64,000 bases of DNA from Candidatus Latescibacterota bacterium (GTDB lineage: Bacteria > Latescibacterota > UBA2968 > UBA8231). Of the stretch, positions 1 to 64,000 are shown one piece after another. The notes under the pieces were generated by a model. The model was not told where the DNA came from. It did no database searches and was given only the letters and a program-made list of their open reading frames with translations. Positions within the stretch are counted from its first letter, which is position 1; each line of letters starts with the position of its first letter. The position numbers and the translations under genes are program-made. The DNA is taken from contig CBDETY010000003.1 in assembly GCA_965243025.1 (NCBI GenBank), forward strand, positions 3,616,001 to 3,680,000, read 5' to 3'.

Positions 1-80
1 GCCGCGGCGTACAGGGGCGCTGCCGGCAGGAATGCGGCAAGGGCAGCCGCGCCGAAGACCAGCCCCTTTCTACCCTTCAT
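1..80 (-). CDS. 5' end of a secreted protein running off the left edge (possibly a TonB-dependent receptor; only the signal peptide is visible)
   Basis: Manual translation from ATG at 80 gives MKGRKGLVFGAAALAAFLPAAPLYAA, a Sec-type signal peptide. GAGGA lies 8 nt upstream and the start overlaps the end of the previous gene. Confidence 0.6.
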   Translation of the reverse strand, partial: MKGRKGLVFGAAALAAFLPAAPLYAA

Positions 81-585
81 CGTCGTGATCCTCGTCGGCG
101 TGGGAGTCCTCGGAACCCGGGCCCCCTTCTTCGACGTGGATCTCGATATCCTTCGAGACGAAATCGGCGTGGTCGTTGTGGTTCAGCTTGACCACCAGGG
201 TGGTCTGCCCTTCTTCCAGGCCTACGATGTGGAAGGACCAGTGGCCGTCTTCCTCGTGGTGGTCGACTTCGGCGATGCTCTCGTCGCCGATTTCCCAGTC
301 AAGGCCATATCCTTCGTCGGGGTCCGGGACGAACCGGTCGCCGTCCTCGGCGAGGAAGCGCACGGTCAGCAGGGGTGTTTCCAGGCCGTGCCCGACTTCG
401 ATTTCCCCCTCTACCTTGCCGCTTTCCTGGCGGACGAGCTCCTCGCCGCTGCTGAGTATGACCAGGCCGAACGCCTCGGCGTGGTCATCCCACTCATGGA
501 CGTCTACGGGGTTGTCGTCGTCGCCGCAGCCTGCCAAAAGCAGTAATGCGAGAAGGGATGATGCGGTTGAGATGATCCTGAGCAT
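70..585 (-). CDS. His/Asp/Glu-rich lipoprotein, putative metal-binding
   Basis: ATG at 585 with GGAGA RBS; lipobox LLLAGC; His/acidic motifs HEWDDHAE, DHHEEDGH, HNDHADF and SHADEDHDD. Confidence 0.8.
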   Translation of the reverse strand: MLRIISTASSLLALLLLAGCGDDDNPVDVHEWDDHAEAFGLVILSSGEELVRQESGKVEGEIEVGHGLETPLLTVRFLAEDGDRFVPDPDEGYGLDWEIGDESIAEVDHHEEDGHWSFHIVGLEEGQTTLVVKLNHNDHADFVSKDIEIHVEEGGPGSEDSHADEDHDDEG

Positions 586-816
586 GGTACGGTTCTCCGG
601 GTAGTGCCCCTGTGCGCAAGAGTCGGGCCCAGGGAACGATGTGGTGGATGTGAACCGGGCGGGGAAGGCTGAGGGCAAGGAGCCCTCCAGCCTGCTCCGA
701 CCGGAGCCGGGAGAACGCATCCGCACGCACCGATCCGGGTTGCCCGCCGAAGCGACGAGCCGAGAGCAAAGGCTCCCGGGACGGCGGGAAGGACTGCGTG
801 AAGCGGGTGCGGATGC
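586..816 (-). promoter_or_regulatory. Structured spacer with putative anti-Shine-Dalgarno (candidate translational attenuator)
   Basis: Perfect 10 bp inverted repeat 717-726/807-816; inner stem 743-749/782-788; hairpin 667-692; 710-716 is complementary to 592-598, which covers the RBS. Confidence 0.5.
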
Positions 817-1182
817 TCAGGTGCGGGGTGGGGCGCGGTTTGCGAAGGAGTAGCCGCGGAAGAAAAGCGGCAGAGGGACGGACCAGAGAGTCCTCTTGCG
901 GTCGCGGGAGCCGGGGCTCACAAAAAGGAGCGGAAGGACGACGACCACGAGCAGCACAAGGCTGCTCTCGATCATGCAGACCGGGCAGTTCTCCGGCTCG
1001 GCTTCCCCGTGCTCGTGAAACAGCTCGTGACCGAAGGGAAGCGCCAGGAAGAGTCCGATCAGCAGGGCTCCGAAGCAGAGCACCGCCAGATTCGCGGACC
1101 CCCGGCGGTCTCTTCGGACCTGGTTGGCGGAGAATACGAAAGGGAAAGCTCTGCAATCCATGCTGTTGCGGTCGTGTTTCAC
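817..1182 (-). CDS. DUF2946/CruR-like leader protein with CxxC and C-terminal RAPP motif
   Basis: Hydrophobic segment, HELFHEH, CPVC, second hydrophobic/Pro-rich segment, ends NRAPPRT*. GTG at 1182 overlaps the WD40 stop; alternative ATG at 1161. Confidence 0.75.
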   Translation of the reverse strand: MKHDRNSMDCRAFPFVFSANQVRRDRRGSANLAVLCFGALLIGLFLALPFGHELFHEHGEAEPENCPVCMIESSLVLLVVVVLPLLFVSPGSRDRKRTLWSVPLPLFFRGYSFANRAPPRT

Positions 1183-2225
1183 CTGTTGCTCACTCGCCAG
1201 ACCGTCGCGCCGCCCCGGGCGTCGAGGGCGGCAAGCAGGCGTCCATCCGGTCGCCAGTACAAGCCGCCGACAACATCTGCCACAAGCGCAGCTCCTGTCG
1301 GATCGCCCTGTCCATCGCGCCTGAGCGACCACACGACTACGCCGCCATCCCGGGCTCCCGAGGCCAGGCGCATCCCGCCGCGTGCGAAGGCGAGCGTTGT
1401 AACAGGTTGATCGTGAAGTTCCAGAACGCCGGGCCGCGTGCCTTCGGGACCCCTTCCCTGGAAGCTCCAGACCGTCACCGCCTCGCCTCCGCCGGTGGCC
1501 AGAAGGGTGCCGGTGTCATCGAAGGCCAGGGCCGACGGCTTGGCGGGATATCCCGACATCATCGAGTCCTGCTCCGTGGAGCGGCGCCAGAAGTGCACGG
1601 AGTTGTCCTGGCTGCCGCAGGCCACGATATCCCCGTCCGGACTCAGAACCATCGATACCAGGGATCCCTGCCACTCCAGCTTCTGGCGAGGCTCGCCAGT
1701 GGACGCGTCGAAGAACGTCACCCGACCGTAACAGGCCGTCGCCAGCTCCCCTGCGCCGGACCAGGCGATCGCGCTGACGGTGCTGGGATGATCGTCAGAT
1801 CGCCAGATTTCCACTCCATCCGCACCATACGCGCGAACCTGCCGGGCGCAGGAGGCTGCCAGCCATCGGCCGTCCGGCGACCACGCCACGTTTTCCACCC
1901 AACCGCTTCCGGCGTCGATAGCCTGGCTGACCTGACCCTCGGCGGCACTCCAGATCAGGACTCGCCCGTCCTGGCCGGCCGTGGCGAACGCGGTTCCGCC
2001 CGGGTGGATCGCCGCCGCGAGCACACCGCCTTCATGAACCTCCCGCCGTTCCCAGGCGGTCGCGCCGGACTTGCCGTCGAACGCGTAGACGCCACCGGCG
2101 GCGTCACCGACCATCAGCGCCTCACCGCGCAGGCTCCAACCGCCGGCGATGGCGTAGTCGCCGACCTCGGCGGACCAGCCCCGGCGAAGAACGCCCCTCG
2201 GGCTGTCGACATTCAAACCAGACAT
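1179..2225 (-). CDS. WD40-repeat beta-propeller protein
   Basis: Repeated blades such as AIHPGGTAFATAGQDGRVLIW, AWSPDGRWLA, LSPDGDIVACGSQDNSVHFW; overlaps the upstream COG0523 gene. Confidence 0.9.
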   Translation of the reverse strand: MSGLNVDSPRGVLRRGWSAEVGDYAIAGGWSLRGEALMVGDAAGGVYAFDGKSGATAWERREVHEGGVLAAAIHPGGTAFATAGQDGRVLIWSAAEGQVSQAIDAGSGWVENVAWSPDGRWLAASCARQVRAYGADGVEIWRSDDHPSTVSAIAWSGAGELATACYGRVTFFDASTGEPRQKLEWQGSLVSMVLSPDGDIVACGSQDNSVHFWRRSTEQDSMMSGYPAKPSALAFDDTGTLLATGGGEAVTVWSFQGRGPEGTRPGVLELHDQPVTTLAFARGGMRLASGARDGGVVVWSLRRDGQGDPTGAALVADVVGGLYWRPDGRLLAALDARGGATVWRVSNR

Positions 2226-3559
2226 GCCTCGAATCTCAGCCGCATGCCCTGCTCATCGAGGTTGCGGCCGATGAAGACGAGCTGATTGCGGCGGGGCGCG
2301 TCCCCCCATGGACGGTCCGGTTGTCCGTCGAAGAGCATGTGAACCCCCTGGAAGACGAAGCGGCGCGACTCGCCCGCGAGGCTGATGAAGCCCTTCATTC
2401 GGAAGATGTCCACCCCGCGTTCACGGAGCAGTTCGCCAAGCCACTCGTTCAGCCTGTCGGGATCGACGTCCCCCTCCCTCTCGATCGCGATCGAGCCCAC
2501 TTCGTCGTCGTGCTCGTGCTGGGCGACCCAGGTGCGCTCGACCTCCTGCCCGATTGCCGCTCCTTCCGCGTTCGTCAGTCGGAGATCGAATTCTTCGGCG
2601 GTGTGCTGGGCGTAAAGGCCGACCCGCACCTGCTCATCGACCTCCAGGAAGAACGACTTGCGCCCCGGGGAATCGAGCGGGAGGTTCACATGCTTTCCGA
2701 CGGGAATCTCTTCCCCCGGGCGAACGAGCTCCGCAGGTTCGGCGTACCGCCGCACGCACCACTCCGCACCCTCGCGGAGGGCAGCGTCATCCGTGCCCTG
2801 GCCGGGGACGACGACCAGCGACATCGCCGGATCAGGTCCATCGGCGAGGCTGAGCTCGCAGCGGCCGCTATCGAGCGAATAGACTCCGGTCCACTCGAAC
2901 GGGTATTCCGGCTCGAGGAAGGTGGGACGACGGTCGAGCGCCTGGTCCAGGTCGAAGGCGCCGAGGTTGAGTACCGTGTCGACGGAGACGTTCGCCCGCT
3001 CGCTGCGCACGACTTGCGCCATCCGGTTCATGTCCCGGAGCCGGGTTTCGAGCCTGTCGAGCGCCTCGCCGTCGACGAGGTCGGTCTTGTTGAGCACCAG
3101 GACGTCGGCGAAGGCGATCTGCTCGGTGCTTTCGTCGCTGCGGCCGAGCTGTTGCTCGATGTGGGCTGCATCGACGAGCGTGACGATCCCGTCGAGCGAG
3201 AACTCCGCGTGAATCTCGTCGTCCATGAAGAAGGTCTGAGCGACCGGACCGGGATCGGCGAGCCCCGTGGTCTCCACCAGCACGTAGTCGAACTTGTCGC
3301 GGCGCTTCATGAGATTGCCGAGCACGCGAATCAGGTCTCCGCGCACCGTGCAGCAGATGCAGCCGTTCGACATCTCGAAGATCTCTTCGTCAGCGTCGAT
3401 GACGAGCGCCTGATCGATGCCGACCTCCCCGTACTCGTTCTCGATCACGGCAATGCGCTTGCCGTGCTCCTCGCTCAGGATCCGGTTGAGCAGGGTCGTC
3501 TTGCCGGAGCCGAGGAAGCCGGTGAGGATGGAAACAGGAACTTTTCGCGGCGTATTCAT
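2213..3559 (-). CDS. COG0523 (CobW-like) G3E metallochaperone GTPase with central insertion
   Basis: GFLGSGKTT Walker A, GCICC metal motif, ETTG, NKTD, C-terminal R-x-KG...LVFIG. Confidence 0.95.
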   Translation of the reverse strand: MNTPRKVPVSILTGFLGSGKTTLLNRILSEEHGKRIAVIENEYGEVGIDQALVIDADEEIFEMSNGCICCTVRGDLIRVLGNLMKRRDKFDYVLVETTGLADPGPVAQTFFMDDEIHAEFSLDGIVTLVDAAHIEQQLGRSDESTEQIAFADVLVLNKTDLVDGEALDRLETRLRDMNRMAQVVRSERANVSVDTVLNLGAFDLDQALDRRPTFLEPEYPFEWTGVYSLDSGRCELSLADGPDPAMSLVVVPGQGTDDAALREGAEWCVRRYAEPAELVRPGEEIPVGKHVNLPLDSPGRKSFFLEVDEQVRVGLYAQHTAEEFDLRLTNAEGAAIGQEVERTWVAQHEHDDEVGSIAIEREGDVDPDRLNEWLGELLRERGVDIFRMKGFISLAGESRRFVFQGVHMLFDGQPDRPWGDAPRRNQLVFIGRNLDEQGMRLRFEACLV

Positions 3560-3868
3560 CTAGTTCTCCCGGGTGAATGGTGCGAAGGCGGCAGTCCGGA
3601 CGTCGAACCCCCACGCCTTGCATACCTGGACCAGGTCCCTGTGGTCAACGGCGTCCATGGGTTTGTGCAGCTTGTGCTGAAGCTGTGGCGCATCGGGCCG
3701 AAGCAGGCCAATCACGGTCTCGATGGGCGCACAGCCTTCTTCGAGACATGCCAGCTCGGTGACTGTAACCGTCGTGCCGTCGGGAAGGCTCAGCGCGGCC
3801 CGCAATGCCTCCTTGATTTGTCGAACCCGTTCGCGGTTCGGGCGACGCGGTGATGTGTTGATCAACAT
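3560..3868 (-). CDS. Small conserved hypothetical protein with ELACxxxGCxPxET motif
   Basis: ATG at 3868 with AGAGGGA RBS; ends immediately before the GTPase start. Confidence 0.7.
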   Translation of the reverse strand: MLINTSPRRPNRERVRQIKEALRAALSLPDGTTVTVTELACLEEGCAPIETVIGLLRPDAPQLQHKLHKPMDAVDHRDLVQVCKAWGFDVRTAAFAPFTREN

Positions 3869-3904
3869 GTTCCCTCTTGGGCGGCGGGGTTCGGTACGAG
3901 CCCA

Positions 3905-4043
3905 AGGACCGCGAGCATCAACACCCCGTTGGAGAGCGCGGTATACCGTGGCGGGACCGACACCCGTTCCGCTCAGGTGGCTCCACAGTTTCCTGGCGGA
4001 ACAGGGGGCCGTCCGCCTCGCCAAGGGCTCGCAAGACGGTCAT
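3905..4043 (-). pseudogene. Frameshifted, truncated Fur/Zur-family regulator remnant
   Basis: Removing one base near 4001 joins MTVLRALGEADGPL to SARKLWSHLSGTGVGPATVYRALQRGVDA. This aligns with the helix-turn-helix of the intact regulator at 12765 (GPLRPLE...GIATVYRQL). No C-terminal domain is visible. Confidence 0.65.
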
Positions 4044-4058
4044 CTGTGCATGAATTGC

Positions 4059-4086
4059 ATGATAATTGATTTTCAATTATCGTCAA
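4059..4086 (-). promoter_or_regulatory. Putative sigma70 promoter for the leftward operon
   Basis: Minus strand reads TTGACG-16 nt-TATCAT, overlapping the palindromic operator. Confidence 0.5.
4061..4081. promoter_or_regulatory. Fur/Zur-type operator, copy 1
   Basis: Perfect 9-3-9 palindrome GATAATTGA-TTT-TCAATTATC between divergent metal-homeostasis operons. Confidence 0.8.
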
Positions 4087-4157
4087 GGCTTGCTCTCAGC
4101 ACGGGAGTCTCGTCTCTGGGGCCTCAGGCCGGGACGCCAAATACCAAGCGAGGGTGA

Positions 4158-4559
4158 ATGCTGAAATCCAGGTCGCCAGCCCTGCAGCTCGGCGCCGACG
4201 TTGTGGGCGCCGTCGGATCGTCACTGTGCGCCCTGCACTGCGCCATCCTCCCCCTGAGCCTGGTGCTGGGCACCACCTTGCCTCTCACGCTGATGGGCGA
4301 GGAGATCTTCCATCTCGGCCTGCTGTGCCTGGTTCTCCCGGCCGGAATCGTGGCGTTCAGCCTGGGTTGCCGTGAGCACCGCGATGTCTGGGTGCTGGCC
4401 CTGGGGGCCATCGGCATGCTTGGGATCCTGCTGGCCGCCACGGTGTTGCACGATGTCCTCGGCGAGTCCGGTGAGCGCGCAGCGACGCTCGCGGCGGCCG
4501 TCGTCCTGATCTCCGCCCACGCCCGCAACTACCGCCTGTGCCGCGCAAAGCCGACTTGA
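4158..4559 (+). CDS. MerC-domain membrane protein
   Basis: N-terminal SSLCALHC, four hydrophobic segments, GCREH and AHARNYRLC. Confidence 0.8.
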   Translation: MLKSRSPALQLGADVVGAVGSSLCALHCAILPLSLVLGTTLPLTLMGEEIFHLGLLCLVLPAGIVAFSLGCREHRDVWVLALGAIGMLGILLAATVLHDVLGESGERAATLAAAVVLISAHARNYRLCRAKPT

Positions 4560-4577
4560 CTGCGGCCCGCCCGGGGG

Positions 4578-5309
4578 ATGAGCCGCATGAGCCGTAGATC
4601 TCTGCCGGTCGTGGCCTCCCTGTTGATGCTGACCGGCGTGACGGCAGCTCGACAACCCGCACACGTACACGGGATCGCAACCCTCAACCTGGCAATGGAA
4701 GGGGACGAACTCGAGATCGAGTTCGCGTCACCGGCCGGCAATATCGTCGGCTTCGAGCACGAAGCCGTCACCGCAGCCGAGCGTCGAGCGATCCGGGATG
4801 CGATCGAACAGCTGAGGAAGGGCAACGAGCTGTTCGACCTGCCGCCTGCGGCCAGCTGCAGTCTGCATGTCGTCGCAGTGGAGCACGGCCACGGAGAAGA
4901 AGAGAAGAGCGAAGATGGTCATGGACACGACGCTGAGCACGATCACCGCGACGAGCACGGACACGCTGAAGAGGAAGGGGACGGCACGCACATCCGACAT
5001 GAAGCCACACGGGTCGGCGGCGTCGAGGACGGGCATGCCGGCGAGGGGGGGGAGGGCGCCCACTCCGGAGACGAAGCCGGACACGATGACGGCGACGAGC
5101 ACGGACATGCCGGCGAGGATGGGGACACTCACTCCGAGTTCCATGCACGCTATCGCTGCGAGTGCAATGGATCAGCCATCGAGACGATCGGGGTTCGTCT
5201 CTTCGAGCACTGGCCGCGCATCGAGGAGATCCGTGTGCAGGCACTGACGCCGGCCGGCCAGTTCGGTGGCGTTGCCAAGGCAGATGACCCGGTGATCAGG
5301 CTGAGATAG
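4578..5309 (+). CDS. zrgA: DUF2796 / ZrgA-like periplasmic zinc-binding protein
   Basis: Signal peptide, AHVHG, SPAxNIVGFEH, long His/acidic loop, HSEFHARYRCEC. Confidence 0.85.
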   Translation: MSRMSRRSLPVVASLLMLTGVTAARQPAHVHGIATLNLAMEGDELEIEFASPAGNIVGFEHEAVTAAERRAIRDAIEQLRKGNELFDLPPAASCSLHVVAVEHGHGEEEKSEDGHGHDAEHDHRDEHGHAEEEGDGTHIRHEATRVGGVEDGHAGEGGEGAHSGDEAGHDDGDEHGHAGEDGDTHSEFHARYRCECNGSAIETIGVRLFEHWPRIEEIRVQALTPAGQFGGVAKADDPVIRLR

Positions 5310-5330
5310 CTGCGCGAGCCGACGCCCGAC

Positions 5331-6032
5331 GTGAACGAAGAGCTCATCGAGATCGAGGACCTGCGCTTCGGTTGGCCCGGCGCCGCGCCTCTGCTCGGTT
5401 GCGACCGCTTCCTCCTGCGACGAGGCGAACACCTGTATGTCCGCGGCCCTTCAGGCAGCGGCAAGTCGACGCTGTTGAACCTGTTGGCGGGAGTACTGAC
5501 GCCGGACTCGGGCCGCCTGTCGCTGATGCGCCAGGATACGGGCTCGCTGGCCGCGGCGGCTCGCGACCGGCTTCGCGCCGACCACATCGGGTTCATCTTC
5601 CAGCAATTCAACCTGGTCCCCTACCTCAACCTGGCCGAGAACGTCGTCCTGCCCTGCCACTTCTCCCGGCGCCGAGCCACGCGAGCGGCCGAGGCGCACG
5701 GTGGCGTGAAGGCTGCCGCGCGGTTGCTGCTGCAGCGCCTGTTCGTCGAGGAGGGACTGGATCCGGCGGCACCGGTATCGAGGCTCTCCGTCGGCCAGCA
5801 GCAGCGCGTGGCCGCGGCGCGGGCCCTGATTGGCGATCCCGAGATCGTGATCGCGGACGAACCGACCTCGGCACTCGACTTCGATGGGCGAGCACGCTTC
5901 ATCGAGCTGCTGTTCGAGCAGGTTCAGGCGTCGCGGGCGACGCTGGTCTTCGTCAGTCACGATCCAACCCTCGCGGCGTGCTTCGACCGTACAGTCGACA
6001 TGGACGACTTCCGAGCGGAGGCTCGCGCGTGA
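5331..6032 (+). CDS. ABC transporter ATP-binding protein (ZrgB-like, LolD/MacB type)
   Basis: GPSGSGKST, LSVGQQQRV, ADEPTSALD, VSHD. Confidence 0.92.
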   Translation: MNEELIEIEDLRFGWPGAAPLLGCDRFLLRRGEHLYVRGPSGSGKSTLLNLLAGVLTPDSGRLSLMRQDTGSLAAAARDRLRADHIGFIFQQFNLVPYLNLAENVVLPCHFSRRRATRAAEAHGGVKAAARLLLQRLFVEEGLDPAAPVSRLSVGQQQRVAAARALIGDPEIVIADEPTSALDFDGRARFIELLFEQVQASRATLVFVSHDPTLAACFDRTVDMDDFRAEARA

Positions 6033-7270
6033 ACGTGCCGCGTCTGGCCTGGAAGAGTCTGCTGAACCGGCGCGATACCGCGTCGCTGACCATCCTGACG
6101 ATCGCCGTCAGCGTGGCGCTGCTGCTCGGCGTCGAGAAGGTCCGATCCCACGCGCGCGTGAGCTTCGCCAACACCGTGTCCGGTACCGACCTGATCGTCG
6201 GCGCTCGCAGCGGTTCGGTGCAGCTGTTGCTCTACTCGGTGTTTCGCATCGGCAACGCCACCAGCAATGTCGCCTGGTCCAGCTATGCGGACATCTCGAC
6301 CTGGCCAGGGGTCCGCTGGGCCATCCCGATCTCGCTGGGCGATTCGCACCGCGGCTACCGCGTCATGGGCACGTCTACCGGCTACTTCGAGCACTTCCGC
6401 TACGCCGGCAAGCGTCGTCTCGGCTTTTCGGAGGGTGGGCCCTTCGCCGAGACGCTGGACGCCGTCCTCGGCGCGGAAGTGGCGCGCAAGCTCGGATACC
6501 GGCTGGGCGATGAACTGGTCGTGACCCACGGCATCGGGACAGAGGGCTTCGGCGACCACGACAACCACCCGTTCAAGGTCACCGGCATCCTGGCGCCGAC
6601 GGGCACGCCCGTGGACCGCACCGTTCACGTCGGCCTCGCGGGGATCGAAGCCATGCACAGGAACTGGAACCGCGTCGAGACCGATCTCCGGCGCCCTCGG
6701 GGCCAGGACCTGACCCCGCGCCAGATCACCGCCTTCCTGCTCGGCCTCGACAACCGACTCGCCGCCTTCAAGCTGCAGCGGGACATCAATCGGTATGGCG
6801 CCGAACCCTTGCTCGCCATCTTTCCGGGCGTGGCGCTGCAGGAACTCTGGGACCTGATGCGCGTTGGCGAACAGGCGCTGCGGGTCGTCTCGATCCTCGT
6901 CGCGGCCGCGGCGCTGGCGGGTCTGCTTGCGGTCTCCCTGGCCGGACTCAACGAACGCCGGCGCGAAATGGCGGTGCTGCGCTCGGTCGGCGCCGGCTAT
7001 CGCCACGTCATGGAGTTGCTCATCGCGGAGTCGGCGCTGTTGACACTGCTCGGTATCGCAATGGGAGTAGCGATGCAGAACCTGGCGCTGCGGGCCTTGC
7101 AGCCCTGGATCGTCGAGCGCTTCGGCCTGCTCCTGCCGGTCGGCTTGCCCACTGCGGGCGAATGGCGGCTGCTAGGCGGTCTGATGACCGCCGGCCTGCT
7201 CGCCGGCCTGGTGCCTGCCTGGCGCTGTTACCGGAACTCGCTCGCCGACGGACTGTCGACTCGTCTGTGA
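6029..7270 (+). CDS. FtsX/MacB-type ABC permease (ZrgC-like)
   Basis: GTG at 6029 overlaps the ATPase stop; GTDLIVGARSG, PISLGDSHRGYRV, ERRREMAVLRSVGA. Confidence 0.9.
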   Translation: MNVPRLAWKSLLNRRDTASLTILTIAVSVALLLGVEKVRSHARVSFANTVSGTDLIVGARSGSVQLLLYSVFRIGNATSNVAWSSYADISTWPGVRWAIPISLGDSHRGYRVMGTSTGYFEHFRYAGKRRLGFSEGGPFAETLDAVLGAEVARKLGYRLGDELVVTHGIGTEGFGDHDNHPFKVTGILAPTGTPVDRTVHVGLAGIEAMHRNWNRVETDLRRPRGQDLTPRQITAFLLGLDNRLAAFKLQRDINRYGAEPLLAIFPGVALQELWDLMRVGEQALRVVSILVAAAALAGLLAVSLAGLNERRREMAVLRSVGAGYRHVMELLIAESALLTLLGIAMGVAMQNLALRALQPWIVERFGLLLPVGLPTAGEWRLLGGLMTAGLLAGLVPAWRCYRNSLADGLSTRL

Positions 7271-7311
7271 GGGCGAGAGACTCTCAGTCGCAGATCAGGA
7301 GGACCACGCCC

Positions 7312-7857
7312 ATGTCTCGCCAACCATTGCTCATGTTGCTGCTCGTCACCAGCGCAGCCGCCGCGGACTCGCCGCGCGAGATCCTGTGGGACCAGCTCGT
7401 TCCCGAGGGCTGGAATCCCTACGCCCTGTTCGATGAACTCAGCGACGAGGAGTACGCCGCACTCAGCGACGAAGAGTACTTCGCGTTGCAGGAGAAAGCC
7501 CGGGAAATGCTCGACAAAGCACCCGTGGTAAAGGAGCTCGATGGCCAGACGGTCAGGATTCCGGGTTTCGTATTGCCCCTGGAATATAAGGGAACACGGA
7601 TCCGCGAATTCCTGTTGATGCCCTTTCTCGGTGCCTGTCTCCACACCCCGCCGCCGCCGGCCAACCAGATCATCCGCGGCAGCCTCGCGCAAGCCCATGA
7701 CCTGCGGGAGATGTGGCGCCCGGTCTGGATCTCCGGCCGCCTGAAGACGGGTCACGCTACCGGCAAGCTTGGTGAGGACGGTTACGACTCCATCACCAAT
7801 GTGAGTTTTGGCTACTCGATGGACGTCGAGTCGATCGAGCCCTACAGGCAGCGGTAG
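7312..7857 (+). CDS. DUF3299 (ZrgD-like) protein
   Basis: ATG 7312 with AGGAGG RBS; signal peptide; LDGQTVRIPGFVLPL; GACLHTPPPPANQI. Confidence 0.88.
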   Translation: MSRQPLLMLLLVTSAAAADSPREILWDQLVPEGWNPYALFDELSDEEYAALSDEEYFALQEKAREMLDKAPVVKELDGQTVRIPGFVLPLEYKGTRIREFLLMPFLGACLHTPPPPANQIIRGSLAQAHDLREMWRPVWISGRLKTGHATGKLGEDGYDSITNVSFGYSMDVESIEPYRQR

Positions 7858-7887
7858 CTCGGTGAGGGGTACCCCGGGAGCGAATCA

Positions 7888-8985
7888 ATGGCTGAAGATC
7901 AAAACTTGAAAGAACCGATTCCAGTAACAATCATCAGCGGCTTTTTAGGTGCGGGCAAAACTTCCCTGCTCAACCACATTCTCAACGCCGACCACGGATT
8001 GCGCGTGGCAGTGCTGGTCAACGACTTCGGAGAAATCAACATTGACGCCGAGTTGGTCTCCGGGGTCTCCGGGGAATCCACCATCAACCTTTCCAACGGG
8101 TGTATCTGTTGCTCGATTCGCGATGACCTGCTCGAAGCAACGGTTCAGTTGATTCAAGACCCGAACCCGCCGGAGTATATCGTCGTTGAAACGAGCGGCG
8201 TATCTGACCCGGAGGCGGTTTCATTGACCTTCATGGCTATCGAATTGCAGTCTCGGACGCGAGTGGACAGTGTGCTGACCGTGGTCGATGCGGAGCAGAT
8301 TTACCAGGTGAACGAGAAGCATCGCAGACTCGCCGTAGACCAGATCGCCATGGCAGACATTGTGGTGTTGAACAAGCTCGACCTGGTCAATGATGAAAAG
8401 CGGGAGGAATTGGCGGACTTTGTCACCGATCTCGTTCCGAGAGCGCGTATCCTCGAAGCTACATATGGCAAGGTTCCGCTCGATCTGGTACTCGGTTCAG
8501 GGACATACGACCTCCACCGCTTTTCGGGGAAGTCAGGCCTGGACGTTCACGTCCATGCGGACGGCGAGGCGCATGAACACGACCACTCTCACGGGAATCA
8601 TCACGAACCCCATACCGACCATACGCTTGTTTTCAACACGTGGTGCTATACGACCGACAAACCTCTGTCACGTGGGGCCGTTCTTGATGCGATGAGAACC
8701 CTGCCTGCGACTATCTACCGCGCCAAAGGGTTTGTTTACCTCGCCGACAATCCCGGTCGGAAGGGAATCGTCCACGTTGCCGGCCTGCGGGCGCGTCTGA
8801 TCACTGGTGAGCCGTGGGGCGACGATAAACCGGGGACACAGTTGGTTTTTATCGGTGAGGAAGGTGGAATAGACGCTTGCGAGTTGCAATCGCGCTTTGA
8901 TGCGTGCCAAACGGAAAATGATACTCATCAGGATGCCGCGTTGGATGCCGCTTTTGAATTGTTTCGGCAGCTTACAGCGAAATAG
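7888..8985 (+). CDS. Second COG0523 metallochaperone GTPase, His-rich
   Basis: GFLGAGKT, GCICC, ETSG, NKLD, His-rich insert HVHADGEAHEHDHSHGNHH, RAKG. Confidence 0.95.
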   Translation: MAEDQNLKEPIPVTIISGFLGAGKTSLLNHILNADHGLRVAVLVNDFGEINIDAELVSGVSGESTINLSNGCICCSIRDDLLEATVQLIQDPNPPEYIVVETSGVSDPEAVSLTFMAIELQSRTRVDSVLTVVDAEQIYQVNEKHRRLAVDQIAMADIVVLNKLDLVNDEKREELADFVTDLVPRARILEATYGKVPLDLVLGSGTYDLHRFSGKSGLDVHVHADGEAHEHDHSHGNHHEPHTDHTLVFNTWCYTTDKPLSRGAVLDAMRTLPATIYRAKGFVYLADNPGRKGIVHVAGLRARLITGEPWGDDKPGTQLVFIGEEGGIDACELQSRFDACQTENDTHQDAALDAAFELFRQLTAK

Positions 8986-9111
8986 GGGTTTTGCCAGCAG
9001 GCCCAATTCAAGGATTCGTGTCACCACGGGCAAAGCAGCGCTCGAAGTTCCCGCTTGACCCAAACCCCGATGGAAGACGCAGGCCCGCAGGGCCTCTCCG
9101 GTCAAGGCCGC

Positions 9112-9924
9112 CTATTCGACCGAACCGGGCTCGGAGAAACCGTTGCGCAGCGCCCTTGCCAGGAAAACGATCCCGAGGATGAGCAGCGGTATGCTGAGGA
9201 TCTGGCCGACCCCGAGGGCAAGGTCGGCGCCATACGCCGCTTGTCGTTCCTTGACGAATTCGATCAGAAACCGAAACCCGAAGGCGGAGACGAGGAAGAG
9301 GCCGAACAAAAAACCGCGCGGCGTTCGGGCTTCGAGCTGGATGTAGAATCGATACAACCCCACGAAGAGCGTTCCGTAGGCGATCGACTCGTAGAGCTGT
9401 GCGGGATGTCTCGGTGTATCGTCGATCCGGTCGAAGATGACGGCCCAGGGGACATCGGTGGGGACTCCGAGAATCTCCGAGTTAAAGAAATTACCGAGTC
9501 GGATCAGCAGTCCGGCGAGGGCGACGACAATGACCATCCGATCCAGCAGCCACAGATACGGTTGATCGGGGCGGCGCCGGGCGTAGATGAACAGCGCTGT
9601 CAAAATGCCGACCGCGCCGCCGTGGCTGGCGAGCCCGCCTTCCCACACCATCAGCATCTTGTGCGGATTGTCGAGGTAGTATCCCGGGTCGTAGAAGAGG
9701 CAATGCCCCAGGCGCGCGCCGGCGATCGTGCCGGCCATCATGTACGTCAGGAGCGTTGCGAGATCTGATTCCGGCTTCCCCTCTCGCTTGAAGACGGAAC
9801 GGATGATGTTGTATCCGATGAAGAACGAGAGCGCGAAGAGGATGCCGTAGTACCTGATCGTGAACGGACCGATCTGGAAAAGGACCGGGTCGACATTCCA
9901 GATGATCGCGTCAGATTGAGGCAA
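9112..9924 (-). CDS. lgt: Prolipoprotein diacylglyceryl transferase
   Basis: IRYYG, GARLGHCLFY, WEGGLASHGG, RLGNFFNSE, RHPAQLYE, RFLIEF. Confidence 0.95.
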   Translation of the reverse strand: MPQSDAIIWNVDPVLFQIGPFTIRYYGILFALSFFIGYNIIRSVFKREGKPESDLATLLTYMMAGTIAGARLGHCLFYDPGYYLDNPHKMLMVWEGGLASHGGAVGILTALFIYARRRPDQPYLWLLDRMVIVVALAGLLIRLGNFFNSEILGVPTDVPWAVIFDRIDDTPRHPAQLYESIAYGTLFVGLYRFYIQLEARTPRGFLFGLFLVSAFGFRFLIEFVKERQAAYGADLALGVGQILSIPLLILGIVFLARALRNGFSEPGSVE

Positions 9925-9983
9925 TGTGGTTGACCTGCATCGAGTGTCTGGATGGAATGCGTCGTCGCCGGACTACCTGTTCC

Positions 9984-10055
9984 ATGCTGAAGGATATACC
10001 CGACGAGCGGGGGATCGAGATGGGTCAGGCAGGGGTATCGAATGTCCGGTATTCG
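9984..10055 (+). pseudogene. Short N-terminal remnant resembling GTP cyclohydrolase IB (FolE2)
   Basis: MLKDIPDERGIEMGQAGVSNVRY resembles the FolE2 N-terminal pattern D-x-R-x-I-x-I-x-x-VGV-x-x-x-RYP. Similarity stops just before operator 2. Confidence 0.5.
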
Positions 10056-10070
10056 ACTTGCTTGATTAAT

Positions 10071-10091
10071 GATAATGAACTATCAATTATC
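10071..10091. promoter_or_regulatory. Fur/Zur-type operator, copy 2
   Basis: GATAATGAA-CTA-TCAATTATC; right half identical to copy 1 and left half shares GATAAT; directly upstream of the Zn ABC transporter. Confidence 0.75.
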
Positions 10092-10092
10092 C

Positions 10093-10890
10093 ATGCAAAA
10101 TGCATCTGCCCGGGCTGGGCTGACAGCGATGGCGAATCCAATGCTCCTTTCGGCAACTGGACTCTCGCTCGGCTATGGGACCGAGACCGTCGCTGAAGAC
10201 GTCGCCTTCAACCTTGCGCCCGGCGACGTGCTCGCTGTTGTCGGTCACAACGGATCGGGAAAATCGACCCTGATCAAAACAGTGTCGGGCGCCTTGCCGC
10301 CGCTTGCCGGCACGCTCAACTGGCCCGTCGGGCGGCCACCGACAATCGCTTATCTGGGCCAGAGGACCGAGTTCGACAGCCGCTTTCCCATCCGGGTCCG
10401 CGACATGGCTGCAATGGGTGCCTGGCCCAACCTCGGGTTTCTCGGCCGCATCGACTCTGAGTGCCGGGCCCGGATCCGGTGCGCGCTCGAGCGCACAGGC
10501 ACCGCCGGGATCGCCGACATGCCCCTGCACAAACTGTCCTCGGGTCAGCTGCAACGGGCGCTGTTTGCCCGGACCATGGTTCAGGATGCGCCGCTGATCC
10601 TGTTGGATGAGCCGTTTACGGCCGTCGACCAGACAACGGAAGCGGCTCTGCTGACCCTGATCGATCAATGGGCCGCGGAAGGACGCACCATCATCCTCGT
10701 TCTGCACGACCTTTCCGCCGTTCTACAACATTGCACCTCAGCGCTTCTCCTGGGAGATGGCCGCGCGTTTTTCGGTGCCCCGAAAGAAACGCTTACGCCC
10801 GACAACCTGGTCGTTCACCGGTACCTGTCGCAAAGTCAGGCCGCCTGGATCGAAACCATGTACTCGCAATCGAAAGCAGACGATGTTTGA
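10093..10890 (+). CDS. Zn/Mn ABC transporter ATP-binding protein (ZnuC/AztA-like)
   Basis: GHNGSGKST, LSSGQLQR, LLDEPF, VLHD; start at 10093 or 10129. Confidence 0.9.
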   Translation: MQNASARAGLTAMANPMLLSATGLSLGYGTETVAEDVAFNLAPGDVLAVVGHNGSGKSTLIKTVSGALPPLAGTLNWPVGRPPTIAYLGQRTEFDSRFPIRVRDMAAMGAWPNLGFLGRIDSECRARIRCALERTGTAGIADMPLHKLSSGQLQRALFARTMVQDAPLILLDEPFTAVDQTTEAALLTLIDQWAAEGRTIILVLHDLSAVLQHCTSALLLGDGRAFFGAPKETLTPDNLVVHRYLSQSQAAWIETMYSQSKADDV

Positions 10891-11761
10891 GTGGCTCGAC
10901 TACGCGTTCATGGTCCGGGCACTGACCGCGACGACGGTGCTGAGTTTCTCCGTCGCCCCGGTCGGAGCATTCCTGGTGCTCAGGCGCCTGTCGCTCGCCG
11001 GGGAGGCGATGGCTCACGCCATTGTGCCGGGAATCGTCATCGCTTTCGTGATTTCCGGTCTGTCGGTGGGATCCATGATCGTTGGCGGGTTGACCGCCGG
11101 TATCACCGTCGCCGCCCTGACCAGCCTGCTCGCCCGTATGACAATCCTCCGCGAGGATGCGAGTCTGGCGTCGCTCTACCTGATCGCCCTTGCTCTGGGC
11201 ATCTTCATCCTGTCCGCCGCCGGCTCGGCGGTGCCGCTGAAGAGTTTCCTGTTCGGTTCCATCCTCGGCATCGACGACGAAAGCCTCATTCTGATCGGGA
11301 CGACGGCCACGATCACATTGGTGAGCTTCGCGCTGATCCTCAGGCCGCTGATCATCAATACAATCGATCCCGTCTTCCATGAGAGCCAGTCCAGGCACCC
11401 GGGCATCGTGGCTCACTGGTTCATGTTTCTGGTGGTGCTCAATCTGTTGGGGGCCTTCAAGGCGCTCGGCACGCTGATGGCGGTCGGCTTGATGATCCTG
11501 CCGGCGACGGCGGCACGCTACTGGGTCTCGACAATCACCGGCTACGTGATCGTGACCTTCGTATTCGCGCTGCTGAGCTGCTGGATCGGGTTGATCACTT
11601 CGTTCTATTTGCAGGACGTGCCTTCAGGTCCTGCAATCGTACTGGTTGCGGCGGTCTTTTTCTTCTTGAGCCTGATCTTCGCCCCGCAGGGATTTCATGC
11701 CGGCGCGCGCCTCAACCCGTACCGCCGCCAACCCCTGACCACCGATCAAAACTCAACGTAG
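10883..11761 (+). CDS. Zn/Mn ABC transporter permease (ZnuB/AztB-like)
   Basis: ATG 10883; LRRLSLAGEAMAHAIVPG, LFGSILG, PSGPAIV. Confidence 0.92.
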   Translation: MFEWLDYAFMVRALTATTVLSFSVAPVGAFLVLRRLSLAGEAMAHAIVPGIVIAFVISGLSVGSMIVGGLTAGITVAALTSLLARMTILREDASLASLYLIALALGIFILSAAGSAVPLKSFLFGSILGIDDESLILIGTTATITLVSFALILRPLIINTIDPVFHESQSRHPGIVAHWFMFLVVLNLLGAFKALGTLMAVGLMILPATAARYWVSTITGYVIVTFVFALLSCWIGLITSFYLQDVPSGPAIVLVAAVFFFLSLIFAPQGFHAGARLNPYRRQPLTTDQNST

Positions 11762-11774
11762 GAGCAAGAAGCGC

Positions 11775-12683
11775 ATGCAAAGACTATTCAGCCCACTGCT
11801 GGCAGCGGGCCTGGTCCTGGCCGGAATCCCCGCGGCCGCCCAGGACAGGATCAAGGTCGTCGCCAGCTTCTCCATCCTCGGCGATATGGTGCGCCAGGTC
11901 ACCGGCGATCTGGCCGAGGTGACAACCATTGTCGGCCCGGACGCCGATGCGCACGTTTACACCCCCAACGCGGCCGACGCCAAAGCAGTTGCAAACGCCG
12001 AGATTATCTTTGTCAACGGTCTGGGCTTCGAGACCTGGTCGCAAACCCTGATCGAGACGTCCGGTACCAAGGCCGAAGTATCCGTCGCGACGGATGGCAT
12101 AACGCCTTTGAAGGTTGACGGCGAAATCGACCCGCATGCCTGGAATTCGCTCACGAACGGCATGAAGTATGTCGCCAGGATTGCGGACAGCATGGCCGAA
12201 ATCGATCCGGAAAACGCGGCGGCCTACAAGGCCAACGCCCGCGCCTGCACCGCCAGACTGAAGGAACTGCACAACCGCGCGCTCGACCAACTCAAAAGAC
12301 TGCCCGCCGGCCAGCGCACGGTCGTGACCGCCCACGACGCCTTCGGGTACCTGGAGGCAGCCTATGGGCTCACGTTTCTGGCCCCGGTCGGGATCGACAC
12401 CGATGCCGAGCCGTCGGCACGGGACCTCGCCAGGCTGATCGATCACCTCAAGCAGGCCGGCGCCGGCGCGCTGTTCGTCGAGAACATCACCAGTCCGTCC
12501 CTGGTTCAGCAGATCGCGCGCGAAACCGGAATTCAGATCGGTGGCCGGCTGTTCTCCGACGCGCTCTCGGAACGCGGCGGCCCGGCGACCAGCTACGAGA
12601 AGATGTTCGAGCACAACCTGGGAACGCTGATTCAAGCGCTCAGCCAGCAATCGCAACTGGCCACAAGAAAAACGGCGTTCTGA
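11775..12683 (+). CDS. Cluster A-I metal ABC substrate-binding protein (ZnuA/AztC-like)
   Basis: Signal peptide; DAHVY, DPHAW, HDAFGY, LFSDAL metal-ligand motifs. Confidence 0.93.
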   Translation: MQRLFSPLLAAGLVLAGIPAAAQDRIKVVASFSILGDMVRQVTGDLAEVTTIVGPDADAHVYTPNAADAKAVANAEIIFVNGLGFETWSQTLIETSGTKAEVSVATDGITPLKVDGEIDPHAWNSLTNGMKYVARIADSMAEIDPENAAAYKANARACTARLKELHNRALDQLKRLPAGQRTVVTAHDAFGYLEAAYGLTFLAPVGIDTDAEPSARDLARLIDHLKQAGAGALFVENITSPSLVQQIARETGIQIGGRLFSDALSERGGPATSYEKMFEHNLGTLIQALSQQSQLATRKTAF

Positions 12684-12764
12684 CGGCCACCCGATTGAAG
12701 TCCGTCCAACCGAATCAGGCATGCAGTCACCCATCCCAGGCCGCCGCTGTCAGGAGGTATCCTC

Positions 12765-13145
12765 ATGAACAACAGACGCACCAGCCAACGCAGCGCCATC
12801 GTGAGGGTTGTTCGCGACGCCCCCGGCCCGCTTCGCCCCCTGGAAATCCTCGGCCTGGCGTCCCGCATAGTGCCGACGCTGGGCATTGCAACGGTTTACC
12901 GGCAGCTCAGGCGCCTGCAAGACGCCGGTGAAGTGCGGGCGGTGGACCTGGGCGTCAATGACGTGCGCTACGAGCCGACCGACCGGGGCCACCATCACCA
13001 TTTTCTCTGTCGTGAGTGCGAGGAAGCGTTCGATATCCACGGATGCCCGGGAGGGATGGCGGAGCTGGCGCCGCCGGGTTTCGAGATCGAAAAGCACGAG
13101 ATCACGCTTTATGGACGATGCGGCGAATGCAGCGCCGGGAAGTAA
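12765..13145 (+). CDS. Fur-family regulator, probably Zur by context
   Basis: TSQRSAI, GIATVYRQL, HHHHFLCREC, LYGRCGEC; AGGAGG RBS. Confidence 0.9.
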   Translation: MNNRRTSQRSAIVRVVRDAPGPLRPLEILGLASRIVPTLGIATVYRQLRRLQDAGEVRAVDLGVNDVRYEPTDRGHHHHFLCRECEEAFDIHGCPGGMAELAPPGFEIEKHEITLYGRCGECSAGK

Positions 13146-14414
13146 ATGACGATCACTATGTTCCGAATCAGGGAAAACGAAATCGCCGATGCGCTGACGA
13201 CAGCAGATATCTGGCAAATCATGCTTCGAGAGGTTCCCCCGATTGCCGCTGAATACTTTATCGGCGGCGCTGACGAGCTGACTACGCTGAAGGCGAATGT
13301 CCTGGCGTTTCAACAGACGATGCTCGCGCCTCCCGGAGCCGTCAAACACAAGACATTGAACACGACGACGAGCATATTTGGTCAGGAGCTTTCTCTTCCT
13401 TTTTTTGTCGCGCCGGTGGGGAGCCTTCGCACGCTATGGCCAATGGCTGACGCAGTTGCATCTCAAGTCGCCGGGGAATTTGGAACGGCCATGACGCTGT
13501 CGACGCTTTCACAAACACCCATGGAAGCCGTGGCCGAAGCGTCGAGCGGTCCGAAGTGGTTTCAGCTCTACCTGTGCGGCGGAGTGGAAACCGCGAAAAG
13601 AGGTATCAGGCGGGCAAGAGATGCGGGTTTTTCTGCACTGGTCCTTACTATCGACACCGCGGTGTCGGGGAACAGAATAGAACATGCCAGGATGAAGCCG
13701 ATGGAGGCCGTGGGCTCCATTTACTCCGGCCCGAGAAAGCTGAAGCGCGCGTTACACAAGGTGAAGCTGGCACCACAGATCGTCCCTCGAACGGGGTGGT
13801 TACGGAGGCATTGGCGCGACGGTGGATTCCTTCCCTTTGCCAACATCATCGACGAATGCGGCGAGCCCATGCCATATGCCGGTATTGGAGAGCAGCTTGC
13901 TGCCTCGGCCGTTACCTGGAGCGACCTCCCATGGATAAAGGAGACATGGGGTGAGCAACCGCTCATCGTCAAAGGCGTTCACTGCGCCGAGGACGCTTTG
14001 AAAGCGGAGGAGCTGGGAGCAAACGGAGTTATTTTCTCCAACCACGGCGGCCGCCAGTTAGGTCGGGCTATTCCGTCCCTGCAGATTGTCGCCGAGGCCA
14101 TCCCCAAGTTGGGCGCCGCCAAGTCCAAACTCGAATGCGCGATGGACGGCGGTATCCGAAGCGGACTGGATGTTCTTATCGGGTTGAGCTACGGCCTGAA
14201 GGCCGTGGGCCTGGGCAGAGTGACCGCAGGTGGACTGGGAGCCGGTGGTCACCTGGGTCTGACCCGAGCCTTTGAGTTAATGAAGGAAGACCTGCTTCGC
14301 TCCATGGAACTGCTCGGAGTGCAAAACATCAGCCAGATTCAAGAACAAGGAGAGAAGCTTCGGCGCAAGAGCATGGTGTCAGGCACGGCACATCTTCCCG
14401 GCTTCGTTTTCTAG
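13146..14414 (+). CDS. FMN-dependent alpha-hydroxy-acid oxidase/dehydrogenase
   Basis: WFQLY, LTIDT, IVKGV, SNHGGRQ, DGGIRSG. Confidence 0.9.
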   Translation: MTITMFRIRENEIADALTTADIWQIMLREVPPIAAEYFIGGADELTTLKANVLAFQQTMLAPPGAVKHKTLNTTTSIFGQELSLPFFVAPVGSLRTLWPMADAVASQVAGEFGTAMTLSTLSQTPMEAVAEASSGPKWFQLYLCGGVETAKRGIRRARDAGFSALVLTIDTAVSGNRIEHARMKPMEAVGSIYSGPRKLKRALHKVKLAPQIVPRTGWLRRHWRDGGFLPFANIIDECGEPMPYAGIGEQLAASAVTWSDLPWIKETWGEQPLIVKGVHCAEDALKAEELGANGVIFSNHGGRQLGRAIPSLQIVAEAIPKLGAAKSKLECAMDGGIRSGLDVLIGLSYGLKAVGLGRVTAGGLGAGGHLGLTRAFELMKEDLLRSMELLGVQNISQIQEQGEKLRRKSMVSGTAHLPGFVF

Positions 14415-14479
14415 AGTGACCGAAATACCTGTATCAGGCCGATCAGGGCGAAACTCTTTGTAGAAAGCCGCTTACGCCC

Positions 14480-16321
14480 ATGAACTGGCGGGAAGTAATC
14501 CCCGGTGTGTACCGCTATCGGGACAGCTGCAACGTCTACGCCGTGCGGGGAAGTGAGGGCATGCTCCTCATCGACGCCGGCACCGGGCGCTGGCTCGACC
14601 ATGTCTCCGAGCTGCCGGCGGCGCCGGCCGCCCTCGCCCTGACCCACTACTTCCGCGATCACGCCGCCGGGGCGGTGCCGGCCGCGGCGCGAGGGATCCC
14701 GGTGTACGTGCCCGAGCACGAGAGGGCCGTTCTCGCCGATCCGGGGCAGCATTTCAGGGCGCGGGAGACCTACGTCATCTACGACAACCTCTGGAACCTG
14801 TTCGCACCGATCGAGCCGGTCGCGGTCGCCGGTCTGCTGCGGGACTACGACCGCATGCGGCTGGCCGGCCTCGAGGTGGAGGTGATCCCCCTGCCGGGCT
14901 GCACCCTGACCCAGGTCGGGCTCGGCGTCCTCCTGCCGGGGTCCGACCGGCCGGTGGTGTTCTGCGGCGAGGCCATCCACTCCCCCGGGCGGGTGCCGAG
15001 GGTCGCCCCGTTCCAGTACAACTACAACGACATGTCCGGGGCCGGGAACGCCTGGTACTCCGCCCGCTCCCTGGGCCGCCGCGAACCGGCGGCCCTGTTG
15101 CCGAGCCTGGGAGAGCCGATACTCGACGATACCGGCGGGGCCTTGGGCCGCCTCGAGGAGAACCTGAGGGCGCTGCTCGCCCCCTACCGCTACGGCGACC
15201 CCGGCCCTCCGGGGCGTCTGGAGAAGGTGACCGACCACGTCTACCTCGACACCGACTCGGGCAGCAACAACTGGTTCGTCGTCAGCGATTCCGGCAAGGC
15301 GCTGGTCATCGACTACGGGTACTACTCCTCCCCGTTCGGCAGCGCCTTCCCCGGGTACTCCAGCCCCCCCAACCGGCGCCCCCTCCTCCACGGCCTGGAA
15401 GCGCTCGAAAGGCAGTTCGCAATCGACCGCATCGACGTCGCCCTGATCAGCCATTTCCACGACGACCACGTCTGCGGGCTGCCGCTGCTGCAGCGCCTGT
15501 TCGGCACCGAGGTCTGGGCCGCGGAGAACTTCGCCGACCTGATCGCCCACCCGGAAGCGCACTGCTTCCCCTGCAACTGGCACCAGCCGGCCCGGGTCGA
15601 CCGCCGCATCCGCCTCGACGAGGAGGTCGAGTGGGAGGAGTACCGCTTCCACTTCGCCCCCATGAGCGGCCACACCCGCTTCGCCTCGCTGATCGGCTTC
15701 GAGGCGGACGGCATGCGCTTCGCCCACACCGGCGACCAGTACTTCTTCGACGGCGATTTCAGGAACTGGAGCGAGAACCAGCGCATGCAGAACCACGTCT
15801 ACCGCAACGGCGCCCTGCTCGACGGGTACGAGGAGAGCGGCCGCTGGATGCTGGAGTGGCGGCCGCAGGTGGTGATCCAGGGGCATCAGCCCCCGTTCTT
15901 CACCGACGACGACTTCTTCGCCCACATCGAGAAGTGGCGGGAGGACTACGAGACCCTGCACAGGAACCTCATGCCCCTCGGCGAGGATGAGGTCCACTTC
16001 GACCTCGACAGCTGGGGCGGCTGGATCTGGCCCTACCGCGTGCACCTCGCCGAGCCGGGACCGGCGCGGGTCAGGGTGACGGTGCGCAACCCCCTGCCGC
16101 ACCCGGCCGACCTGGAGGTGGCGCTGGTAGGCCCGCAGGGATGGCGTGGTGAGTCGGCGACCCTGCGGGCAGGTCCGCGGCGCGAGGTCAGCTGCGAGCT
16201 GTCGATCGTCCCGGACCGGCCATGCCGGCGGCAGCCGTTCGCGGTGGACCTGGTAGCCGGCGGGCGGCCGTTCGGGCAGGTGGCCGAGGCGTTGATGACG
16301 GTAGGGGGGGAGGAGTTCTGA
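14480..16321 (+). CDS. Protein with two metallo-beta-lactamase-fold domains
   Basis: LIDAG...THYFRDH (degenerate) and LVIDYG...SHFHDDH...GHT...HTGD. Confidence 0.8.
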   Translation: MNWREVIPGVYRYRDSCNVYAVRGSEGMLLIDAGTGRWLDHVSELPAAPAALALTHYFRDHAAGAVPAAARGIPVYVPEHERAVLADPGQHFRARETYVIYDNLWNLFAPIEPVAVAGLLRDYDRMRLAGLEVEVIPLPGCTLTQVGLGVLLPGSDRPVVFCGEAIHSPGRVPRVAPFQYNYNDMSGAGNAWYSARSLGRREPAALLPSLGEPILDDTGGALGRLEENLRALLAPYRYGDPGPPGRLEKVTDHVYLDTDSGSNNWFVVSDSGKALVIDYGYYSSPFGSAFPGYSSPPNRRPLLHGLEALERQFAIDRIDVALISHFHDDHVCGLPLLQRLFGTEVWAAENFADLIAHPEAHCFPCNWHQPARVDRRIRLDEEVEWEEYRFHFAPMSGHTRFASLIGFEADGMRFAHTGDQYFFDGDFRNWSENQRMQNHVYRNGALLDGYEESGRWMLEWRPQVVIQGHQPPFFTDDDFFAHIEKWREDYETLHRNLMPLGEDEVHFDLDSWGGWIWPYRVHLAEPGPARVRVTVRNPLPHPADLEVALVGPQGWRGESATLRAGPRREVSCELSIVPDRPCRRQPFAVDLVAGGRPFGQVAEALMTVGGEEF

Positions 16322-16360
16322 GGCGGCCGGGGCAGCGATCCGCGCGGACCCCACCGACTG

Positions 16361-17239
16361 TCAGATGTATCCCGCCGAGGTGAGCAATTCGATCTCGTCG
16401 CTCAGCCGTTCGAGCACGTGATCGGGGTAGATGGACATGCGCTGGAACGGCAGGTTGTCGCGCCCGATCGCCGGCATGTAGTTGAAGAAGACCGAGCGCC
16501 TGATCGAGTCGTTGGTGACGGGGTAGGCGTTGTGAGTCATCCCCTCCGAGAAGACGACGACGTCCCCGGGCGCGGCCAGCACCGGCACCGCCATCGGGTT
16601 TTTTCTCGCGTCAGTCATGTCGAAGGGACAGGAGAAGTTCGCCTTGTGGCTGCCCGGGATCGCGGCGAAGGGGCCGTTCTCCACGCGCGTCATGTCCGAC
16701 AGGATCACCACGCTCTTGGTGCTCTTGCAGGCGAAGCGCTCCCGCGTGTGGTCGTAGGCGTAGTAGATGTCGCGGTCGAGGGGAAAGCCGCCGTTGTGGA
16801 GCCCGCCCCCGGCAACGGGCCCCACCTTCTCGATGTAGTAGGTCGCCGAGATGTAGACCGGGCCGCCGGCGAGCTCGCGGTGGATGGACTTCATCGCCGG
16901 GTCGCGCACGATGCGGTCGAACTTCGCGGTTCCGCACAGGGCGTGGTCGACCCGCCCGATGCCGCCGGTTTCCGGGTTGGGGCGGCGGTCGGGGCGGTGC
17001 TCCCCCTTCCAGAACGGGTGCTCAGGGTCCGACATCGCCGGGGCCAGGAAATAGCTGGCGACCCCCAGCCGGGTGTAGGTGTCGTGGTCGACGGGGATCT
17101 CCTGGAGCTCGTCGATGCCGGCATGGAACTCCGCAACCGCCTCCTCGTCGTAGTGCCCCTTCAGAACGATGTACCCCCGCAGGTCGAACTCGTACTTCTG
17201 CTCCGGGGTCAGGGCGAAAGCGGAATCAGTGGAGGTCAT
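16361..17239 (-). CDS. PhyH-family Fe(II)/2-oxoglutarate dioxygenase-like protein
   Basis: FDLRGYIVL, GPFAAIPGSHK, PGDVVVFSEGMTH. The HxD motif is replaced by LHNG. Confidence 0.8.
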   Translation of the reverse strand: MTSTDSAFALTPEQKYEFDLRGYIVLKGHYDEEAVAEFHAGIDELQEIPVDHDTYTRLGVASYFLAPAMSDPEHPFWKGEHRPDRRPNPETGGIGRVDHALCGTAKFDRIVRDPAMKSIHRELAGGPVYISATYYIEKVGPVAGGGLHNGGFPLDRDIYYAYDHTRERFACKSTKSVVILSDMTRVENGPFAAIPGSHKANFSCPFDMTDARKNPMAVPVLAAPGDVVVFSEGMTHNAYPVTNDSIRRSVFFNYMPAIGRDNLPFQRMSIYPDHVLERLSDEIELLTSAGYI

Positions 17240-17361
17240 TTCCGGGTGCCTCTTTGCCGCCCGGGCCGGCGACGGGGTTCGGCCGGTCGCGGCCCGGGGT
17301 CAGGAGGTGCAGCGGCTGTCCTTCGCGTCAGGATCGCCGGCGCGCGGCGCTGCCCTGCCGG

Positions 17362-18645
17362 CTACAGGTCGTATCCCGCTTCGCCGTGCTCGTTCAGATC
17401 GAGTCCATTGGTCTCGGTATCCTCGTCCACCCGCAGGCCGATGGCCAGGTCGATGACCTTGAGGATCACGAACGAGACGATCAGGGTATAAACCGCTGCG
17501 CCGACAGCACCGAAAGCCTGGATACCCAACTGTTTCCCCATGTTCAGGCCCTCGACGGTGCCGCCCAGGGAGGTCGAGGCGAAGAAGGAGACCAGCAGAA
17601 CCCCGACGAGGCCGCCGAAGCCGTGAACCCCCACTACGTCGAGCGCGTCGTCGTACCCGCAGGTGCGCTTGAGCCAGGTGGCGGCCCAATAGGCCACGAG
17701 ACCGGAGCACAGGCCGATGGCGAATGCCCCGAGCGGCCCCACCGTGCCCGAGGCCGGGGTAATGGCCGCCAGTCCCGCGATGGCGCCGGTGGCGAAACCG
17801 AGGGCACTGGGTTTCCCGTTCCGGATCCAATCGAGGAAGATCCAGGTCAGCGCCGCGACGCTGGGGGAGATCTGGGTGACCACGACTGCCATGGCGGCCT
17901 GCCCGTTAGCCGCCAGGGCGCTGCCGCCGTTGAAACCGAACCACCCGACCCAGAGCATGGCCGTGCCGACGAGGTTCATGGTCATGTTGTGCGGGGGCAT
18001 CGGCTGTTTGGGATAGCCGGAGCGCTTGCCGACGAGGATCGCCGCCACCAGGGCGGCGGCCCCCGCGGTGATGTGGACGACGATGCCGCCGGCAAAGTCG
18101 AAGACCCCCATGGCGCCGAGGTACCCGCCCTCTCCCCAGACCATGTGGGTGATGGGCAGGTAAACCAGAGCGCACCACAGGCCGCTGAACCACAACACCG
18201 CCGAAAACTTCATGCGCTCGGCAAAGGCACCGACGATTAGTCCGGGAGTGATGATGGCGAACGTCATCTGGAAAACGAAGAAGAGCAGTTCGGGGATGGT
18301 GCCGGACAGGCTGTCCGGGGAGACCCCGCTGAGAAAGAGCTTGGACAGGCCGCCGATGAAGGGATTGCCGGCGGTAAAGGCCAGGCTGTATCCGAAAAGG
18401 GTCCACAGGACCGTGATCAGGGCGGCAATCCCGAAACAGTGCATGTAGACGGAGAGCACGTTGCGCGTGCGCACCAGGCCGGCGTAGAACATGGCCAGGC
18501 CCGGTATCATCATGAAGAGCACGAGGCCGGTGGAGATCAGGATCCAGGCCGTATCTCCGGTGTCGAGCTTGTCCTGGGCCGAAGCGGAAGCCGGCGCCCA
18601 GACCAGCAACAGGGGGAGGATTCCCCACACTTTGCGAAACTTCAT
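17362..18645 (-). CDS. amt: Ammonium transporter
   Basis: ATG 18645 with AGGAGG; GDTAW, FQMTFAII, DFAGGIVVH, WVGWFGFNGGS, DDALDVVGVHG. Confidence 0.96.
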   Translation of the reverse strand: MKFRKVWGILPLLLVWAPASASAQDKLDTGDTAWILISTGLVLFMMIPGLAMFYAGLVRTRNVLSVYMHCFGIAALITVLWTLFGYSLAFTAGNPFIGGLSKLFLSGVSPDSLSGTIPELLFFVFQMTFAIITPGLIVGAFAERMKFSAVLWFSGLWCALVYLPITHMVWGEGGYLGAMGVFDFAGGIVVHITAGAAALVAAILVGKRSGYPKQPMPPHNMTMNLVGTAMLWVGWFGFNGGSALAANGQAAMAVVVTQISPSVAALTWIFLDWIRNGKPSALGFATGAIAGLAAITPASGTVGPLGAFAIGLCSGLVAYWAATWLKRTCGYDDALDVVGVHGFGGLVGVLLVSFFASTSLGGTVEGLNMGKQLGIQAFGAVGAAVYTLIVSFVILKVIDLAIGLRVDEDTETNGLDLNEHGEAGYDL

Positions 18646-18948
18646 TATGAACCTCCTATGGGGGCGGACTACGTGGAATGCGTCAGGGGCCCTCGCGGTT
18701 CTGCACCGGGAACGGGGGCCGGTCCCATGCTCTGGCCGGCGCTCCGATCGCGAACCGGGCTCCGCACGGATGACGAGGACCTCCATCCCCTGCGCAACGG
18801 GGCAAATTCCCTTTACCCTCTGTCCGAGTCAAGGCGGTCGGCGATCACCGGCTGTCGCTTGCACGACAGGGAGGGACTGCGCTTGTTAATCCTGTCACCT
18901 GAAACCGCTTCTCCGCCGGCTCCGGCGCCAACCGCGAGGAATAACCGC

Positions 18949-19788
18949 ATGCTGACCCGCGAACAGATAGACGCCTACCACCGCGACGGCTTCGTGAAGG
19001 TCGAAGGCCTGTTCACACCCGAAGAGGTCGCCGACCTGGCCGGCGACATGGTGCGCATCATCGAGGAGTGGGGGGAGGAGACCATCGGCTGGAGGGGGCC
19101 GTGGAGGAAGGGCTACCTGCCCGACGACGAGCAGGAGAGCACCAAGGCGGTGTTCATGCACAACCCGCAGCACTACTCGGCGGTCTGGGGGCGGGTCATC
19201 TTCCACGAGCGCCTGCTCGCCTGCATCACCGCCCTGATCGGCGACAGCGTCCAGTGGCATCACACCGTCCTCCACGCCAAACCGCCGGAAAAGGGCACCC
19301 CCTTCCCCATGCACCAGGACTTCCCGTTCTACCCGCACGACGGCGCCGATTTCGTCGACTGCCTGCTGCATCTCGACGACGCCCCGTTCGAGTCGGGCGC
19401 CCTGCACGTCGTTCCCGGAAGCCACAGGAAGGGGCCGATCGAGCACGTCCTCGGCCCGGACACGGCGCCGCACCTGCCCCTCGACCAGTACCACCCCGAC
19501 AAGGTCGACAGCGTGGCGATCCCGGCGCGGGCCGGGGACGTCGTCTTCTTCAGCTACATGGCCGTGCACTGGTCCGACTGCAACCGCACCGGTCAGTGGC
19601 GCAAGGCGGTCCGCTTCGGCTACCACCACACCGGCATGCGCCCGGTCGGACGCGCCGGGGACGACCCCCACCGCATCGACCTCGACAACCTGCTCGAGCG
19701 CAGCAACAACACCGTCGTCTCCGGCTTCCGCGCCAACCTGGAAGAGCCGAGGCCGGGGCCCACCAGCTCCATCCAGGCGCGCGCATGA
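18949..19788 (+). CDS. PhyH-family dioxygenase
   Basis: ATG 18949; YHRDGF, AKPP, MHQD, VVPGSH, AGDVVFF, HWS. Confidence 0.9.
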   Translation: MLTREQIDAYHRDGFVKVEGLFTPEEVADLAGDMVRIIEEWGEETIGWRGPWRKGYLPDDEQESTKAVFMHNPQHYSAVWGRVIFHERLLACITALIGDSVQWHHTVLHAKPPEKGTPFPMHQDFPFYPHDGADFVDCLLHLDDAPFESGALHVVPGSHRKGPIEHVLGPDTAPHLPLDQYHPDKVDSVAIPARAGDVVFFSYMAVHWSDCNRTGQWRKAVRFGYHHTGMRPVGRAGDDPHRIDLDNLLERSNNTVVSGFRANLEEPRPGPTSSIQARA

Positions 19789-19806
19789 CCCGCGGCGAGA
19801 CCGGCG

Positions 19807-20328
19807 ATGGCCGGGGTTGAGACCGGGCGGGGTACAGGCGCGGCGGGCCGCCTCTGCACCGTCGGGATAGCCAAGGACTACCTCTCCTTCTCGGCCGCCC
19901 ACTTCACCATCTTCTCCGGGGACCGGCGGGAGAACCTGCACGGCCACAACTTCGCGGTGCAGGGCCGCGCCACCGGCCGGGTCGGGGAGAACGGCCTCAC
20001 CTTCGATTACGAGCTGCTGAAGTCGAAAATCGGGGAGCTGTGCGAACGCCTCGACGAGAAGCTGCTGCTCCCTTCCGGGTCTCCGCACCTCGACATCCGC
20101 GGCGGCCCAGGGGAGGTGGAGGTCGGCTTCGCAGGGGAGCGCATGCATTTCCTCGAGCGGGACGTCCTGCTGATTCCGGTCGCCAACGTCACTGTCGAGG
20201 AGCTCTCCGGGTGGTTCCTCGACCTCCTGCTCGCCGACGGCGACATCGAGGCCCTCGACCTCGAGGAGCTGGAGGTCCGCGTCTCCAGCGGACCCGGGCA
20301 GTGGGGGATCAGCCGCTGGCGGCGCTGA
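19807..20328 (+). CDS. 6-pyruvoyl-tetrahydropterin synthase/QueD family protein, Glu-type (PTPS-III-like)
   Basis: FSAAHF...RENLHGHNF; NVTVEE. Confidence 0.85.
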   Translation: MAGVETGRGTGAAGRLCTVGIAKDYLSFSAAHFTIFSGDRRENLHGHNFAVQGRATGRVGENGLTFDYELLKSKIGELCERLDEKLLLPSGSPHLDIRGGPGEVEVGFAGERMHFLERDVLLIPVANVTVEELSGWFLDLLLADGDIEALDLEELEVRVSSGPGQWGISRWRR

Positions 20329-20486
20329 CCGACGGCAGCGTGCAGGGCGCCGCGGTTCCAGTTGATTCCCCGGCTGCGGTGCTCACGGGCCCGCCGGAAA
20401 CCGCGATTTCTCCTTAAAAAACTGATTGCCGCAGGAGCGGGACGGTATCGGTGGGACAGAACGTCTCGTCGGGATCGCCAGAGGAA

Positions 20487-20515
20487 TTGCGCCGGAAAGC
20501 GGCAGCGCTTATCGT
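20487..20515 (+). promoter_or_regulatory. Putative sigma70 promoter
   Basis: TTGCGC-17 nt-TATCGT about 65 nt upstream of the CDGSH gene. Confidence 0.4.
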
Positions 20516-20579
20516 GCACCGCAACACAGCTCACCCGAACATCGACAAGCAGAAACACCGGCAGACAGGAGAGGGACTC

Positions 20580-21233
20580 ATGGCAGACGAAAAACCGACC
20601 ATCGACGTATTGGAGAGCGCCCCGTTCCTCGTGAAGGGGCTGGAGAAACTGACCGATTCCGAGGGGCGCCCGGTGGAGTTCCCCGAGGTGGCGAAGGAGA
20701 AGGGGGTGCTGGCGCTGTGCCGCTGCGGTCAGTCGGAGGACAAGCCGTTCTGCGACGGCACCCACAAGGATGTCGGCTTTTCCGGCAATAGGGAGCGCAG
20801 CGGAGAAGGAGAGGCGCGCGAGTTCGCCGGCGCTGAGATCACCATCGTCGACGACGCGGCCAGTTGCTGCCACGCCGGGGAATGCGTCGCCGGCGCCGAG
20901 GCCGTCTTCTTCAGCTGGCAGGGGGACGAGCGGATCCCGGAGCCCGACAAGGACACCCGCGAGGCGATCATCGCCGCGATCCGCAACTGCCCCTCCGGGG
21001 CGCTGGCCTACAAGCTCGAAGGGAAGCTTCACGACATCTACTTCTCCGAGCCCGAGATCCGCGTTTCCAAGGACGGCCCCCTCGAGGTGCGCGGCGGGAT
21101 CGGCCTCAACAACCCGGACGGCCCCGGACCGAGGAGCGGCGACCACTACGCCCTGTGCCGCTGCGGCGCCTCGAAAAACAAGCCGTTCTGCGACGGCTCC
21201 CACTCCGCCGTCGGCTTCAGCGACGAGCAATAG
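20580..21233 (+). CDS. CDGSH iron-sulfur protein (two CDGSH domains plus central ferredoxin-like domain)
   Basis: CRCGQSEDKPFCDGTH, CRCGASKNKPFCDGSH, CCHAGEC...CPSGAL. Confidence 0.9.
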   Translation: MADEKPTIDVLESAPFLVKGLEKLTDSEGRPVEFPEVAKEKGVLALCRCGQSEDKPFCDGTHKDVGFSGNRERSGEGEAREFAGAEITIVDDAASCCHAGECVAGAEAVFFSWQGDERIPEPDKDTREAIIAAIRNCPSGALAYKLEGKLHDIYFSEPEIRVSKDGPLEVRGGIGLNNPDGPGPRSGDHYALCRCGASKNKPFCDGSHSAVGFSDEQ

Positions 21234-21241
21234 GAGGAGCA

Positions 21242-22138
21242 ATGTCCGTCGACATCTACGAACGCGGCCCGGTCGGCAGCTTCACCAGGGAGCACCTGAT
21301 CGAGTACACCGCCGACTGGGAGGGGGAGCGCTTCCCCGACGGCCGCCCGCGCGTGCCGGACGAAATCATCGAGCGCATGAGGAACGTCACCCTGACCCAG
21401 GCCTGGGGCACCTGCAACGGCGCCGGCTACGAGTTCCAGTTCGAAGGGGGGTTCACCAACACCCACCCGGGGCAGGTGCTGTGCGGGCGCGCGGTTACGG
21501 CCACCTTCATGCCGCGGCGCCCCGACTGCCGCCGCGCCCTCGACGAGCAGGGTGAGAAGGGGGGCCACGAGGGGGACCACATCCACTGGACGATCAACAT
21601 GCTGGTGACAGGGGACGTGTACGTTGCAGACGTCTTCGGCAAGATCGACAAGGGGGCGATCATCGGCGACAACCTCGCCGCCTCCATCAAGGCGAAGTCG
21701 GGGAACGGCGTCGTCCACGACAACTCGGTGCGCGACATCGAGGGGATCCGCGGCCTCGAGGACTTCGCCTGTTTCGTGCGCGGCTGGCACCCGTCGATCG
21801 CGGCGCCGACGATCATGCTGACCGGCATGAACTGCCCGACCCGCATCGGCGGCTGCACGGTGATGCCCGGGGACGTCGTCCTCGGCAAGGGGGACGCGGT
21901 GGCCTTCATCCCCCCGCACCTGGCGGAGCAGACCGTCACCACCGCCGAGATCGTGCATCTGCGCGACATCTTCGGCAAGACCCGCCTCGGCGAGGGGAAA
22001 TACCTCCCGGGGGAGATCGACGGACGCTGGGGGGACCACATCGAGAAGGACTTCTCCGAGTGGCTCGAGGGCCACATCGACGAGCTGCCGGTCCCCAAGA
22101 GCGCGATCCAGGATTACCTGAAGACGCGGACCTGGTAG
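21242..22138 (+). CDS. RraA/HMG-aldolase family protein
   Basis: ATG 21242 with AGGAGG; GRAVTA, IIGDNL, VRD, VMPGDVVLG. Confidence 0.85.
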   Translation: MSVDIYERGPVGSFTREHLIEYTADWEGERFPDGRPRVPDEIIERMRNVTLTQAWGTCNGAGYEFQFEGGFTNTHPGQVLCGRAVTATFMPRRPDCRRALDEQGEKGGHEGDHIHWTINMLVTGDVYVADVFGKIDKGAIIGDNLAASIKAKSGNGVVHDNSVRDIEGIRGLEDFACFVRGWHPSIAAPTIMLTGMNCPTRIGGCTVMPGDVVLGKGDAVAFIPPHLAEQTVTTAEIVHLRDIFGKTRLGEGKYLPGEIDGRWGDHIEKDFSEWLEGHIDELPVPKSAIQDYLKTRTW

Positions 22139-22375
22139 CTCGCCCGGCTGTTGCCGGGGCCGGGGAGATGTTTTCGGGAGGACTTCTAAGGAGCGGCGCT
22201 TCCGGCGCCGTTGCGGAAATCCGGGCCGCGTTCGCCGTCGAAAAGGGGCCGCAGCCTGCGGTCCGAAGAGCTTCCCGCCCGGCGGACGACATCCGGACCG
22301 ACACGGGCGGCCACCTCGCGGCGGGCTCCGCGGCTCGCCAGCCACTCCTCCCATTTCCAGGAAACCTTGATCCCC

Positions 22376-24136
22376 TCACCCGAGCTCACGTTCCACCTCC
22401 TCGCAGGCGACCAGCTCCCAGCCGTGAAACACCATCGCCAGGCCGACGTGGCGCACTGACGGGTAGCGGCGCTGCAGGCCCGGGTCTTCGAGGTAGCCGC
22501 GCACCTGGCGCGCTGCTTCCTGCTTCGTCGCCGCCAGCAGGGACTCGTGCAACGGCTCGCCCCGCTTCAGGTACTTGAGCTCCAGCACGTAGCCGTACCC
22601 CATGTCGGGGTACTGGGCCACGAACGGCTCCAGGTAAAGGTCGGCGGACCCCTTGTTCAGCTCGTACTCCGAGTGCAGCAGGAACTGGTTCACCATGCTG
22701 AAGTGGGCGGCCACGAACCCGTGGATCACCTTCTCGCCGTCGAGGTAGTCGCGGATCCCGGTCTGCTCGGCGAGGGCCTCGCGCAGGAACTCCAGGGCCG
22801 GTTGCCAGGCGCCGTCGTAGGCCATCTTCCGCACGAGGCGGGAGAAGGTGTACACGTCGACGGAAAACAGGCCTACGTCGTCGTAGGCATCGCGCAGGTA
22901 CCCGTACATCAGGCGCTTGACCGTCTGGTTGGGAATGCCCAGCCGGGGCACCCCGCTCACCACCCCGCGAATGCTGAGCAGGCCGAAGTAATGCAGCAGC
23001 GACAGGAAGTTCTCGCGCCGGTCGAGCCGGTCCAGGGGGAAGCTGACCCGGATGTCGCTGTCCGTCTCCCCCTCGCCGATGATCCGGCGCAGCAGGTCGA
23101 AATTGCCGTTGAGCTGCCGGCCGACCACCAGCAGATGCCGCAGCTTGCCGTAGTCGATGCGCACGTTGGTGTCGATCAGATCGTCCGGCATCGGTCTGTT
23201 GGGCATGGATTCATCGAGGAAATAGAGGACCATGTCGGTGTTGTAGAGGTCGCCCTCGACGTTCTTTGCGAACCGGTAGCCGTTGTACCACTCCCGCATC
23301 ACCTCCAGGGCCGCGTCGACCTCTTGATCGAACACGCCATGCTCGCGGTACATCTCCAGCAGCTCCCGCACCTCGTCTTCGGTGAAGCCGAGAATGTCGT
23401 TGAACTCCGGACGCAGGCTGATGTTCTTGCCGATGTTGAAGCCGCTGGTGACGTCGTCCAGGGTGATCGGGGACACCCCGGTGATGAACAGCCGCTCCAG
23501 CCCGCCGCCGCTTCGCCCTGCCCCGGTCTTCAGGGTGGCGAAGAAATTGCGGTAGAAGCCGCCGCCGTGGGTGAAGGTCCGGTAAGCCTGCTCGCCGTGA
23601 AGGGCAAGCACGGTGTTGGCGAAGTTGTCGTACTCGTCGATGAGAACGTACAGCGGGATGCCGCGGTCGCCGGCGTACAGGAACAACTCGTTGAGCTTGG
23701 CATCGATGGAGGGCTGAGAGAGGATGCGCTGTTTTTCCTCCTGGGGAAACAGGTCCCGGTTTCGCCCCAGTGCGTGGTCGAGTTCCAGGTGACAGTAGAT
23801 CTCAAAGCGTTCCCGCAGGGTTTCCAGGGTGTCGTCAAACGCGGAAAAATCAAAGCGCAGCACGACGTAGCGGTGGCGGTTTTCCGTGGGCTGCCGCCCC
23901 AGGTCGGTGCCGCCGAAGACGGCCTCGAATTCGCCGGCGCGGTTGCGGTCGTAGTAATTCTCCAGCAGGGAGACCCAGCAGGACTTGCCGAAGCGGCGGG
24001 GCCGGATCAGAAAGGCGTAGCGCTCCTCTTCCAATTCGTGGACGAACCGAGTCTTGTCGACGTAGAGGCGCTGCTCCAGGCGGATGGCGCGGAAATCGGC
24101 CCAACCGTAGGGAATGCGGGGGTAGGTTGCAGGCAT
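22376..24136 (-). CDS. AAA-ATPase-like protein with C-terminal PD-(D/E)XK nuclease domain
   Basis: YVDKT, RPRRFGKS, LIDEYD, FITGV, WYNGY, ADLYLE...LELKY. Confidence 0.9.
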   Translation of the reverse strand: MPATYPRIPYGWADFRAIRLEQRLYVDKTRFVHELEEERYAFLIRPRRFGKSCWVSLLENYYDRNRAGEFEAVFGGTDLGRQPTENRHRYVVLRFDFSAFDDTLETLRERFEIYCHLELDHALGRNRDLFPQEEKQRILSQPSIDAKLNELFLYAGDRGIPLYVLIDEYDNFANTVLALHGEQAYRTFTHGGGFYRNFFATLKTGAGRSGGGLERLFITGVSPITLDDVTSGFNIGKNISLRPEFNDILGFTEDEVRELLEMYREHGVFDQEVDAALEVMREWYNGYRFAKNVEGDLYNTDMVLYFLDESMPNRPMPDDLIDTNVRIDYGKLRHLLVVGRQLNGNFDLLRRIIGEGETDSDIRVSFPLDRLDRRENFLSLLHYFGLLSIRGVVSGVPRLGIPNQTVKRLMYGYLRDAYDDVGLFSVDVYTFSRLVRKMAYDGAWQPALEFLREALAEQTGIRDYLDGEKVIHGFVAAHFSMVNQFLLHSEYELNKGSADLYLEPFVAQYPDMGYGYVLELKYLKRGEPLHESLLAATKQEAARQVRGYLEDPGLQRRYPSVRHVGLAMVFHGWELVACEEVERELG

Positions 24137-24493
24137 GGCGACTCCTCCAGGACAACTCTTCAGCCCCGATAAATCCAGGCCCGCATGTTTTCATTCAAAG
24201 CTTCAGCAGAATCAGGGCCTGAAATATAGACCGCGCCTGAAGGCGGGGAAATTTCCGGGCCTGCCCGGTAGCCTGGCGGTCCCCCATGGGGCCGAAAGGC
24301 CCTTGAAGATGCCGGTTCCGGAAGGCAAAGGAGAAAACCTGGCCGTTTTCTCCCGGACGACCGACAGCCGGCGCCGGCCCCGCTTCATCCATCACTTCCC
24401 GTCGGGTTTTAATGGCGCGGCGTATGGAATAGATTGGGGCCCTGATGAAAACAGGGGAGCCCTCTCTCCTCTCTCGAGACCGGAGGACCTGAC

Positions 24494-26401
24494 TTGGAAA
24501 CGATCCGCGCCACCGTGCCGGTGACCCGCCCCCCCTCCTGGGCGGTGCAGCAGCGCCACCTGATGGCGGCGATGGAGGAGAGCGTCCACCCCTTCGTCGA
24601 CCGCTACGTGCGCGACAACGGCGAGTTCATCTGGGACGACGCCTGGGGCGGCGGCAGCCCCGACGACTACTACGAGCCGTACTTCAACTGGCCCCTGCTC
24701 TACCTGATGGGGGGCGGTTCCCACCTGGTCGAGCTCGCCCACCTCGGCTGGGAGGGAGTGACGCGGCAGCTGACCCGCTGCGGCACGGTCGAGAACGAGT
24801 ACCACAAGGCCGAGGACGTCTTCCACATCTCCGAGAGCGACGCCTTCTTCTACCACCTCTGCCTCGCCGACCCGGCCAACGGCAGCCTGCACCTCAGGGC
24901 GCGCAAGTTCGCCGGCTTCTACACCGGCGACGACCCCGCGGTCAGGAACTACGATCCGGAGAAGCGGATCATCCTGTCGCCGGTCAACGGCTCCGGCGGT
25001 CCCAGCTACCGCGACGACTCGCAGCGCGACTCCCTGTACAGGGGCAGCGAGCGCTACGGCATCCCGTTCTACGACCTGCCCGGCATCTCCTCCTGGAGGG
25101 ACACCGAGGATGACGCCAAGGCGCTGGAGATGGGCCGCGCCGTCCACGACCGCTGGAAAAGGGGGGACGTCATCCACAACATCGCCCAGACCACCCTGGC
25201 GGCGAACGCCTTTCTCCTCACCGGCGAGGAGAGGTACCGCGACTGGGCGGTCGAGTACGCCGGGGCCTGGATGGAGCGCGCCAGGGCCAACGACTGGATG
25301 ATCCCCGACAACGTCGGCCACTCCGGCGCCGTCGGGGAGTACTTCGACGGCAAGTGGTACGGCGGCCTCTACGGATGGACCAGTCCGCACGGCTGGTACA
25401 ACATCCAGATGGCCCTGCTCGCCGCGGCCGGCAACGCCCTCCTGCTCACCGGCGACGACGCCTGGCTCGAGCTGCCGCGCCGGCAGCAGGACCGCATCTT
25501 CGAGCTCGGGGAGCAGCGCGACGCCGGCGGCGAGCACATGAGCCTCAGGGAGCACTGGTTCGGCCAGTTCACCGCCATGGGGAAGCAGGGCGAAACCTTC
25601 CTCGTCCCCTACCGCTACGGCGACGCCGGCTGGTTCGACTGGCAGCCGCTGTCGCCGGCCTTCCCGGCGGCCCTGTGGAACCTGTCGATGGAGGAGGGAG
25701 ACTGGGAGCGGATCGAGCAGGTGCGCACCAGGGAGGCGTACGACTGGAGAGAGGTGGTCTGCTTCCACAACAAGGAGGACTGCGGCCACGAGCAGCCCTG
25801 GCTGCGCTTCCTCGCAGGGGACAACCCCTGCTACCCGGAGCGCATCCTGCAGGCGACCCACCAGGAAGTCACCCGCCGGCTCGCCCTGGTTCGCGCCGAG
25901 ACCGAGGTCGGCACCCACCACAACATCCACCTGTGGCAGGAGGTGAACCCGGTCAGCTCCGAGGCCCTCATCCAGCAGACCCTCGGGGCGCCGCAGCCGA
26001 TCTACAACGGCGGCCTGCTGCACGCCCGCCTCAGGTACTACGACGCCCGCGCCAGGCGCCCCGGCCTGCCCCCCGATGTCGCCGCCCTGGTGACGAAGCT
26101 CGAGGCCGGACAAACCGGGGTGCGGCTGGTCAACCTGAACTCGAACGACGGCCGCGAGCTGGTGATCCAGGCCGGGGCCTACGGAGAGCACCGCTTCTCC
26201 GGGGTGCAGTACACCACCCTGAGCAGCCCCTACCCCGGGCCTCCGGCCCACTACGCCGGGCCGCCGGTGACCGAGGAGACGCGGAGCGCGGACTTCACCG
26301 GGAAATACCTGGGAGTCGAGCTGCCTCCCGGCACCGGGATCGCCCTCGACCTCGCCACCGACCGCTACGCCGGCCAGCCTTCCTGCGCGGGCCTCTATTG
26401 A
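24494..26401 (+). CDS. Uncharacterised ~635 aa protein, paralog A (possible alpha/alpha-barrel sugar-active fold)
   Basis: TTG start with GGAGG RBS; full-length similarity to the next ORF. Confidence 0.8.
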   Translation: METIRATVPVTRPPSWAVQQRHLMAAMEESVHPFVDRYVRDNGEFIWDDAWGGGSPDDYYEPYFNWPLLYLMGGGSHLVELAHLGWEGVTRQLTRCGTVENEYHKAEDVFHISESDAFFYHLCLADPANGSLHLRARKFAGFYTGDDPAVRNYDPEKRIILSPVNGSGGPSYRDDSQRDSLYRGSERYGIPFYDLPGISSWRDTEDDAKALEMGRAVHDRWKRGDVIHNIAQTTLAANAFLLTGEERYRDWAVEYAGAWMERARANDWMIPDNVGHSGAVGEYFDGKWYGGLYGWTSPHGWYNIQMALLAAAGNALLLTGDDAWLELPRRQQDRIFELGEQRDAGGEHMSLREHWFGQFTAMGKQGETFLVPYRYGDAGWFDWQPLSPAFPAALWNLSMEEGDWERIEQVRTREAYDWREVVCFHNKEDCGHEQPWLRFLAGDNPCYPERILQATHQEVTRRLALVRAETEVGTHHNIHLWQEVNPVSSEALIQQTLGAPQPIYNGGLLHARLRYYDARARRPGLPPDVAALVTKLEAGQTGVRLVNLNSNDGRELVIQAGAYGEHRFSGVQYTTLSSPYPGPPAHYAGPPVTEETRSADFTGKYLGVELPPGTGIALDLATDRYAGQPSCAGLY

Positions 26402-26569
26402 GAAGCTGTCAAGGAGGTCCCACGCTGCCCCGGCCTTCATCAACCGGGGTCGGTCGAGACCGACGGGAAACTGCTTACTGCCTGCCGGGGCCGCGCCGGG
26501 CCCCCCCCGGGGCGGGAGCCGCCCACAGGCGCCAGCCCTTCACCACCTTGAGGAATCATTGAGGAATCC

Positions 26570-28516
26570 ATGCCAGACGACACCCTGATCACCGCCGACC
26601 TGCCGTCGGTCTCGCAGCCGAACTGGGCGCTCTGGGAACGCGCCCTGTTCGAGGCCATGAACGAGTCCGTATTCCCCTACCTCGACCACTTCACCCGCGA
26701 CGACGGCGAGTTCATCTGGAAGGACGAGTGGGGCGGCGGCAGCCACGACGACTTCTACGAACCCTTCTTCAACTGGCCCACGGTGTACCTGATGGGAGGG
26801 GGCGACCACCTGCTCGACCTCGCCCACCACCAGTGGAACGCCGTCACCCGGCAGCTGACCCGGCTCGGCACGGTCCACAAGGAGTACGGCCTCGACGCCG
26901 ACAACATGCACCAGTCGGAGTGCGACATCGCCTTCTACAACCTCTGCACCGCCGACCCGCTGAACCCGATCAACGAGGTGCGCGCCCGCCGCTTCGCCGG
27001 CTTCTACCTGAACGAGGACCCCGAGGCGATCAACTGGGACCCGGAGCTCAGGATCGTCTTCAACGGCCACCACGGCAGCCGCGGGCCCCACTACCGCCCC
27101 CTGTCCGAGCGCGAGAACGCCAGCTACAGCCCGCTCGGCGGCAGCATGGAGCGCTACAGCCTGCCGTTCTTCGACCTGCCCGGAATCGAGAGCGTTGAGG
27201 ACCTCGCCGATCCGGCCAAGGCCAAGGCCATGGGCCAGGCCCTTTTCGACCGCTGGTACAAGGGGGACACGCCGACCAACCTGTCGCTGACCTCGCTGAT
27301 GACCAACGCCTTCCTGCTGACCGGCGAGGAGAAGTACCGCGACTGGGTGGTCGAGTACACCGGGGCCTGGCACCAGCGCGCCCGCGACAACGGCGGCCTG
27401 CTGCCCGACCAGGTCGGCCACAGCGGCAAGGTCGGGGAATACCTCGACGGCAAGTGGTACGGCGGCCCCATGGGCTGGACCTTCCCGCACGGCTTCCTGA
27501 CCATGCAGTTCGCCGTCCTCGACGCGGTCGCCAACGCCCTGCTGATCACCGGCGACAACGGCTGGCTCGACCTCGCCCGCGTGCAGCAGGAGCGCATCCT
27601 CGACATGGGGGAGATGCGCGAGATCCGGCGCGGGGAGATGAGCGTCAGCGAGCGCTGGGTCGAGCAGTTCGACGCCCTCGAGCCGGGGCAGAAGACCCTG
27701 CTGGTCCCCTACCGCTACGGCGACGCCGGCTGGTTCGACTGGCAGCCGATGCTGTCCGTCTACCCGGCGAGCTTGTGGTACCTGTCGATGGAGGAGCGGG
27801 ACTGGGGAAGCGTCGAGCGGGTGCGCGAGGGGGACGTCCACGACTGGAACTCGGTGTTCGCCTTCCACAACAAGGAGGACTCCGGCCACGAGCAGCCCTG
27901 GCTGCGCTACCTGGCAGGCGAGAACCCCGATTTCCCGGAGCGCATGCTGCACGCCACCCACCAGATCGTCACCCGCCGCAACGCCCTGGTGCGCGAGGAC
28001 CAGGACGTCGGCACCCGGTTCCACATCCACCAGTGGCAGTGGGGAAACCCGCTGTCGTCGGAGGCGCTGATCCAGCTGACCCTGGGCGGGCCGCAGCCGA
28101 TCTACAACGGCGGCTTGCTGCACGCCCGGGTGCGCTACTACGACTGCGAGGGCAAGCGGCCGGGGCTGCCCGAAGACGTCGGCGCCCTCGTGGAGAAGCT
28201 CGAAGCCGGGCGCACCGTCGTGCGGCTGGTCAACCTGAGCACCGTCGAGTCGCGCCGCCTCGTCATCCAGGCCGGGGCCTTCGGCGAGCACCGTTTCGGA
28301 AGGGGAACCTACAGCGGCCGCAGCAGCGACTGGCCGGGGGAGCTGGGCGGGTACGCCGGCACCTATGCCCCGCCGCCGCTCGAGGCCGAGGAGCGCAGCG
28401 TCGAGGTCGGTGGTTCGCACCTGACGGTCGAGCTTCCCCCCGGCATGGAGATCCGCCTCGACCTCGAGACGGAGCGCTACGTCAACCAGCCCTCATACCA
28501 CAACGGGCCGTTCTAG
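26570..28516 (+). CDS. Uncharacterised ~648 aa protein, paralog B
   Basis: Shares GEFIW..WGGGS.DD.YEP, LVPYRYGDAGWFDWQP, FHNKED.GHEQPWLR and PQPIYNGGLLHAR with paralog A. Confidence 0.8.
   Translation: MPDDTLITADLPSVSQPNWALWERALFEAMNESVFPYLDHFTRDDGEFIWKDEWGGGSHDDFYEPFFNWPTVYLMGGGDHLLDLAHHQWNAVTRQLTRLGTVHKEYGLDADNMHQSECDIAFYNLCTADPLNPINEVRARRFAGFYLNEDPEAINWDPELRIVFNGHHGSRGPHYRPLSERENASYSPLGGSMERYSLPFFDLPGIESVEDLADPAKAKAMGQALFDRWYKGDTPTNLSLTSLMTNAFLLTGEEKYRDWVVEYTGAWHQRARDNGGLLPDQVGHSGKVGEYLDGKWYGGPMGWTFPHGFLTMQFAVLDAVANALLITGDNGWLDLARVQQERILDMGEMREIRRGEMSVSERWVEQFDALEPGQKTLLVPYRYGDAGWFDWQPMLSVYPASLWYLSMEERDWGSVERVREGDVHDWNSVFAFHNKEDSGHEQPWLRYLAGENPDFPERMLHATHQIVTRRNALVREDQDVGTRFHIHQWQWGNPLSSEALIQLTLGGPQPIYNGGLLHARVRYYDCEGKRPGLPEDVGALVEKLEAGRTVVRLVNLSTVESRRLVIQAGAFGEHRFGRGTYSGRSSDWPGELGGYAGTYAPPPLEAEERSVEVGGSHLTVELPPGMEIRLDLETERYVNQPSYHNGPF
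28418..28516 (+). repeat. Direct repeat copy 1 (last 99 bp of paralog B)
   Basis: cacctgacggtcgagcttcccccc...gggccgttctag recurs at 28871-28968. Confidence 0.93.
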
Positions 28517-28599
28517 TTACTGGCCGTATCCGGGTATTTCATCAGAGGAAGGTATGCTCACGAGATGCTCGATCTGGTCTGGATAAAAGAAGGGGGTTC

Positions 28600-28863
28600 A
28601 TGATGAAGACCGGATGTTCATTTTGTGGTCACAAGGAACTTCGGCCTCGCGAGACCCAGTACATTTACCGGCATGATGGCCAGTTTCTCATTGTCGATGC
28701 CGTTCCCTGCCTCCAGTGCTCGTACTGTGGCGAACAGTATTTCGAAGCTCGGGTATTGAAGGGTATTGAAAAGAAATTCAACGAACTCCATGTCCATGGA
28801 AGCAAGGCGAGGAAGGCGGTTCAGGTTCCCGTTGAACACTTCCTGGACCTGCATCAAGCCTGA
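28600..28863 (+). CDS. YgiT/MqsA-type zinc-finger protein (antitoxin-like)
   Basis: MMKTGCSFCG...IVDAVPCLQCSYCGEQYF; RBS-like AAGGGGG; visibly more AT-rich than its flanks. Confidence 0.85.
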   Translation: MMKTGCSFCGHKELRPRETQYIYRHDGQFLIVDAVPCLQCSYCGEQYFEARVLKGIEKKFNELHVHGSKARKAVQVPVEHFLDLHQA

Positions 28864-28870
28864 TTCACCC

Positions 28871-28968
28871 CACCTGCCCGTCGAGCTTCCCCCCGACATG
28901 GAGCTCCGCCTCGACCTCGAGACGGAGCTCTAAGTCAACCAGCCCCATACCACAGCGGACCGTTCTAG
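28871..28968 (+). repeat. Direct repeat copy 2 (degenerate duplicate of the paralog B 3' end)
   Basis: 98 bp copy with several substitutions, TAC>TAA and a 1 bp deletion. Confidence 0.93.
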
Positions 28969-28982
28969 CCGGAAGACTCCGG

Positions 28983-29969
28983 TCAGGAGCGCTGGATCAT
29001 CTCGATGATCGGGCCCTCTAGCCTGCTCATCGGGTGCTCGAGCGCCTCGGCCCGCATCTGCTCGAGCCGCCTGGATGCCTCGACGTGTCCGTCGGTGAAC
29101 TCCTTGACGAAGGCGCCCCCCATGATGTCGTCGACGAGGAACGAGCGCGCCTTTTCGCGGATCTCGTCGTTGAGCAGCTCCTTCGCCCGGGTCATGGTCC
29201 CGTACTGGCTCGTCGTCGAGTGGTAGCGCATCTGTTTGTAGATGCCGTAGCGCGCCATCAGCGAGAAGACCTCGGCGTTCTCGGTCGAGGCGTAGAGCAC
29301 CATGATGATCTCCTCCGGGGGGAGACCCCGGTCGACGGCGAGCTCGAAGCAGAACTCGAGCCAGGCGTGGAGTCCGGCCCACACGACCTGCTCGGTGTAG
29401 AGGTTGACGTACGCCTCTCCGAGGAAGGAGGACTCGTAGATCCCCGCCCGCGTCAGCCCCATCCCCTTGCACAGCGCCATCGCCGTCTCCCGCGCCGTGC
29501 CGGTGGCGTCCCGCTCCACCGCGAACTGCCCGACGACGCCACCGCCCGCCTCGAAACGCTCGCGCACAATGTTGCCCATCATGATGGGTGCGATCATGAT
29601 GGCGTCCGCCTCCTCTGGCGGCTCGATCACCTTGTAGCCGACGTTGTAGCCGCTGCCCCAGCAGAGGGTGTTCCCCGCCTCGATTCCAGGGGCTATGTGC
29701 TCGTCCCAGATGAAGGGCATCGACTCGTCGGTGGTCAGCACCAGCAGGATGTCTCCCGCCCGCGCGGCCTCGAGCAGGGGCACCGGCTCCCACCCTTCTT
29801 TCCTTGCCAGCTCGCCGTACTCGTCGTCGCGGTTGCCGACGATCACCTCCATGCCGCTGTCGCGCAGGTTGAGGGCCTGCGCCCGCCCCTGGTTGCCGTA
29901 GCCGAGAACGGCAACGGTGCGCCCCTGCAGGGTTTCGAGGGTGACGTCGTCGTCGTGGTAGATCTTCAT
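28983..29969 (-). CDS. Divergent ketol-acid reductoisomerase (IlvC-like, short form)
   Basis: VAVLGYGNQGRAQALNLRDSG, DATG, RAG, SQYG; several canonical catalytic residues are changed. Confidence 0.85.
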   Translation of the reverse strand: MKIYHDDDVTLETLQGRTVAVLGYGNQGRAQALNLRDSGMEVIVGNRDDEYGELARKEGWEPVPLLEAARAGDILLVLTTDESMPFIWDEHIAPGIEAGNTLCWGSGYNVGYKVIEPPEEADAIMIAPIMMGNIVRERFEAGGGVVGQFAVERDATGTARETAMALCKGMGLTRAGIYESSFLGEAYVNLYTEQVVWAGLHAWLEFCFELAVDRGLPPEEIIMVLYASTENAEVFSLMARYGIYKQMRYHSTTSQYGTMTRAKELLNDEIREKARSFLVDDIMGGAFVKEFTDGHVEASRRLEQMRAEALEHPMSRLEGPIIEMIQRS

Positions 29970-30067
29970 GATCGCTCTTCTCCCGGGTTTTCAGTCGCGT
30001 TAGATTCGCAGCGTTCCGCTTACGCAAGCGATACCGCGCGGCGCGGGCAAGCCACTCAGAGGACGAG

Positions 30068-30877
30068 ATGATCACTACTCTCACGCAACCGCAGATCGAC
30101 GCATACGACAGGGACGGACACCTCCTGCTCCCCGGTTTCCTCGACGGCGGGGAGCTCGAGCGCTGGCGCCGGGCGGTCGACGACGGGGTCTCCCGCCTCG
30201 TCGGCAACGCCGACCCGGACATCAAGCTGTTCGACAACCAGGACCGCGACGACTTCTACAGGGACGTCTTCGTCCAGTGCGTCAACATGTGGAAGGGGAG
30301 CCGGCCGGTGCGCGAGCTCGTCCTCGACGAACGGCTGGGCCGGCTGGCGGCCGAGCTGGTCGGCGCTTCGGGGATGCGCCTGTACCACGACCACGCGCTG
30401 GTGAAGAACCCGTGGGCCAACCCGACCAACTGGCACCTCGACAACCCGTCCGACCCCTACTTCTCGCACCAGTCGACGATGCTGTGGATCGCCCTCGACG
30501 ACGCCACCCTGCAGAACGGCTGCCTCTACTTCCTCCCGGGATCCCACAAATCAAGCCGTTTCGAAAGGGTGACGGCCCTGAGCGAGACGCGGATCGACTC
30601 CCTCTTCGAGCATTACCCCGAATGGCGCGGCATCGACCCGGTCGCCGTCGAGGTCAGGGCCGGGGACGCCGTCTTCATCAGCGGCATGATCGCCCACGCC
30701 GCCGGCCCCAACATGAGCCGCCGGCCACGGCGGGCCTTCGCCATCCTCTTCATGCCGGAGGGGGCGACCTTCAGCGGGCGGCAGAGCGCCCTTCCCGACG
30801 CCGTCTTCTCACGCCTCGAGATCGGCGACGTCATCGCCGACGACGAGCACCTGCCGCTGCTCTGGTCCGGGAGCTGA
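30068..30877 (+). CDS. PhyH-family dioxygenase
   Basis: YDRDG, WHLD, WIALDDATLQNGCLYFLPGSH, AHAAGPN. Confidence 0.92.
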   Translation: MITTLTQPQIDAYDRDGHLLLPGFLDGGELERWRRAVDDGVSRLVGNADPDIKLFDNQDRDDFYRDVFVQCVNMWKGSRPVRELVLDERLGRLAAELVGASGMRLYHDHALVKNPWANPTNWHLDNPSDPYFSHQSTMLWIALDDATLQNGCLYFLPGSHKSSRFERVTALSETRIDSLFEHYPEWRGIDPVAVEVRAGDAVFISGMIAHAAGPNMSRRPRRAFAILFMPEGATFSGRQSALPDAVFSRLEIGDVIADDEHLPLLWSGS

Positions 30878-30885
30878 AGCGAGCG

Positions 30886-31653
30886 ATGCGGAAAAACGAG
30901 GTTCGCGAGAAGCTGCTGGCAGGCCGTCCCGTACTGGGGGCGATGCTCGGGCTGGGGTCCCCCAACGCCGCCGAGCTGATGGCCATGGCCGGGTACGATT
31001 TCCTCATCATCGAGACCGAGCACAACGGCCTCGACAGCGCCGAGGTCGAGCACATGCTGATGGCCATCGGGCAGGAGGCGGTCCCGGTCGTGCGCGTCCC
31101 GAGCGCCGACCCGGTGTTCATCCAGCGGGCCCTCGACATCGGCGGCATGGGCATCCTCGTGCCGATGGTGCACACCGCCGGGGAGGCGGCCGCCATCGTC
31201 GCCGCCACCCGCTACCCGCCGCAGGGCTCGCGCGGGTTCGGCCCCCTGCGCGCCTCGCGCTACACCTTCGACTACGAGGAGTACTACGCCGGCGCCAACG
31301 ACCACATCCTCGTCGCCCTGATCGTCGAAACCAGGGAAGCTCTGGAGAACCTCGACGAGATAGCCGCGGTCCCCGGGGTCGACGCCCTCTTCTTCGGGCT
31401 CTTCGATCTCTGCCTGTCGCTGGGGCTCAACCCGATGCAGCAGCCGTTCCCCGAACTCGAGGAGGCGATGGAGGCCGCGGCGGAGATCGGCAGAAAGCGG
31501 GGCGTGGCGATGGGCGTCGGGGTCCCCTCTCCCGGGGAGCTGCGGCGCCGCAACGAGATGGGCTTCCGGTTCCATGTGTACGGCACCGACTACATGCTGC
31601 TCGGGGCCGCGGCCAAGGCAGGGGTGGAGGCGTTCCGCAGCCTGGAGGAGTGA
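30886..31653 (+). CDS. HpcH/HpaI class II aldolase
   Basis: ETEH, VRVP, RALDIG, RYPPQGSRG, IVET, FFGLFDL. Confidence 0.92.
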   Translation: MRKNEVREKLLAGRPVLGAMLGLGSPNAAELMAMAGYDFLIIETEHNGLDSAEVEHMLMAIGQEAVPVVRVPSADPVFIQRALDIGGMGILVPMVHTAGEAAAIVAATRYPPQGSRGFGPLRASRYTFDYEEYYAGANDHILVALIVETREALENLDEIAAVPGVDALFFGLFDLCLSLGLNPMQQPFPELEEAMEAAAEIGRKRGVAMGVGVPSPGELRRRNEMGFRFHVYGTDYMLLGAAAKAGVEAFRSLEE

Positions 31654-31671
31654 GCTTTCAGGCTGGCGGCG

Positions 31672-31863
31672 GTGCAAATGGGCGACGGAAAGCCTTGGCG
31701 GTATGGCCGCGGCATCCCAGTCATCATGGGGGCGTTCCTTCAGCTCTTCCTCCCTGTATCGACGTTCTCTCAAGACACAGAAGGCTACGATCTGCTTGCC
31801 AGTCGCGTAGAAGTCCGCTCCGCCATCGACTGGCAAGCCTGGGAGGCGCCTGTAACTACCTGA
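31672..31863 (+). pseudogene. N-terminal stub of a surface protein of the 58.5-64 kb family
   Basis: Signal-like segment then EGYDLLASRVEVRSAIDWQAWE, which aligns without gaps (10/22 identical) to EGYSVLDNQVVVNTQSHWQNWE of 58529-61201. Confidence 0.65.
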
Positions 31864-34190
31864 CACGGGGCTGGCTGATCTACGACTGGAAGCAGGTCAA
31901 CCCGCAGCCTTTCGGCAGCTCGGTGGTAAAGTCCAGCCTGTTCACGAGCTGGTTCAACAGACTGGTGGTGGCGTCGGACCACAAAGGCCAGTACCACTAC
32001 GCCATCACCGTGGGCAACGAAATCCGGACGACACTCACTCCGATGACCTTCTCGAAACCCCTGTTCAACGGCATTCAGTGGGACTTCGCCACCGACAAGT
32101 ACGAGGCGACCCTGCTGCTGTCGCGCATCAGCGATCCGGATTCATTCGAGCTCGCCGGAGAAGCGCGGGAGGTCTCGGACAACACCAACCTGTTCGCCAC
32201 TCGCGTCGAAGCACAGATAGGGGACTTCGTTACCGTTGGCGGCCATATCGTCAACGCCCATCACAGCAACTCGCGGTCCGAGGCGTTCAGCGGCGACATG
32301 TTCAACGGCAACCTTCTCGGCGTGCAGAACGCAGGCCCTGTGAACAGCATCCAGGTGCTGATCAAGGACGACTCCCCGGAGGATGGCGTTTCCGGGGGCG
32401 CGCTGTTCGCCAGCGACATTACCATCGTCGACCTGGAAGGCGACGAGACGCGCGGCAGCGAGATTGGATTCCGCGCGCTGACGGAGGGCGGCTTCCTGCG
32501 CCGGGGTTTTCTGTCAGCGGACGGATCCGAGGTCATCCGCCTGGTGTTCGACTTCTCCCACGTCACCTACACCGGCCCGGACCCGAGCCGGATAAAAAAA
32601 GCCCGGATCGAATTGGTGGTTGCCGACGACTACCTCATCGAGATCTCGTCCGACCGTCAGACCCGTTTCAACGGCGATCCGGCTTTTGTCGAAGTGGCGC
32701 GCGCCAGGGGGAACGTGAAAGACGGGTCGAACCAGCGGGTGGTTGCCATCGATTACGGTCTGCCCACGGCGAACCAGATCTCGGGCTTCACCGTCGAGTT
32801 GACCGACCTGGCCGGCTTCCGCGGGTACTCCGAATTCAACGTCAACAGGCAGGTTACGAAGTATCCCAACATCCGGCGGCGGCAGCACCGGGCTTCCAGA
32901 GAGCAGGTGAGCGCCTGGGTGTTCAACCTCTCGAACACCAGCGGCCCCTGCTTCGCCTTCATCGAGGCGTTCCGGGTCAGTCCCCGTTACCGGACGAGTC
33001 TGATGACGGTCTCCGAGTCGGGCGCCATCGACTATGCGAACCGCCTCAACCTGTACGAGTTCGTCGACGACAACGACGATCAGGACCGGCGGCCGGACTG
33101 GGCAAGGAAAGGGTGGACGCGGGGCGACCAACGGATCTTCCCGGGGTGGGACGAAAACAACGACTTCATCTCCGACTTCAACCAGAACGACAACGATGTA
33201 ATACCGAATCGCGTTCCGGACTACGCCGAACCATTCCTGCGCTTTCACACCGACCACCCCGACTTCCTGTACGGCGTGGACATGAACCACAACCTGACAA
33301 TCGATCGGTTCGAAAACGACGAAGAGGCGGACCTGCCGTACAAGCGGGACCGGGTCGGGTACAACGCGTACGGCGGGGCGCAGATCAACCCGGAGGTTCG
33401 CTTCACCCTGGGCCAGGAACGGTTCCGCCAGATTTCAGACCAGAGGCGGACGTTGGCGACGTATCTGACGGTCCAGGCCGACTGGTATGCAACGGGCAGG
33501 ATCAGGCTGTTCCAGGACCTCCGCAAGGCGAAGGACACGATCGTCGACGACCTGTTGCAGTGGGTACAACTGCCGAATACGAGGGGAGACCTTGTGCCGG
33601 TAGCGGACATCCTGCCGGCGCAGAACACCTGGATCAACACGACGTGGGTCGGATACGAGCGGATACTGGCTCGTGGATTGAAGCTCGACAACAAGGCAAA
33701 GTGGAGCTTCTACCGCCAGCTGGACAGCGAACCCGATCTGATCCTGAGAAACACCCGGCGGCGTGCTTCGTTTCTGGGATTGATCAACAAAGCGGAGTAC
33801 GATCTGCGCGCGGGCGGGGTGTCGATCCGCCCGGCATTCAAGAACGAGTACCGGCGGCAAACTCCGGTTTCGCGTCTTCTGCCCAAACGGTTGGAAATGA
33901 GCCAGCTTGCGATGGCCCTCGGACGCGTGCCGCTCACGCTGCGCAGTTCCGTCGAGGGCGGAGTCGAGTACCACCGCTTCGCACAGCTCCTCGACCCGAC
34001 GCCCCCCGGAGCAGAGGACAGTTTCGGGGAACTCGTGCTGGCGTTGCAGCTTGTCAACCTGAGCCAGTACCTCGGCTACGAGCTCACCACGATCGCCGGT
34101 CTGCAGTTCAGCCGGCGGTCATTCGCGGCGAGAGATACCGAGAAACACACGCGCGGTTTTCTGACGGTTTTCGCGGGGGTGCAGCCGTGA
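31854..34190 (+). CDS. Large uncharacterised envelope protein, apparently 5'-truncated (beta-strand-rich C-terminus, Asp-rich Ca-binding-like motifs)
   Basis: Protein-like sequence begins at NYLTRGWLIYDW; the first ~67 aa of the called ORF look spurious; DDNDDQD, DENNDFISD, DMNHN; ends LTVFAGVQP. Confidence 0.65.
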   Translation, partial: NYLTRGWLIYDWKQVNPQPFGSSVVKSSLFTSWFNRLVVASDHKGQYHYAITVGNEIRTTLTPMTFSKPLFNGIQWDFATDKYEATLLLSRISDPDSFELAGEAREVSDNTNLFATRVEAQIGDFVTVGGHIVNAHHSNSRSEAFSGDMFNGNLLGVQNAGPVNSIQVLIKDDSPEDGVSGGALFASDITIVDLEGDETRGSEIGFRALTEGGFLRRGFLSADGSEVIRLVFDFSHVTYTGPDPSRIKKARIELVVADDYLIEISSDRQTRFNGDPAFVEVARARGNVKDGSNQRVVAIDYGLPTANQISGFTVELTDLAGFRGYSEFNVNRQVTKYPNIRRRQHRASREQVSAWVFNLSNTSGPCFAFIEAFRVSPRYRTSLMTVSESGAIDYANRLNLYEFVDDNDDQDRRPDWARKGWTRGDQRIFPGWDENNDFISDFNQNDNDVIPNRVPDYAEPFLRFHTDHPDFLYGVDMNHNLTIDRFENDEEADLPYKRDRVGYNAYGGAQINPEVRFTLGQERFRQISDQRRTLATYLTVQADWYATGRIRLFQDLRKAKDTIVDDLLQWVQLPNTRGDLVPVADILPAQNTWINTTWVGYERILARGLKLDNKAKWSFYRQLDSEPDLILRNTRRRASFLGLINKAEYDLRAGGVSIRPAFKNEYRRQTPVSRLLPKRLEMSQLAMALGRVPLTLRSSVEGGVEYHRFAQLLDPTPPGAEDSFGELVLALQLVNLSQYLGYELTTIAGLQFSRRSFAARDTEKHTRGFLTVFAGVQP

Positions 34191-36057
34191 CCTTCGCCAA
34201 TCAACAGGTCTGGAGGAGCACTGGGTCAGACCCGGTTCTCGTCGGTTTTCTGTTTGTGTGTGCAGCCGCGATGCTGTCGTGCGGCGACGGCAGAACTCCC
34301 ATCGCGCCGCAAACGGATGCCGGGCCCGGGGCCGCCTTCGCCGACAGTTCCCTCGAAGGGGCGGTCCGGGCGGCCCTCGGCAAGCCGAGAGGCGGCATCG
34401 ACGAGGCCGAGCTGTCCTCGCTGTCCCGGCTGGACGCCGTGGACGGTTCCATCATCGATCTCGGCGGCATCGAGCAGCTGTCCAACCTGGAGGAGTTGCG
34501 ACTGGCTCACAACCAGATTGCCGATATCGCGCTTCTTGGGGGAATCAGTCGGCTTCGCATACTCGATCTCTCGCACAACCGCATCACCGACCTGTCGCCG
34601 CTGTCCGGACTGCCGGAGTTGACGCATCTGAACATGGACTTCAACCGGGTAAAGGACCTGTCGCCCCTCTCAGCGTTGCGGAAGCTGGAGGTGGTGAACC
34701 TCACCGGCAACCTGCTGACCGACGTGAGCGCGCTGGCGGAGCTGCCCGCCCTCGAGAGCGCAGAACTCTCGGGAAACCCCATCGGCAAGGATCTCGTTCT
34801 CCAGCAGCTCGAGTCCCTCTTGAAAAAGGGTGTCAGGATCACCTTCGAAACGCCCCTGAAGTCGGTTTCTTTCAGGGATCCCGCTCTCGAAGCGATCATC
34901 CGAAACGAACTGGACAAAGATCTGGGGGTGGTTACTCGGGAAGATCTGCGGAGCATCCGGTCTCTGCGCATCCCGGAGGGAGCGAAAGTGACCGACCTGA
35001 GCGGTCTCGAGCCATGCACGCACTGAACAGCCTCGCCATAGACAGCAATCCGGTCACCGACCTGGGGCCGCTTTCACAGTCGCTGGAGCTCAACAACCTG
35101 CGAATCGACAACACCCGGGTGGGTGATCTGACACCGCTGCGGGAGCTCGAAAAGCTTCGGGTTCTGCAAGTGAGCCGCAGCCGGGTTGTCAGCCTGTCCG
35201 GACTCGAGGGCCTGACCCGGCTCGGGTACCTTTCGCTGAGGGATAACGAGGTTGTCGACATCTCAACCCTGAGTGAGTTGCGAACTCTTGCCACGATCGA
35301 TCTTGCGGGCAACAGGATCGAAGGCTTGTCCCCGCTTGCCAACCTCTTCGACCTGGAGATCCTCGATCTGTCCCGCAATCGCATCGAGTCCATCGAAGGG
35401 CTCCGGGAAGTGACGGGCCTGCTCGTTCTCGATCTCTCCCATAACTACATCGTCGACATCTCGACGGTGGCCGAACTGGAATCCCTCGGCACCCTCCGTC
35501 TCGGATCGAACAGAATCGAGGACATGAGCCCCTTGAAAGAGAACCTGCCGGCGGTTCTGGACGTGTCCGACAACGACTTGGACAACATCGAGTTTCTCAG
35601 GACACATCCTCAGAGGGATTTGATCGAGCTGGACATCTCGCACAACAGCTTGCGCGACCTGACGCCGCTGCAGGACTTCGCGCAAATACGGAACCTGGAT
35701 TTCAGTCACAACGAAATCAGCGACATAAGCGTACTGGCAACTCTGCGGGTGCCGGCGCGGACCAACAGTTTGCGCTTTACGGGCAACTTCGTGTCGGACT
35801 TGTCGCCGATCGCTCACATGACACGGCTGACAGTACTGGAGTTCTCCTTCAACGAAGTCGCGGACTTGTCCCCCCTTGCCAACCTTGCAAGACTTCGAAG
35901 CATGGTCGCTCAAGGAAACCTCATCGAAGATCTGGCGCCCTTGCTCGGCATCGAGTCGCTCGAGCGCGTAGACGTTGCCCGGAACCCACTGACGAGCGAC
36001 GACGCAAGCAGGCAGATTGCCGCTCTGCGGGAGCAGGGGGTCGAGGTTCTGTTCTGA
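34187..36057 (+). pseudogene. Internalin-like leucine-rich-repeat lipoprotein split by a frameshift near 35020
   Basis: Lipobox MLSC; many L-x-x-L-D-L-S-x-N-x-I-x-D repeats. Frame 1 ends DLSGLEPCTH* and frame 2 continues ALNSLAIDSN. Confidence 0.8.
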
Positions 36058-37955
36058 TGGATGACAAGGTGCGGACCGTGCGAGTCGTTCTCCGAAGGGG
36101 TTGCAAGATGATGGCGGTTTGTAGCTGTCGGACACGGCCGGTGCTGATATCGGCCGCGCTGGGGTTCCCGGCTCTCCTCCAGGCGGCGGAGATTTTCAGT
36201 ATCGGCGACGGGAACCTCGGCTGGTCGCGGGCGCGAGAGAGTTCATCGGGCGTTGCCGTTTCCGCCGATTCCGTCTGGCTCTGGTCCGTGCAGCCGCGCC
36301 AGAACATCGTTCCCACGCTTCAAGCGCGCCGAGGCCGGGTGCTCGCGGAAGTCGAAAGGCAAATCTTTCCTGGACAGTTCGGGCCTGCGCTCGCTGTCCG
36401 GCCCGGATTGTCCAACATGGTCGACGGCGATCCGGCGACCGTGTGGAACCCGGATGACGATGAGGAGGTGAGCCGCAGGGCACGACTTTACGTCGACCTG
36501 GGAGCGAGCTTCGGTGTCAACAGGATGCGCCTTTTCCCCCGCCTCGACGGGGAACATCGATCGCTTTTTCTCGGGCGTTTTCAGATCGGCGTCAATGACG
36601 GCACCGCCCCGGGGGCCATGTTGTCCCTGGCATACGATCCTGTTGCGCGGTTCGGGCAGTTCAGGGCCAACAAATCACCGGTCATCGACGTCAGCTTTCC
36701 GTCCCGCCCGGTCCGCTACATCCTGTTGGCGTCGGATGAGAGCGAGCCGTGGGAGCTCGCCGAGCTCGAAGTCTATTCTGACGGTACCCTGCCGAGAGGT
36801 GAGTTCGTATCGGACCCGTTCTTCATTCGCGGAGCCTTCCCGGTATGGGGGCAGGTGCTGGTCAACGGCGGTGACGCGGCGAGCTCGCCCGTAATCATCC
36901 AGACCCGCACAGGTCCGGATCCTGAGCCCGTCCATTACTTCATCAGACGCGGTGACGAGCACGAGAGAGCCACAAGAGACGGGTACTTCAACATATCGAA
37001 TTCCCCAGGGACCATCGAGATCGAACAGGGCCCTGTCCTTCCCAACCCCGGTTGGAGCCAGTGGGAGACAGTTGCAGACGGCATCATGCGCTCTCCCGGA
37101 CCGAGGCGGTACCTGCAGTTCAGACTGTTCCTCAGCACTCCCGGCTTCAGCGTGCGCCGGCTCGACTTCGAGTACGAATCGCTGCCGATCGCCGACGACC
37201 TGATTGCCGAGGTGAGTCCGGTTTCGGTTGAGGCGGGAGTGGAAACTCGATTTTCACTGTCACTGGAGGTGCAGGTCGACCAGCGCCGCGGAGATACCGG
37301 ATTCAGGCGCATGGAAGTGCTGACTCCGGCGCTCGTTCACCGGATTGCCGAGGTGCGGGTAAACGACCTTCCCGTGGTCCACACCGCGCGCATACGGCCC
37401 CATCGTGGATTCGACATCGACCTCTGGCGGCGCGTTGTCCAGGCCGGCAGCTTTGTGCAGATAGATTTCATGGCGACGGTATTCCGCGACGGCACGCTGT
37501 TCGACGTCCGGGCGAGCGACGTGCGGCCTGGAGCGGACGGCATTGAAGAAGTTTACCAGCCCGCGCGGGCCGGAGATGCCGATCCGGTTTCGCTCGGGGG
37601 TCAACTCCATGTGCGCACCCTTCAGAAAGACGCCGGTCTCGTTCAGCGTGTGTCACCGTTCAACGCCTTGTTTACGCCTGACGGCGATGGCGTGAACGAC
37701 GAATTCGAGGTGTCTTACAACCTGCTGAAAATCAGCCAAGCGCGACCGGTGTTGTTCGAGATTTTCGACCTGTCGGGAAACCTCGTCCGGTCAGGGTACG
37801 CGGGTAACGATGCCAGTGGTCGATTCACGCGAGTCTGGGACGGTCTCGACGAAAATGGGAACCGCGTGCCAGTCGGGGTTTACTATTTTCGGATCGAAGT
37901 CGAGACGGACGCAGTGACGGCGACAACGGGCGGCGTGGTGGGTGTAGCCTACTGA
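36057..37955 (+). CDS. Secreted protein with discoidin-like module and C-terminal FTPDGDGVND/FlgD-Ig domain
   Basis: MVDGDPATVW...VDLG...ELEVY; QTRTG; FTPDGDGVND...IFDLSG...WDGLDENG...GVY. Alternative start at 36108. Confidence 0.8.
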   Translation: MDDKVRTVRVVLRRGCKMMAVCSCRTRPVLISAALGFPALLQAAEIFSIGDGNLGWSRARESSSGVAVSADSVWLWSVQPRQNIVPTLQARRGRVLAEVERQIFPGQFGPALAVRPGLSNMVDGDPATVWNPDDDEEVSRRARLYVDLGASFGVNRMRLFPRLDGEHRSLFLGRFQIGVNDGTAPGAMLSLAYDPVARFGQFRANKSPVIDVSFPSRPVRYILLASDESEPWELAELEVYSDGTLPRGEFVSDPFFIRGAFPVWGQVLVNGGDAASSPVIIQTRTGPDPEPVHYFIRRGDEHERATRDGYFNISNSPGTIEIEQGPVLPNPGWSQWETVADGIMRSPGPRRYLQFRLFLSTPGFSVRRLDFEYESLPIADDLIAEVSPVSVEAGVETRFSLSLEVQVDQRRGDTGFRRMEVLTPALVHRIAEVRVNDLPVVHTARIRPHRGFDIDLWRRVVQAGSFVQIDFMATVFRDGTLFDVRASDVRPGADGIEEVYQPARAGDADPVSLGGQLHVRTLQKDAGLVQRVSPFNALFTPDGDGVNDEFEVSYNLLKISQARPVLFEIFDLSGNLVRSGYAGNDASGRFTRVWDGLDENGNRVPVGVYYFRIEVETDAVTATTGGVVGVAY

Positions 37956-38022
37956 TCGATAGTCCAACCTGGTTCGCGGAAAGTTGACCCTGTTGCGGTG
38001 ACCTGGTGGGACTGCCATTCCC

Positions 38023-39657
38023 CTACCCCAGGTCCAGCTCCACCTTCTCGATGCTGATCCCCTCGCCGCCTTCCTCGAGCTTCACCGTCAGCAGGTTCTC
38101 GCCGCTCGCCAGCGCCGCGCCGGCTACCGGATACACCAGCCAGCCCTCGTCGACCGCGGCCAGGCGCAGGCGGATGTTGTTGAAGCGGACCTCCAGGCGC
38201 CCGGCGGTCCCCCTCGACATCGCAACGGTGTAGAGGCCGTCCCCCCAGACGTAGGGATTGCGCCGGATCAGCCCGCTGCCGACCCGGTGTTCCTCCGGGC
38301 CGTCCTCGGCCTCGTCCGATGCCAGCAGGCGCAGCCGCGCCTCGCAACTGCCCAGGCTTTTCGCCGGTTCGCCGACGTACAGCTTGAAATAGGTCGCCCC
38401 CCTGCCGTGCCGCCCCAGCCGCGCCGGCAGCGGAGATAGCGCATTGGCATTCTGGAAGGCGTGGGTGACGGTAATCCCGTCCTCGGGGTAGCCAAACTCC
38501 CAGGGGGCCCCGCCGGAGCGCCGCTGCAGGGCGAAGGTCTTCTTCTTTCCCGCCAGCTTATCCGGATCATCCGCCTCCGACAGGAAGGTCCGGTTCGTGT
38601 CCCAGTCCTGCAGGTGGCAGGGGCTCACCGGCTTCGGGCGCAGTCCGGCCTCTTCCACGGCGCGGTCGTCGGAGCACCGGAAGTTGAAGACGGCGATGCC
38701 ATCGGCCCCCTGGCGCCACCACTTCGAGGCCAGTCCGCGCAGCACGGGCAGCGGCGTGCACTTGTACCCGTCCGACGAATGGTGGTTGTCGTGGCACGGG
38801 TACACCTTCACCCGATCCGAACCGGGGAGCCGCTTGAACGCGGCGATGTCGACGTCGAACGAGCGCGCCCCCGCGATCAGCAGATCGACCAGCCCTTCCC
38901 GCACCCAGGTCTCGATGTCGATGCCGTCGAAGCGGCACCCCTCGATGGACTCGGCGACGCGCGCCGCCAGCAGCAGCGGCCGCCCCCGTTCCACCGCCCA
39001 CCGCCGCATCATCATCTCGCGCACCTCGCGCATGAACCGGGTGAGCTCGCCGCGCAGCTCCCACTGGTGGCCGACCCGCAGGAAAGGGGCGCCCCGGGCG
39101 AAATCGAGCTGCAGCCCGTCGACGTCGTAGCCGGCCAGCTCGCCCAGCACCCCGAGCTGGAAAGCGCGCACCTCGGGGTTGGCGTAGTCGAGCTTCTTCA
39201 TGCTGACCTCGCCGTCCAGCCGCGGCAGCTCGAGCCGCGGCGGCTTCTCCGGATCCTCCTCGAAGTCGACGAGCCACTCCCTGCTGCCGCGCATCGGCGC
39301 CAGGTCGTAATTGGGGTCCTGGCCGGCGTTGACGCGGAACGACAGGAACACTTCGAGCCCGCGCTGCCGCGAAAGGGACACGACGTCCGGCAGGAAGTCG
39401 TTGCCGGCGTCGAGCCACTCCTTCAGGGCCGGGTAGTGGGGCAGGAACCTGCTCGGGTAGCAGGCCATGGCCCCGTCGACGTCCCACATCACCGAGTCGA
39501 AGCGGAACTCCTCCCACCGGGTGAAGTCGAGCACCACCTCGGCGAACTCCCGCGGGGGCAGCAGCGATGGCCGGTAGTTGAAGAAGGCCGGGTCGTTGTG
39601 GTTCAGCAGCCGGCGCGGGCGGGCCACGCAGTCCTCGTGCTCTTTTTCCAGATTCAT
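38023..39657 (-). CDS. Putative glycoside-hydrolase-like TIM-barrel protein
   Basis: LLNHND, SFRVN, LDYANPEVR, YDVDGLQLDF, GADGIAVFNF. Confidence 0.65.
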   Translation of the reverse strand: MNLEKEHEDCVARPRRLLNHNDPAFFNYRPSLLPPREFAEVVLDFTRWEEFRFDSVMWDVDGAMACYPSRFLPHYPALKEWLDAGNDFLPDVVSLSRQRGLEVFLSFRVNAGQDPNYDLAPMRGSREWLVDFEEDPEKPPRLELPRLDGEVSMKKLDYANPEVRAFQLGVLGELAGYDVDGLQLDFARGAPFLRVGHQWELRGELTRFMREVREMMMRRWAVERGRPLLLAARVAESIEGCRFDGIDIETWVREGLVDLLIAGARSFDVDIAAFKRLPGSDRVKVYPCHDNHHSSDGYKCTPLPVLRGLASKWWRQGADGIAVFNFRCSDDRAVEEAGLRPKPVSPCHLQDWDTNRTFLSEADDPDKLAGKKKTFALQRRSGGAPWEFGYPEDGITVTHAFQNANALSPLPARLGRHGRGATYFKLYVGEPAKSLGSCEARLRLLASDEAEDGPEEHRVGSGLIRRNPYVWGDGLYTVAMSRGTAGRLEVRFNNIRLRLAAVDEGWLVYPVAGAALASGENLLTVKLEEGGEGISIEKVELDLG

Positions 39658-39872
39658 CTTTTTGCCATGTCCTCGTCAGCTGCCGCGGTTGCGGCTCTGC
39701 CCGGGATTCTCCCCCGGTTTTTCATGCTTTCAGGCCTCTTTGCGACCTGGGTGGAAGTTACTGCCGACCTCTTCCGGAGTCTCCCGTTTCGCCGCCAGGA
39801 TGGAATTCAACCGCCGATGATACAACCTTAGTAACCCATGCTGTCCAAAGGGAGACGGATTCTTCCGGGAGA

Positions 39873-40958
39873 ATGAAAATGAAAGTCACCGGGATCGAAC
39901 GGATCGATATCGACATGCCCTACCAGGAGCAGGTCGTCGAGCACCTGCGCAGGGGCTGGGGCCTCGGCAACAGGGCCACGGACGAGGAGTTCGCCTCTGA
40001 GCGGGAGCGCTTCGAACGGGAATTCCGCGGCAGCGTGCCGCCGCGGGTGCGAACGGCGCTGTACCTCGTCCACACCGACGACGGCCTGACCGGACTCGGA
40101 GAAGGGGCGACCCTGGACGCGGATCAGCTCGCCGGGTACGAGGGCCGTTCCCCCTTCGAGTACATCAACGACGACGGCCCCGGCCCGCTGCAGATCGCCT
40201 TCTACGACCTCATGGGGCAGGCAGTCGGGCTGCCGCTGGCCCGTCTCCTCGGACCGGCGCGTGACACCGCCCCGCTCGCCTGGTGGTCGCACTGCTTCCC
40301 ACCCGAGGTGCTGCAGAAGGAGGCGGAGCGCGCCCTGGCCGCCGGCTACCGCGTCCACAAGTTCAAGCGCCGCGCCCACACCGACGTCGTCGAGCAGGTC
40401 GCCGCCATCGCCGAGGTTGCGCCCGAGGAGTACGAAATCACCGTCGACGCCAACCAGACCTTCGGCACTCTCGAGCGCGCCCTCGACATCGGGGGCCGGT
40501 TGCGGCGCTTCCCCCAGGTCCACTGCCTCGAGTCGCCGATCGACCAGGGGGATATCGACGGGTACCGCCGCCTCAAGGCCGAGCTCGGGTTCAAGCTCGC
40601 CCATCACATGGGCTCCCCGGAGGCGGTCGAGGCCCTGCACTCCGGGGCCTACGACTACTTCATCATCGGCGCCCAGGCCGCCGCGACGCAGCGCGACGCC
40701 CACGTCTGCGGGGCCCGCGACAAGCCGTTCTGGATGCAGCTCGGCAACGACGGCACCGGCATCTCGACGCTGTTCATGCTGCACCTTGCCGCGGCGATTC
40801 CCAACGCCGTTCTCGGGCACGTGTCGATGCAGCACCTGCACGAGGCTTCCATCCTGAACGAAGAGATCCTCGTCAGGGACGGGCAGGTGGCGATTCCCGC
40901 TGCTCCGGGACTCGGCGCAACCCTGAACATGGAGGTAGTCGATCGCTACCGGGTGTGA
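39873..40958 (+). CDS. Enolase-superfamily (mandelate racemase/muconate lactonizing) enzyme
   Basis: VHTDDGLTGLGE, IAFYDLMG, HKFK, VDAN, LESP, PGLG. Confidence 0.9.
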   Translation: MKMKVTGIERIDIDMPYQEQVVEHLRRGWGLGNRATDEEFASERERFEREFRGSVPPRVRTALYLVHTDDGLTGLGEGATLDADQLAGYEGRSPFEYINDDGPGPLQIAFYDLMGQAVGLPLARLLGPARDTAPLAWWSHCFPPEVLQKEAERALAAGYRVHKFKRRAHTDVVEQVAAIAEVAPEEYEITVDANQTFGTLERALDIGGRLRRFPQVHCLESPIDQGDIDGYRRLKAELGFKLAHHMGSPEAVEALHSGAYDYFIIGAQAAATQRDAHVCGARDKPFWMQLGNDGTGISTLFMLHLAAAIPNAVLGHVSMQHLHEASILNEEILVRDGQVAIPAAPGLGATLNMEVVDRYRV

Positions 40959-41018
40959 TCCGGGGCGGGGATCGTTCGGGGGCACGAAGGAAATTCTCGA
41001 GACCACAGGAGAGAAACG

Positions 41019-42161
41019 ATGAAGCACACCGTAATTCTGAGAGAAGAGGGCCGCTACAACTGCTTCCCGGTGCTGCACCAGCTCGCCGGAGGGCGGCTCG
41101 CCATCGGCTGCATCTCCTCCCCCGTGGGGGATCACATGGCGATGGCGGACTGGCCGGTGTTCGCGTCGTCGGACAACGGCGAGACCTGGGTCCGATCCGA
41201 CGACCCGGCCCTGCCGCCGAACTGGCCCGGCAGCACCCCCCGCGAGCAGTACGACCGCCTCTGCGGAGTCCTGCCGGACGGCACCTGGATGGCGGTCGCC
41301 TCGGTCGGGTACGAGTGCTGGGACCCGTCGCGCCGGGCCGAGGCCGAAGCCCGGGGGCTGGAGATCCACGAGGACGACATCGTGCGCGGGCTGCTCCCGG
41401 GAAAGCTGGTGGTGGCCGGCCACCGCCTGTCGGTGATCCGCTCCCGGGACCGGGGCGCCACCTGGGAGCGGCGCACCTGGACGGTGCCGGGGTACGCCTC
41501 CCTGACCGGCTTTCCGCGCGGCACCGTTCTCGAGGACGGAACCTGGCTGTTTCCGGTCTACACCCAGGGAAGCGACGGCGGGGACGGCCTCGTTTTCCGC
41601 TCGAGCGACAACGGAGAGACCTGGCGCCTGCACCGCTGCGTGCCAGGGGTGGGCAACGAATGGGCCCTGATCGAGGCGGCCCCCGGAAAGGTGCTGGGCC
41701 ACATACGCCACGCCTGCGGCTGGGGCAATCCCCCGCAGACCCGTATCTACTCCCTCGAGGTATGGTCGGAAGACGGCGGCGTCACCTGGACGCACCCGGT
41801 GGAGACCTCCTTCCAGGGGTACCCCAACCACCTGCTCAGGCTGAGGGACGGACGCATCCTCTGCACTTACGGGTACCGGCTGCAACCGATGGGAGTGCGC
41901 GCCCTGATCAGCGAGGACGGAGGCGCCACCTGGGACCTCGAGCACGAGTACGTACTGCGCGACGACGGGGGCACGGTGTCGAACGATTGGCCCGCGGAGA
42001 TGCGCGCCCGACCCGGGTTCGCTGCCGCGGACGTGGGCTACCCGGTCTCGGCCGAGCTCGACGACGGCAGGATCCTCACCGCCTACTACATCACCCCTGC
42101 CGACGGGACCACCCACGTGGCGGTGACCCACTGGCACCCGGACGAGGACCGGCCTGCCTGA
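41019..42161 (+). CDS. BNR/Asp-box repeat sialidase-family protein, no signal peptide
   Basis: Five Asp boxes (SSDNGETW twice, SRDRGATW, SEDGGVTW, SEDGGATW); DVGYP. Confidence 0.85.
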   Translation: MKHTVILREEGRYNCFPVLHQLAGGRLAIGCISSPVGDHMAMADWPVFASSDNGETWVRSDDPALPPNWPGSTPREQYDRLCGVLPDGTWMAVASVGYECWDPSRRAEAEARGLEIHEDDIVRGLLPGKLVVAGHRLSVIRSRDRGATWERRTWTVPGYASLTGFPRGTVLEDGTWLFPVYTQGSDGGDGLVFRSSDNGETWRLHRCVPGVGNEWALIEAAPGKVLGHIRHACGWGNPPQTRIYSLEVWSEDGGVTWTHPVETSFQGYPNHLLRLRDGRILCTYGYRLQPMGVRALISEDGGATWDLEHEYVLRDDGGTVSNDWPAEMRARPGFAAADVGYPVSAELDDGRILTAYYITPADGTTHVAVTHWHPDEDRPA

Positions 42162-42292
42162 CCCGAGAGCTCGCCGGCGCCGCCAACTTCTCGATCACTC
42201 CGATTGAGCCTGCTTCGCCTCCCCGCCTCGGTGCGGCCGGAGCCACAGGCTGTCGTGAAGCATCCTGAACCAGTCGTCCAAGGAAAACGACA

Positions 42293-43111
42293 TCAGGGTG
42301 TGACCAGGAGCTCCATGACCCGCTCGGCGTTGGCACCGATATGTGTGATGTCCCCTGCGAGCGACCCGTCCGGGCCTACCAGGAAGTTCCGGGGAAACCC
42401 CCTCACCGTCGAGACGGCCCGCCAACACTCCCTGACATCGTCGTCCGGGGGCACCAGTACCTGAGGCCAGGTCAAACCGTGCTCGGCGGCTGTAGCCACC
42501 CCTTTCTCCGCGTCGTCGTCGAAGTTGACGCCCACCAGCGCGAGGAGATCCGGATACCTTGCGGCGAGTTCCTTCAGCGCTGCAAACTCCGCGATGCATG
42601 GCGAGCAGCCGGTATGCCAGCAATGGAACAGCGCGTTCCTGCCCGAAAAATCCTCTGATCGCAGCCTTCCGCGCGTCGACTCGAGGTCGAACGCGTAGGG
42701 TTCACCAAGGTTGGGGAAGGGCAGCGTGCGGACCTCGGATGTGGCAGTCAGGTCACGAGCCCGCTGTCGCTTTGCAGCGACGGACAATCGTTCGATTCCC
42801 ACGCTCCATTCGCCGGTGAGCTGTAGTGCGGTGTCGGTGGAGTACTCGTTCAAAGACCCGAGCCGATTCCCCCCACCTCGCCTCAATGCGAGTTCGTAGC
42901 GCCTCCCGTCGCCATTGTGCACAACCGGCCTGAAGTCGCTGGTGATCTGCCCTGCCTCGCCGGGTGTAAAGAGGAAGACCCGGACTGCATCCTCCCCCTG
43001 CTGCAGTATGCACATGACACTACCCGACACAAAGGAGCTGGACCTGACCATCGGTCGGACGGCCCATTGCCAGGGGTGTTGAGCCGACCTGCTATCCACC
43101 AGTTCCTCCAT
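42293..43111 (-). CDS. Protein with C-terminal TlpA/thioredoxin-like domain
   Basis: ATG 43111 with GAGGTG; WHTGCSPC, VGVNFD, LTWPQ, GFPRNFLVGPDG; more AT-rich than neighbours. Confidence 0.7.
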   Translation of the reverse strand: MEELVDSRSAQHPWQWAVRPMVRSSSFVSGSVMCILQQGEDAVRVFLFTPGEAGQITSDFRPVVHNGDGRRYELALRRGGGNRLGSLNEYSTDTALQLTGEWSVGIERLSVAAKRQRARDLTATSEVRTLPFPNLGEPYAFDLESTRGRLRSEDFSGRNALFHCWHTGCSPCIAEFAALKELAARYPDLLALVGVNFDDDAEKGVATAAEHGLTWPQVLVPPDDDVRECWRAVSTVRGFPRNFLVGPDGSLAGDITHIGANAERVMELLVTP

Positions 43112-43373
43112 ATACACCTCTACCGGTCGGAAATTCTGAAGAGATCGCGAATGTGGGGCCAAGACCGCTGGCGAAAAGATGCACGGCCGGCCCAGCGATT
43201 GTTGCTCCGCCCAACATTTTCCCCAAAGCCAAGTCGTTTTCATCGACGAAGAACCGGAGACGCCATGCCTGCCGACTGCGGCTTGCCTGGACAACGGGAG
43301 CAGGTCGAGGTGTTGAGAAGCGACCTCCCAGCGACAGATCCGGTGCGGCGAATCCGTTGCCCGCGCCGCGCGG

Positions 43374-44648
43374 TCAGCGCAGGTACTCGTCCGGCCTGTC
43401 CGAGTCGGGCGGCCAGTACCCCTCCCGGGACTGGCGCCAGCGCCTGCCGCACATCTCGGTGAGAATCGTCCACTCGGCCGGCCCCGGGTCGGGATCGGGG
43501 TGGAACAGGAAGCGGTTCGCCCCGGCGGTTCGGGTCGCCCTCAGTATGCCCTCGAGGTCGCGCGCCGGCATGGCGTCGCCGGCATGGGGGCCGCGGCCTG
43601 TAGAAACCCAGAAAATCGTCTTGTCGGCATCCCCGATCGCCGCCAGGGCGCGCCTCGTCTCGTCGTGGACGAACTCGCTGAAGAACTCCTCGGGGAATCC
43701 CATCTCCAGGTCGTAGAGGGAACCGACGCCGGGCAGCTCGATTCCGAAGAGGGATTTCATCAGCAGGAAGGCGTCGTTCTCGGTAAGCGACGGGTTCCAC
43801 TCGACGAACTTCTGCACCCAGCGCTGCACCGTGCCGTAGAGCCCGTCGAAGCCGCGGTGCCAGTAGTAGTGCTTGGGGAAGATGTAGTCGAACCAGGGGG
43901 CCATCTGCTGATAATTCTGGCCGGTCAGCGAGGACCAGCTGGTGATGCGGGGAATGCCGCCGAGCTCGACGTGGCGGTCGACCTTGTCGAGGGTCTGGCG
44001 CGCCTGCTTCCAGGAGGCCAGGGATTTCGCCTGCCGGGCGCGCAGCCAGTAGAGCCCGTCCTCGTCGATGTCGAACAGGATCAGGCCTCCGAAGGTGCCG
44101 CCGTCGGCGTGGTAGCGCACCATGTCGGGGGTGAGGTTGTGGAAGCGGTTCCGCATGCCGGCGATGCCGCGCTCGAGCCGGTCGACGTCGAACCCCAGGC
44201 CGGAGAACTGCCCGCGCTCCCCGTCGCGGATCTCGAAGAGCTCGCCGCCGTGGTGCCAGGCGAGCTCGTAGTGGTTCTCGCCGGGGCCGTCGACGATGAC
44301 GCCCTGCACCTGGGGGTAGCGGTTGACGAGGCTCTGCACGTGGGCGGTGGTGCCGCTGTCGAAGACCATGACGTGCCAGCCGCGGGCGCGCGCGTCGTCG
44401 AGCATGGCGCTGAGCCCCTTCTCCTTCTCCTGGTCGCGCGGCGCCGGCTCGGGAGGGTCGAGTCCGAGGCCGGCGTAGGCCTTCGGGTCCTGCGGAAAGG
44501 CGGGGACCGTGGTGCCGTCCTCCTGCATGAAGTACATGCGGCCGACGACGATGCCGCGAACGCCGCCGTCTTCCCAGGCGTCGAAGATCTGCCTGTAGTC
44601 GGCCATGTAGCGCTCGAGCGGGTTGAAGACGAAGATCCAGCATTCCAT
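43374..44648 (-). CDS. Conserved hypothetical protein
   Basis: Long ORF with backbone-like codon bias; start at 44648 (AAGGA RBS) or 44681. Confidence 0.75.
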   Translation of the reverse strand: MECWIFVFNPLERYMADYRQIFDAWEDGGVRGIVVGRMYFMQEDGTTVPAFPQDPKAYAGLGLDPPEPAPRDQEKEKGLSAMLDDARARGWHVMVFDSGTTAHVQSLVNRYPQVQGVIVDGPGENHYELAWHHGGELFEIRDGERGQFSGLGFDVDRLERGIAGMRNRFHNLTPDMVRYHADGGTFGGLILFDIDEDGLYWLRARQAKSLASWKQARQTLDKVDRHVELGGIPRITSWSSLTGQNYQQMAPWFDYIFPKHYYWHRGFDGLYGTVQRWVQKFVEWNPSLTENDAFLLMKSLFGIELPGVGSLYDLEMGFPEEFFSEFVHDETRRALAAIGDADKTIFWVSTGRGPHAGDAMPARDLEGILRATRTAGANRFLFHPDPDPGPAEWTILTEMCGRRWRQSREGYWPPDSDRPDEYLR

Positions 44649-45305
44649 TGGGGAAGTTTCCTTGTTCCGGGGATCGTCCATAGTCGCCTCGCTTTCGAAG
44701 AATCGGTTTTATGCTTCGTCCCGGGTTGACCGCCGCTATCCCCCCGGGGACGCCGCGGAACGGCGGCGCCTGACAGCCCGTTGAAAACCCCATCCGGGCT
44801 GCGGCCAGCCCGGGCGGTCGCCTGGAGAGCAACTAAAATCAACGGGCGGCAAGGGATGCCGGGGTCATTCCCCGCCATCCGCCGGGCACCTCATATACTT
44901 TCTGCGGCGGCACTGATCAACCCTCGGCCTCCTTGTCGTCCCGTCGAGAGTTCGCACGACTCGCGAGGGGGAACGGCGCACGGCTCCGGCACCTCCCGCA
45001 TGTGAACGGCTGCCCGGATCCCGCCTCGGCGGCTTTTCCGGGGCGATCCGGGGCGCCTGCCCGGGGCTCGCAAAGAGAGCTGCTGCCCGGACCCCGCCTC
45101 GACAGCAGGACCCTGCGGATTGGATGCGCCCCCCGGGGACGTACGGGGAAATCCCGGGCCGGGAATGGACCCGGTTGCTCCGGTGTCGGAAACGCCGCGG
45201 GGAGGGCTATATTGAGGGCACGAATTCCCTGGCGGAAGGAGCTTTTTTCAGGCGGTGTCCGGGTTCGGGCGCATGGTCCATCCGCAAGGGGTTTCACTCC
45301 CGCCT

Positions 45306-46943
45306 ATGAGATTCGCCTCCTCCATCCCCCCGCCGCTGCTCCTCCTTCTGCCGATCCTCGCATCGACCGCGGCCCCCGCGGCCTCCGTCCCCCAGACCGG
45401 CTCCGCCGCTTCTGAAAGCAGCGAGGTCGTCCTCTCCGGGTTCGGGGAGGGGGGCATCCAGCTGCCGTACGAGGCCGAGTTCGTGGGCTCGGAGCGCTGC
45501 GCCGACTGCCATACAACCGAGGCGGGATTGCAGCCGCGCAGCAACATGTTCCTCACCGGGCAGCTGGTCACCGCCGACAACGTCGACACCTGGTTCTCTG
45601 CCGCGGCCCTCGAGCTTCCGGTCCGGTGGCCCGAGTGGGAGGCCTCCGAGGCTCCCCGTCCCCCGCATTACCGCCGCGACGGGGACGAAGTCCTGCTCGA
45701 GGGGCCGACGAGAGACGGCGGCCTGGCGCGGGCCCCCGTTCACGCCGTCTTCGGCTCGGGGCGCCACGCGATCACCCCGGTCACTCTCGAGCCCGGCAGG
45801 CGGAGCCGCGAGCTGCGGGTGACCTGGTCGTACGTCTTCGACAGCTGGATCATGACCCCGGGATCGACGCAGCACCCCGACCCGGTCGGGTACGTGCGCC
45901 CTCCCGAGGAGACCCGGATCTGCTTCGACTGCCACACCACCCGGGTGGTCTGGGAGGAGGAGGTCGATCCGGCCCGCTCGGTTTTCGGGGTCCACTGCGA
46001 GCGCTGCCACGGGCCCGGCAGCGCCCACGTCGACGCGGTGACGAGCGGCAGCGACTCGCTCTACATACTCAACCCGGGGCGCTTTCCCGCGGCGGCGCAG
46101 ACCGGGTTCTGCTCCCAGTGCCACCGGCGGGCAGGCGACATCGAGCCCCTGACCGCGATGAAGCGGGAAGCCAAACTCGCCCGCCACGCCGGGGCCGGCA
46201 CCATGCTCAGCGACTGCTTCCGCCTGTCGCCGCCCGAGGAGACCCTGAGCTGCCTCGATTGCCACGACCCGCACCGCAACGCCGACCCGGGGCGCGACGA
46301 CTACAACAGTTCCTGCCTGCGCTGCCACGCCGACCCGGAGAGCGACCACACCTCGGAGCCCGTCGACCTCTCCTCCGACTGCGTCTCCTGCCACATGCCG
46401 GTGCAGGAGAACGCCTTCGCCGGCATGGACTTCACCGACCACTGGATCCGGGTGCCGGACTCGCCGCCGCCGCTGGCCTCGCCTGAGAAGCAGGAGTACG
46501 CCGACTACCTCGAGGCGTCGTACCGCGAGGCCATGGCCATGCCCGGGCTCGGGCCGGAGCGCAGCTGCCGCTTCCGCATGCGCCTCGGGGAGCTGCTGTT
46601 CGGGATGGGCCGCCGGGACGAGGGGCTGGTCTGGATCGAGGAGGCCCTGAGCTTCGGACCCCTGCACCGCGACCGCATCGTCGCCGGCGAGCTGTTCGAA
46701 CGGGCGGGCCGGCAGGAGAAGGCGATCCCCATCTTCGCCGAGGCGATCCGCCTGGCCCCCGGCAACAACCGCGCCTACCACCACCTGGCGCGGCTGCACA
46801 TGCGGGCCGGCGACCTCCCCGCGGCCCGCGAGGTGTTCGCCGACTGGGAGAAAGCCCTTCCCGGCGACCCGCTGCTCGCCAGGATGCGCGCCGAGTTGCG
46901 CCGCCGCGCCAGGAACGACCACGGCAAGGCCCCCGGTCCCTAG
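45306..46943 (+). CDS. Multiheme c-type cytochrome (7 CxxCH) with C-terminal TPR-like repeats
   Basis: Signal peptide; CADCH, CFDCH, CERCH, CSQCH, CLDCH, CLRCH, CVSCH; AIRLAPGNNRAYHHLA. Confidence 0.9.
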   Translation: MRFASSIPPPLLLLLPILASTAAPAASVPQTGSAASESSEVVLSGFGEGGIQLPYEAEFVGSERCADCHTTEAGLQPRSNMFLTGQLVTADNVDTWFSAAALELPVRWPEWEASEAPRPPHYRRDGDEVLLEGPTRDGGLARAPVHAVFGSGRHAITPVTLEPGRRSRELRVTWSYVFDSWIMTPGSTQHPDPVGYVRPPEETRICFDCHTTRVVWEEEVDPARSVFGVHCERCHGPGSAHVDAVTSGSDSLYILNPGRFPAAAQTGFCSQCHRRAGDIEPLTAMKREAKLARHAGAGTMLSDCFRLSPPEETLSCLDCHDPHRNADPGRDDYNSSCLRCHADPESDHTSEPVDLSSDCVSCHMPVQENAFAGMDFTDHWIRVPDSPPPLASPEKQEYADYLEASYREAMAMPGLGPERSCRFRMRLGELLFGMGRRDEGLVWIEEALSFGPLHRDRIVAGELFERAGRQEKAIPIFAEAIRLAPGNNRAYHHLARLHMRAGDLPAAREVFADWEKALPGDPLLARMRAELRRRARNDHGKAPGP

Positions 46944-47107
46944 TGCCCCGTCGCAGAAATATCTCGACATCGGGATGCCGATCCATCCCGGCTCACGGCG
47001 TTGCCTTCGCTCGCCGTACACCCTCGGTACGACTCGCTCAGGCGCCTTGTGAGCCGGGCGCCTCGGCCTCCCGATTTTGTCAATCTATCTCTGCGACGGG
47101 ACACTAG
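46940..47107. mobile_element. MITE-like non-autonomous element, 168 bp including flanking CTAG
   Basis: 22 bp terminal inverted repeats matching 20/22 (46940-46961 and 47086-47107); CTAG at both ends; internal 10 bp stem 46987-46996/47049-47058. Confidence 0.8.
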
Positions 47108-47202
47108 TGCCTGCCTGCGCAGTTCCGCGTGAATCCGGCCGCCGCTTCACGACGCGCGCAGGCACCGGCCGACCCCGGCTTCCTTAGCTGACTCGAAGAA
47201 AG

Positions 47203-49203
47203 ATGGCCCGGCTGGACAGGCAGGCGGGAACCGGCCTGCGGCAGCAGCACACGCCCTCCCCGGAGGGGGCCGTCACCTTGCGCGCCGTCCTGGTCGGCCT
47301 GCTCGTGGCCCTCTTCATCGGCCTGGCCACCCCGTACACCAACATGATCATCAAGGGGTCGCTGCTGGCGCACAACGCCAACACCCCGATCGCCCTGTTC
47401 ACCTTCTTCCTGTTCGTCGGGGTGCTCAACGTCGCCCTGCGGCTGGCGCGCAGGAGCTGGGCCTTCGACCCGGGAGAGCTGGCCACCGTATACATCATGG
47501 CCATGCTCGCCACCGCGGTGCCGACCGTCGGTTTCGCCGAGTACCTGCTGCCGATCATCGCCGGGGTCCACTACTACGCCACCCCGGAGAACCAGTGGGC
47601 TGAAATCGTCCACCCCCACCTGCCGGGCTGGCTGATCCCGCAGAGCGAGGAGGCGTCGCGCGGCTTCTACGAAGGCCTGCCCGAGGGCCAGCCGGTGCCC
47701 TGGGCACTCTGGGCGGAGCCGCTGATCGCCTGGTCGATCCTGATCCTGGCGGTCTTCTGGGTCTCGGCCTGCCTGATGACGATCCTGCGCAAGCAGTGGA
47801 TGGAGCACGAGAAGCTGCTGTACCCGCTGGTCCAGGTCGCCGTCGAGATGCTGCGGGACGACGAGCGCCGCTCGGCAATCAAACCGTTCTTCCGCAACCC
47901 GGTGATGTGGGCGGGATTCGCCCTTCCCCTCCTCGTCGGATCGATCCACTCCCTGCACTTCTATTTCCCCGCCCTTCCCGGCATGGGGAACTGGACTACG
48001 CGGCTCGCCATGTTCCGGGGCACCACCGACCTGCTGGTGATGTTCAACATCGGCGTCGTCGGCATCGCCTACCTGCTCAACCGCGACGTGGCCCTGGGGC
48101 TGTGGGTCTTCTTTCTGCTCGCCCACGCCGAGCGCGGCCTGTTCAACATCCTCGGCATCGAGAGCACCGAGAAGCTCAGCCGCTTCACCTTCGAAGGGGG
48201 CCCCTTCCTGGCGCACCAGACCATGGGGGCGATGATCGTCCTCGTGCTGTCGGGGCTGTGGATGGCGCGGGACCACCTGAAGCGGGTGTGGCGGAGGGCG
48301 TTCGCCGGGGGAGACGAGGAGGACGCCGGCGAGGTGATGTCGTACCGGACCGCGGTCACCGGCCTGCTGGCCGGGCTGGCGGTCGTCAGCATCTGGCTGT
48401 GGGCGTCGGGACTGCCCTGGTGGGTGGTGCCGGTCTTCCTGTTCGCCGTCTTCATCGTCTTCATGGCCCTGACCCGGGCCACGGTCGAGGGGGGGATGCC
48501 CCACATCCGCACGCCGCTGACCCCCGGGGACTTCGTCGTTTCCGGGGTCGGCACCCACGCCCTCGGCGTCTCGGGGGGAATCGCCCTCGGCTTCACCTAC
48601 GTGTGGGCGGCGAACCTGAGGATCTTCTTCATGATCTGCTTCGCCAACAGCCTGAGGATCGCCGGCGAGATCAAGGGCAGCAAGAGACCCCTGGTCGGGG
48701 CCGCGGCCCTGGCCGCCGCGGCGGCCCTGGCAGGGTCGGTGTACAGCATCGTCACCCTGGCGTACGCCCACGGAGGCATCAACCTGCAGGAGTTCTACTT
48801 CGTGTACGTGCCGCAGCAGGTGGGCAAGAACATGGCGATCGCGCTCACCAACCCGACCTTCCCCAGCGCCAGCGGCTGGCTCTTCACCGGCTTCGGCGCC
48901 GCGGTCATGGGCCTGCTGACCTGGGTGCGGGTGCGCTTCACCTGGTGGCCCATCCACCCGCTCGGGTTCGCCGTGACCGAGTACCGGCTGATGAGCTTCG
49001 TCTGGTTCAGCGTGCTGGTAGCCTGGGGGATCAAGTCGCTGGTGCTGCGCTACGGAGGTCCGAAGCTCTACAACCGCACCAGGCCGTTCTTCCTCGGCCT
49101 GATCTGCGGCCAGATCTGCGTCACCGGCTTCTGGCTGATCGTCGACTTCTTCACCGGGGCGCAGGGAAACCTGCCGCTCCCCTGGCACTCGTCGTTCGTG
49201 TAG
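47203..49203 (+). CDS. Polytopic membrane protein, DUF6785/DUF6784-like (putative transporter)
   Basis: Many transmembrane segments; RKQWMEHEKLLYPL, WWPIHPLG, KSLVLRYGG. Confidence 0.8.
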   Translation: MARLDRQAGTGLRQQHTPSPEGAVTLRAVLVGLLVALFIGLATPYTNMIIKGSLLAHNANTPIALFTFFLFVGVLNVALRLARRSWAFDPGELATVYIMAMLATAVPTVGFAEYLLPIIAGVHYYATPENQWAEIVHPHLPGWLIPQSEEASRGFYEGLPEGQPVPWALWAEPLIAWSILILAVFWVSACLMTILRKQWMEHEKLLYPLVQVAVEMLRDDERRSAIKPFFRNPVMWAGFALPLLVGSIHSLHFYFPALPGMGNWTTRLAMFRGTTDLLVMFNIGVVGIAYLLNRDVALGLWVFFLLAHAERGLFNILGIESTEKLSRFTFEGGPFLAHQTMGAMIVLVLSGLWMARDHLKRVWRRAFAGGDEEDAGEVMSYRTAVTGLLAGLAVVSIWLWASGLPWWVVPVFLFAVFIVFMALTRATVEGGMPHIRTPLTPGDFVVSGVGTHALGVSGGIALGFTYVWAANLRIFFMICFANSLRIAGEIKGSKRPLVGAAALAAAAALAGSVYSIVTLAYAHGGINLQEFYFVYVPQQVGKNMAIALTNPTFPSASGWLFTGFGAAVMGLLTWVRVRFTWWPIHPLGFAVTEYRLMSFVWFSVLVAWGIKSLVLRYGGPKLYNRTRPFFLGLICGQICVTGFWLIVDFFTGAQGNLPLPWHSSFV

Positions 49204-49349
49204 CGCCTCCGCGCAATTCCGCGGGAATCCGGCCTCCGCAACCATCTGCCTTCGCTCGCCGTAACCACCTGCACGACTCGTTCGGGCGCGCCTTGCGAGC
49301 CTGGCGCCCCGACTGCCACGCTGAACCCGGACTTGCCTGCGAAGGCACA
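49201..49349. repeat. Degenerate MITE-related repeat between convergent genes
   Basis: 17-mer tgccttcgctcgccgta (49247-49263) is identical to 47002-47018; 49201-49239 resembles 47105-47145. Confidence 0.6.
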
Positions 49350-49375
49350 ACCTCCCGCCCGGTCCTGACGGCTTT

Positions 49376-51337
49376 CTACTTGTAGTGGACGAGGTGACCC
49401 TGCACCGGGAACCAGATCACGTCGACGAACCCCGACAGGATCACCCCGGCGGCGTAGCCGATGCCGATCCCGTAGAACAGGGGCTTACCCGCCTGGTAGG
49501 CCCTGGCCCCGCCGTAGCGCAGCACCGTCAGCTTGACCAGCCAGACGATGAAGAGGCTGAACCAGTAGCTTTCCGGGCCCGTCGCCTTCTGGAAGGCGAG
49601 GCCTATCGGGTGCAGGGAAAACCAGTGAAAACGGCCGCGCAGGAAGGCCAGGAGCGCGGCCTCGAGGAACCCGGCGGACCAGATCCCCCACTTGCCGATG
49701 TCGAGCACCCGCGGGTTGTTCAGCAGGTTGGCGATCTGCGGGTAGACGTTGAAGGCGTAGGGCAGGTGCACGGCCCCGCCCTGGTCGTAGGCGACCTCGA
49801 TGCTCGACCAGGAGGTCACGAGGCTGCCGGCGGCGAAGGCGGCCAGGACTACGGCGCAGACCCGGAACGGTTGGCGGCGGAGCGAGAAAATCCGCAGGTG
49901 GTGGGGAATCGCCGGCCACGCCGGGATGCGCATGTTGCCGAAGAAGGCGTTGCTCGTGAACAGCTTGAAGGAGACGACGTTCCGGGTCGACAGGTTGGAG
50001 GAGCCGACCAGCTCGGTGATGAAGAAGGTCCCCTTGCAGTTGGCCCAGCTCGCCATCAGGTAGGTGAACCCGGTCGCGGCGATCAGCTTGGAAACCACGA
50101 AGAAGACCACCGTCATCAGCCCCAGGGAGGCGGCGGCGACCGGCACGCTCGCTCCCAGGCTGACCCCGAAGCCGACGACGTAGAGCCCGGAAAGGACCAT
50201 GGCGATCACCGCTGCCCGGTAGATGCGCACCTCGCGGCGGTCGCCGGCCCCGTGGAGAACGCAGGCGGCCACCTCGCGCAGGTGCCGGCGCGCCAGCCAC
50301 AGGGACCAGGCGGCGACCGCGAAAATGGCGCCGTAGCTCTCGAGGTCGAGGATGTCCGCCGAGCCCATGGTCTGCCCGGCCGAGCCGACGGTGAACCCGA
50401 CCTGGTTCATCAGCCCCATCTTGAAAACCGCCAGCCAGTAGAAGAGCACGAGGCTGCCGAGAATGTCCAGGGGGCAGAGCCAGGTCAGGGCCAGGACGAT
50501 CGGCAGCACCCGGAAGGTGACCGCCGGCAGCGGCTGCGGCAGCACGAGCTGGTAGCGCTTCTGGTAGAGCTCGATCAGCGGCAGCCCGGGGCTGAACCAG
50601 GTGCCGATGTTGTAGAGCAGCGGCAGGAAGACTATCCCGAAGCCGACCCAGAACAGGCGGGAGTAGAACAAGTCCGGCATGCGCCGCGGACCGTCGAACC
50701 CCCGGGTGAGGTCGATCGGCATCTGGGCGAGGGGAAAGCTCAGCTTCTCGTGCTCGATCCACTGGCGCTGGAACAGGATCATCAGCCCGAGGCCGAAGAT
50801 CACCATCGCCACCGAGGCCCCGATCCAGCGCGCCATGACCCCGGTCCAGGCGTCCCAGGGAAGCGGGGCCCCCTCGGGGAGACCGAGCCAGAAGGTGTCG
50901 ACGACGCGGGGGGAGTTCTCCGGCATCGCGTTCCAGGGGAGGTAGGGAAGGATGAGGGTCTCCCACTGGTTCTCCGCGGTGGCGTTGAACCCGGGGGCCC
51001 CGAGGATGGCGACCCAGTAGTCGCTCCAGCCCCACATCGGCAGGATGCCGGTGATCCAGGTCACCGAGAAGACGGTGAGCAGCTCGCCGCGGCTGAGGGC
51101 CGCCCACGGGATCAGGCGCTTGAGCAGGACGTTGAGGAAGAGCCACAGCACGAACGGCATGATCGCCATCATCGGGTAGTTCGAAAGCACGTAGGTGCCT
51201 GCCGAACCGGCCGTGATCCCGACGACTATGCTGTGGTACCAGTACCAGCCCGCTATCGTCGCGATGGCGACGACGATGCCGCGGATCGTGATCGAGGCGC
51301 GCTCGTCTTCCCGGGCCGTGGAGCGGGGTTGACTCAT
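49376..51337 (-). CDS. Second DUF6785/DUF6784-like membrane protein
   Basis: RQWIEHEKLSFPL, WFSLHPIG, KLTVLRYGG; homologous to 47203-49203. Confidence 0.8.
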   Translation of the reverse strand: MSQPRSTAREDERASITIRGIVVAIATIAGWYWYHSIVVGITAGSAGTYVLSNYPMMAIMPFVLWLFLNVLLKRLIPWAALSRGELLTVFSVTWITGILPMWGWSDYWVAILGAPGFNATAENQWETLILPYLPWNAMPENSPRVVDTFWLGLPEGAPLPWDAWTGVMARWIGASVAMVIFGLGLMILFQRQWIEHEKLSFPLAQMPIDLTRGFDGPRRMPDLFYSRLFWVGFGIVFLPLLYNIGTWFSPGLPLIELYQKRYQLVLPQPLPAVTFRVLPIVLALTWLCPLDILGSLVLFYWLAVFKMGLMNQVGFTVGSAGQTMGSADILDLESYGAIFAVAAWSLWLARRHLREVAACVLHGAGDRREVRIYRAAVIAMVLSGLYVVGFGVSLGASVPVAAASLGLMTVVFFVVSKLIAATGFTYLMASWANCKGTFFITELVGSSNLSTRNVVSFKLFTSNAFFGNMRIPAWPAIPHHLRIFSLRRQPFRVCAVVLAAFAAGSLVTSWSSIEVAYDQGGAVHLPYAFNVYPQIANLLNNPRVLDIGKWGIWSAGFLEAALLAFLRGRFHWFSLHPIGLAFQKATGPESYWFSLFIVWLVKLTVLRYGGARAYQAGKPLFYGIGIGYAAGVILSGFVDVIWFPVQGHLVHYK

Positions 51338-51377
51338 TCCGGGCCGGTGAGATTGCCGCGGATGCCCGCCGCGGGAC

Positions 51378-52241
51378 TCACCATTCCACGTCCATCAGGT
51401 CGCGCCCCCAGAAGACCGGACCGTCGAAGACCCCCTGCACCTCGGCTATCGCCCGGGTGGTCTCTTCCGGGGGCTCGAGGGTGACGGACTGGTGGTTGAT
51501 CACCAGCCTCCTGGCCCCGGCTTCGGCGGCCATGCGGCCGGCGCTCAGGGTGCCGGTCTCGGAGATCGCGCTCGGGTAGGTGCGGATCTTCTCCTCCCGG
51601 TGCACGGCCTCCATCACGAACAGGTCGGCGCCGCGCGCCAGCTCGACGACGGCGTCGGCGGGCGCGGTGTCGCCGCTGAAGGCGACCACCCCCTCGTCGG
51701 TCTCGAAGCGGAACCCGAAACACTCGATCCAAGGCTGCGCGTGCTTTACCGGGCGGGCGTGGCAGGTCCAGCCCTCTCCGTCGGCCACCTTGCCTTCCCC
51801 GTATTCGCCGACCTCGACCACGGGGGCCGGCCGCTCCCCTGAGCCGCCGCGCATGTGGAAGGCGTGGACGCTCATCGGGTGGTTGGTGCGGGCGAGGACG
51901 TCGTACCAGAACACCCCTTTTTCCTCGCTCCAGATCGCCCCGGTGATCTCCCGGATCGGCGGCGGTCCGTGGACGCGGAGGTCCGGCTCCGTGCCGACGC
52001 ACTGGTCGAAGCGGGTCATCAGGAAGCAGAGGTAGTCGGAGACGTGGTCGGAGTGCAGGTGGGTGAAGAAGAGATCGTTTATCGAGGTACAGGGGATTCC
52101 CATCCTGTACATCTTGTAGGTCGAGGCGGGGCCGCAGTCGATCATCAGGCGCTGGCCGCAGATCTCGAGGACGAAGCAGGTCCCCCAGCGGTCGGGGGTC
52201 CAGGTCGGAGTTCCCGCTCCGACGATTCTCAGTTTCGGCAT
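51378..52241 (-). CDS. RNase Z/arylsulfatase-like MBL-fold metallohydrolase
   Basis: ATG 52241; GAGTP, IDCG, THLHSDH, FSGDT, INH. Confidence 0.85.
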   Translation of the reverse strand: MPKLRIVGAGTPTWTPDRWGTCFVLEICGQRLMIDCGPASTYKMYRMGIPCTSINDLFFTHLHSDHVSDYLCFLMTRFDQCVGTEPDLRVHGPPPIREITGAIWSEEKGVFWYDVLARTNHPMSVHAFHMRGGSGERPAPVVEVGEYGEGKVADGEGWTCHARPVKHAQPWIECFGFRFETDEGVVAFSGDTAPADAVVELARGADLFVMEAVHREEKIRTYPSAISETGTLSAGRMAAEAGARRLVINHQSVTLEPPEETTRAIAEVQGVFDGPVFWGRDLMDVEW

Positions 52242-52375
52242 TTCCCTGCTCCCTGGAAGGTTCCCCCGGGTGTGGTCGCGGGGAGGGTTCCGGCCGGCGC
52301 GTCCCGGCCTTCGCCGGAGGGCGGTCCCGGGCCGGGGACGGACGCCCTCCCTTCGTCTCGAAACTCGCGGCCCTG

Positions 52376-53287
52376 CTACGGCACGTACGGCTGGCCGGTG
52401 CGGCGCAACTCCTTGGTCACCGCTATCTGGCAGGTCAGGTAGCCGCCCATGTACCCGGTGGCGAACCCGGGGCGGGCGTCGCCGATGGTGCCGACGATGA
52501 GATTGGCGTGCTCGACCGAGATCGAGTAGCGGTCGACGAGCAGGGCCACCATCTCCCGCCACGCCGCTTTCAGCGCCTCTGCCCAGGAATCCGCCTTCGC
52601 CCCGGTCAGCCACTCCTCCGGGGCCTCGACCACCCCGGTGGTCTCGACCACCGGGGTGCTGCAGGGAAAACCGGGTGAGCGGTCGACCTTCAGGGTCACC
52701 GCGGAGTCGATTTCCACGCCGGCCCCGGTCAGCTCGCCGTCCCCCATGCGGGCGTGAACGTCTCCGAGCGACAGCAACCCACCCGGCTTCTGGGCGCGGA
52801 TGTGGACGGTGCTGCCCGGCTGGATGGAGTTGAAGTCCATGTTGCCGCCGTGATCGATGGCGTTCGGGGCCCAGGACTCCAGCTGGATGACGCCGATCAT
52901 CGGCCGCGCCGGCACCACGAGGTCGGGCGGAAAGTGGATGAGACCGTCCCGCACCGGGGCGATGCAGCGCCAGTTGCCCCAGTTGGGTCCGCCGTTGCGG
53001 TAGAAGCCGTATGGAGCGGGCTTGACGTCGATGATCTCGACAGCCACCCAGTCGTCCGGCCCGATCCCCTCTATGGCGAAGGGACCGCCGGGACGCGAGT
53101 GGCGCGGGTGGGTTGCGGCGGCGGTGATCTGGCCTGCCCTGGTCTCCCCGGCAGCCTCGTAGTCGTGGTCGTTGCCGCCGATGGTTTCGATGACCACGGT
53201 TTCCCCGAGCTCGAGGGTTCCCCTCACCTGCCCGATTTCGGGGTCGTCCGGCCCGCTGTAGCAGGGTGTCCGGGTGAAGCGGCGCAT
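52376..53287 (-). CDS. Acetamidase/formamidase family protein
   Basis: GPFAIEG, PMIG, HGGNMD, LSLGDVHARMGDGE. Confidence 0.88.
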   Translation of the reverse strand: MRRFTRTPCYSGPDDPEIGQVRGTLELGETVVIETIGGNDHDYEAAGETRAGQITAAATHPRHSRPGGPFAIEGIGPDDWVAVEIIDVKPAPYGFYRNGGPNWGNWRCIAPVRDGLIHFPPDLVVPARPMIGVIQLESWAPNAIDHGGNMDFNSIQPGSTVHIRAQKPGGLLSLGDVHARMGDGELTGAGVEIDSAVTLKVDRSPGFPCSTPVVETTGVVEAPEEWLTGAKADSWAEALKAAWREMVALLVDRYSISVEHANLIVGTIGDARPGFATGYMGGYLTCQIAVTKELRRTGQPYVP

Positions 53288-53450
53288 ACAGGCCTCCCGT
53301 GTCTTAGATTTCCGGTTGCTTCAGGCGATTGACGCGGGGGAATTCTCCGCAAAGCTCACTCAGTGGTCAACCGGAGGAAACCGGCCCGGCCCGTTGGAAA
53401 GTCCGACCGGGCGGGGCCGGGGGAGCAACTTTTTCAGCGAGCTGCCAGGG

Positions 53451-54230
53451 ATGCGCGCCGACCATATCTCCAGCGGCGGAACGGAGGCGGCCATCGTCCC
53501 CGGACGCGGCGGGCTCGTCACCCGGTTCGCGGTCTCCGGACGCGAGATCCTCTTCCTCGACCGCGCCAGCTTCGAGGACCGCGGCCAGCCGGTCCGCGGC
53601 GGCATACCCGTCCTCTTCCCGTTCGCCGGCCGCCTCGCCGACAACCTGCTCCTGGCGACGGGAACCTCGCTCGGCCTGCACGGGTTCGCCCGCGATCTCG
53701 AGTGGACGGTCACCGGGCACGAAGGCGACCGCCACCGGATGGAGCTGGCGCCCGGTCCCGAGGTACTCGAGACCTACCCGTTTCCGCACAGGTTGACGCA
53801 GACGACCTGTGTCGCCGAAGGGGAGCTGTCGCTCTGCCTCGAGATCGAGAACAGGTCGCCGCGGCCGATGCCGGTTGCGCCGGGCTGGCACCCCTACTTC
53901 CGCTGCCCGAGGGAGAGCAAGGCCGCGGTCCGCTACGGCCTGGCGGACTTCCCCCGCCAACAGCTCGGCGACTCCTACGACTTCGGGCTCGAAGCGCCGT
54001 CCGAGGGGAGAATCGGTTTCGACATACCCGGGGAGGGAGCGGTCTCCATGTCCTTTTCCCCGGAATTCCGCCACCTGCAGTTCTGGACCCTGCCGCAGCG
54101 CGGCTTCATCTGCGTCGAGCCCTGGGACGGTCCCCCCGGGGTCATCAACAGCGGCCGCTGCCGCCTCGTCCCGCCCGGGGGGACGCTGGTCTACCGGATG
54201 CGGATTGCCCCGGCTGAGAGGGAGTCCTGA
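53451..54230 (+). CDS. Aldose 1-epimerase (galactose mutarotase-like) family protein
   Basis: RGGIPVLFP, HGFAR, GWHPYF, FICVEPW. Confidence 0.9.
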   Translation: MRADHISSGGTEAAIVPGRGGLVTRFAVSGREILFLDRASFEDRGQPVRGGIPVLFPFAGRLADNLLLATGTSLGLHGFARDLEWTVTGHEGDRHRMELAPGPEVLETYPFPHRLTQTTCVAEGELSLCLEIENRSPRPMPVAPGWHPYFRCPRESKAAVRYGLADFPRQQLGDSYDFGLEAPSEGRIGFDIPGEGAVSMSFSPEFRHLQFWTLPQRGFICVEPWDGPPGVINSGRCRLVPPGGTLVYRMRIAPAERES

Positions 54231-54235
54231 CCGGC

Positions 54236-55129
54236 ATGCCGCTGCAGGGCCGGATCGGCGAGCTGCTCGACAGGCTCGACGCGAGGACCTCGGCGTACGC
54301 CCGGCACCTGGCCTCCGGCGCCGAGATCGCGGTGCGCGCCGACGAGCCGGTCGACACCCTGAGCGTCATCAAGCTGCCGGTGCTGGTCCTCGCTTTCCGC
54401 GACGCCGAAGCCGGCAGGCTCGACCTCGCAAGCCGCTGCGCCGTCGGCCCGCAGGATCTCCGCAACGGCACCGGGGTCCTTAAACACTTCGAGCCCGGCC
54501 TGCAGCCGACCTGGGGCGATCTGCTGACCCAGATGGTCATCACCAGCGACAACACCGCCACCGATCTCGTCGTCGGCCGGGTCGGCCTGGAGCGCGTCAA
54601 CGGTCTGCTGAGCGAGCTCGGATACACGGAAACCCGCCTCCAGCACACCCTGGCCGACTACTTCCGCCGCCGCTGGGAGCTGCTCGATCCCGCCAACGCC
54701 TCGCTGTCCAACGCCGAGGTGTTCGAGCGCGGGTTCCCGCGCGACCCCGGAGCCCGGGAGCGCGATTTCGCCTTCGAAGGGGAGCAGGAGGAATGGCTCG
54801 GCCGCACCACGGCCCGCGAGACGGCGAACCTGCTGGCGCAGGTCGAGAACGCCGAGCTGGCCGGCCCCGAGTCGAGCCGGCGGATGATCGGGATTCTTCT
54901 GCGGCAGACCTTCGGCTCGCGGCTGCCGCGGTTCGTCGGGGACCGGGTCGCCATCGCCCACAAGACCGGGGACTGGGCTCCGCTTGCCGGCAACGACGCA
55001 GGCATCATCTACGCCGACAGCGGGGCGATCGCCGTCTCGGTGTTCGTCAACCAGAACCGCGGCGACTTCACCGAAGTCGAAGAAACCCACGGCCGCATCG
55101 CCGAGCTGCTGGTCGAGGCCTGGGGTTAG
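54236..55129 (+). CDS. Serine hydrolase of class A beta-lactamase-related family
   Basis: SVIK, SDN, HKTG motifs; no signal peptide. Confidence 0.85.
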   Translation: MPLQGRIGELLDRLDARTSAYARHLASGAEIAVRADEPVDTLSVIKLPVLVLAFRDAEAGRLDLASRCAVGPQDLRNGTGVLKHFEPGLQPTWGDLLTQMVITSDNTATDLVVGRVGLERVNGLLSELGYTETRLQHTLADYFRRRWELLDPANASLSNAEVFERGFPRDPGARERDFAFEGEQEEWLGRTTARETANLLAQVENAELAGPESSRRMIGILLRQTFGSRLPRFVGDRVAIAHKTGDWAPLAGNDAGIIYADSGAIAVSVFVNQNRGDFTEVEETHGRIAELLVEAWG

Positions 55130-55284
55130 CCGGGGAGCACGTTCATCCGCGCGGGTCCCGCAGGGGCATCGTCATTGCTGACCGCGGGAGAACCGCCTGC
55201 AGGGGCCGGGCAGGTCCGGACACCTCGCAGAGAGGTTGCGGGGGAGAGCGACGGCCGCCCCGCATCCCGACGGCCCCTCCCTTC

Positions 55285-56115
55285 TCAGCCTTCGTCGCTC
55301 CAGTCCTCGCAGCGCCTCACCGCGAGGTCGTCGAGGCTTTCCTGCCGTTCCTCGACCATCTCGATCCTCACCGTCGTCTCCAGCAGGTCCCCGGGACCGG
55401 CGTCGCGGCCGAAGAGGTGGAAGTACTGCGAGTTGTGGTAGCCGTTGTACCCCGAGAGCCCGATGCAGTCCCGGCGCCTCGCCATCGAGATGACAGAGGG
55501 ACCGAAGCGGTGCTGCTGCGTCATAAGCGGCAGCGCGTAGTCCGGTCCCAGCATCCAGTTCTGGGACGGCTTCGTCATCCAGCGCCCGTCGAGGAAGATG
55601 CGGCGCGCCCCGTCGTCGCGGGGCCACGCCTCGTCGTTGAACTCCCCGCACCAGGCGGTCTCGTACCAGCGCATCCCGACCGCCGGGTCGACGCTCGCGT
55701 CGCGCAGCGCAAAGCGCGGCTTCAGGTAGGGGTTGAAGTAGCTCGAAACGAACAGCTCGTAGGCCGCGTAGGCCTCCAGGGCTTCGGCCTGAATCCGCAT
55801 CTCGACGGCGAGCTGATCGGGGAAAACGCGGTAGCGCACCGCAAGGCGGACGTTGTTGTCGGGACACGGGGGCCAGCGCACCACCGCGTCCCCCTCTTCG
55901 ACAGACACCTCGGCCTTGCGCTGGCGCACGATATCGATCTGGCGGCCCCCGGCGGCGGCTCGATAGATGCTGAGCCAGGCGAACTCCGGCCCTTCGTCGA
56001 GGTGGAAGTGGGTCCCTTTCGACAGGCGGATTCCGTTGCTGCCGAGAACGGTGACCGACCAGTCTCCCATCGGGGACCGGGTCGTGTCAGGTGGCGCGTA
56101 AGGGGCAAACGACAT
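55285..56115 (-). CDS. Hypothetical protein (possibly beta-sandwich)
   Basis: ORF with GAGGAA RBS and backbone-like codon bias; YELFVSSYF, HNSQYFHLFG. Confidence 0.65.
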   Translation of the reverse strand: MSFAPYAPPDTTRSPMGDWSVTVLGSNGIRLSKGTHFHLDEGPEFAWLSIYRAAAGGRQIDIVRQRKAEVSVEEGDAVVRWPPCPDNNVRLAVRYRVFPDQLAVEMRIQAEALEAYAAYELFVSSYFNPYLKPRFALRDASVDPAVGMRWYETAWCGEFNDEAWPRDDGARRIFLDGRWMTKPSQNWMLGPDYALPLMTQQHRFGPSVISMARRRDCIGLSGYNGYHNSQYFHLFGRDAGPGDLLETTVRIEMVEERQESLDDLAVRRCEDWSDEG

Positions 56116-56199
56116 GCGTGTTCCTCGCTTTCAATACCGGCCGCCCAGGCCGGAATGGTTGCTCAGTTTTATTTGGCCCGGGGGGAAGACCCGGACCGG

Positions 56200-56652
56200 T
56201 CACTTGTTCCGGCGCAGTCCGGAGGCGGTGAGGGCGAGTCCGGCCAGGAAGCAGAGCGCCCCGACCGGTACCAGTAGAATGCCGATGAACGGGTCGCCGC
56301 CGTGGGTCCAGATTCCCCCGAGAAAGAACCCCAGGGGAAGGAGCACTGCCGCTGCCATAAGCAGCGGGGAGGCTTTCGCCAGGCGCTCGGCCGCGGCGTC
56401 CTCCTGGCTCCCCGAAACCAGGGCGTACAGGATGTTGACGATCGCCAGCAGCCCCCCGTGGGCGTGGGCGAGCCTCCACATCAGCCGCCGCACCTCGTTC
56501 CCGACGTCGAGGTACCACCCGATCTTGAAACCGTGCATCGTCTCCAGGGCGATCCCCAGGGTCGCGAAGAGGAGCAGGGCGAACCATCCGAAGCGCATGT
56601 TGCGGCCGGCAATCCGCCGGGCGTCCCTCGTGGAATCCATCTTTCCCCTCAC
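56200..56652 (-). CDS. Small four-helix membrane protein with WRLAHAHG motif
   Basis: Four hydrophobic segments; GTG overlaps the cytochrome stop (alternative ATG at 56640). Confidence 0.75.
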   Translation of the reverse strand: MRGKMDSTRDARRIAGRNMRFGWFALLLFATLGIALETMHGFKIGWYLDVGNEVRRLMWRLAHAHGGLLAIVNILYALVSGSQEDAAAERLAKASPLLMAAAVLLPLGFFLGGIWTHGGDPFIGILLVPVGALCFLAGLALTASGLRRNK

Positions 56653-58517
56653 TCCTGAAGGTAGACTACCCGGTTGTCGCGGCGGCTGAGGAGCCCCTGC
56701 AGGGCGCCGCTGTCGACGGTCCCGGACCGCATCAGCAGCCCGGGGTCATCGGCCCCGGCCGCGGCGCGGCGCCAGGTTCTCCTGAGCTCGCGCAGGGCCC
56801 TTGCCCGTTGCCGCGGCGGGGAGTCGAACTCGTACGCCAGGTCCTCGTATCCCGGGATCGCCATCAGGGTCCGGTGGGCGCGGTAGCGGACCACGTCGTA
56901 CGAGTCCTGCATCAACAGTCCCAGGAAGGGCGGCATCCACCAGGAGCCGGCCGCCGCCTGCGCCTCTTCCCAGCCGAAGGACCAGGCCATGAGCCCCCGC
57001 TGCCCGGCGTCCCCCCGTATGGCGAGCAGGGGACCTACGGCGACGTCCCGTTCGTCGCCGGGGAGGGCCGGCTGCGGTTGGCCGTACCACTCCTCGAGGT
57101 GAGCCGCGGTCCAGGCGTATGTCCTGTCGAGGTGGCACAGGTTGCAGGCGTCGGGACGCCCGGTCTCCACCGCGGCGGCGACCCCGGGGGAGGTGATGGC
57201 GTGGCTGCGGATCGCCCGCTGCTGTCCCCAGGTTGTGTGCGGCATGTGGCAGTTGATGCACTGGCTGGCGGCCGACTCGGGCGGGTGATGCGTGTGCCCC
57301 TGCAGGCTCTCGGGGTCGTCGAAGCCGGAATGGCACTGAACGCAGGCCGTGGGGCCCTCCATGCGCGGCTTCAACTGGCGGTTCGCCCAGTTCTTCGCCG
57401 GGCGGAGATCGCCGTGATCCTGGTGCATCTCGTGGCAGGAAAGGCAGGTCATGATGCCGCGATCCGGATCGCCGTGGGTGAAACAGGGGGAGAGCATCAG
57501 GTCGTTGTACTCCCTCCCGGTGACGCGCACCAGGCCGTCTGGCCAGAAGTACTGCTCACCCTCGAAACTCACGTCGCGGAGAGGCAGCTCCGCGTCCCCG
57601 GCCCGGAACGGGGAGCCGTTCGTTTTCCAGGCCGTGAAGTCGGCGTCGCTTTTGGGATCGAAGACCGCGTGGCACTGGCCGCAGACCAGGGACTGGGTCG
57701 CCGGCTCCAGACGCTTCGGGTTGACGATGGTCGGGTCCGCCTCGTCACCCCAGTGGAAGGCATAGCGGCTCGCCGGGGAACGGCGCGCCCGCACGTGCGC
57801 CTCCCCGGGGCCGTGGCAGGACTCGCAGGCGATCCCGAACTCCACTGCCTCCGAATCGAAACCCTCGGAAACCAGCCCGGGATTGCCGCCGGTTGTATGG
57901 CAGAGAATGCAGGAGGCGTTCCAGAGTCCGGAGACCCCCGGCATGGGATCGGGGGGCTTGAGAAAGACGGAGCCGATGTACATCCAGCGGTCGGTATCGA
58001 TGACGTAGGCGGCGTCGAGGATGCGCAGGGAGCGGTCGAAATCCCCTGCCTCGTACCAGTAGGCCTGGAAGTGGTGGGATCCGGTGGTCATGACGATCCG
58101 CCGCCTGATCCAGGGGCGGGAACCGGGACCGGGGGCATCCGGATCTTCGAACTCGACCCAGATTTCGCCGTCCTCGACGCTGAAGCGGTACTGTCCGGAT
58201 CCGGTGGTGACGGTGACCCCGTCGAGCGGGGTGGCGACGCTCCGGGGGGTGGCGACCTGCGTCATGGTGCGGTGCCACGACGCCCACCAGGAATCGTACT
58301 CCCCCGGGTGGCAGGAGCGGCAGGCCCTCGAGGAGACGAAATCCCCGGTGGCCGCCTCTATGGGACGGTGTTGCGGTTGCGGCTGCTCCGACAGGGGGTA
58401 GGGCTTCCGGTAACCGGTGGCTACCCCCAGGCAGACGGTTACCGAGCCGAGAAGCGCATATCCGAGCTTCCGCCTGATCCGCCGTCTCGCATCGTCGGGA
58501 ATACGGGCTGAAGCCAC
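56649..58517 (-). CDS. Multiheme c-type cytochrome (8 CxxCH)
   Basis: N-terminal membrane anchor; CRSCH, CILCH, CESCH, CGQCH, CLSCH, CVQCH, CINCH, CNLCH. Confidence 0.9.
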   Translation of the reverse strand: MASARIPDDARRRIRRKLGYALLGSVTVCLGVATGYRKPYPLSEQPQPQHRPIEAATGDFVSSRACRSCHPGEYDSWWASWHRTMTQVATPRSVATPLDGVTVTTGSGQYRFSVEDGEIWVEFEDPDAPGPGSRPWIRRRIVMTTGSHHFQAYWYEAGDFDRSLRILDAAYVIDTDRWMYIGSVFLKPPDPMPGVSGLWNASCILCHTTGGNPGLVSEGFDSEAVEFGIACESCHGPGEAHVRARRSPASRYAFHWGDEADPTIVNPKRLEPATQSLVCGQCHAVFDPKSDADFTAWKTNGSPFRAGDAELPLRDVSFEGEQYFWPDGLVRVTGREYNDLMLSPCFTHGDPDRGIMTCLSCHEMHQDHGDLRPAKNWANRQLKPRMEGPTACVQCHSGFDDPESLQGHTHHPPESAASQCINCHMPHTTWGQQRAIRSHAITSPGVAAAVETGRPDACNLCHLDRTYAWTAAHLEEWYGQPQPALPGDERDVAVGPLLAIRGDAGQRGLMAWSFGWEEAQAAAGSWWMPPFLGLLMQDSYDVVRYRAHRTLMAIPGYEDLAYEFDSPPRQRARALRELRRTWRRAAAGADDPGLLMRSGTVDSGALQGLLSRRDNRVVYLQE

Positions 58518-58528
58518 CCTGGACGGCG

Positions 58529-61201
58529 CTAATAGGTGAGGGCAACCGTGCGCAGCAGCTCCCGGCTGCCGACGCCGGTACCCCCGGTGTCGGAGGCGAG
58601 CTTGAGGCGCACCGCGTACAACCCCGGGGGCACCAGCTCATCCGCTTCGTCGCGGCCGTCCCAGGCGATCGAGTAGCCGCCGGCGCTGACCTCCCTCTGC
58701 TCTTCCAGTCGCCGCACCCGGCGGCCCGTCAGATCGAAGATCTCGGCGGCGACCGCGGTGCTCGCCCCCACCATCATCACCGTGAAATCGAGCCGCAACT
58801 CGTCGTTCACCCCGTCGCCGTTGGGGGAGAAAACCCGCGGCGAGACCGCCAGATCCCTGAACAGCAGCTTGTGCTCCGGCTGCGCCACCAGCTGCAGCGA
58901 ATTGCGCGGAATCTTTTCGTCGACGCGCTGCCAGAAACCCTCCCCCTCCGAGTTCCGCAGGTGCGCCTGCAGGCGGCCTCCCGCGGTCAGCAGGATCCCC
59001 CTGAAATCGACCCGCAACGCCTCCGCTTCCGAAGCAACCTCATCGAAGGCGAGGTGGAGACTGTCGGCGGCGTCGGACAACAGGCGCACGTTCTCCAGGC
59101 GGAAGCCGCCGGGGTCGCCCCCTTCCCCGAAGGCCGAGGCGGGACCGGCGAACACCGCATCGCGGCCGGGGTCGAAACGCACCTCCATTCCGGGAGGCGG
59201 AGTAATCAGAAGCTCGTCGAAGCCCTGCCGGAGGGAGCCGAGCTCCACCAGGAGATTGAAACCGCGCTCCACCCCGAGAGAATCGACGCGGGTCGGGATC
59301 ACCTGCCCCTGCAGGCTTTCGGCCACCGGGTCCGAAAAGTTCACGCGCACCGCGTCCAGGGTGGCGAACGCATTCGGATCGTCGGACAGCAGCCGCGCCC
59401 GGACCTTGAGGTACTTGCGCGGCGACGGCGAGGTGATGGCGGTCCCCGAGGCCACCTCGTACGGCTCGCTCCAGGGCTCCCAGTCGCCTCCCGCCACCTC
59501 CTCGGGAACGATGGGTCCCTTCTGGGTCTTGATGCGGATCTTGTTGTACGCCGCTTCGGAGATCTCCGTCCCGTCTGCCTTGAAGTAGTGAAGCAGGGTG
59601 TCGAGCGAGTTCCCGGTGCGCGTCTGCACCTCGACGCGGGTGCCGGGCTGGTGGTCGGAGTCCCACTCGATGGTGGTAAGGTTGCGGCTGCCCCCGAGCT
59701 GGATGAGGCTGGAGGTCATCTCGACGCGGGGCTGGTACCCCTCTCCGTACAGCTGCAGCTCGCTGAGCAGGGCGTCGCCGAGATTGTCCCGCGGGAGGGC
59801 TTCGAACCCGACGTCCCACTCGATGCGGAAGAACCTTCCGGTCACCGCCCGGAACTCCTCGATGTTCAGGATGATGCGGCTGCGGCCGCCGTTCCTCTCG
59901 GCCACGGTGAGCCACCTGAGACCACCGTCCACCTCCCTGGTGCCGTCGGAAACGTCGAGGCGGTAGTCGAACCACGACCTGGCGCGGGCGGCGCCCCGGC
60001 CGCCGGCCAACCTGAAACCGGAGATCCAGAAAAAGGAACCCAGGTCGATGAACAGCTCGTCGGTCAGCCGGTTCGGATCGGAGTTGCTGAGCCTCATCTT
60101 CTCCTGCGATTCGATGTTGCCGTCGATGAGGTTGAGGGGATTCACCGAAGTGGGGGCGGAGTTGACGATCGAGCCCTTGCGGCGAATCACCCCGCTCGCC
60201 AGGTCGTCGCCGGGACCCCAGACTTCCAGTTCCGCCAGGCGCGGCCGTTCCCGGCGGTAGTAGCGAATGCCCCCTTTCAGATCCTCGTCCAGCCGTTCGT
60301 AATCCCCGGGTTCGAGGGTGACCTCGCCGCCGTTCGAAAGGCGCTTTATGTAATCGATCGCCCCGGCGTCTTCCGGGGATTCCTCGAGAAGGCGATTGTA
60401 TTCTTCCTCGCCGATCTCCCGGCCGCGGTCGAGGTCGCTGCCGTGCACTGCAACCTGGACGAAGCGCACCGACCTTTTTTCCGCGTCCGTCCCGACTCCC
60501 TGGATCTGCGCCAGCAGCGAAGCCGCCTGGGCGGTGGTTCCCCCGGCCACCACCGGGGGATCGGATCCGGAAAGGTCGGCCTCGAAAACACGCTGGCTCT
60601 TGTTGGGCCGCAGCGTCTGGATGACCGGGCGGAAGTCGAGGCTCTTGCTCGCCGGGGCGGTCCCGGGAGCCTGACCGTTGGATACCAGAACGTCGAAAAG
60701 CAGGAACGGATCCCCCATTCCCTCGTCGACGAACTTCAGCACGACCCGGTCGGCAAGCACGATGCGGCCGAGATCGATGGTGAACCACCACTGCGTCGCC
60801 AGGTTGAAATCACCGGACGGGATCTCCGGCTCCCAGTACGTGGTCGGGTCGCCGTCGAACACGTTGACGACATCCTCGCGGTTGGAGACACCCTGGATGG
60901 CGTCCAGCAGGGATATCTCCGCCGGGTCCTTGCGCGCCAGCTCCTCGGGCGGGTTCCAGCGCAGGTGATCGACGATGTCGAGAACGGCGTTGGTCTGCCG
61001 GCGCCAGTGTTGGGGGCGAATCTCCCCGGAAGGGCTGATCTCCAGCGTCCCTTCGGCAAACTCCCAGTTTTGCCAGTGACTTTGCGTGTTGACGACCACC
61101 TGGTTGTCGAGAACGCTGTACCCTTCCTGCGCCGCGGTTCCCGCGGGCAGGAAACTCCCCAGCATGATCGCGCTTCCGGCAAACAGACAGAATCTTTTCA
61201 T
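58529..61201 (-). CDS. Large secreted protein with discoidin-like modules and C-terminal FSPNGDGVND/FlgD-Ig domain, paralog 1
   Basis: Signal peptide; VFDGDPTTYW...IDLG; QTRTG; FSPNGDGVND...IFDLTGRRVR...WDGRD...PPGLY. Confidence 0.85.
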   Translation of the reverse strand: MKRFCLFAGSAIMLGSFLPAGTAAQEGYSVLDNQVVVNTQSHWQNWEFAEGTLEISPSGEIRPQHWRRQTNAVLDIVDHLRWNPPEELARKDPAEISLLDAIQGVSNREDVVNVFDGDPTTYWEPEIPSGDFNLATQWWFTIDLGRIVLADRVVLKFVDEGMGDPFLLFDVLVSNGQAPGTAPASKSLDFRPVIQTLRPNKSQRVFEADLSGSDPPVVAGGTTAQAASLLAQIQGVGTDAEKRSVRFVQVAVHGSDLDRGREIGEEEYNRLLEESPEDAGAIDYIKRLSNGGEVTLEPGDYERLDEDLKGGIRYYRRERPRLAELEVWGPGDDLASGVIRRKGSIVNSAPTSVNPLNLIDGNIESQEKMRLSNSDPNRLTDELFIDLGSFFWISGFRLAGGRGAARARSWFDYRLDVSDGTREVDGGLRWLTVAERNGGRSRIILNIEEFRAVTGRFFRIEWDVGFEALPRDNLGDALLSELQLYGEGYQPRVEMTSSLIQLGGSRNLTTIEWDSDHQPGTRVEVQTRTGNSLDTLLHYFKADGTEISEAAYNKIRIKTQKGPIVPEEVAGGDWEPWSEPYEVASGTAITSPSPRKYLKVRARLLSDDPNAFATLDAVRVNFSDPVAESLQGQVIPTRVDSLGVERGFNLLVELGSLRQGFDELLITPPPGMEVRFDPGRDAVFAGPASAFGEGGDPGGFRLENVRLLSDAADSLHLAFDEVASEAEALRVDFRGILLTAGGRLQAHLRNSEGEGFWQRVDEKIPRNSLQLVAQPEHKLLFRDLAVSPRVFSPNGDGVNDELRLDFTVMMVGASTAVAAEIFDLTGRRVRRLEEQREVSAGGYSIAWDGRDEADELVPPGLYAVRLKLASDTGGTGVGSRELLRTVALTY

Positions 61202-61398
61202 CGGCGCCTGCCCTCCAGATCAATCGTTAGTCCCGGTCTTCCGGTGAAGGTAGCTTTCATGGAGATCCATCCGTAATCGCTCGTACCCACATCCATTGAA
61301 ATTACAAAATCCCCGGTCTGGGAAAAAGCCGGGAGCTTGTATCCTAACAACCTGAATATCAACCAGTTGAAGCCCTGGTCCGGCGCTGCTGTGTCCCG

Positions 61399-64000
61399 CT
61401 AGTAGACGACGGCAAGGGTGCGCAGCAACTCCCGGTTTCCCACGCCTGTATCCGCGGTGTCGACGGCGGGTTTCAGGCGCACCGCGTATACCCCCGGAGG
61501 CACGAGCTCCCCTTCGTCGTCGCGGCCGTCCCAGGCCATCGAGTAAGCGCCCGCGCCTACCTCCCGACGCTCCTCCAGACGCCGCACGCGACGGCCGGCG
61601 AGGTCGAAAATTTCCGCCTGGACCGCGGCGCCGCCCGCCACCATCATCACCGTGAAAACGAGCCGCAGCTCGTCGTTGACACCATCCCCGTTGGGAGAGA
61701 ACACCGGCGGCCTCACGGTCAGGTCGCCCAGCAGCCTCTTGCGCTCCGGCACGGCGACCAGCTGCAGCGAGGTGCGCGGAACCTTTTCGTCGACGGGCTG
61801 CCAGAAACCCTCTCCTTCCGAGTTGCGCAGCTGCGCCCGCAGGCGGCCTCCCGCGGTCAGCAGGACCCCCCTGAAATCGACGCGCAATACCTCCACTTCC
61901 GGATCGACCGCGGCGAACGCCAGGTGAAGACTGTCCGGGGCGTCAGACAGCACCCGCACCCTCTCCAGGCGGAAACCGCCGGGGCCGTCCCCTTCCCCGA
62001 ACGCCGGGGCCGGACCGGCGAACACCGGATCGCCGACAGGGTCGAAGCTCAGCTCCATTCCGGGCGGCGGCGTTATCAGCAGCTCGTCGAACCCCTGCTC
62101 GAGGGGACCGAGCTCGACGAGCAGACTGAAGCTGCGTTCCACTCCGAGGGAATCGACCCGGGTCGGAGTCAGGGCCGCGTGCAGGCTGCCGGCAACCAGT
62201 CCCGAGAAGTTCACGCGCACCGCGTCCAGGGTGGCGAAGGCTTCCGGATCCCCGGACAGCAGCCGCGCCCGGATCTCGAGATACCTGCGCGGAGACGGCG
62301 AGGTGACCGCGCTCCCCGAGGCCGCCTCGTACGGCTCACTCCAGGGCTCCCAGTCGCTGGCCGCCACCGCCTCGGGAACGATGTCTCCCTTCTGCCACGA
62401 GAAGCGGATCTTGTTGTAGGCCGCCTCGGAGACCTCCGTCCCGTTGGCCTTGAAATAGTGCAGCAGCGTATCGAGGCTGTTCCCGGTGCGCGTCTGCACC
62501 TCGACGCGGGTTTCGGGCTGGAGGTCGGAGTCCCACTCGATGGTGGTCAGGTTGCGGCCGCCGCCGAGTTCAATCAGGCCGGATGTCAGCTCGACCCGGG
62601 GTTGGTACCCCTCTCCATACAGCTGCAGCTCGCTGAAAGCGGCGTTGCTGTAATATCCTTGCGACAGGTCCCACTCGATGCGGAAGAACCCCGCGATGAC
62701 GGGTTGAAACTCCTCGATACTCAGTGCTACGCGTCTGCCGAAGCCACTTCCCATGTTCCTCTCGGCCAGCGTCAGCCATTCGAGGCTGCCGTCCACCTTC
62801 CTGGAGCCGTCGGAAACCTCCAGGCGGTACTGGTTCCACAATCTGGCTTCGCGGGCTTCGCCCCGGCCCCCGGCCAATCTCAAACCGCTTATCCAGAAAA
62901 ACGAGCCCAGGTCGAGCAAGATCTCGGCCGTCAGCCTGTCCGGGTCAACCCGGCTGCGGATACCCATGCGCTCCTGCGATTCGATGTTCCCGTCGATGAG
63001 ATTCAGCGGATTCACGGAGTTCCGGGCGGTATTGACCATTGATCCCCCGCGGCGGACGATACCGCTGGCCAGGTCGTCACCCGGACCCCAGACTTCCAGC
63101 TCGGCCAGGCGCGGCCGTTCCCGCCGGTAGTAGCGGACCCCCGCCCGAAGCGGCGCAGGCAGTCTTTCGTAGTCCTCCCGGTCCAGGACGATCTCACCAC
63201 CGGCCGAAAGGCGCTTGAGGTAATCGATCGCCCCGGCCTCTTCCGGGGCATCCTCGAGGAGCTGCTCGTACGCCTCCTCCCCGATCTCCCGGCCGCGGTC
63301 GAAATCGCTGCCGTGCACGACCACCTGGACGAAACGGACCGCCCTTTTGGCCGCCTGCCTTCTCGCCGCTTCGCCGAGTTCCCATTGGTGGAGATCGGAC
63401 CCGCTGCCGAAGTAGCGGGAAACCGCCGCCGGGTCGTATTGGGAAAGGTCGATCTCGAAAAGGCGCTGGTACTTGTTGCGATGCAGGGTCTGCATGACCG
63501 GCCGGAAGTCGAGATTCCCGCTGGCCGGAGCCTCCCCGGGAGCCTGGCCGTTGGAGACCAGAACGTCGAACAGCAGGAAGGGATCCCCAAGGCTCTCGTC
63601 GACGAACTTCAACACGATCCGGTCCGCCAGCACGATGCGGCCGAGGTCGACGATGAACCACCACTGGGTCGCCAGCTCGACCTCGCTCGACAGGAACTCC
63701 GGCTCCCACCAAGTGTTCATGTCGCCGTCGAGGGCGTTGACGACCCCCTCGCGATTGGAGACGCCCTGAACCGCATCGAGCAGGGTGATTCCCGCCGGGT
63801 CCCTGTCAGCCAGCCCTTCCGGCGGAATCCAGCGCAGGTGATCGACGATGTCGAGAACGGCGTTGGCCGGCCGGCGCCAGCGGCGGGGCCGGAGCCCGCC
63901 GGAGGAACCGATCTCCAGTGTCCCTTCGGCGAACTCCCAGTTCTTCCAGTGGCCCGGCGAATTGACAACCACCTGATTTCCGCGAATGCTGTACCCCGGC
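61399..64000 (-). CDS. Paralog 2 of the same secreted family, 5' end beyond the window
   Basis: Frame stays open to the edge (PGYSIRGNQVVVNS); colinear and highly similar to 58529-61201. Confidence 0.85.
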   Translation of the reverse strand, partial: PGYSIRGNQVVVNSPGHWKNWEFAEGTLEIGSSGGLRPRRWRRPANAVLDIVDHLRWIPPEGLADRDPAGITLLDAVQGVSNREGVVNALDGDMNTWWEPEFLSSEVELATQWWFIVDLGRIVLADRIVLKFVDESLGDPFLLFDVLVSNGQAPGEAPASGNLDFRPVMQTLHRNKYQRLFEIDLSQYDPAAVSRYFGSGSDLHQWELGEAARRQAAKRAVRFVQVVVHGSDFDRGREIGEEAYEQLLEDAPEEAGAIDYLKRLSAGGEIVLDREDYERLPAPLRAGVRYYRRERPRLAELEVWGPGDDLASGIVRRGGSMVNTARNSVNPLNLIDGNIESQERMGIRSRVDPDRLTAEILLDLGSFFWISGLRLAGGRGEAREARLWNQYRLEVSDGSRKVDGSLEWLTLAERNMGSGFGRRVALSIEEFQPVIAGFFRIEWDLSQGYYSNAAFSELQLYGEGYQPRVELTSGLIELGGGRNLTTIEWDSDLQPETRVEVQTRTGNSLDTLLHYFKANGTEVSEAAYNKIRFSWQKGDIVPEAVAASDWEPWSEPYEAASGSAVTSPSPRRYLEIRARLLSGDPEAFATLDAVRVNFSGLVAGSLHAALTPTRVDSLGVERSFSLLVELGPLEQGFDELLITPPPGMELSFDPVGDPVFAGPAPAFGEGDGPGGFRLERVRVLSDAPDSLHLAFAAVDPEVEVLRVDFRGVLLTAGGRLRAQLRNSEGEGFWQPVDEKVPRTSLQLVAVPERKRLLGDLTVRPPVFSPNGDGVNDELRLVFTVMMVAGGAAVQAEIFDLAGRRVRRLEERREVGAGAYSMAWDGRDDEGELVPPGVYAVRLKPAVDTADTGVGNRELLRTLAVVY

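Follow-up and report, generated by a model that had tools for sequence, protein, structure and literature searches.

It is textbook knowledge that arrest peptides work through the release of a ribosomal stall by force on the nascent chain and through the unmasking of a downstream start site. Those that sense a metal are, to our knowledge, so far known for copper only, from two studied cases. CruR (Bp2923) of Bordetella pertussis and CutF of Rhodobacter capsulatus are described as metal-sensing DUF2946 leaders (PMC9426467; preprint 10.1101/2025.02.05.636593). In CruR a CXXC motif is followed after 45 residues by RAPP, three residues from the end of the peptide, then by a long gap and by the gene of a TonB-dependent receptor; its complementation in trans was reported to fail (PMC9426467). 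For CutF it was described that the nascent peptide senses the metal in the periplasm during co-translational export, and that the stall melts an mRNA structure hiding the next ribosome binding site (RBS); the signal peptide of CutF is cleaved, its motif is CxxxC and its stall at PPP depends on EF-P, and copper causes the stall and induces a detoxifying oxidase (preprint 10.1101/2025.02.05.636593). In a survey, small ORFs with RAPP or RGPP were found to be enriched upstream of TonB-dependent receptors, and such ORFs, including SLIV_16130 and SLIV_18480 of Streptomyces lividans, to precede TonB-dependent receptors and metal genes (PMC12992588). Signal peptides were present in nearly all receptor-linked cases of that survey and copper was discussed; the words zinc and CobW are absent from the main text of PMC12992588.

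The window, which is the whole stretch of 64,000 nucleotides analysed here, carries on its minus strand a 121-aa ORF that is, on the evidence of sequence comparison, best explained as a leader of the CruR/CutF kind, which would sense metal and act in cis through translation arrest. We regard this explanation as a whole as rather probable, and it appears quite likely that the ORF encodes a real arrest-type leader acting in cis. It would belong to an already known kind, as a divergent member of the metal-sensing RAPP arrest leaders, and it probably switches the genes of a lipoprotein and a receptor by envelope metal. The genes and the parts of the leader are the following.

1..80, minus strand: TonB-dependent receptor gene (740 aa), start ATG at 80, running past the left edge of the window
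70..585, minus strand: His/acidic-rich lipoprotein, 171 aa, lipobox LLAGC
817..1182, minus strand: leader ORF, 121 aa (translation and homologue comparison)
826..837, minus strand: RAPP codons R116 A117 P118 P119, predicted stall site
913..969, minus strand: second hydrophobic helix, residues ~72-90 (translation and AF2 model)
976..1029, minus strand: predicted periplasmic sensor loop consisting of HELFHEH, an acidic linker and CPVC
987..976, minus strand: CPVC, leader residues 66-69 (translation)
1029..1009, minus strand: HELFHEH, leader residues 52-58 (translation)
1179..2225, minus strand: WD40 beta-propeller protein, 348 aa, without signal peptide
2213..3559, minus strand: COG0523 (CobW-type) GTPase, 448 aa, with a GCICC motif
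3560..3868, minus strand: 102-aa ORF, first in the putative operon

Translation of 1182..817 bore out the anatomy that had been described in an earlier note on this DNA: a hydrophobic segment, HELFHEH, CPVC, a 46-aa spacer and RAPP two residues from the stop. The GTG start at 1182 overlaps the stop codon of the WD40 gene as GTGA, and ATG 1161 is an alternative start. The translated N-terminus is basic (RRDRRG) and leads into the first hydrophobic segment (residues ~31-50), which the AF2 model places in a helix at residues 26-56; the model has a further helix at residues 67-88 and a disordered tail, with a mean pLDDT of only 68 (low confidence). Exactly 46 residues (70-115) separate CPVC from RAPP, and the second helix, which the earlier note had counted as spacer, occupies part of them. 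RAPP is followed by R, T and TGA at 819..817. In the translation, basic segments flank the acidic loop. The leader is thus predicted to be a two-helix membrane peptide, with a topology derived from charge and hydrophobicity alone. The uncharged run containing helix 2 ends 26 residues, and its hydrophobic core ~30 residues, upstream of the last Pro. By analogy to the ApdA/ApdP structures (PMC10951233), P118 is predicted to occupy the P site and P119 the A site.

Like CruR, the leader is a small, probably exported peptide in which a Cys motif stands 46 residues (45 in CruR) ahead of RAPP and RAPP 2-3 residues from the stop, and which precedes a long gap and the TonB-dependent receptor of a putative metal-uptake system; the stalled state is the downstream ON state in CruR, and is proposed to be so here. 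The likeness to DUF2946/CruR that had been claimed therefore holds for the layout (Cys motif, spacer, RAPP, long gap, TonB-dependent receptor), but not for formal Pfam membership: DUF2946 (PF11162) aligned residues 57-119 of the leader with positions 55-117 of the 117 in the model at 15.0 bits (E = 0.044), below the cut-off of 23.7. Three of 25 members of the wider family matched DUF2946 at E <= 1 (best 0.0025), none of the 168 genomes of the phylum yielded a match that passed this threshold (the top-scoring copies of the family reached 22.4 bits), and an Atlas feature search returned the DUF2946 cluster only at rank 20 (score 0.91). The sub-threshold score indicates a divergent CruR/CutF-like leader and no formal member.

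In further contrast to CruR, the second Cys is not conserved, a near-universal HxxxH is added, a second transmembrane helix fills part of the spacer, the genes nearby are zinc genes with no copper genes among them, and the phylum is a different one. A leader of the CruR family would stand first in an operon with copper-homeostasis genes, whereas the window leader follows the COG0523-WD40 pair. The mid-operon position, part of an arrangement of which the earlier note knew no described case, is supported by the GTGA overlap, but it is not unique, as one genus has two leader-lipoprotein pairs in tandem. The predicted output also differs, being start-site unmasking instead of, or besides, Rho termination. 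Compared with CutF, the leader has an R[AG]PP motif, a predicted two-helix membrane hairpin and uptake genes; because uptake genes would be regulated here, the polarity is probably opposite to that of CutF. The stall core of ApdA/ApdP and SecM, RAPP or RAGP, likewise stands close to the C-terminal end of a small peptide targeted to the membrane (PMC10951233). ApdA/ApdP and SecM differ in monitoring Sec/YidC activity, in having no metal ligands and in preceding genes of the secretion machinery. At the level of sequence the leader has the features of a RAPP-type arrest peptide, i.e. R-A/G-P-P near the C-terminus of a small membrane-targeted peptide upstream of a putatively regulated gene.

Downstream of the leader, the His/acidic lipoprotein gene and a second gene were confirmed as previously noted. 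The second gene, recorded before as encoding a secreted protein at the left edge, is real, yet its product is a 740-aa TonB-dependent receptor (domains CarboxypepD_reg, Plug and barrel) and not merely a secreted protein, which makes the match to CruR closer than had been supposed. The ATG of this gene at 80 overlaps the stop codon of the lipoprotein gene. The best of 28 NCBIfam models was ZnuD (NF038289) with 138 bits, against a cut-off of 950; heme receptors scored 129 and 120 bits and the copper receptor OprC 58 bits, all far under the cut-offs. Of 29 loci, 26 have a TonB-dependent receptor downstream of the leader and 27 have the lipoprotein; the gap between leader and lipoprotein measures 112-293 nt in 26 loci (231 nt in the window).

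The lipoprotein has five invariant His residues (H35, H110, H119, H136 and H139) and a tail rich in His, Asp and Glu, and is predicted by AF2 to fold into an Ig-like beta-sandwich (mean pLDDT 82). A PDB fold search with it returned generic Ig-like or S-layer domains only and no known metal-binding protein, and searches of Pfam and NCBIfam gave no family for the lipoprotein, for the 102-aa ORF or for a 154-aa ORF. By description, the predicted five-His, Ig-like lipoprotein resembles ZepA, which is reported to have an Ig-like sandwich, a His cluster and a His/acidic region and is thought to pass zinc to an outer-membrane receptor (PMC10957091). ZepA differs in having two domains and a PEP-CTERM signal and in being no lipoprotein (PMC10957091). 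The lipoprotein and the ZnuD-like receptor are flagged as uncharacterised candidate parts of outer-membrane zinc acquisition in a poorly studied phylum.

Conservation was assessed in homologue sets of 34 close homologues and 24 representatives at 50% identity, and the family counts rest on 43 distinct members. The conservation of RAPP in relatives, which the earlier note had named as a check, was found throughout, R[AG]PP being kept in 43/43. The PP is followed by two residues in 37 members, by three in four and by seven in two; the spacer from the Cys motif to R is 46 residues long in 37, 45 in four, 44 in one and 48 in one, and in 29/43 the last Pro stands 26 residues beyond the end of the uncharged run. 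Across the family RxPP is encoded by 17 different codon strings, which points to selection on the peptide. HxxxH was found in 42/43; in the family alignment H52 and C66 do not vary, H56 is retained in 90% or more of the sequences, and at 23-49% identity P49, H52, H56, C66, R116, P118 and P119 are invariant or near-invariant. Conservation of CxxC, the note's own refutation test, failed in that only the first Cys is invariant, whereas the fourth position is C in 18 of the 43 members, Y in 10, H in 9, R in 4, G in 1 and D in 1. As judged by the alignment, the conserved ligand set of the family is HxxxH plus one Cys.

For the question of which metal is sensed, the promoter of the putative operon and its surroundings are of importance.

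4059..4086, minus strand: sigma-70-like promoter TTGACG, 16 nt, TATCAT, the only promoter-like site on that strand
4061-4081: perfect 9-3-9 palindrome GATAATTGAtttTCAATTATC, putative Zur operator, in the promoter spacer between -35 and -10
10071..10091: second copy of the palindrome with 2 mismatches, directly upstream of znuC-znuB-znuA

Allowing up to 3 mismatches, these two palindrome sites are the only ones in the 6.8-Mb genome, and a reversed-pattern control gave 0. The assignment of the znuCBA genes is based on Pfam domains (ABC_tran, ABC-3 and ZnuA). The suggestion of a Fur/Zur-type operator was thus strengthened, because the perfect palindrome overlaps the promoter and the only other genomic site precedes znuCBA; 4061-4081 is a putative Zur operator, a site held in common with canonical zinc-uptake genes. 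A zrgA-type gene, a DUF3299 gene and a second COG0523 gene lie near the operon. COG0523 was present inside the fetched flanks of 9 of 29 leader loci, in four genera, and the HELFHEH...CPVC form of the leader follows WD40 in 4/4 genomes, the CPVR/CPAR form in 0/3. A search for the palindrome around the module in 22 further loci, with at most 4 mismatches allowed, gave a hit in L040 only, 2.7 kb upstream of COG0523. A paralogous module with 89% DNA identity has no palindrome, no COG0523 and no second Cys; lacking the palindrome and COG0523, it indicates that the device can do without the zinc context.

These sequence observations suggest zinc, which may well be the sensed metal. That the leader instead senses copper like CruR/CutF, the adjoining zinc genes being mere neighbours, is possible but not likely, and a response to another metal or to several metals is less likely again. 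Copper would agree with the nature of the only characterised relatives, which are copper sensors, but the copper genes typical of the cruR operon are absent from the neighbourhood (no CopC, PCuAC, Sco, YcnI or PepSY_TM among 41 neighbouring proteins in 12 loci). The combination of His, His and Cys with Met70, the latter present in close relatives of the leader, is a classic copper ligand set, and His2Cys sets bind copper too. In 20 of 29 loci the module has no zinc gene nearby, and in two genomes it adjoins an RND CusB-type efflux system; set against this are the linkage to COG0523 in four genera, the Zur-type box of the promoter, common only to znuCBA, and the receptor, which is nearer to ZnuD (138 bits) than to OprC (58).

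In the mechanism we propose for a metal-sensing arrest leader, the peptide would insert co-translationally as an N-in/C-in helical hairpin with the acidic HxxxH(x9)CxxC loop in the periplasm. With the ribosome at R-A-P | P, peptide-bond formation would stall two sense codons ahead of the stop. The parked ribosome would cover the last codons and the stop codon, a stretch that would otherwise be paired with the start region of the lipoprotein gene; in free mRNA this helix would stack on the post-stop hairpin and on a helix between the Shine-Dalgarno (SD) and anti-SD sequences. Stalling would thus unmask the lipoprotein start site and, as the stop and start codons overlap, would also permit translation of the TonB-dependent receptor; it could in addition shield a C-rich tract from Rho. 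Metal bound to the His/Cys loop would alter the folding or membrane insertion of helix 2, and the changed pulling force would release the stall. The likely uptake logic is that envelope metal releases the stall and turns the genes off. As the leader lies within a putative operon under a Zur-type operator, making the receptor would require cytoplasmic zinc to be low (for transcription) and envelope metal to be low as well (for translation).

Start-site unmasking as the output appears probable on the basis of folding models, in which the following elements take part.

586..816, minus strand: structured intergenic region, 231 nt (fold z = -3.1; consensus fold of 6 loci)
816..807 and 726..717, minus strand: strands of the P1 hairpin
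716..710 and 598..592, minus strand: anti-SD GUUCUCC and SD GGAGAAC
813..821, minus strand: leader-end strand CCUGAGCAU, comprising the second and third bases of codon 121, the stop codon and the next 4 nt

The leader-end strand CCUGAGCAU is predicted to pair with AUGCUCAGG at 585..577 in the lipoprotein start region. A helix of this kind is predicted in three unrelated sequence versions (CCUGAGCAU:AUGCUCAGG, GGUGCUAGU:ACUAGCACC and CACGUUUCAU:AUGAAACGUG), and one locus has the compensated variant GGCGCUA:UAGCGCC. This predicted pairing between the stop-codon region of a leader and the RBS region of the next gene, in three versions, is the new element here. The P1 hairpin follows directly after the stop in 35 of the 43 members, and UCUCC comes next in 31 of 43. 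At the window locus, the predicted energy needed to open the lipoprotein start falls from 15.0 to ~10 kcal/mol when the leader end is occluded, and other occluded 17-nt windows have little effect. On average, opening the start region is predicted to cost 13.0 kcal/mol in the free state and 8.8 kcal/mol once 17 nt, counted from the first Pro codon, are occluded. Of 25 distinct loci, 23 show a decrease of more than 1 kcal/mol, the two without predicted opening being L039 and L041, and 3/3 further loci also show a decrease. Even in the 'stalled' state the start region is predicted to cost ~9 kcal/mol to open. In an occlusion scan of four loci the leader-end windows had by far the largest effect, except that the anti-SD window came close in one locus; in one short locus a few other windows had effects of intermediate size.

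The energy of the duplex between leader end and start region beats dinucleotide shuffles (p <= 0.05) in only 12 of 25 loci, with p = 0.12 at the window locus. When 20 distinct but related sequences were aligned by fitting them to the model, both partners had changed in 10 of the 38 pairs as compared to 3.2 in shuffles, 0 of 500 shuffles reaching 10, and 94.3% of the cells are paired as compared to 31-48% with the partners slid. Within a single sequence class, where the RNA helices barely vary, covariation was not significant: in alignment A6, 97.3% of cells pair versus 96.9% in shuffles, with one compensated pair, and in alignment A3 the covariation term is unfavourable (+3.37). A covariance model built from the second class missed the first, matching only L039 (E = 0.92), so that the classes are not combinable in one formal alignment. 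The pairing sequences appear to have been rewritten at least three times in nature, which provides ready-made compensatory variants for experiments.

The same arrest leader could, less plausibly, have Rho-dependent termination in the gap as its output, as CruR does (PMC9426467); the stalled ribosome would then block a C-rich Rho loading site, and the RNA helices would be incidental or secondary. We consider this rather unlikely. The gap is long, like that of CruR, and in all loci the 60 nt directly behind the stop are rich in C and poor in G: the mean (C-G)/(C+G) is +0.23 over 25 gaps, with none below 0 and 15 of 25 at >= 0.2, against +0.007 and 11% at >= 0.2 for sense-strand coding windows; the C/G count of these 60 nt in the window is 28/14. 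Much of the C-rich tract is, however, predicted to be paired in the P1 hairpin, which would make it a poor Rho substrate, and a pure Rho model leaves the complementarity of stop and start regions in three sequence versions unexplained. Rho termination and start-site unmasking are compatible with each other and do not exclude one another. A scan for intrinsic terminators gave 3 sites where 2.3 were expected, including a weak one at 790..773 in the gap, and was thus not above chance.

A broader proposal can be put forward tentatively. The leader would be the first case of a nascent chain that senses a metal other than copper: a transmembrane arrest peptide in which an inverted zinc-finger-like HxxxH...CxxC site bridging two helices reads periplasmic zinc and converts it into ribosome stall time, forming an AND-gate at the level of translation, below Zur. 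The fourth ligand, for which the family exchanges C, H, Y or R, and the tandem leaders would represent sensors tuned to different metals or thresholds, each gating its own copy of a His-rich surface lipoprotein of a new class that feeds a ZnuD-like receptor. If true, a zinc-linked divergent branch would extend nascent-chain metal sensing to another metal. The ligand set differs from that of the copper cases and varies naturally, and the generality of such sensing would become directly testable. The design would be compact, combining a sensor loop, a fixed 46-residue ruler, RAPP and an RNA three-way junction, with a predicted membrane-insertion step at a force-relevant distance from the stall site.

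It is improbable that the ORF encodes a stable small inner-membrane protein, such as a metal relay or signal transducer, which works with the lipoprotein and the receptor and in which RAPPR is a structural or interaction motif without a stall. Two predicted transmembrane helices and a conserved ligand loop would fit a functional membrane protein, and the leader always travels with the lipoprotein and receptor, but distant members show little conservation between helix 2 and RAPP, and the spacing is fixed to the residue (stop two residues away in 37/43, Cys motif 46 residues away in 37/43). Bacterial proteomes are moreover reported to avoid RAPP and RGPP strongly, except towards the C-terminal ends of small regulatory peptides that are exported (PMC12992588). 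The predicted pairing of the mRNA near the stop with the start region of the next gene also speaks against a mere membrane protein.

Among the 56,895 stop-to-stop frames of at least 60 aa in this genome of 65% GC, 87 have R[AG]PP within 5 residues of the stop, most of the 87 being Arg/Pro-rich junk. As most frames with such endings are junk, the motif by itself is no proof, and the leader stands beyond chance because R[AG]PP and its spacing are conserved in relatives. That the leader is a chance ORF of GC-rich DNA and no gene, as the frequent overlapping long ORFs and the 87 junk-like frames with RAPP-like endings might suggest, has a negligible probability in view of protein conservation down to 23% identity, synonymous codon variation and kept synteny.

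Four metatranscriptome runs, in which 5-14% of the sampled words were found, contained contigs of ~90%-identical relatives over COG0523-WD40. Cover of the leader and lipoprotein by metatranscriptome contigs was thin or absent; the contigs have loose ends at ~1195, which indicates that those relatives diverge there.

Every gene of the finding is carried by the minus strand, and the features are arranged as follows:

4086..4059, minus: sigma-70-like promoter, with the perfect palindrome GATAATTGAtttTCAATTATC in its spacer
4061-4081: the palindrome, a putative Zur operator
3868..3560, minus: 102-aa ORF, family unknown
3559..2213, minus: COG0523 GTPase
2225..1179, minus: WD40 propeller
1182..817, minus: leader ORF, 121 aa
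gap of 231 nt, minus: between leader and lipoprotein
585..70, minus: His/Asp/Glu-rich lipoprotein, 171 aa
from the ATG at 80, minus: receptor ORF, overlapping the lipoprotein stop and extending past the left edge

The window corresponds to G000:C3:3616001-3680000. Reading of the adjacent genomic DNA identified the left-edge gene, seen in the earlier note only as encoding a secreted protein, as a 740-aa TonB-dependent receptor with CarboxypepD_reg, Plug and barrel domains. The COG0523 and WD40 proteins (1179-3559, minus strand) are 84-92% identical across several genera, their genes overlap stop to start, and the pair, a cytoplasmic WD40 propeller next to a metallochaperone GTPase, also occurs in relatives' metatranscriptome contigs from three studies.

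Translation of the leader reproduced exactly what had been described before (hydrophobic segment, HELFHEH, CPVC, 46 residues, RAPP, R, T, stop). The length of the spacer was correct; what had been missed is that it opens with a second hydrophobic helix (approximately residues 72-90), as well as the basic-acidic-basic charge pattern of the leader (RRDRRG / HELFHEHGEAEPEN / RDRKR). Judged from the sequence, the pattern fits an N-in, C-in hairpin holding the His/Cys loop outside. In the AF2 model, which is of low confidence (pLDDT 68), residues 26-56 and 67-88 are helical and the tail is disordered.

The 65% GC genome of the window has 56,895 frames with a length of 60 aa or above, of which 87 carry R[AG]PP no further than five residues from a stop; nearly all of these 87 are Arg/Pro-rich junk. 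Because RAPP-like endings recur in junk frames, the motif alone is not beyond chance, and the case rests on the relatives. A word-indexed search yielded 34 leader homologs at 65-100% identity, and an exhaustive profile search 24 representatives at 50% clustering. The family was found in 43 of 168 genomes of the phylum (the source genome and 42 others), all belonging to one taxonomic family: besides the source genome, 42 of the 75 genomes within that family carry it and 0 of 92 elsewhere. Some homologs are labelled by their sources as Gemmatimonadetes or Latescibacteria MAGs.

Member statistics were derived from 43 distinct leaders extracted from the loci gathered in the analysis. Conservation of RAPP was confirmed in the form R[AG]PP, which is kept in all 43 (RGPP 25, RAPP 18) and encoded by 17 different codon strings, indicating that the constraint acts on the peptide. 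PP is followed by two residues in 37 leaders, by three in 4 and by seven in 2; the spacer from Cxx? to R is 46 residues in 37, 45 in 4, and 44 and 48 in one each. HxxxH precedes the Cys in 42/43. At 23-49% identity P49, H52, C66, P118 and P119 are invariant, and H56, P67 and R116 nearly so. Conservation of CxxC did not hold, since the second Cys is present in only 18 of the 43 leaders, the fourth position being otherwise Y (10), H (9), R (4), G (1) or D (1).

Two relatives deserve mention. In L058 (9954-10079, minus strand, 3' end of the leader) a single base is deleted directly behind the RGPP codons; the frame overruns the usual TAG and stops 7 codons later, with the downstream RNA elements unchanged, and this leader offers a natural experiment on whether the distance to the stop matters. 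The genome that diverges most among those examined has a second small ORF immediately ahead of the leader (L059 708-1014, plus strand). It encodes a hydrophobic segment and CAVC, then a spacer of 42 residues and RSPP with two residues left before the stop; its match to the family profile has E = 0.008, and it may represent an additional tandem leader, of another subtype.

Synteny is maintained in the relatives. The lipoprotein gene follows the leader in 22/22 loci examined, and a receptor 57-93% identical to that of the window is found downstream in 19/22 (one genus lacks it at two loci, it is missing where a contig ends in a third, and at two loci it lies roughly 5 kb away). Among seven more divergent loci the receptor is downstream in 7/7 and the lipoprotein in 5/7. 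The lipoprotein, with over 100 homologs, falls into none of the Pfam or NCBIfam families; the structure model (pLDDT 82) predicts, at good confidence, an Ig-like sandwich with generic PDB fold matches, and the protein has five invariant His residues and a His/acidic tail. In one genus the receptor is preceded by a tandem of two leader-lipoprotein pairs, whose leaders have the loops HQLFH...CPAY and HQLCH...CPAC. A second module in the window's genome (G000:C3:1263580-1266890; L005 4580-7888, minus strand), 2.35 Mb away and 89% identical in DNA, stands first in an operon of its own, beside a divergent gene, without palindrome and without COG0523. The differences between the two concentrate in the sensor loop, HELFHEH being replaced by HQLFHEV and CPVC by CPVR, with one residue less.

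The gap between leader and lipoprotein folds better than shuffled sequences (z = -3.1), and the consensus fold of six related loci has three helices, which in the window are:

821..813 with 585..577, minus: outer helix, leader end CCUGAGCAU including the stop codon, paired with AUGCUCAGG
just after the outer-helix GCAU, minus: hairpin P1 in its consensus-fold form, CCGCAC:GUGCGG
816..807 with 726..717, minus: P1 in a longer, 10-bp form, GCAUCCGCAC:GUGCGGAUGC
716..710 with 598..592, minus: anti-SD GUUCUCC, just past P1, paired with the Shine-Dalgarno GGAGAAC

The distal strand of the outer helix is the lipoprotein start codon with the next two codons. The 10-bp P1, which opens at the first base behind the leader stop codon, would use the outer-helix GCAU, so that the two helices compete for four bases. 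The same three-way junction, in other letters and in a shifted register, is predicted in the tandem-leader genus, where the outer helix pairs GGUGCUAGU, around the TAG stop, with ACUAGCACC, between SD and AUG, P1 is GCAUCCACGC:GCGUGGAUGC, and CUCCA pairs with UGGAG. In a third genus the outer helix is CACGUUUCAU:AUGAAACGUG, with GUG as start codon, and one locus has the compensated variant GGCGCUA:UAGCGCC with P1 GCACCCGCGC:GCGCGGGUGC. Among 43 distinct post-stop regions, 35 have P1, and in 31 it is followed by UCUCC.

On average, 13.0 kcal/mol was needed to open the start region (-15 to +6) in free RNA, and 8.8 kcal/mol if 17 nt beginning at the first Pro codon were held single-stranded, which imitates a ribosome whose P site carries RAP (PMC10951233). 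Of 25 distinct loci, 23 showed a drop in cost exceeding 1 kcal/mol, and the cost also fell in 3/3 further loci. When the 17-nt block was slid along four RNAs, windows at the leader end had by far the largest effect; the anti-SD window came close in one locus, and a few windows were intermediate in one short locus. These calculations support a model in which the leader stop region would act as an RNA switch on the lipoprotein start. Covariation within one sequence class was weak and the per-locus duplex energies between leader end and start region were unimpressive. In a model-fitted alignment of 20 distinct sequences covariation was clear, 10 of 38 pairs being compensated, as compared with 3.2 in shuffles (0/500 reaching this value); this test is biased in favour of the structure, and its sequences are related. 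Alongside the RNA switch a Rho component as in CruR may operate, since in 25/25 gaps the 60 nt that follow the stop are C-rich and G-poor.

Zinc is our tentative candidate for the sensed metal. In its favour, the palindrome overlaps the sole promoter-like site on that strand, and its one other copy in 6.8 Mb (at most 3 mismatches) is directly upstream of znuC-znuB-znuA; a reversed-pattern control in the same genome gave none. A zinc-uptake island, divergent from the COG0523 operon and situated within the same 12 kb, shares the palindrome region:

4158-8985: zinc-uptake island, comprising the next six features
4158-4559: MerC-like membrane protein
4578-5309: His-rich ZrgA-family protein
5331-6032: ABC ATPase
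to 7270: FtsX/MacB-type permease
7312-7857: DUF3299
7888-8985: second COG0523, with His-rich insert
10069-12683: znuCBA operon, preceded by the palindrome

An lgt gene (prolipoprotein diacylglyceryl transferase; 9112-9924, minus strand) lies between the second COG0523 gene and znuCBA, an odd location beside genes for metal-binding lipoproteins.

Also in favour of zinc, COG0523, usually with WD40, occurs in the examined flanks of 9/29 loci from four genera, either preceding the leader or following the receptor. In one relative a truncated leader (L050 5101-5313, minus strand; protein P0038), with its first approximately 45 residues intact and unrelated sequence beyond, follows WD40, and the module is now upstream of COG0523-WD40; its sequence suggests a leftover of the arrangement seen in the window. 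The three-His, two-Cys loop form follows WD40 in 4/4 genomes, the CPVR/CPAR form in 0/3. The best curated match of the receptor was ZnuD (138 bits versus 58 for OprC, both far under cut-offs), and copper families typical of cruR operons were absent among 41 neighbouring proteins from 12 loci. Against zinc, 20/29 loci have no zinc gene in the examined flank and no palindrome was found at the paralogous module. His2Cys sites bind copper well. Copper is also what both studied relatives, CruR (PMC9426467) and CutF (10.1101/2025.02.05.636593), are described as sensing.

The likeness to DUF2946 put forward in the earlier note remained below threshold: Pfam DUF2946 matched the window leader weakly, with 15 bits against a cut-off of 23.7, in an alignment collinear from the Cys motif to RAPP (residues 57-119 with model positions 55-117 of 117). 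Matches at E <= 1 were obtained for 3 of 25 wider family members, and none of the 168 phylum genomes had a match over the cut-off (best family copies 22.4 bits). The hallmarks given for CruR (PMC9426467) are an export signal, CXXC, a following stretch of 45 residues that varies by no more than 1-2, RAPP at three residues from the C-terminus and, downstream, a long gap with a TonB-dependent receptor behind it. All are mirrored in the leader family except CXXC conservation and the copper context. Given the sub-threshold score and the mirrored hallmarks, the family is treated as a divergent relative working like CruR/CutF and not as a formal DUF2946 member; stalling, metal binding and polarity are what we infer for its function.

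This kind of system is already known: in print are the copper-sensing DUF2946 leaders CruR (PMC9426467) and CutF (10.1101/2025.02.05.636593), the RAPP stall mechanism (PMC10951233) and a survey across Gram-negative phyla in which small ORFs with RAPP/RGPP are reported to be enriched ahead of TonB-dependent receptors (PMC12992588). The words zinc, CobW and Gemmatimonad are absent from the main text of the survey; its supplementary gene list, like that of the CruR paper (PMC9426467), may include family members. A full-text literature search combining zinc, 'arrest peptide' and TonB-dependent found no paper, and a second one, on Gemmatimonadota, Zur, TonB-dependent and COG0523, listed ordinary Zur-regulon papers only. 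The variant is new in five respects: the predicted two-helix hairpin with HxxxH and a variable fourth ligand; the linkage to zinc-starvation genes; the nesting under a putative Zur-type operator, together with tandem leaders; the predicted, re-invented junction between stop and start regions in the RNA; and the cargo proteins.

Other neighbours were noted in relatives. An ArsP_1-family permease is the divergent neighbour of the single module at three loci (L055 10283-11686, L057 8299-9591 and L058 10357-11616), and an RND efflux system of the CusB/OEP type adjoins the module at two others (L052 and L056).
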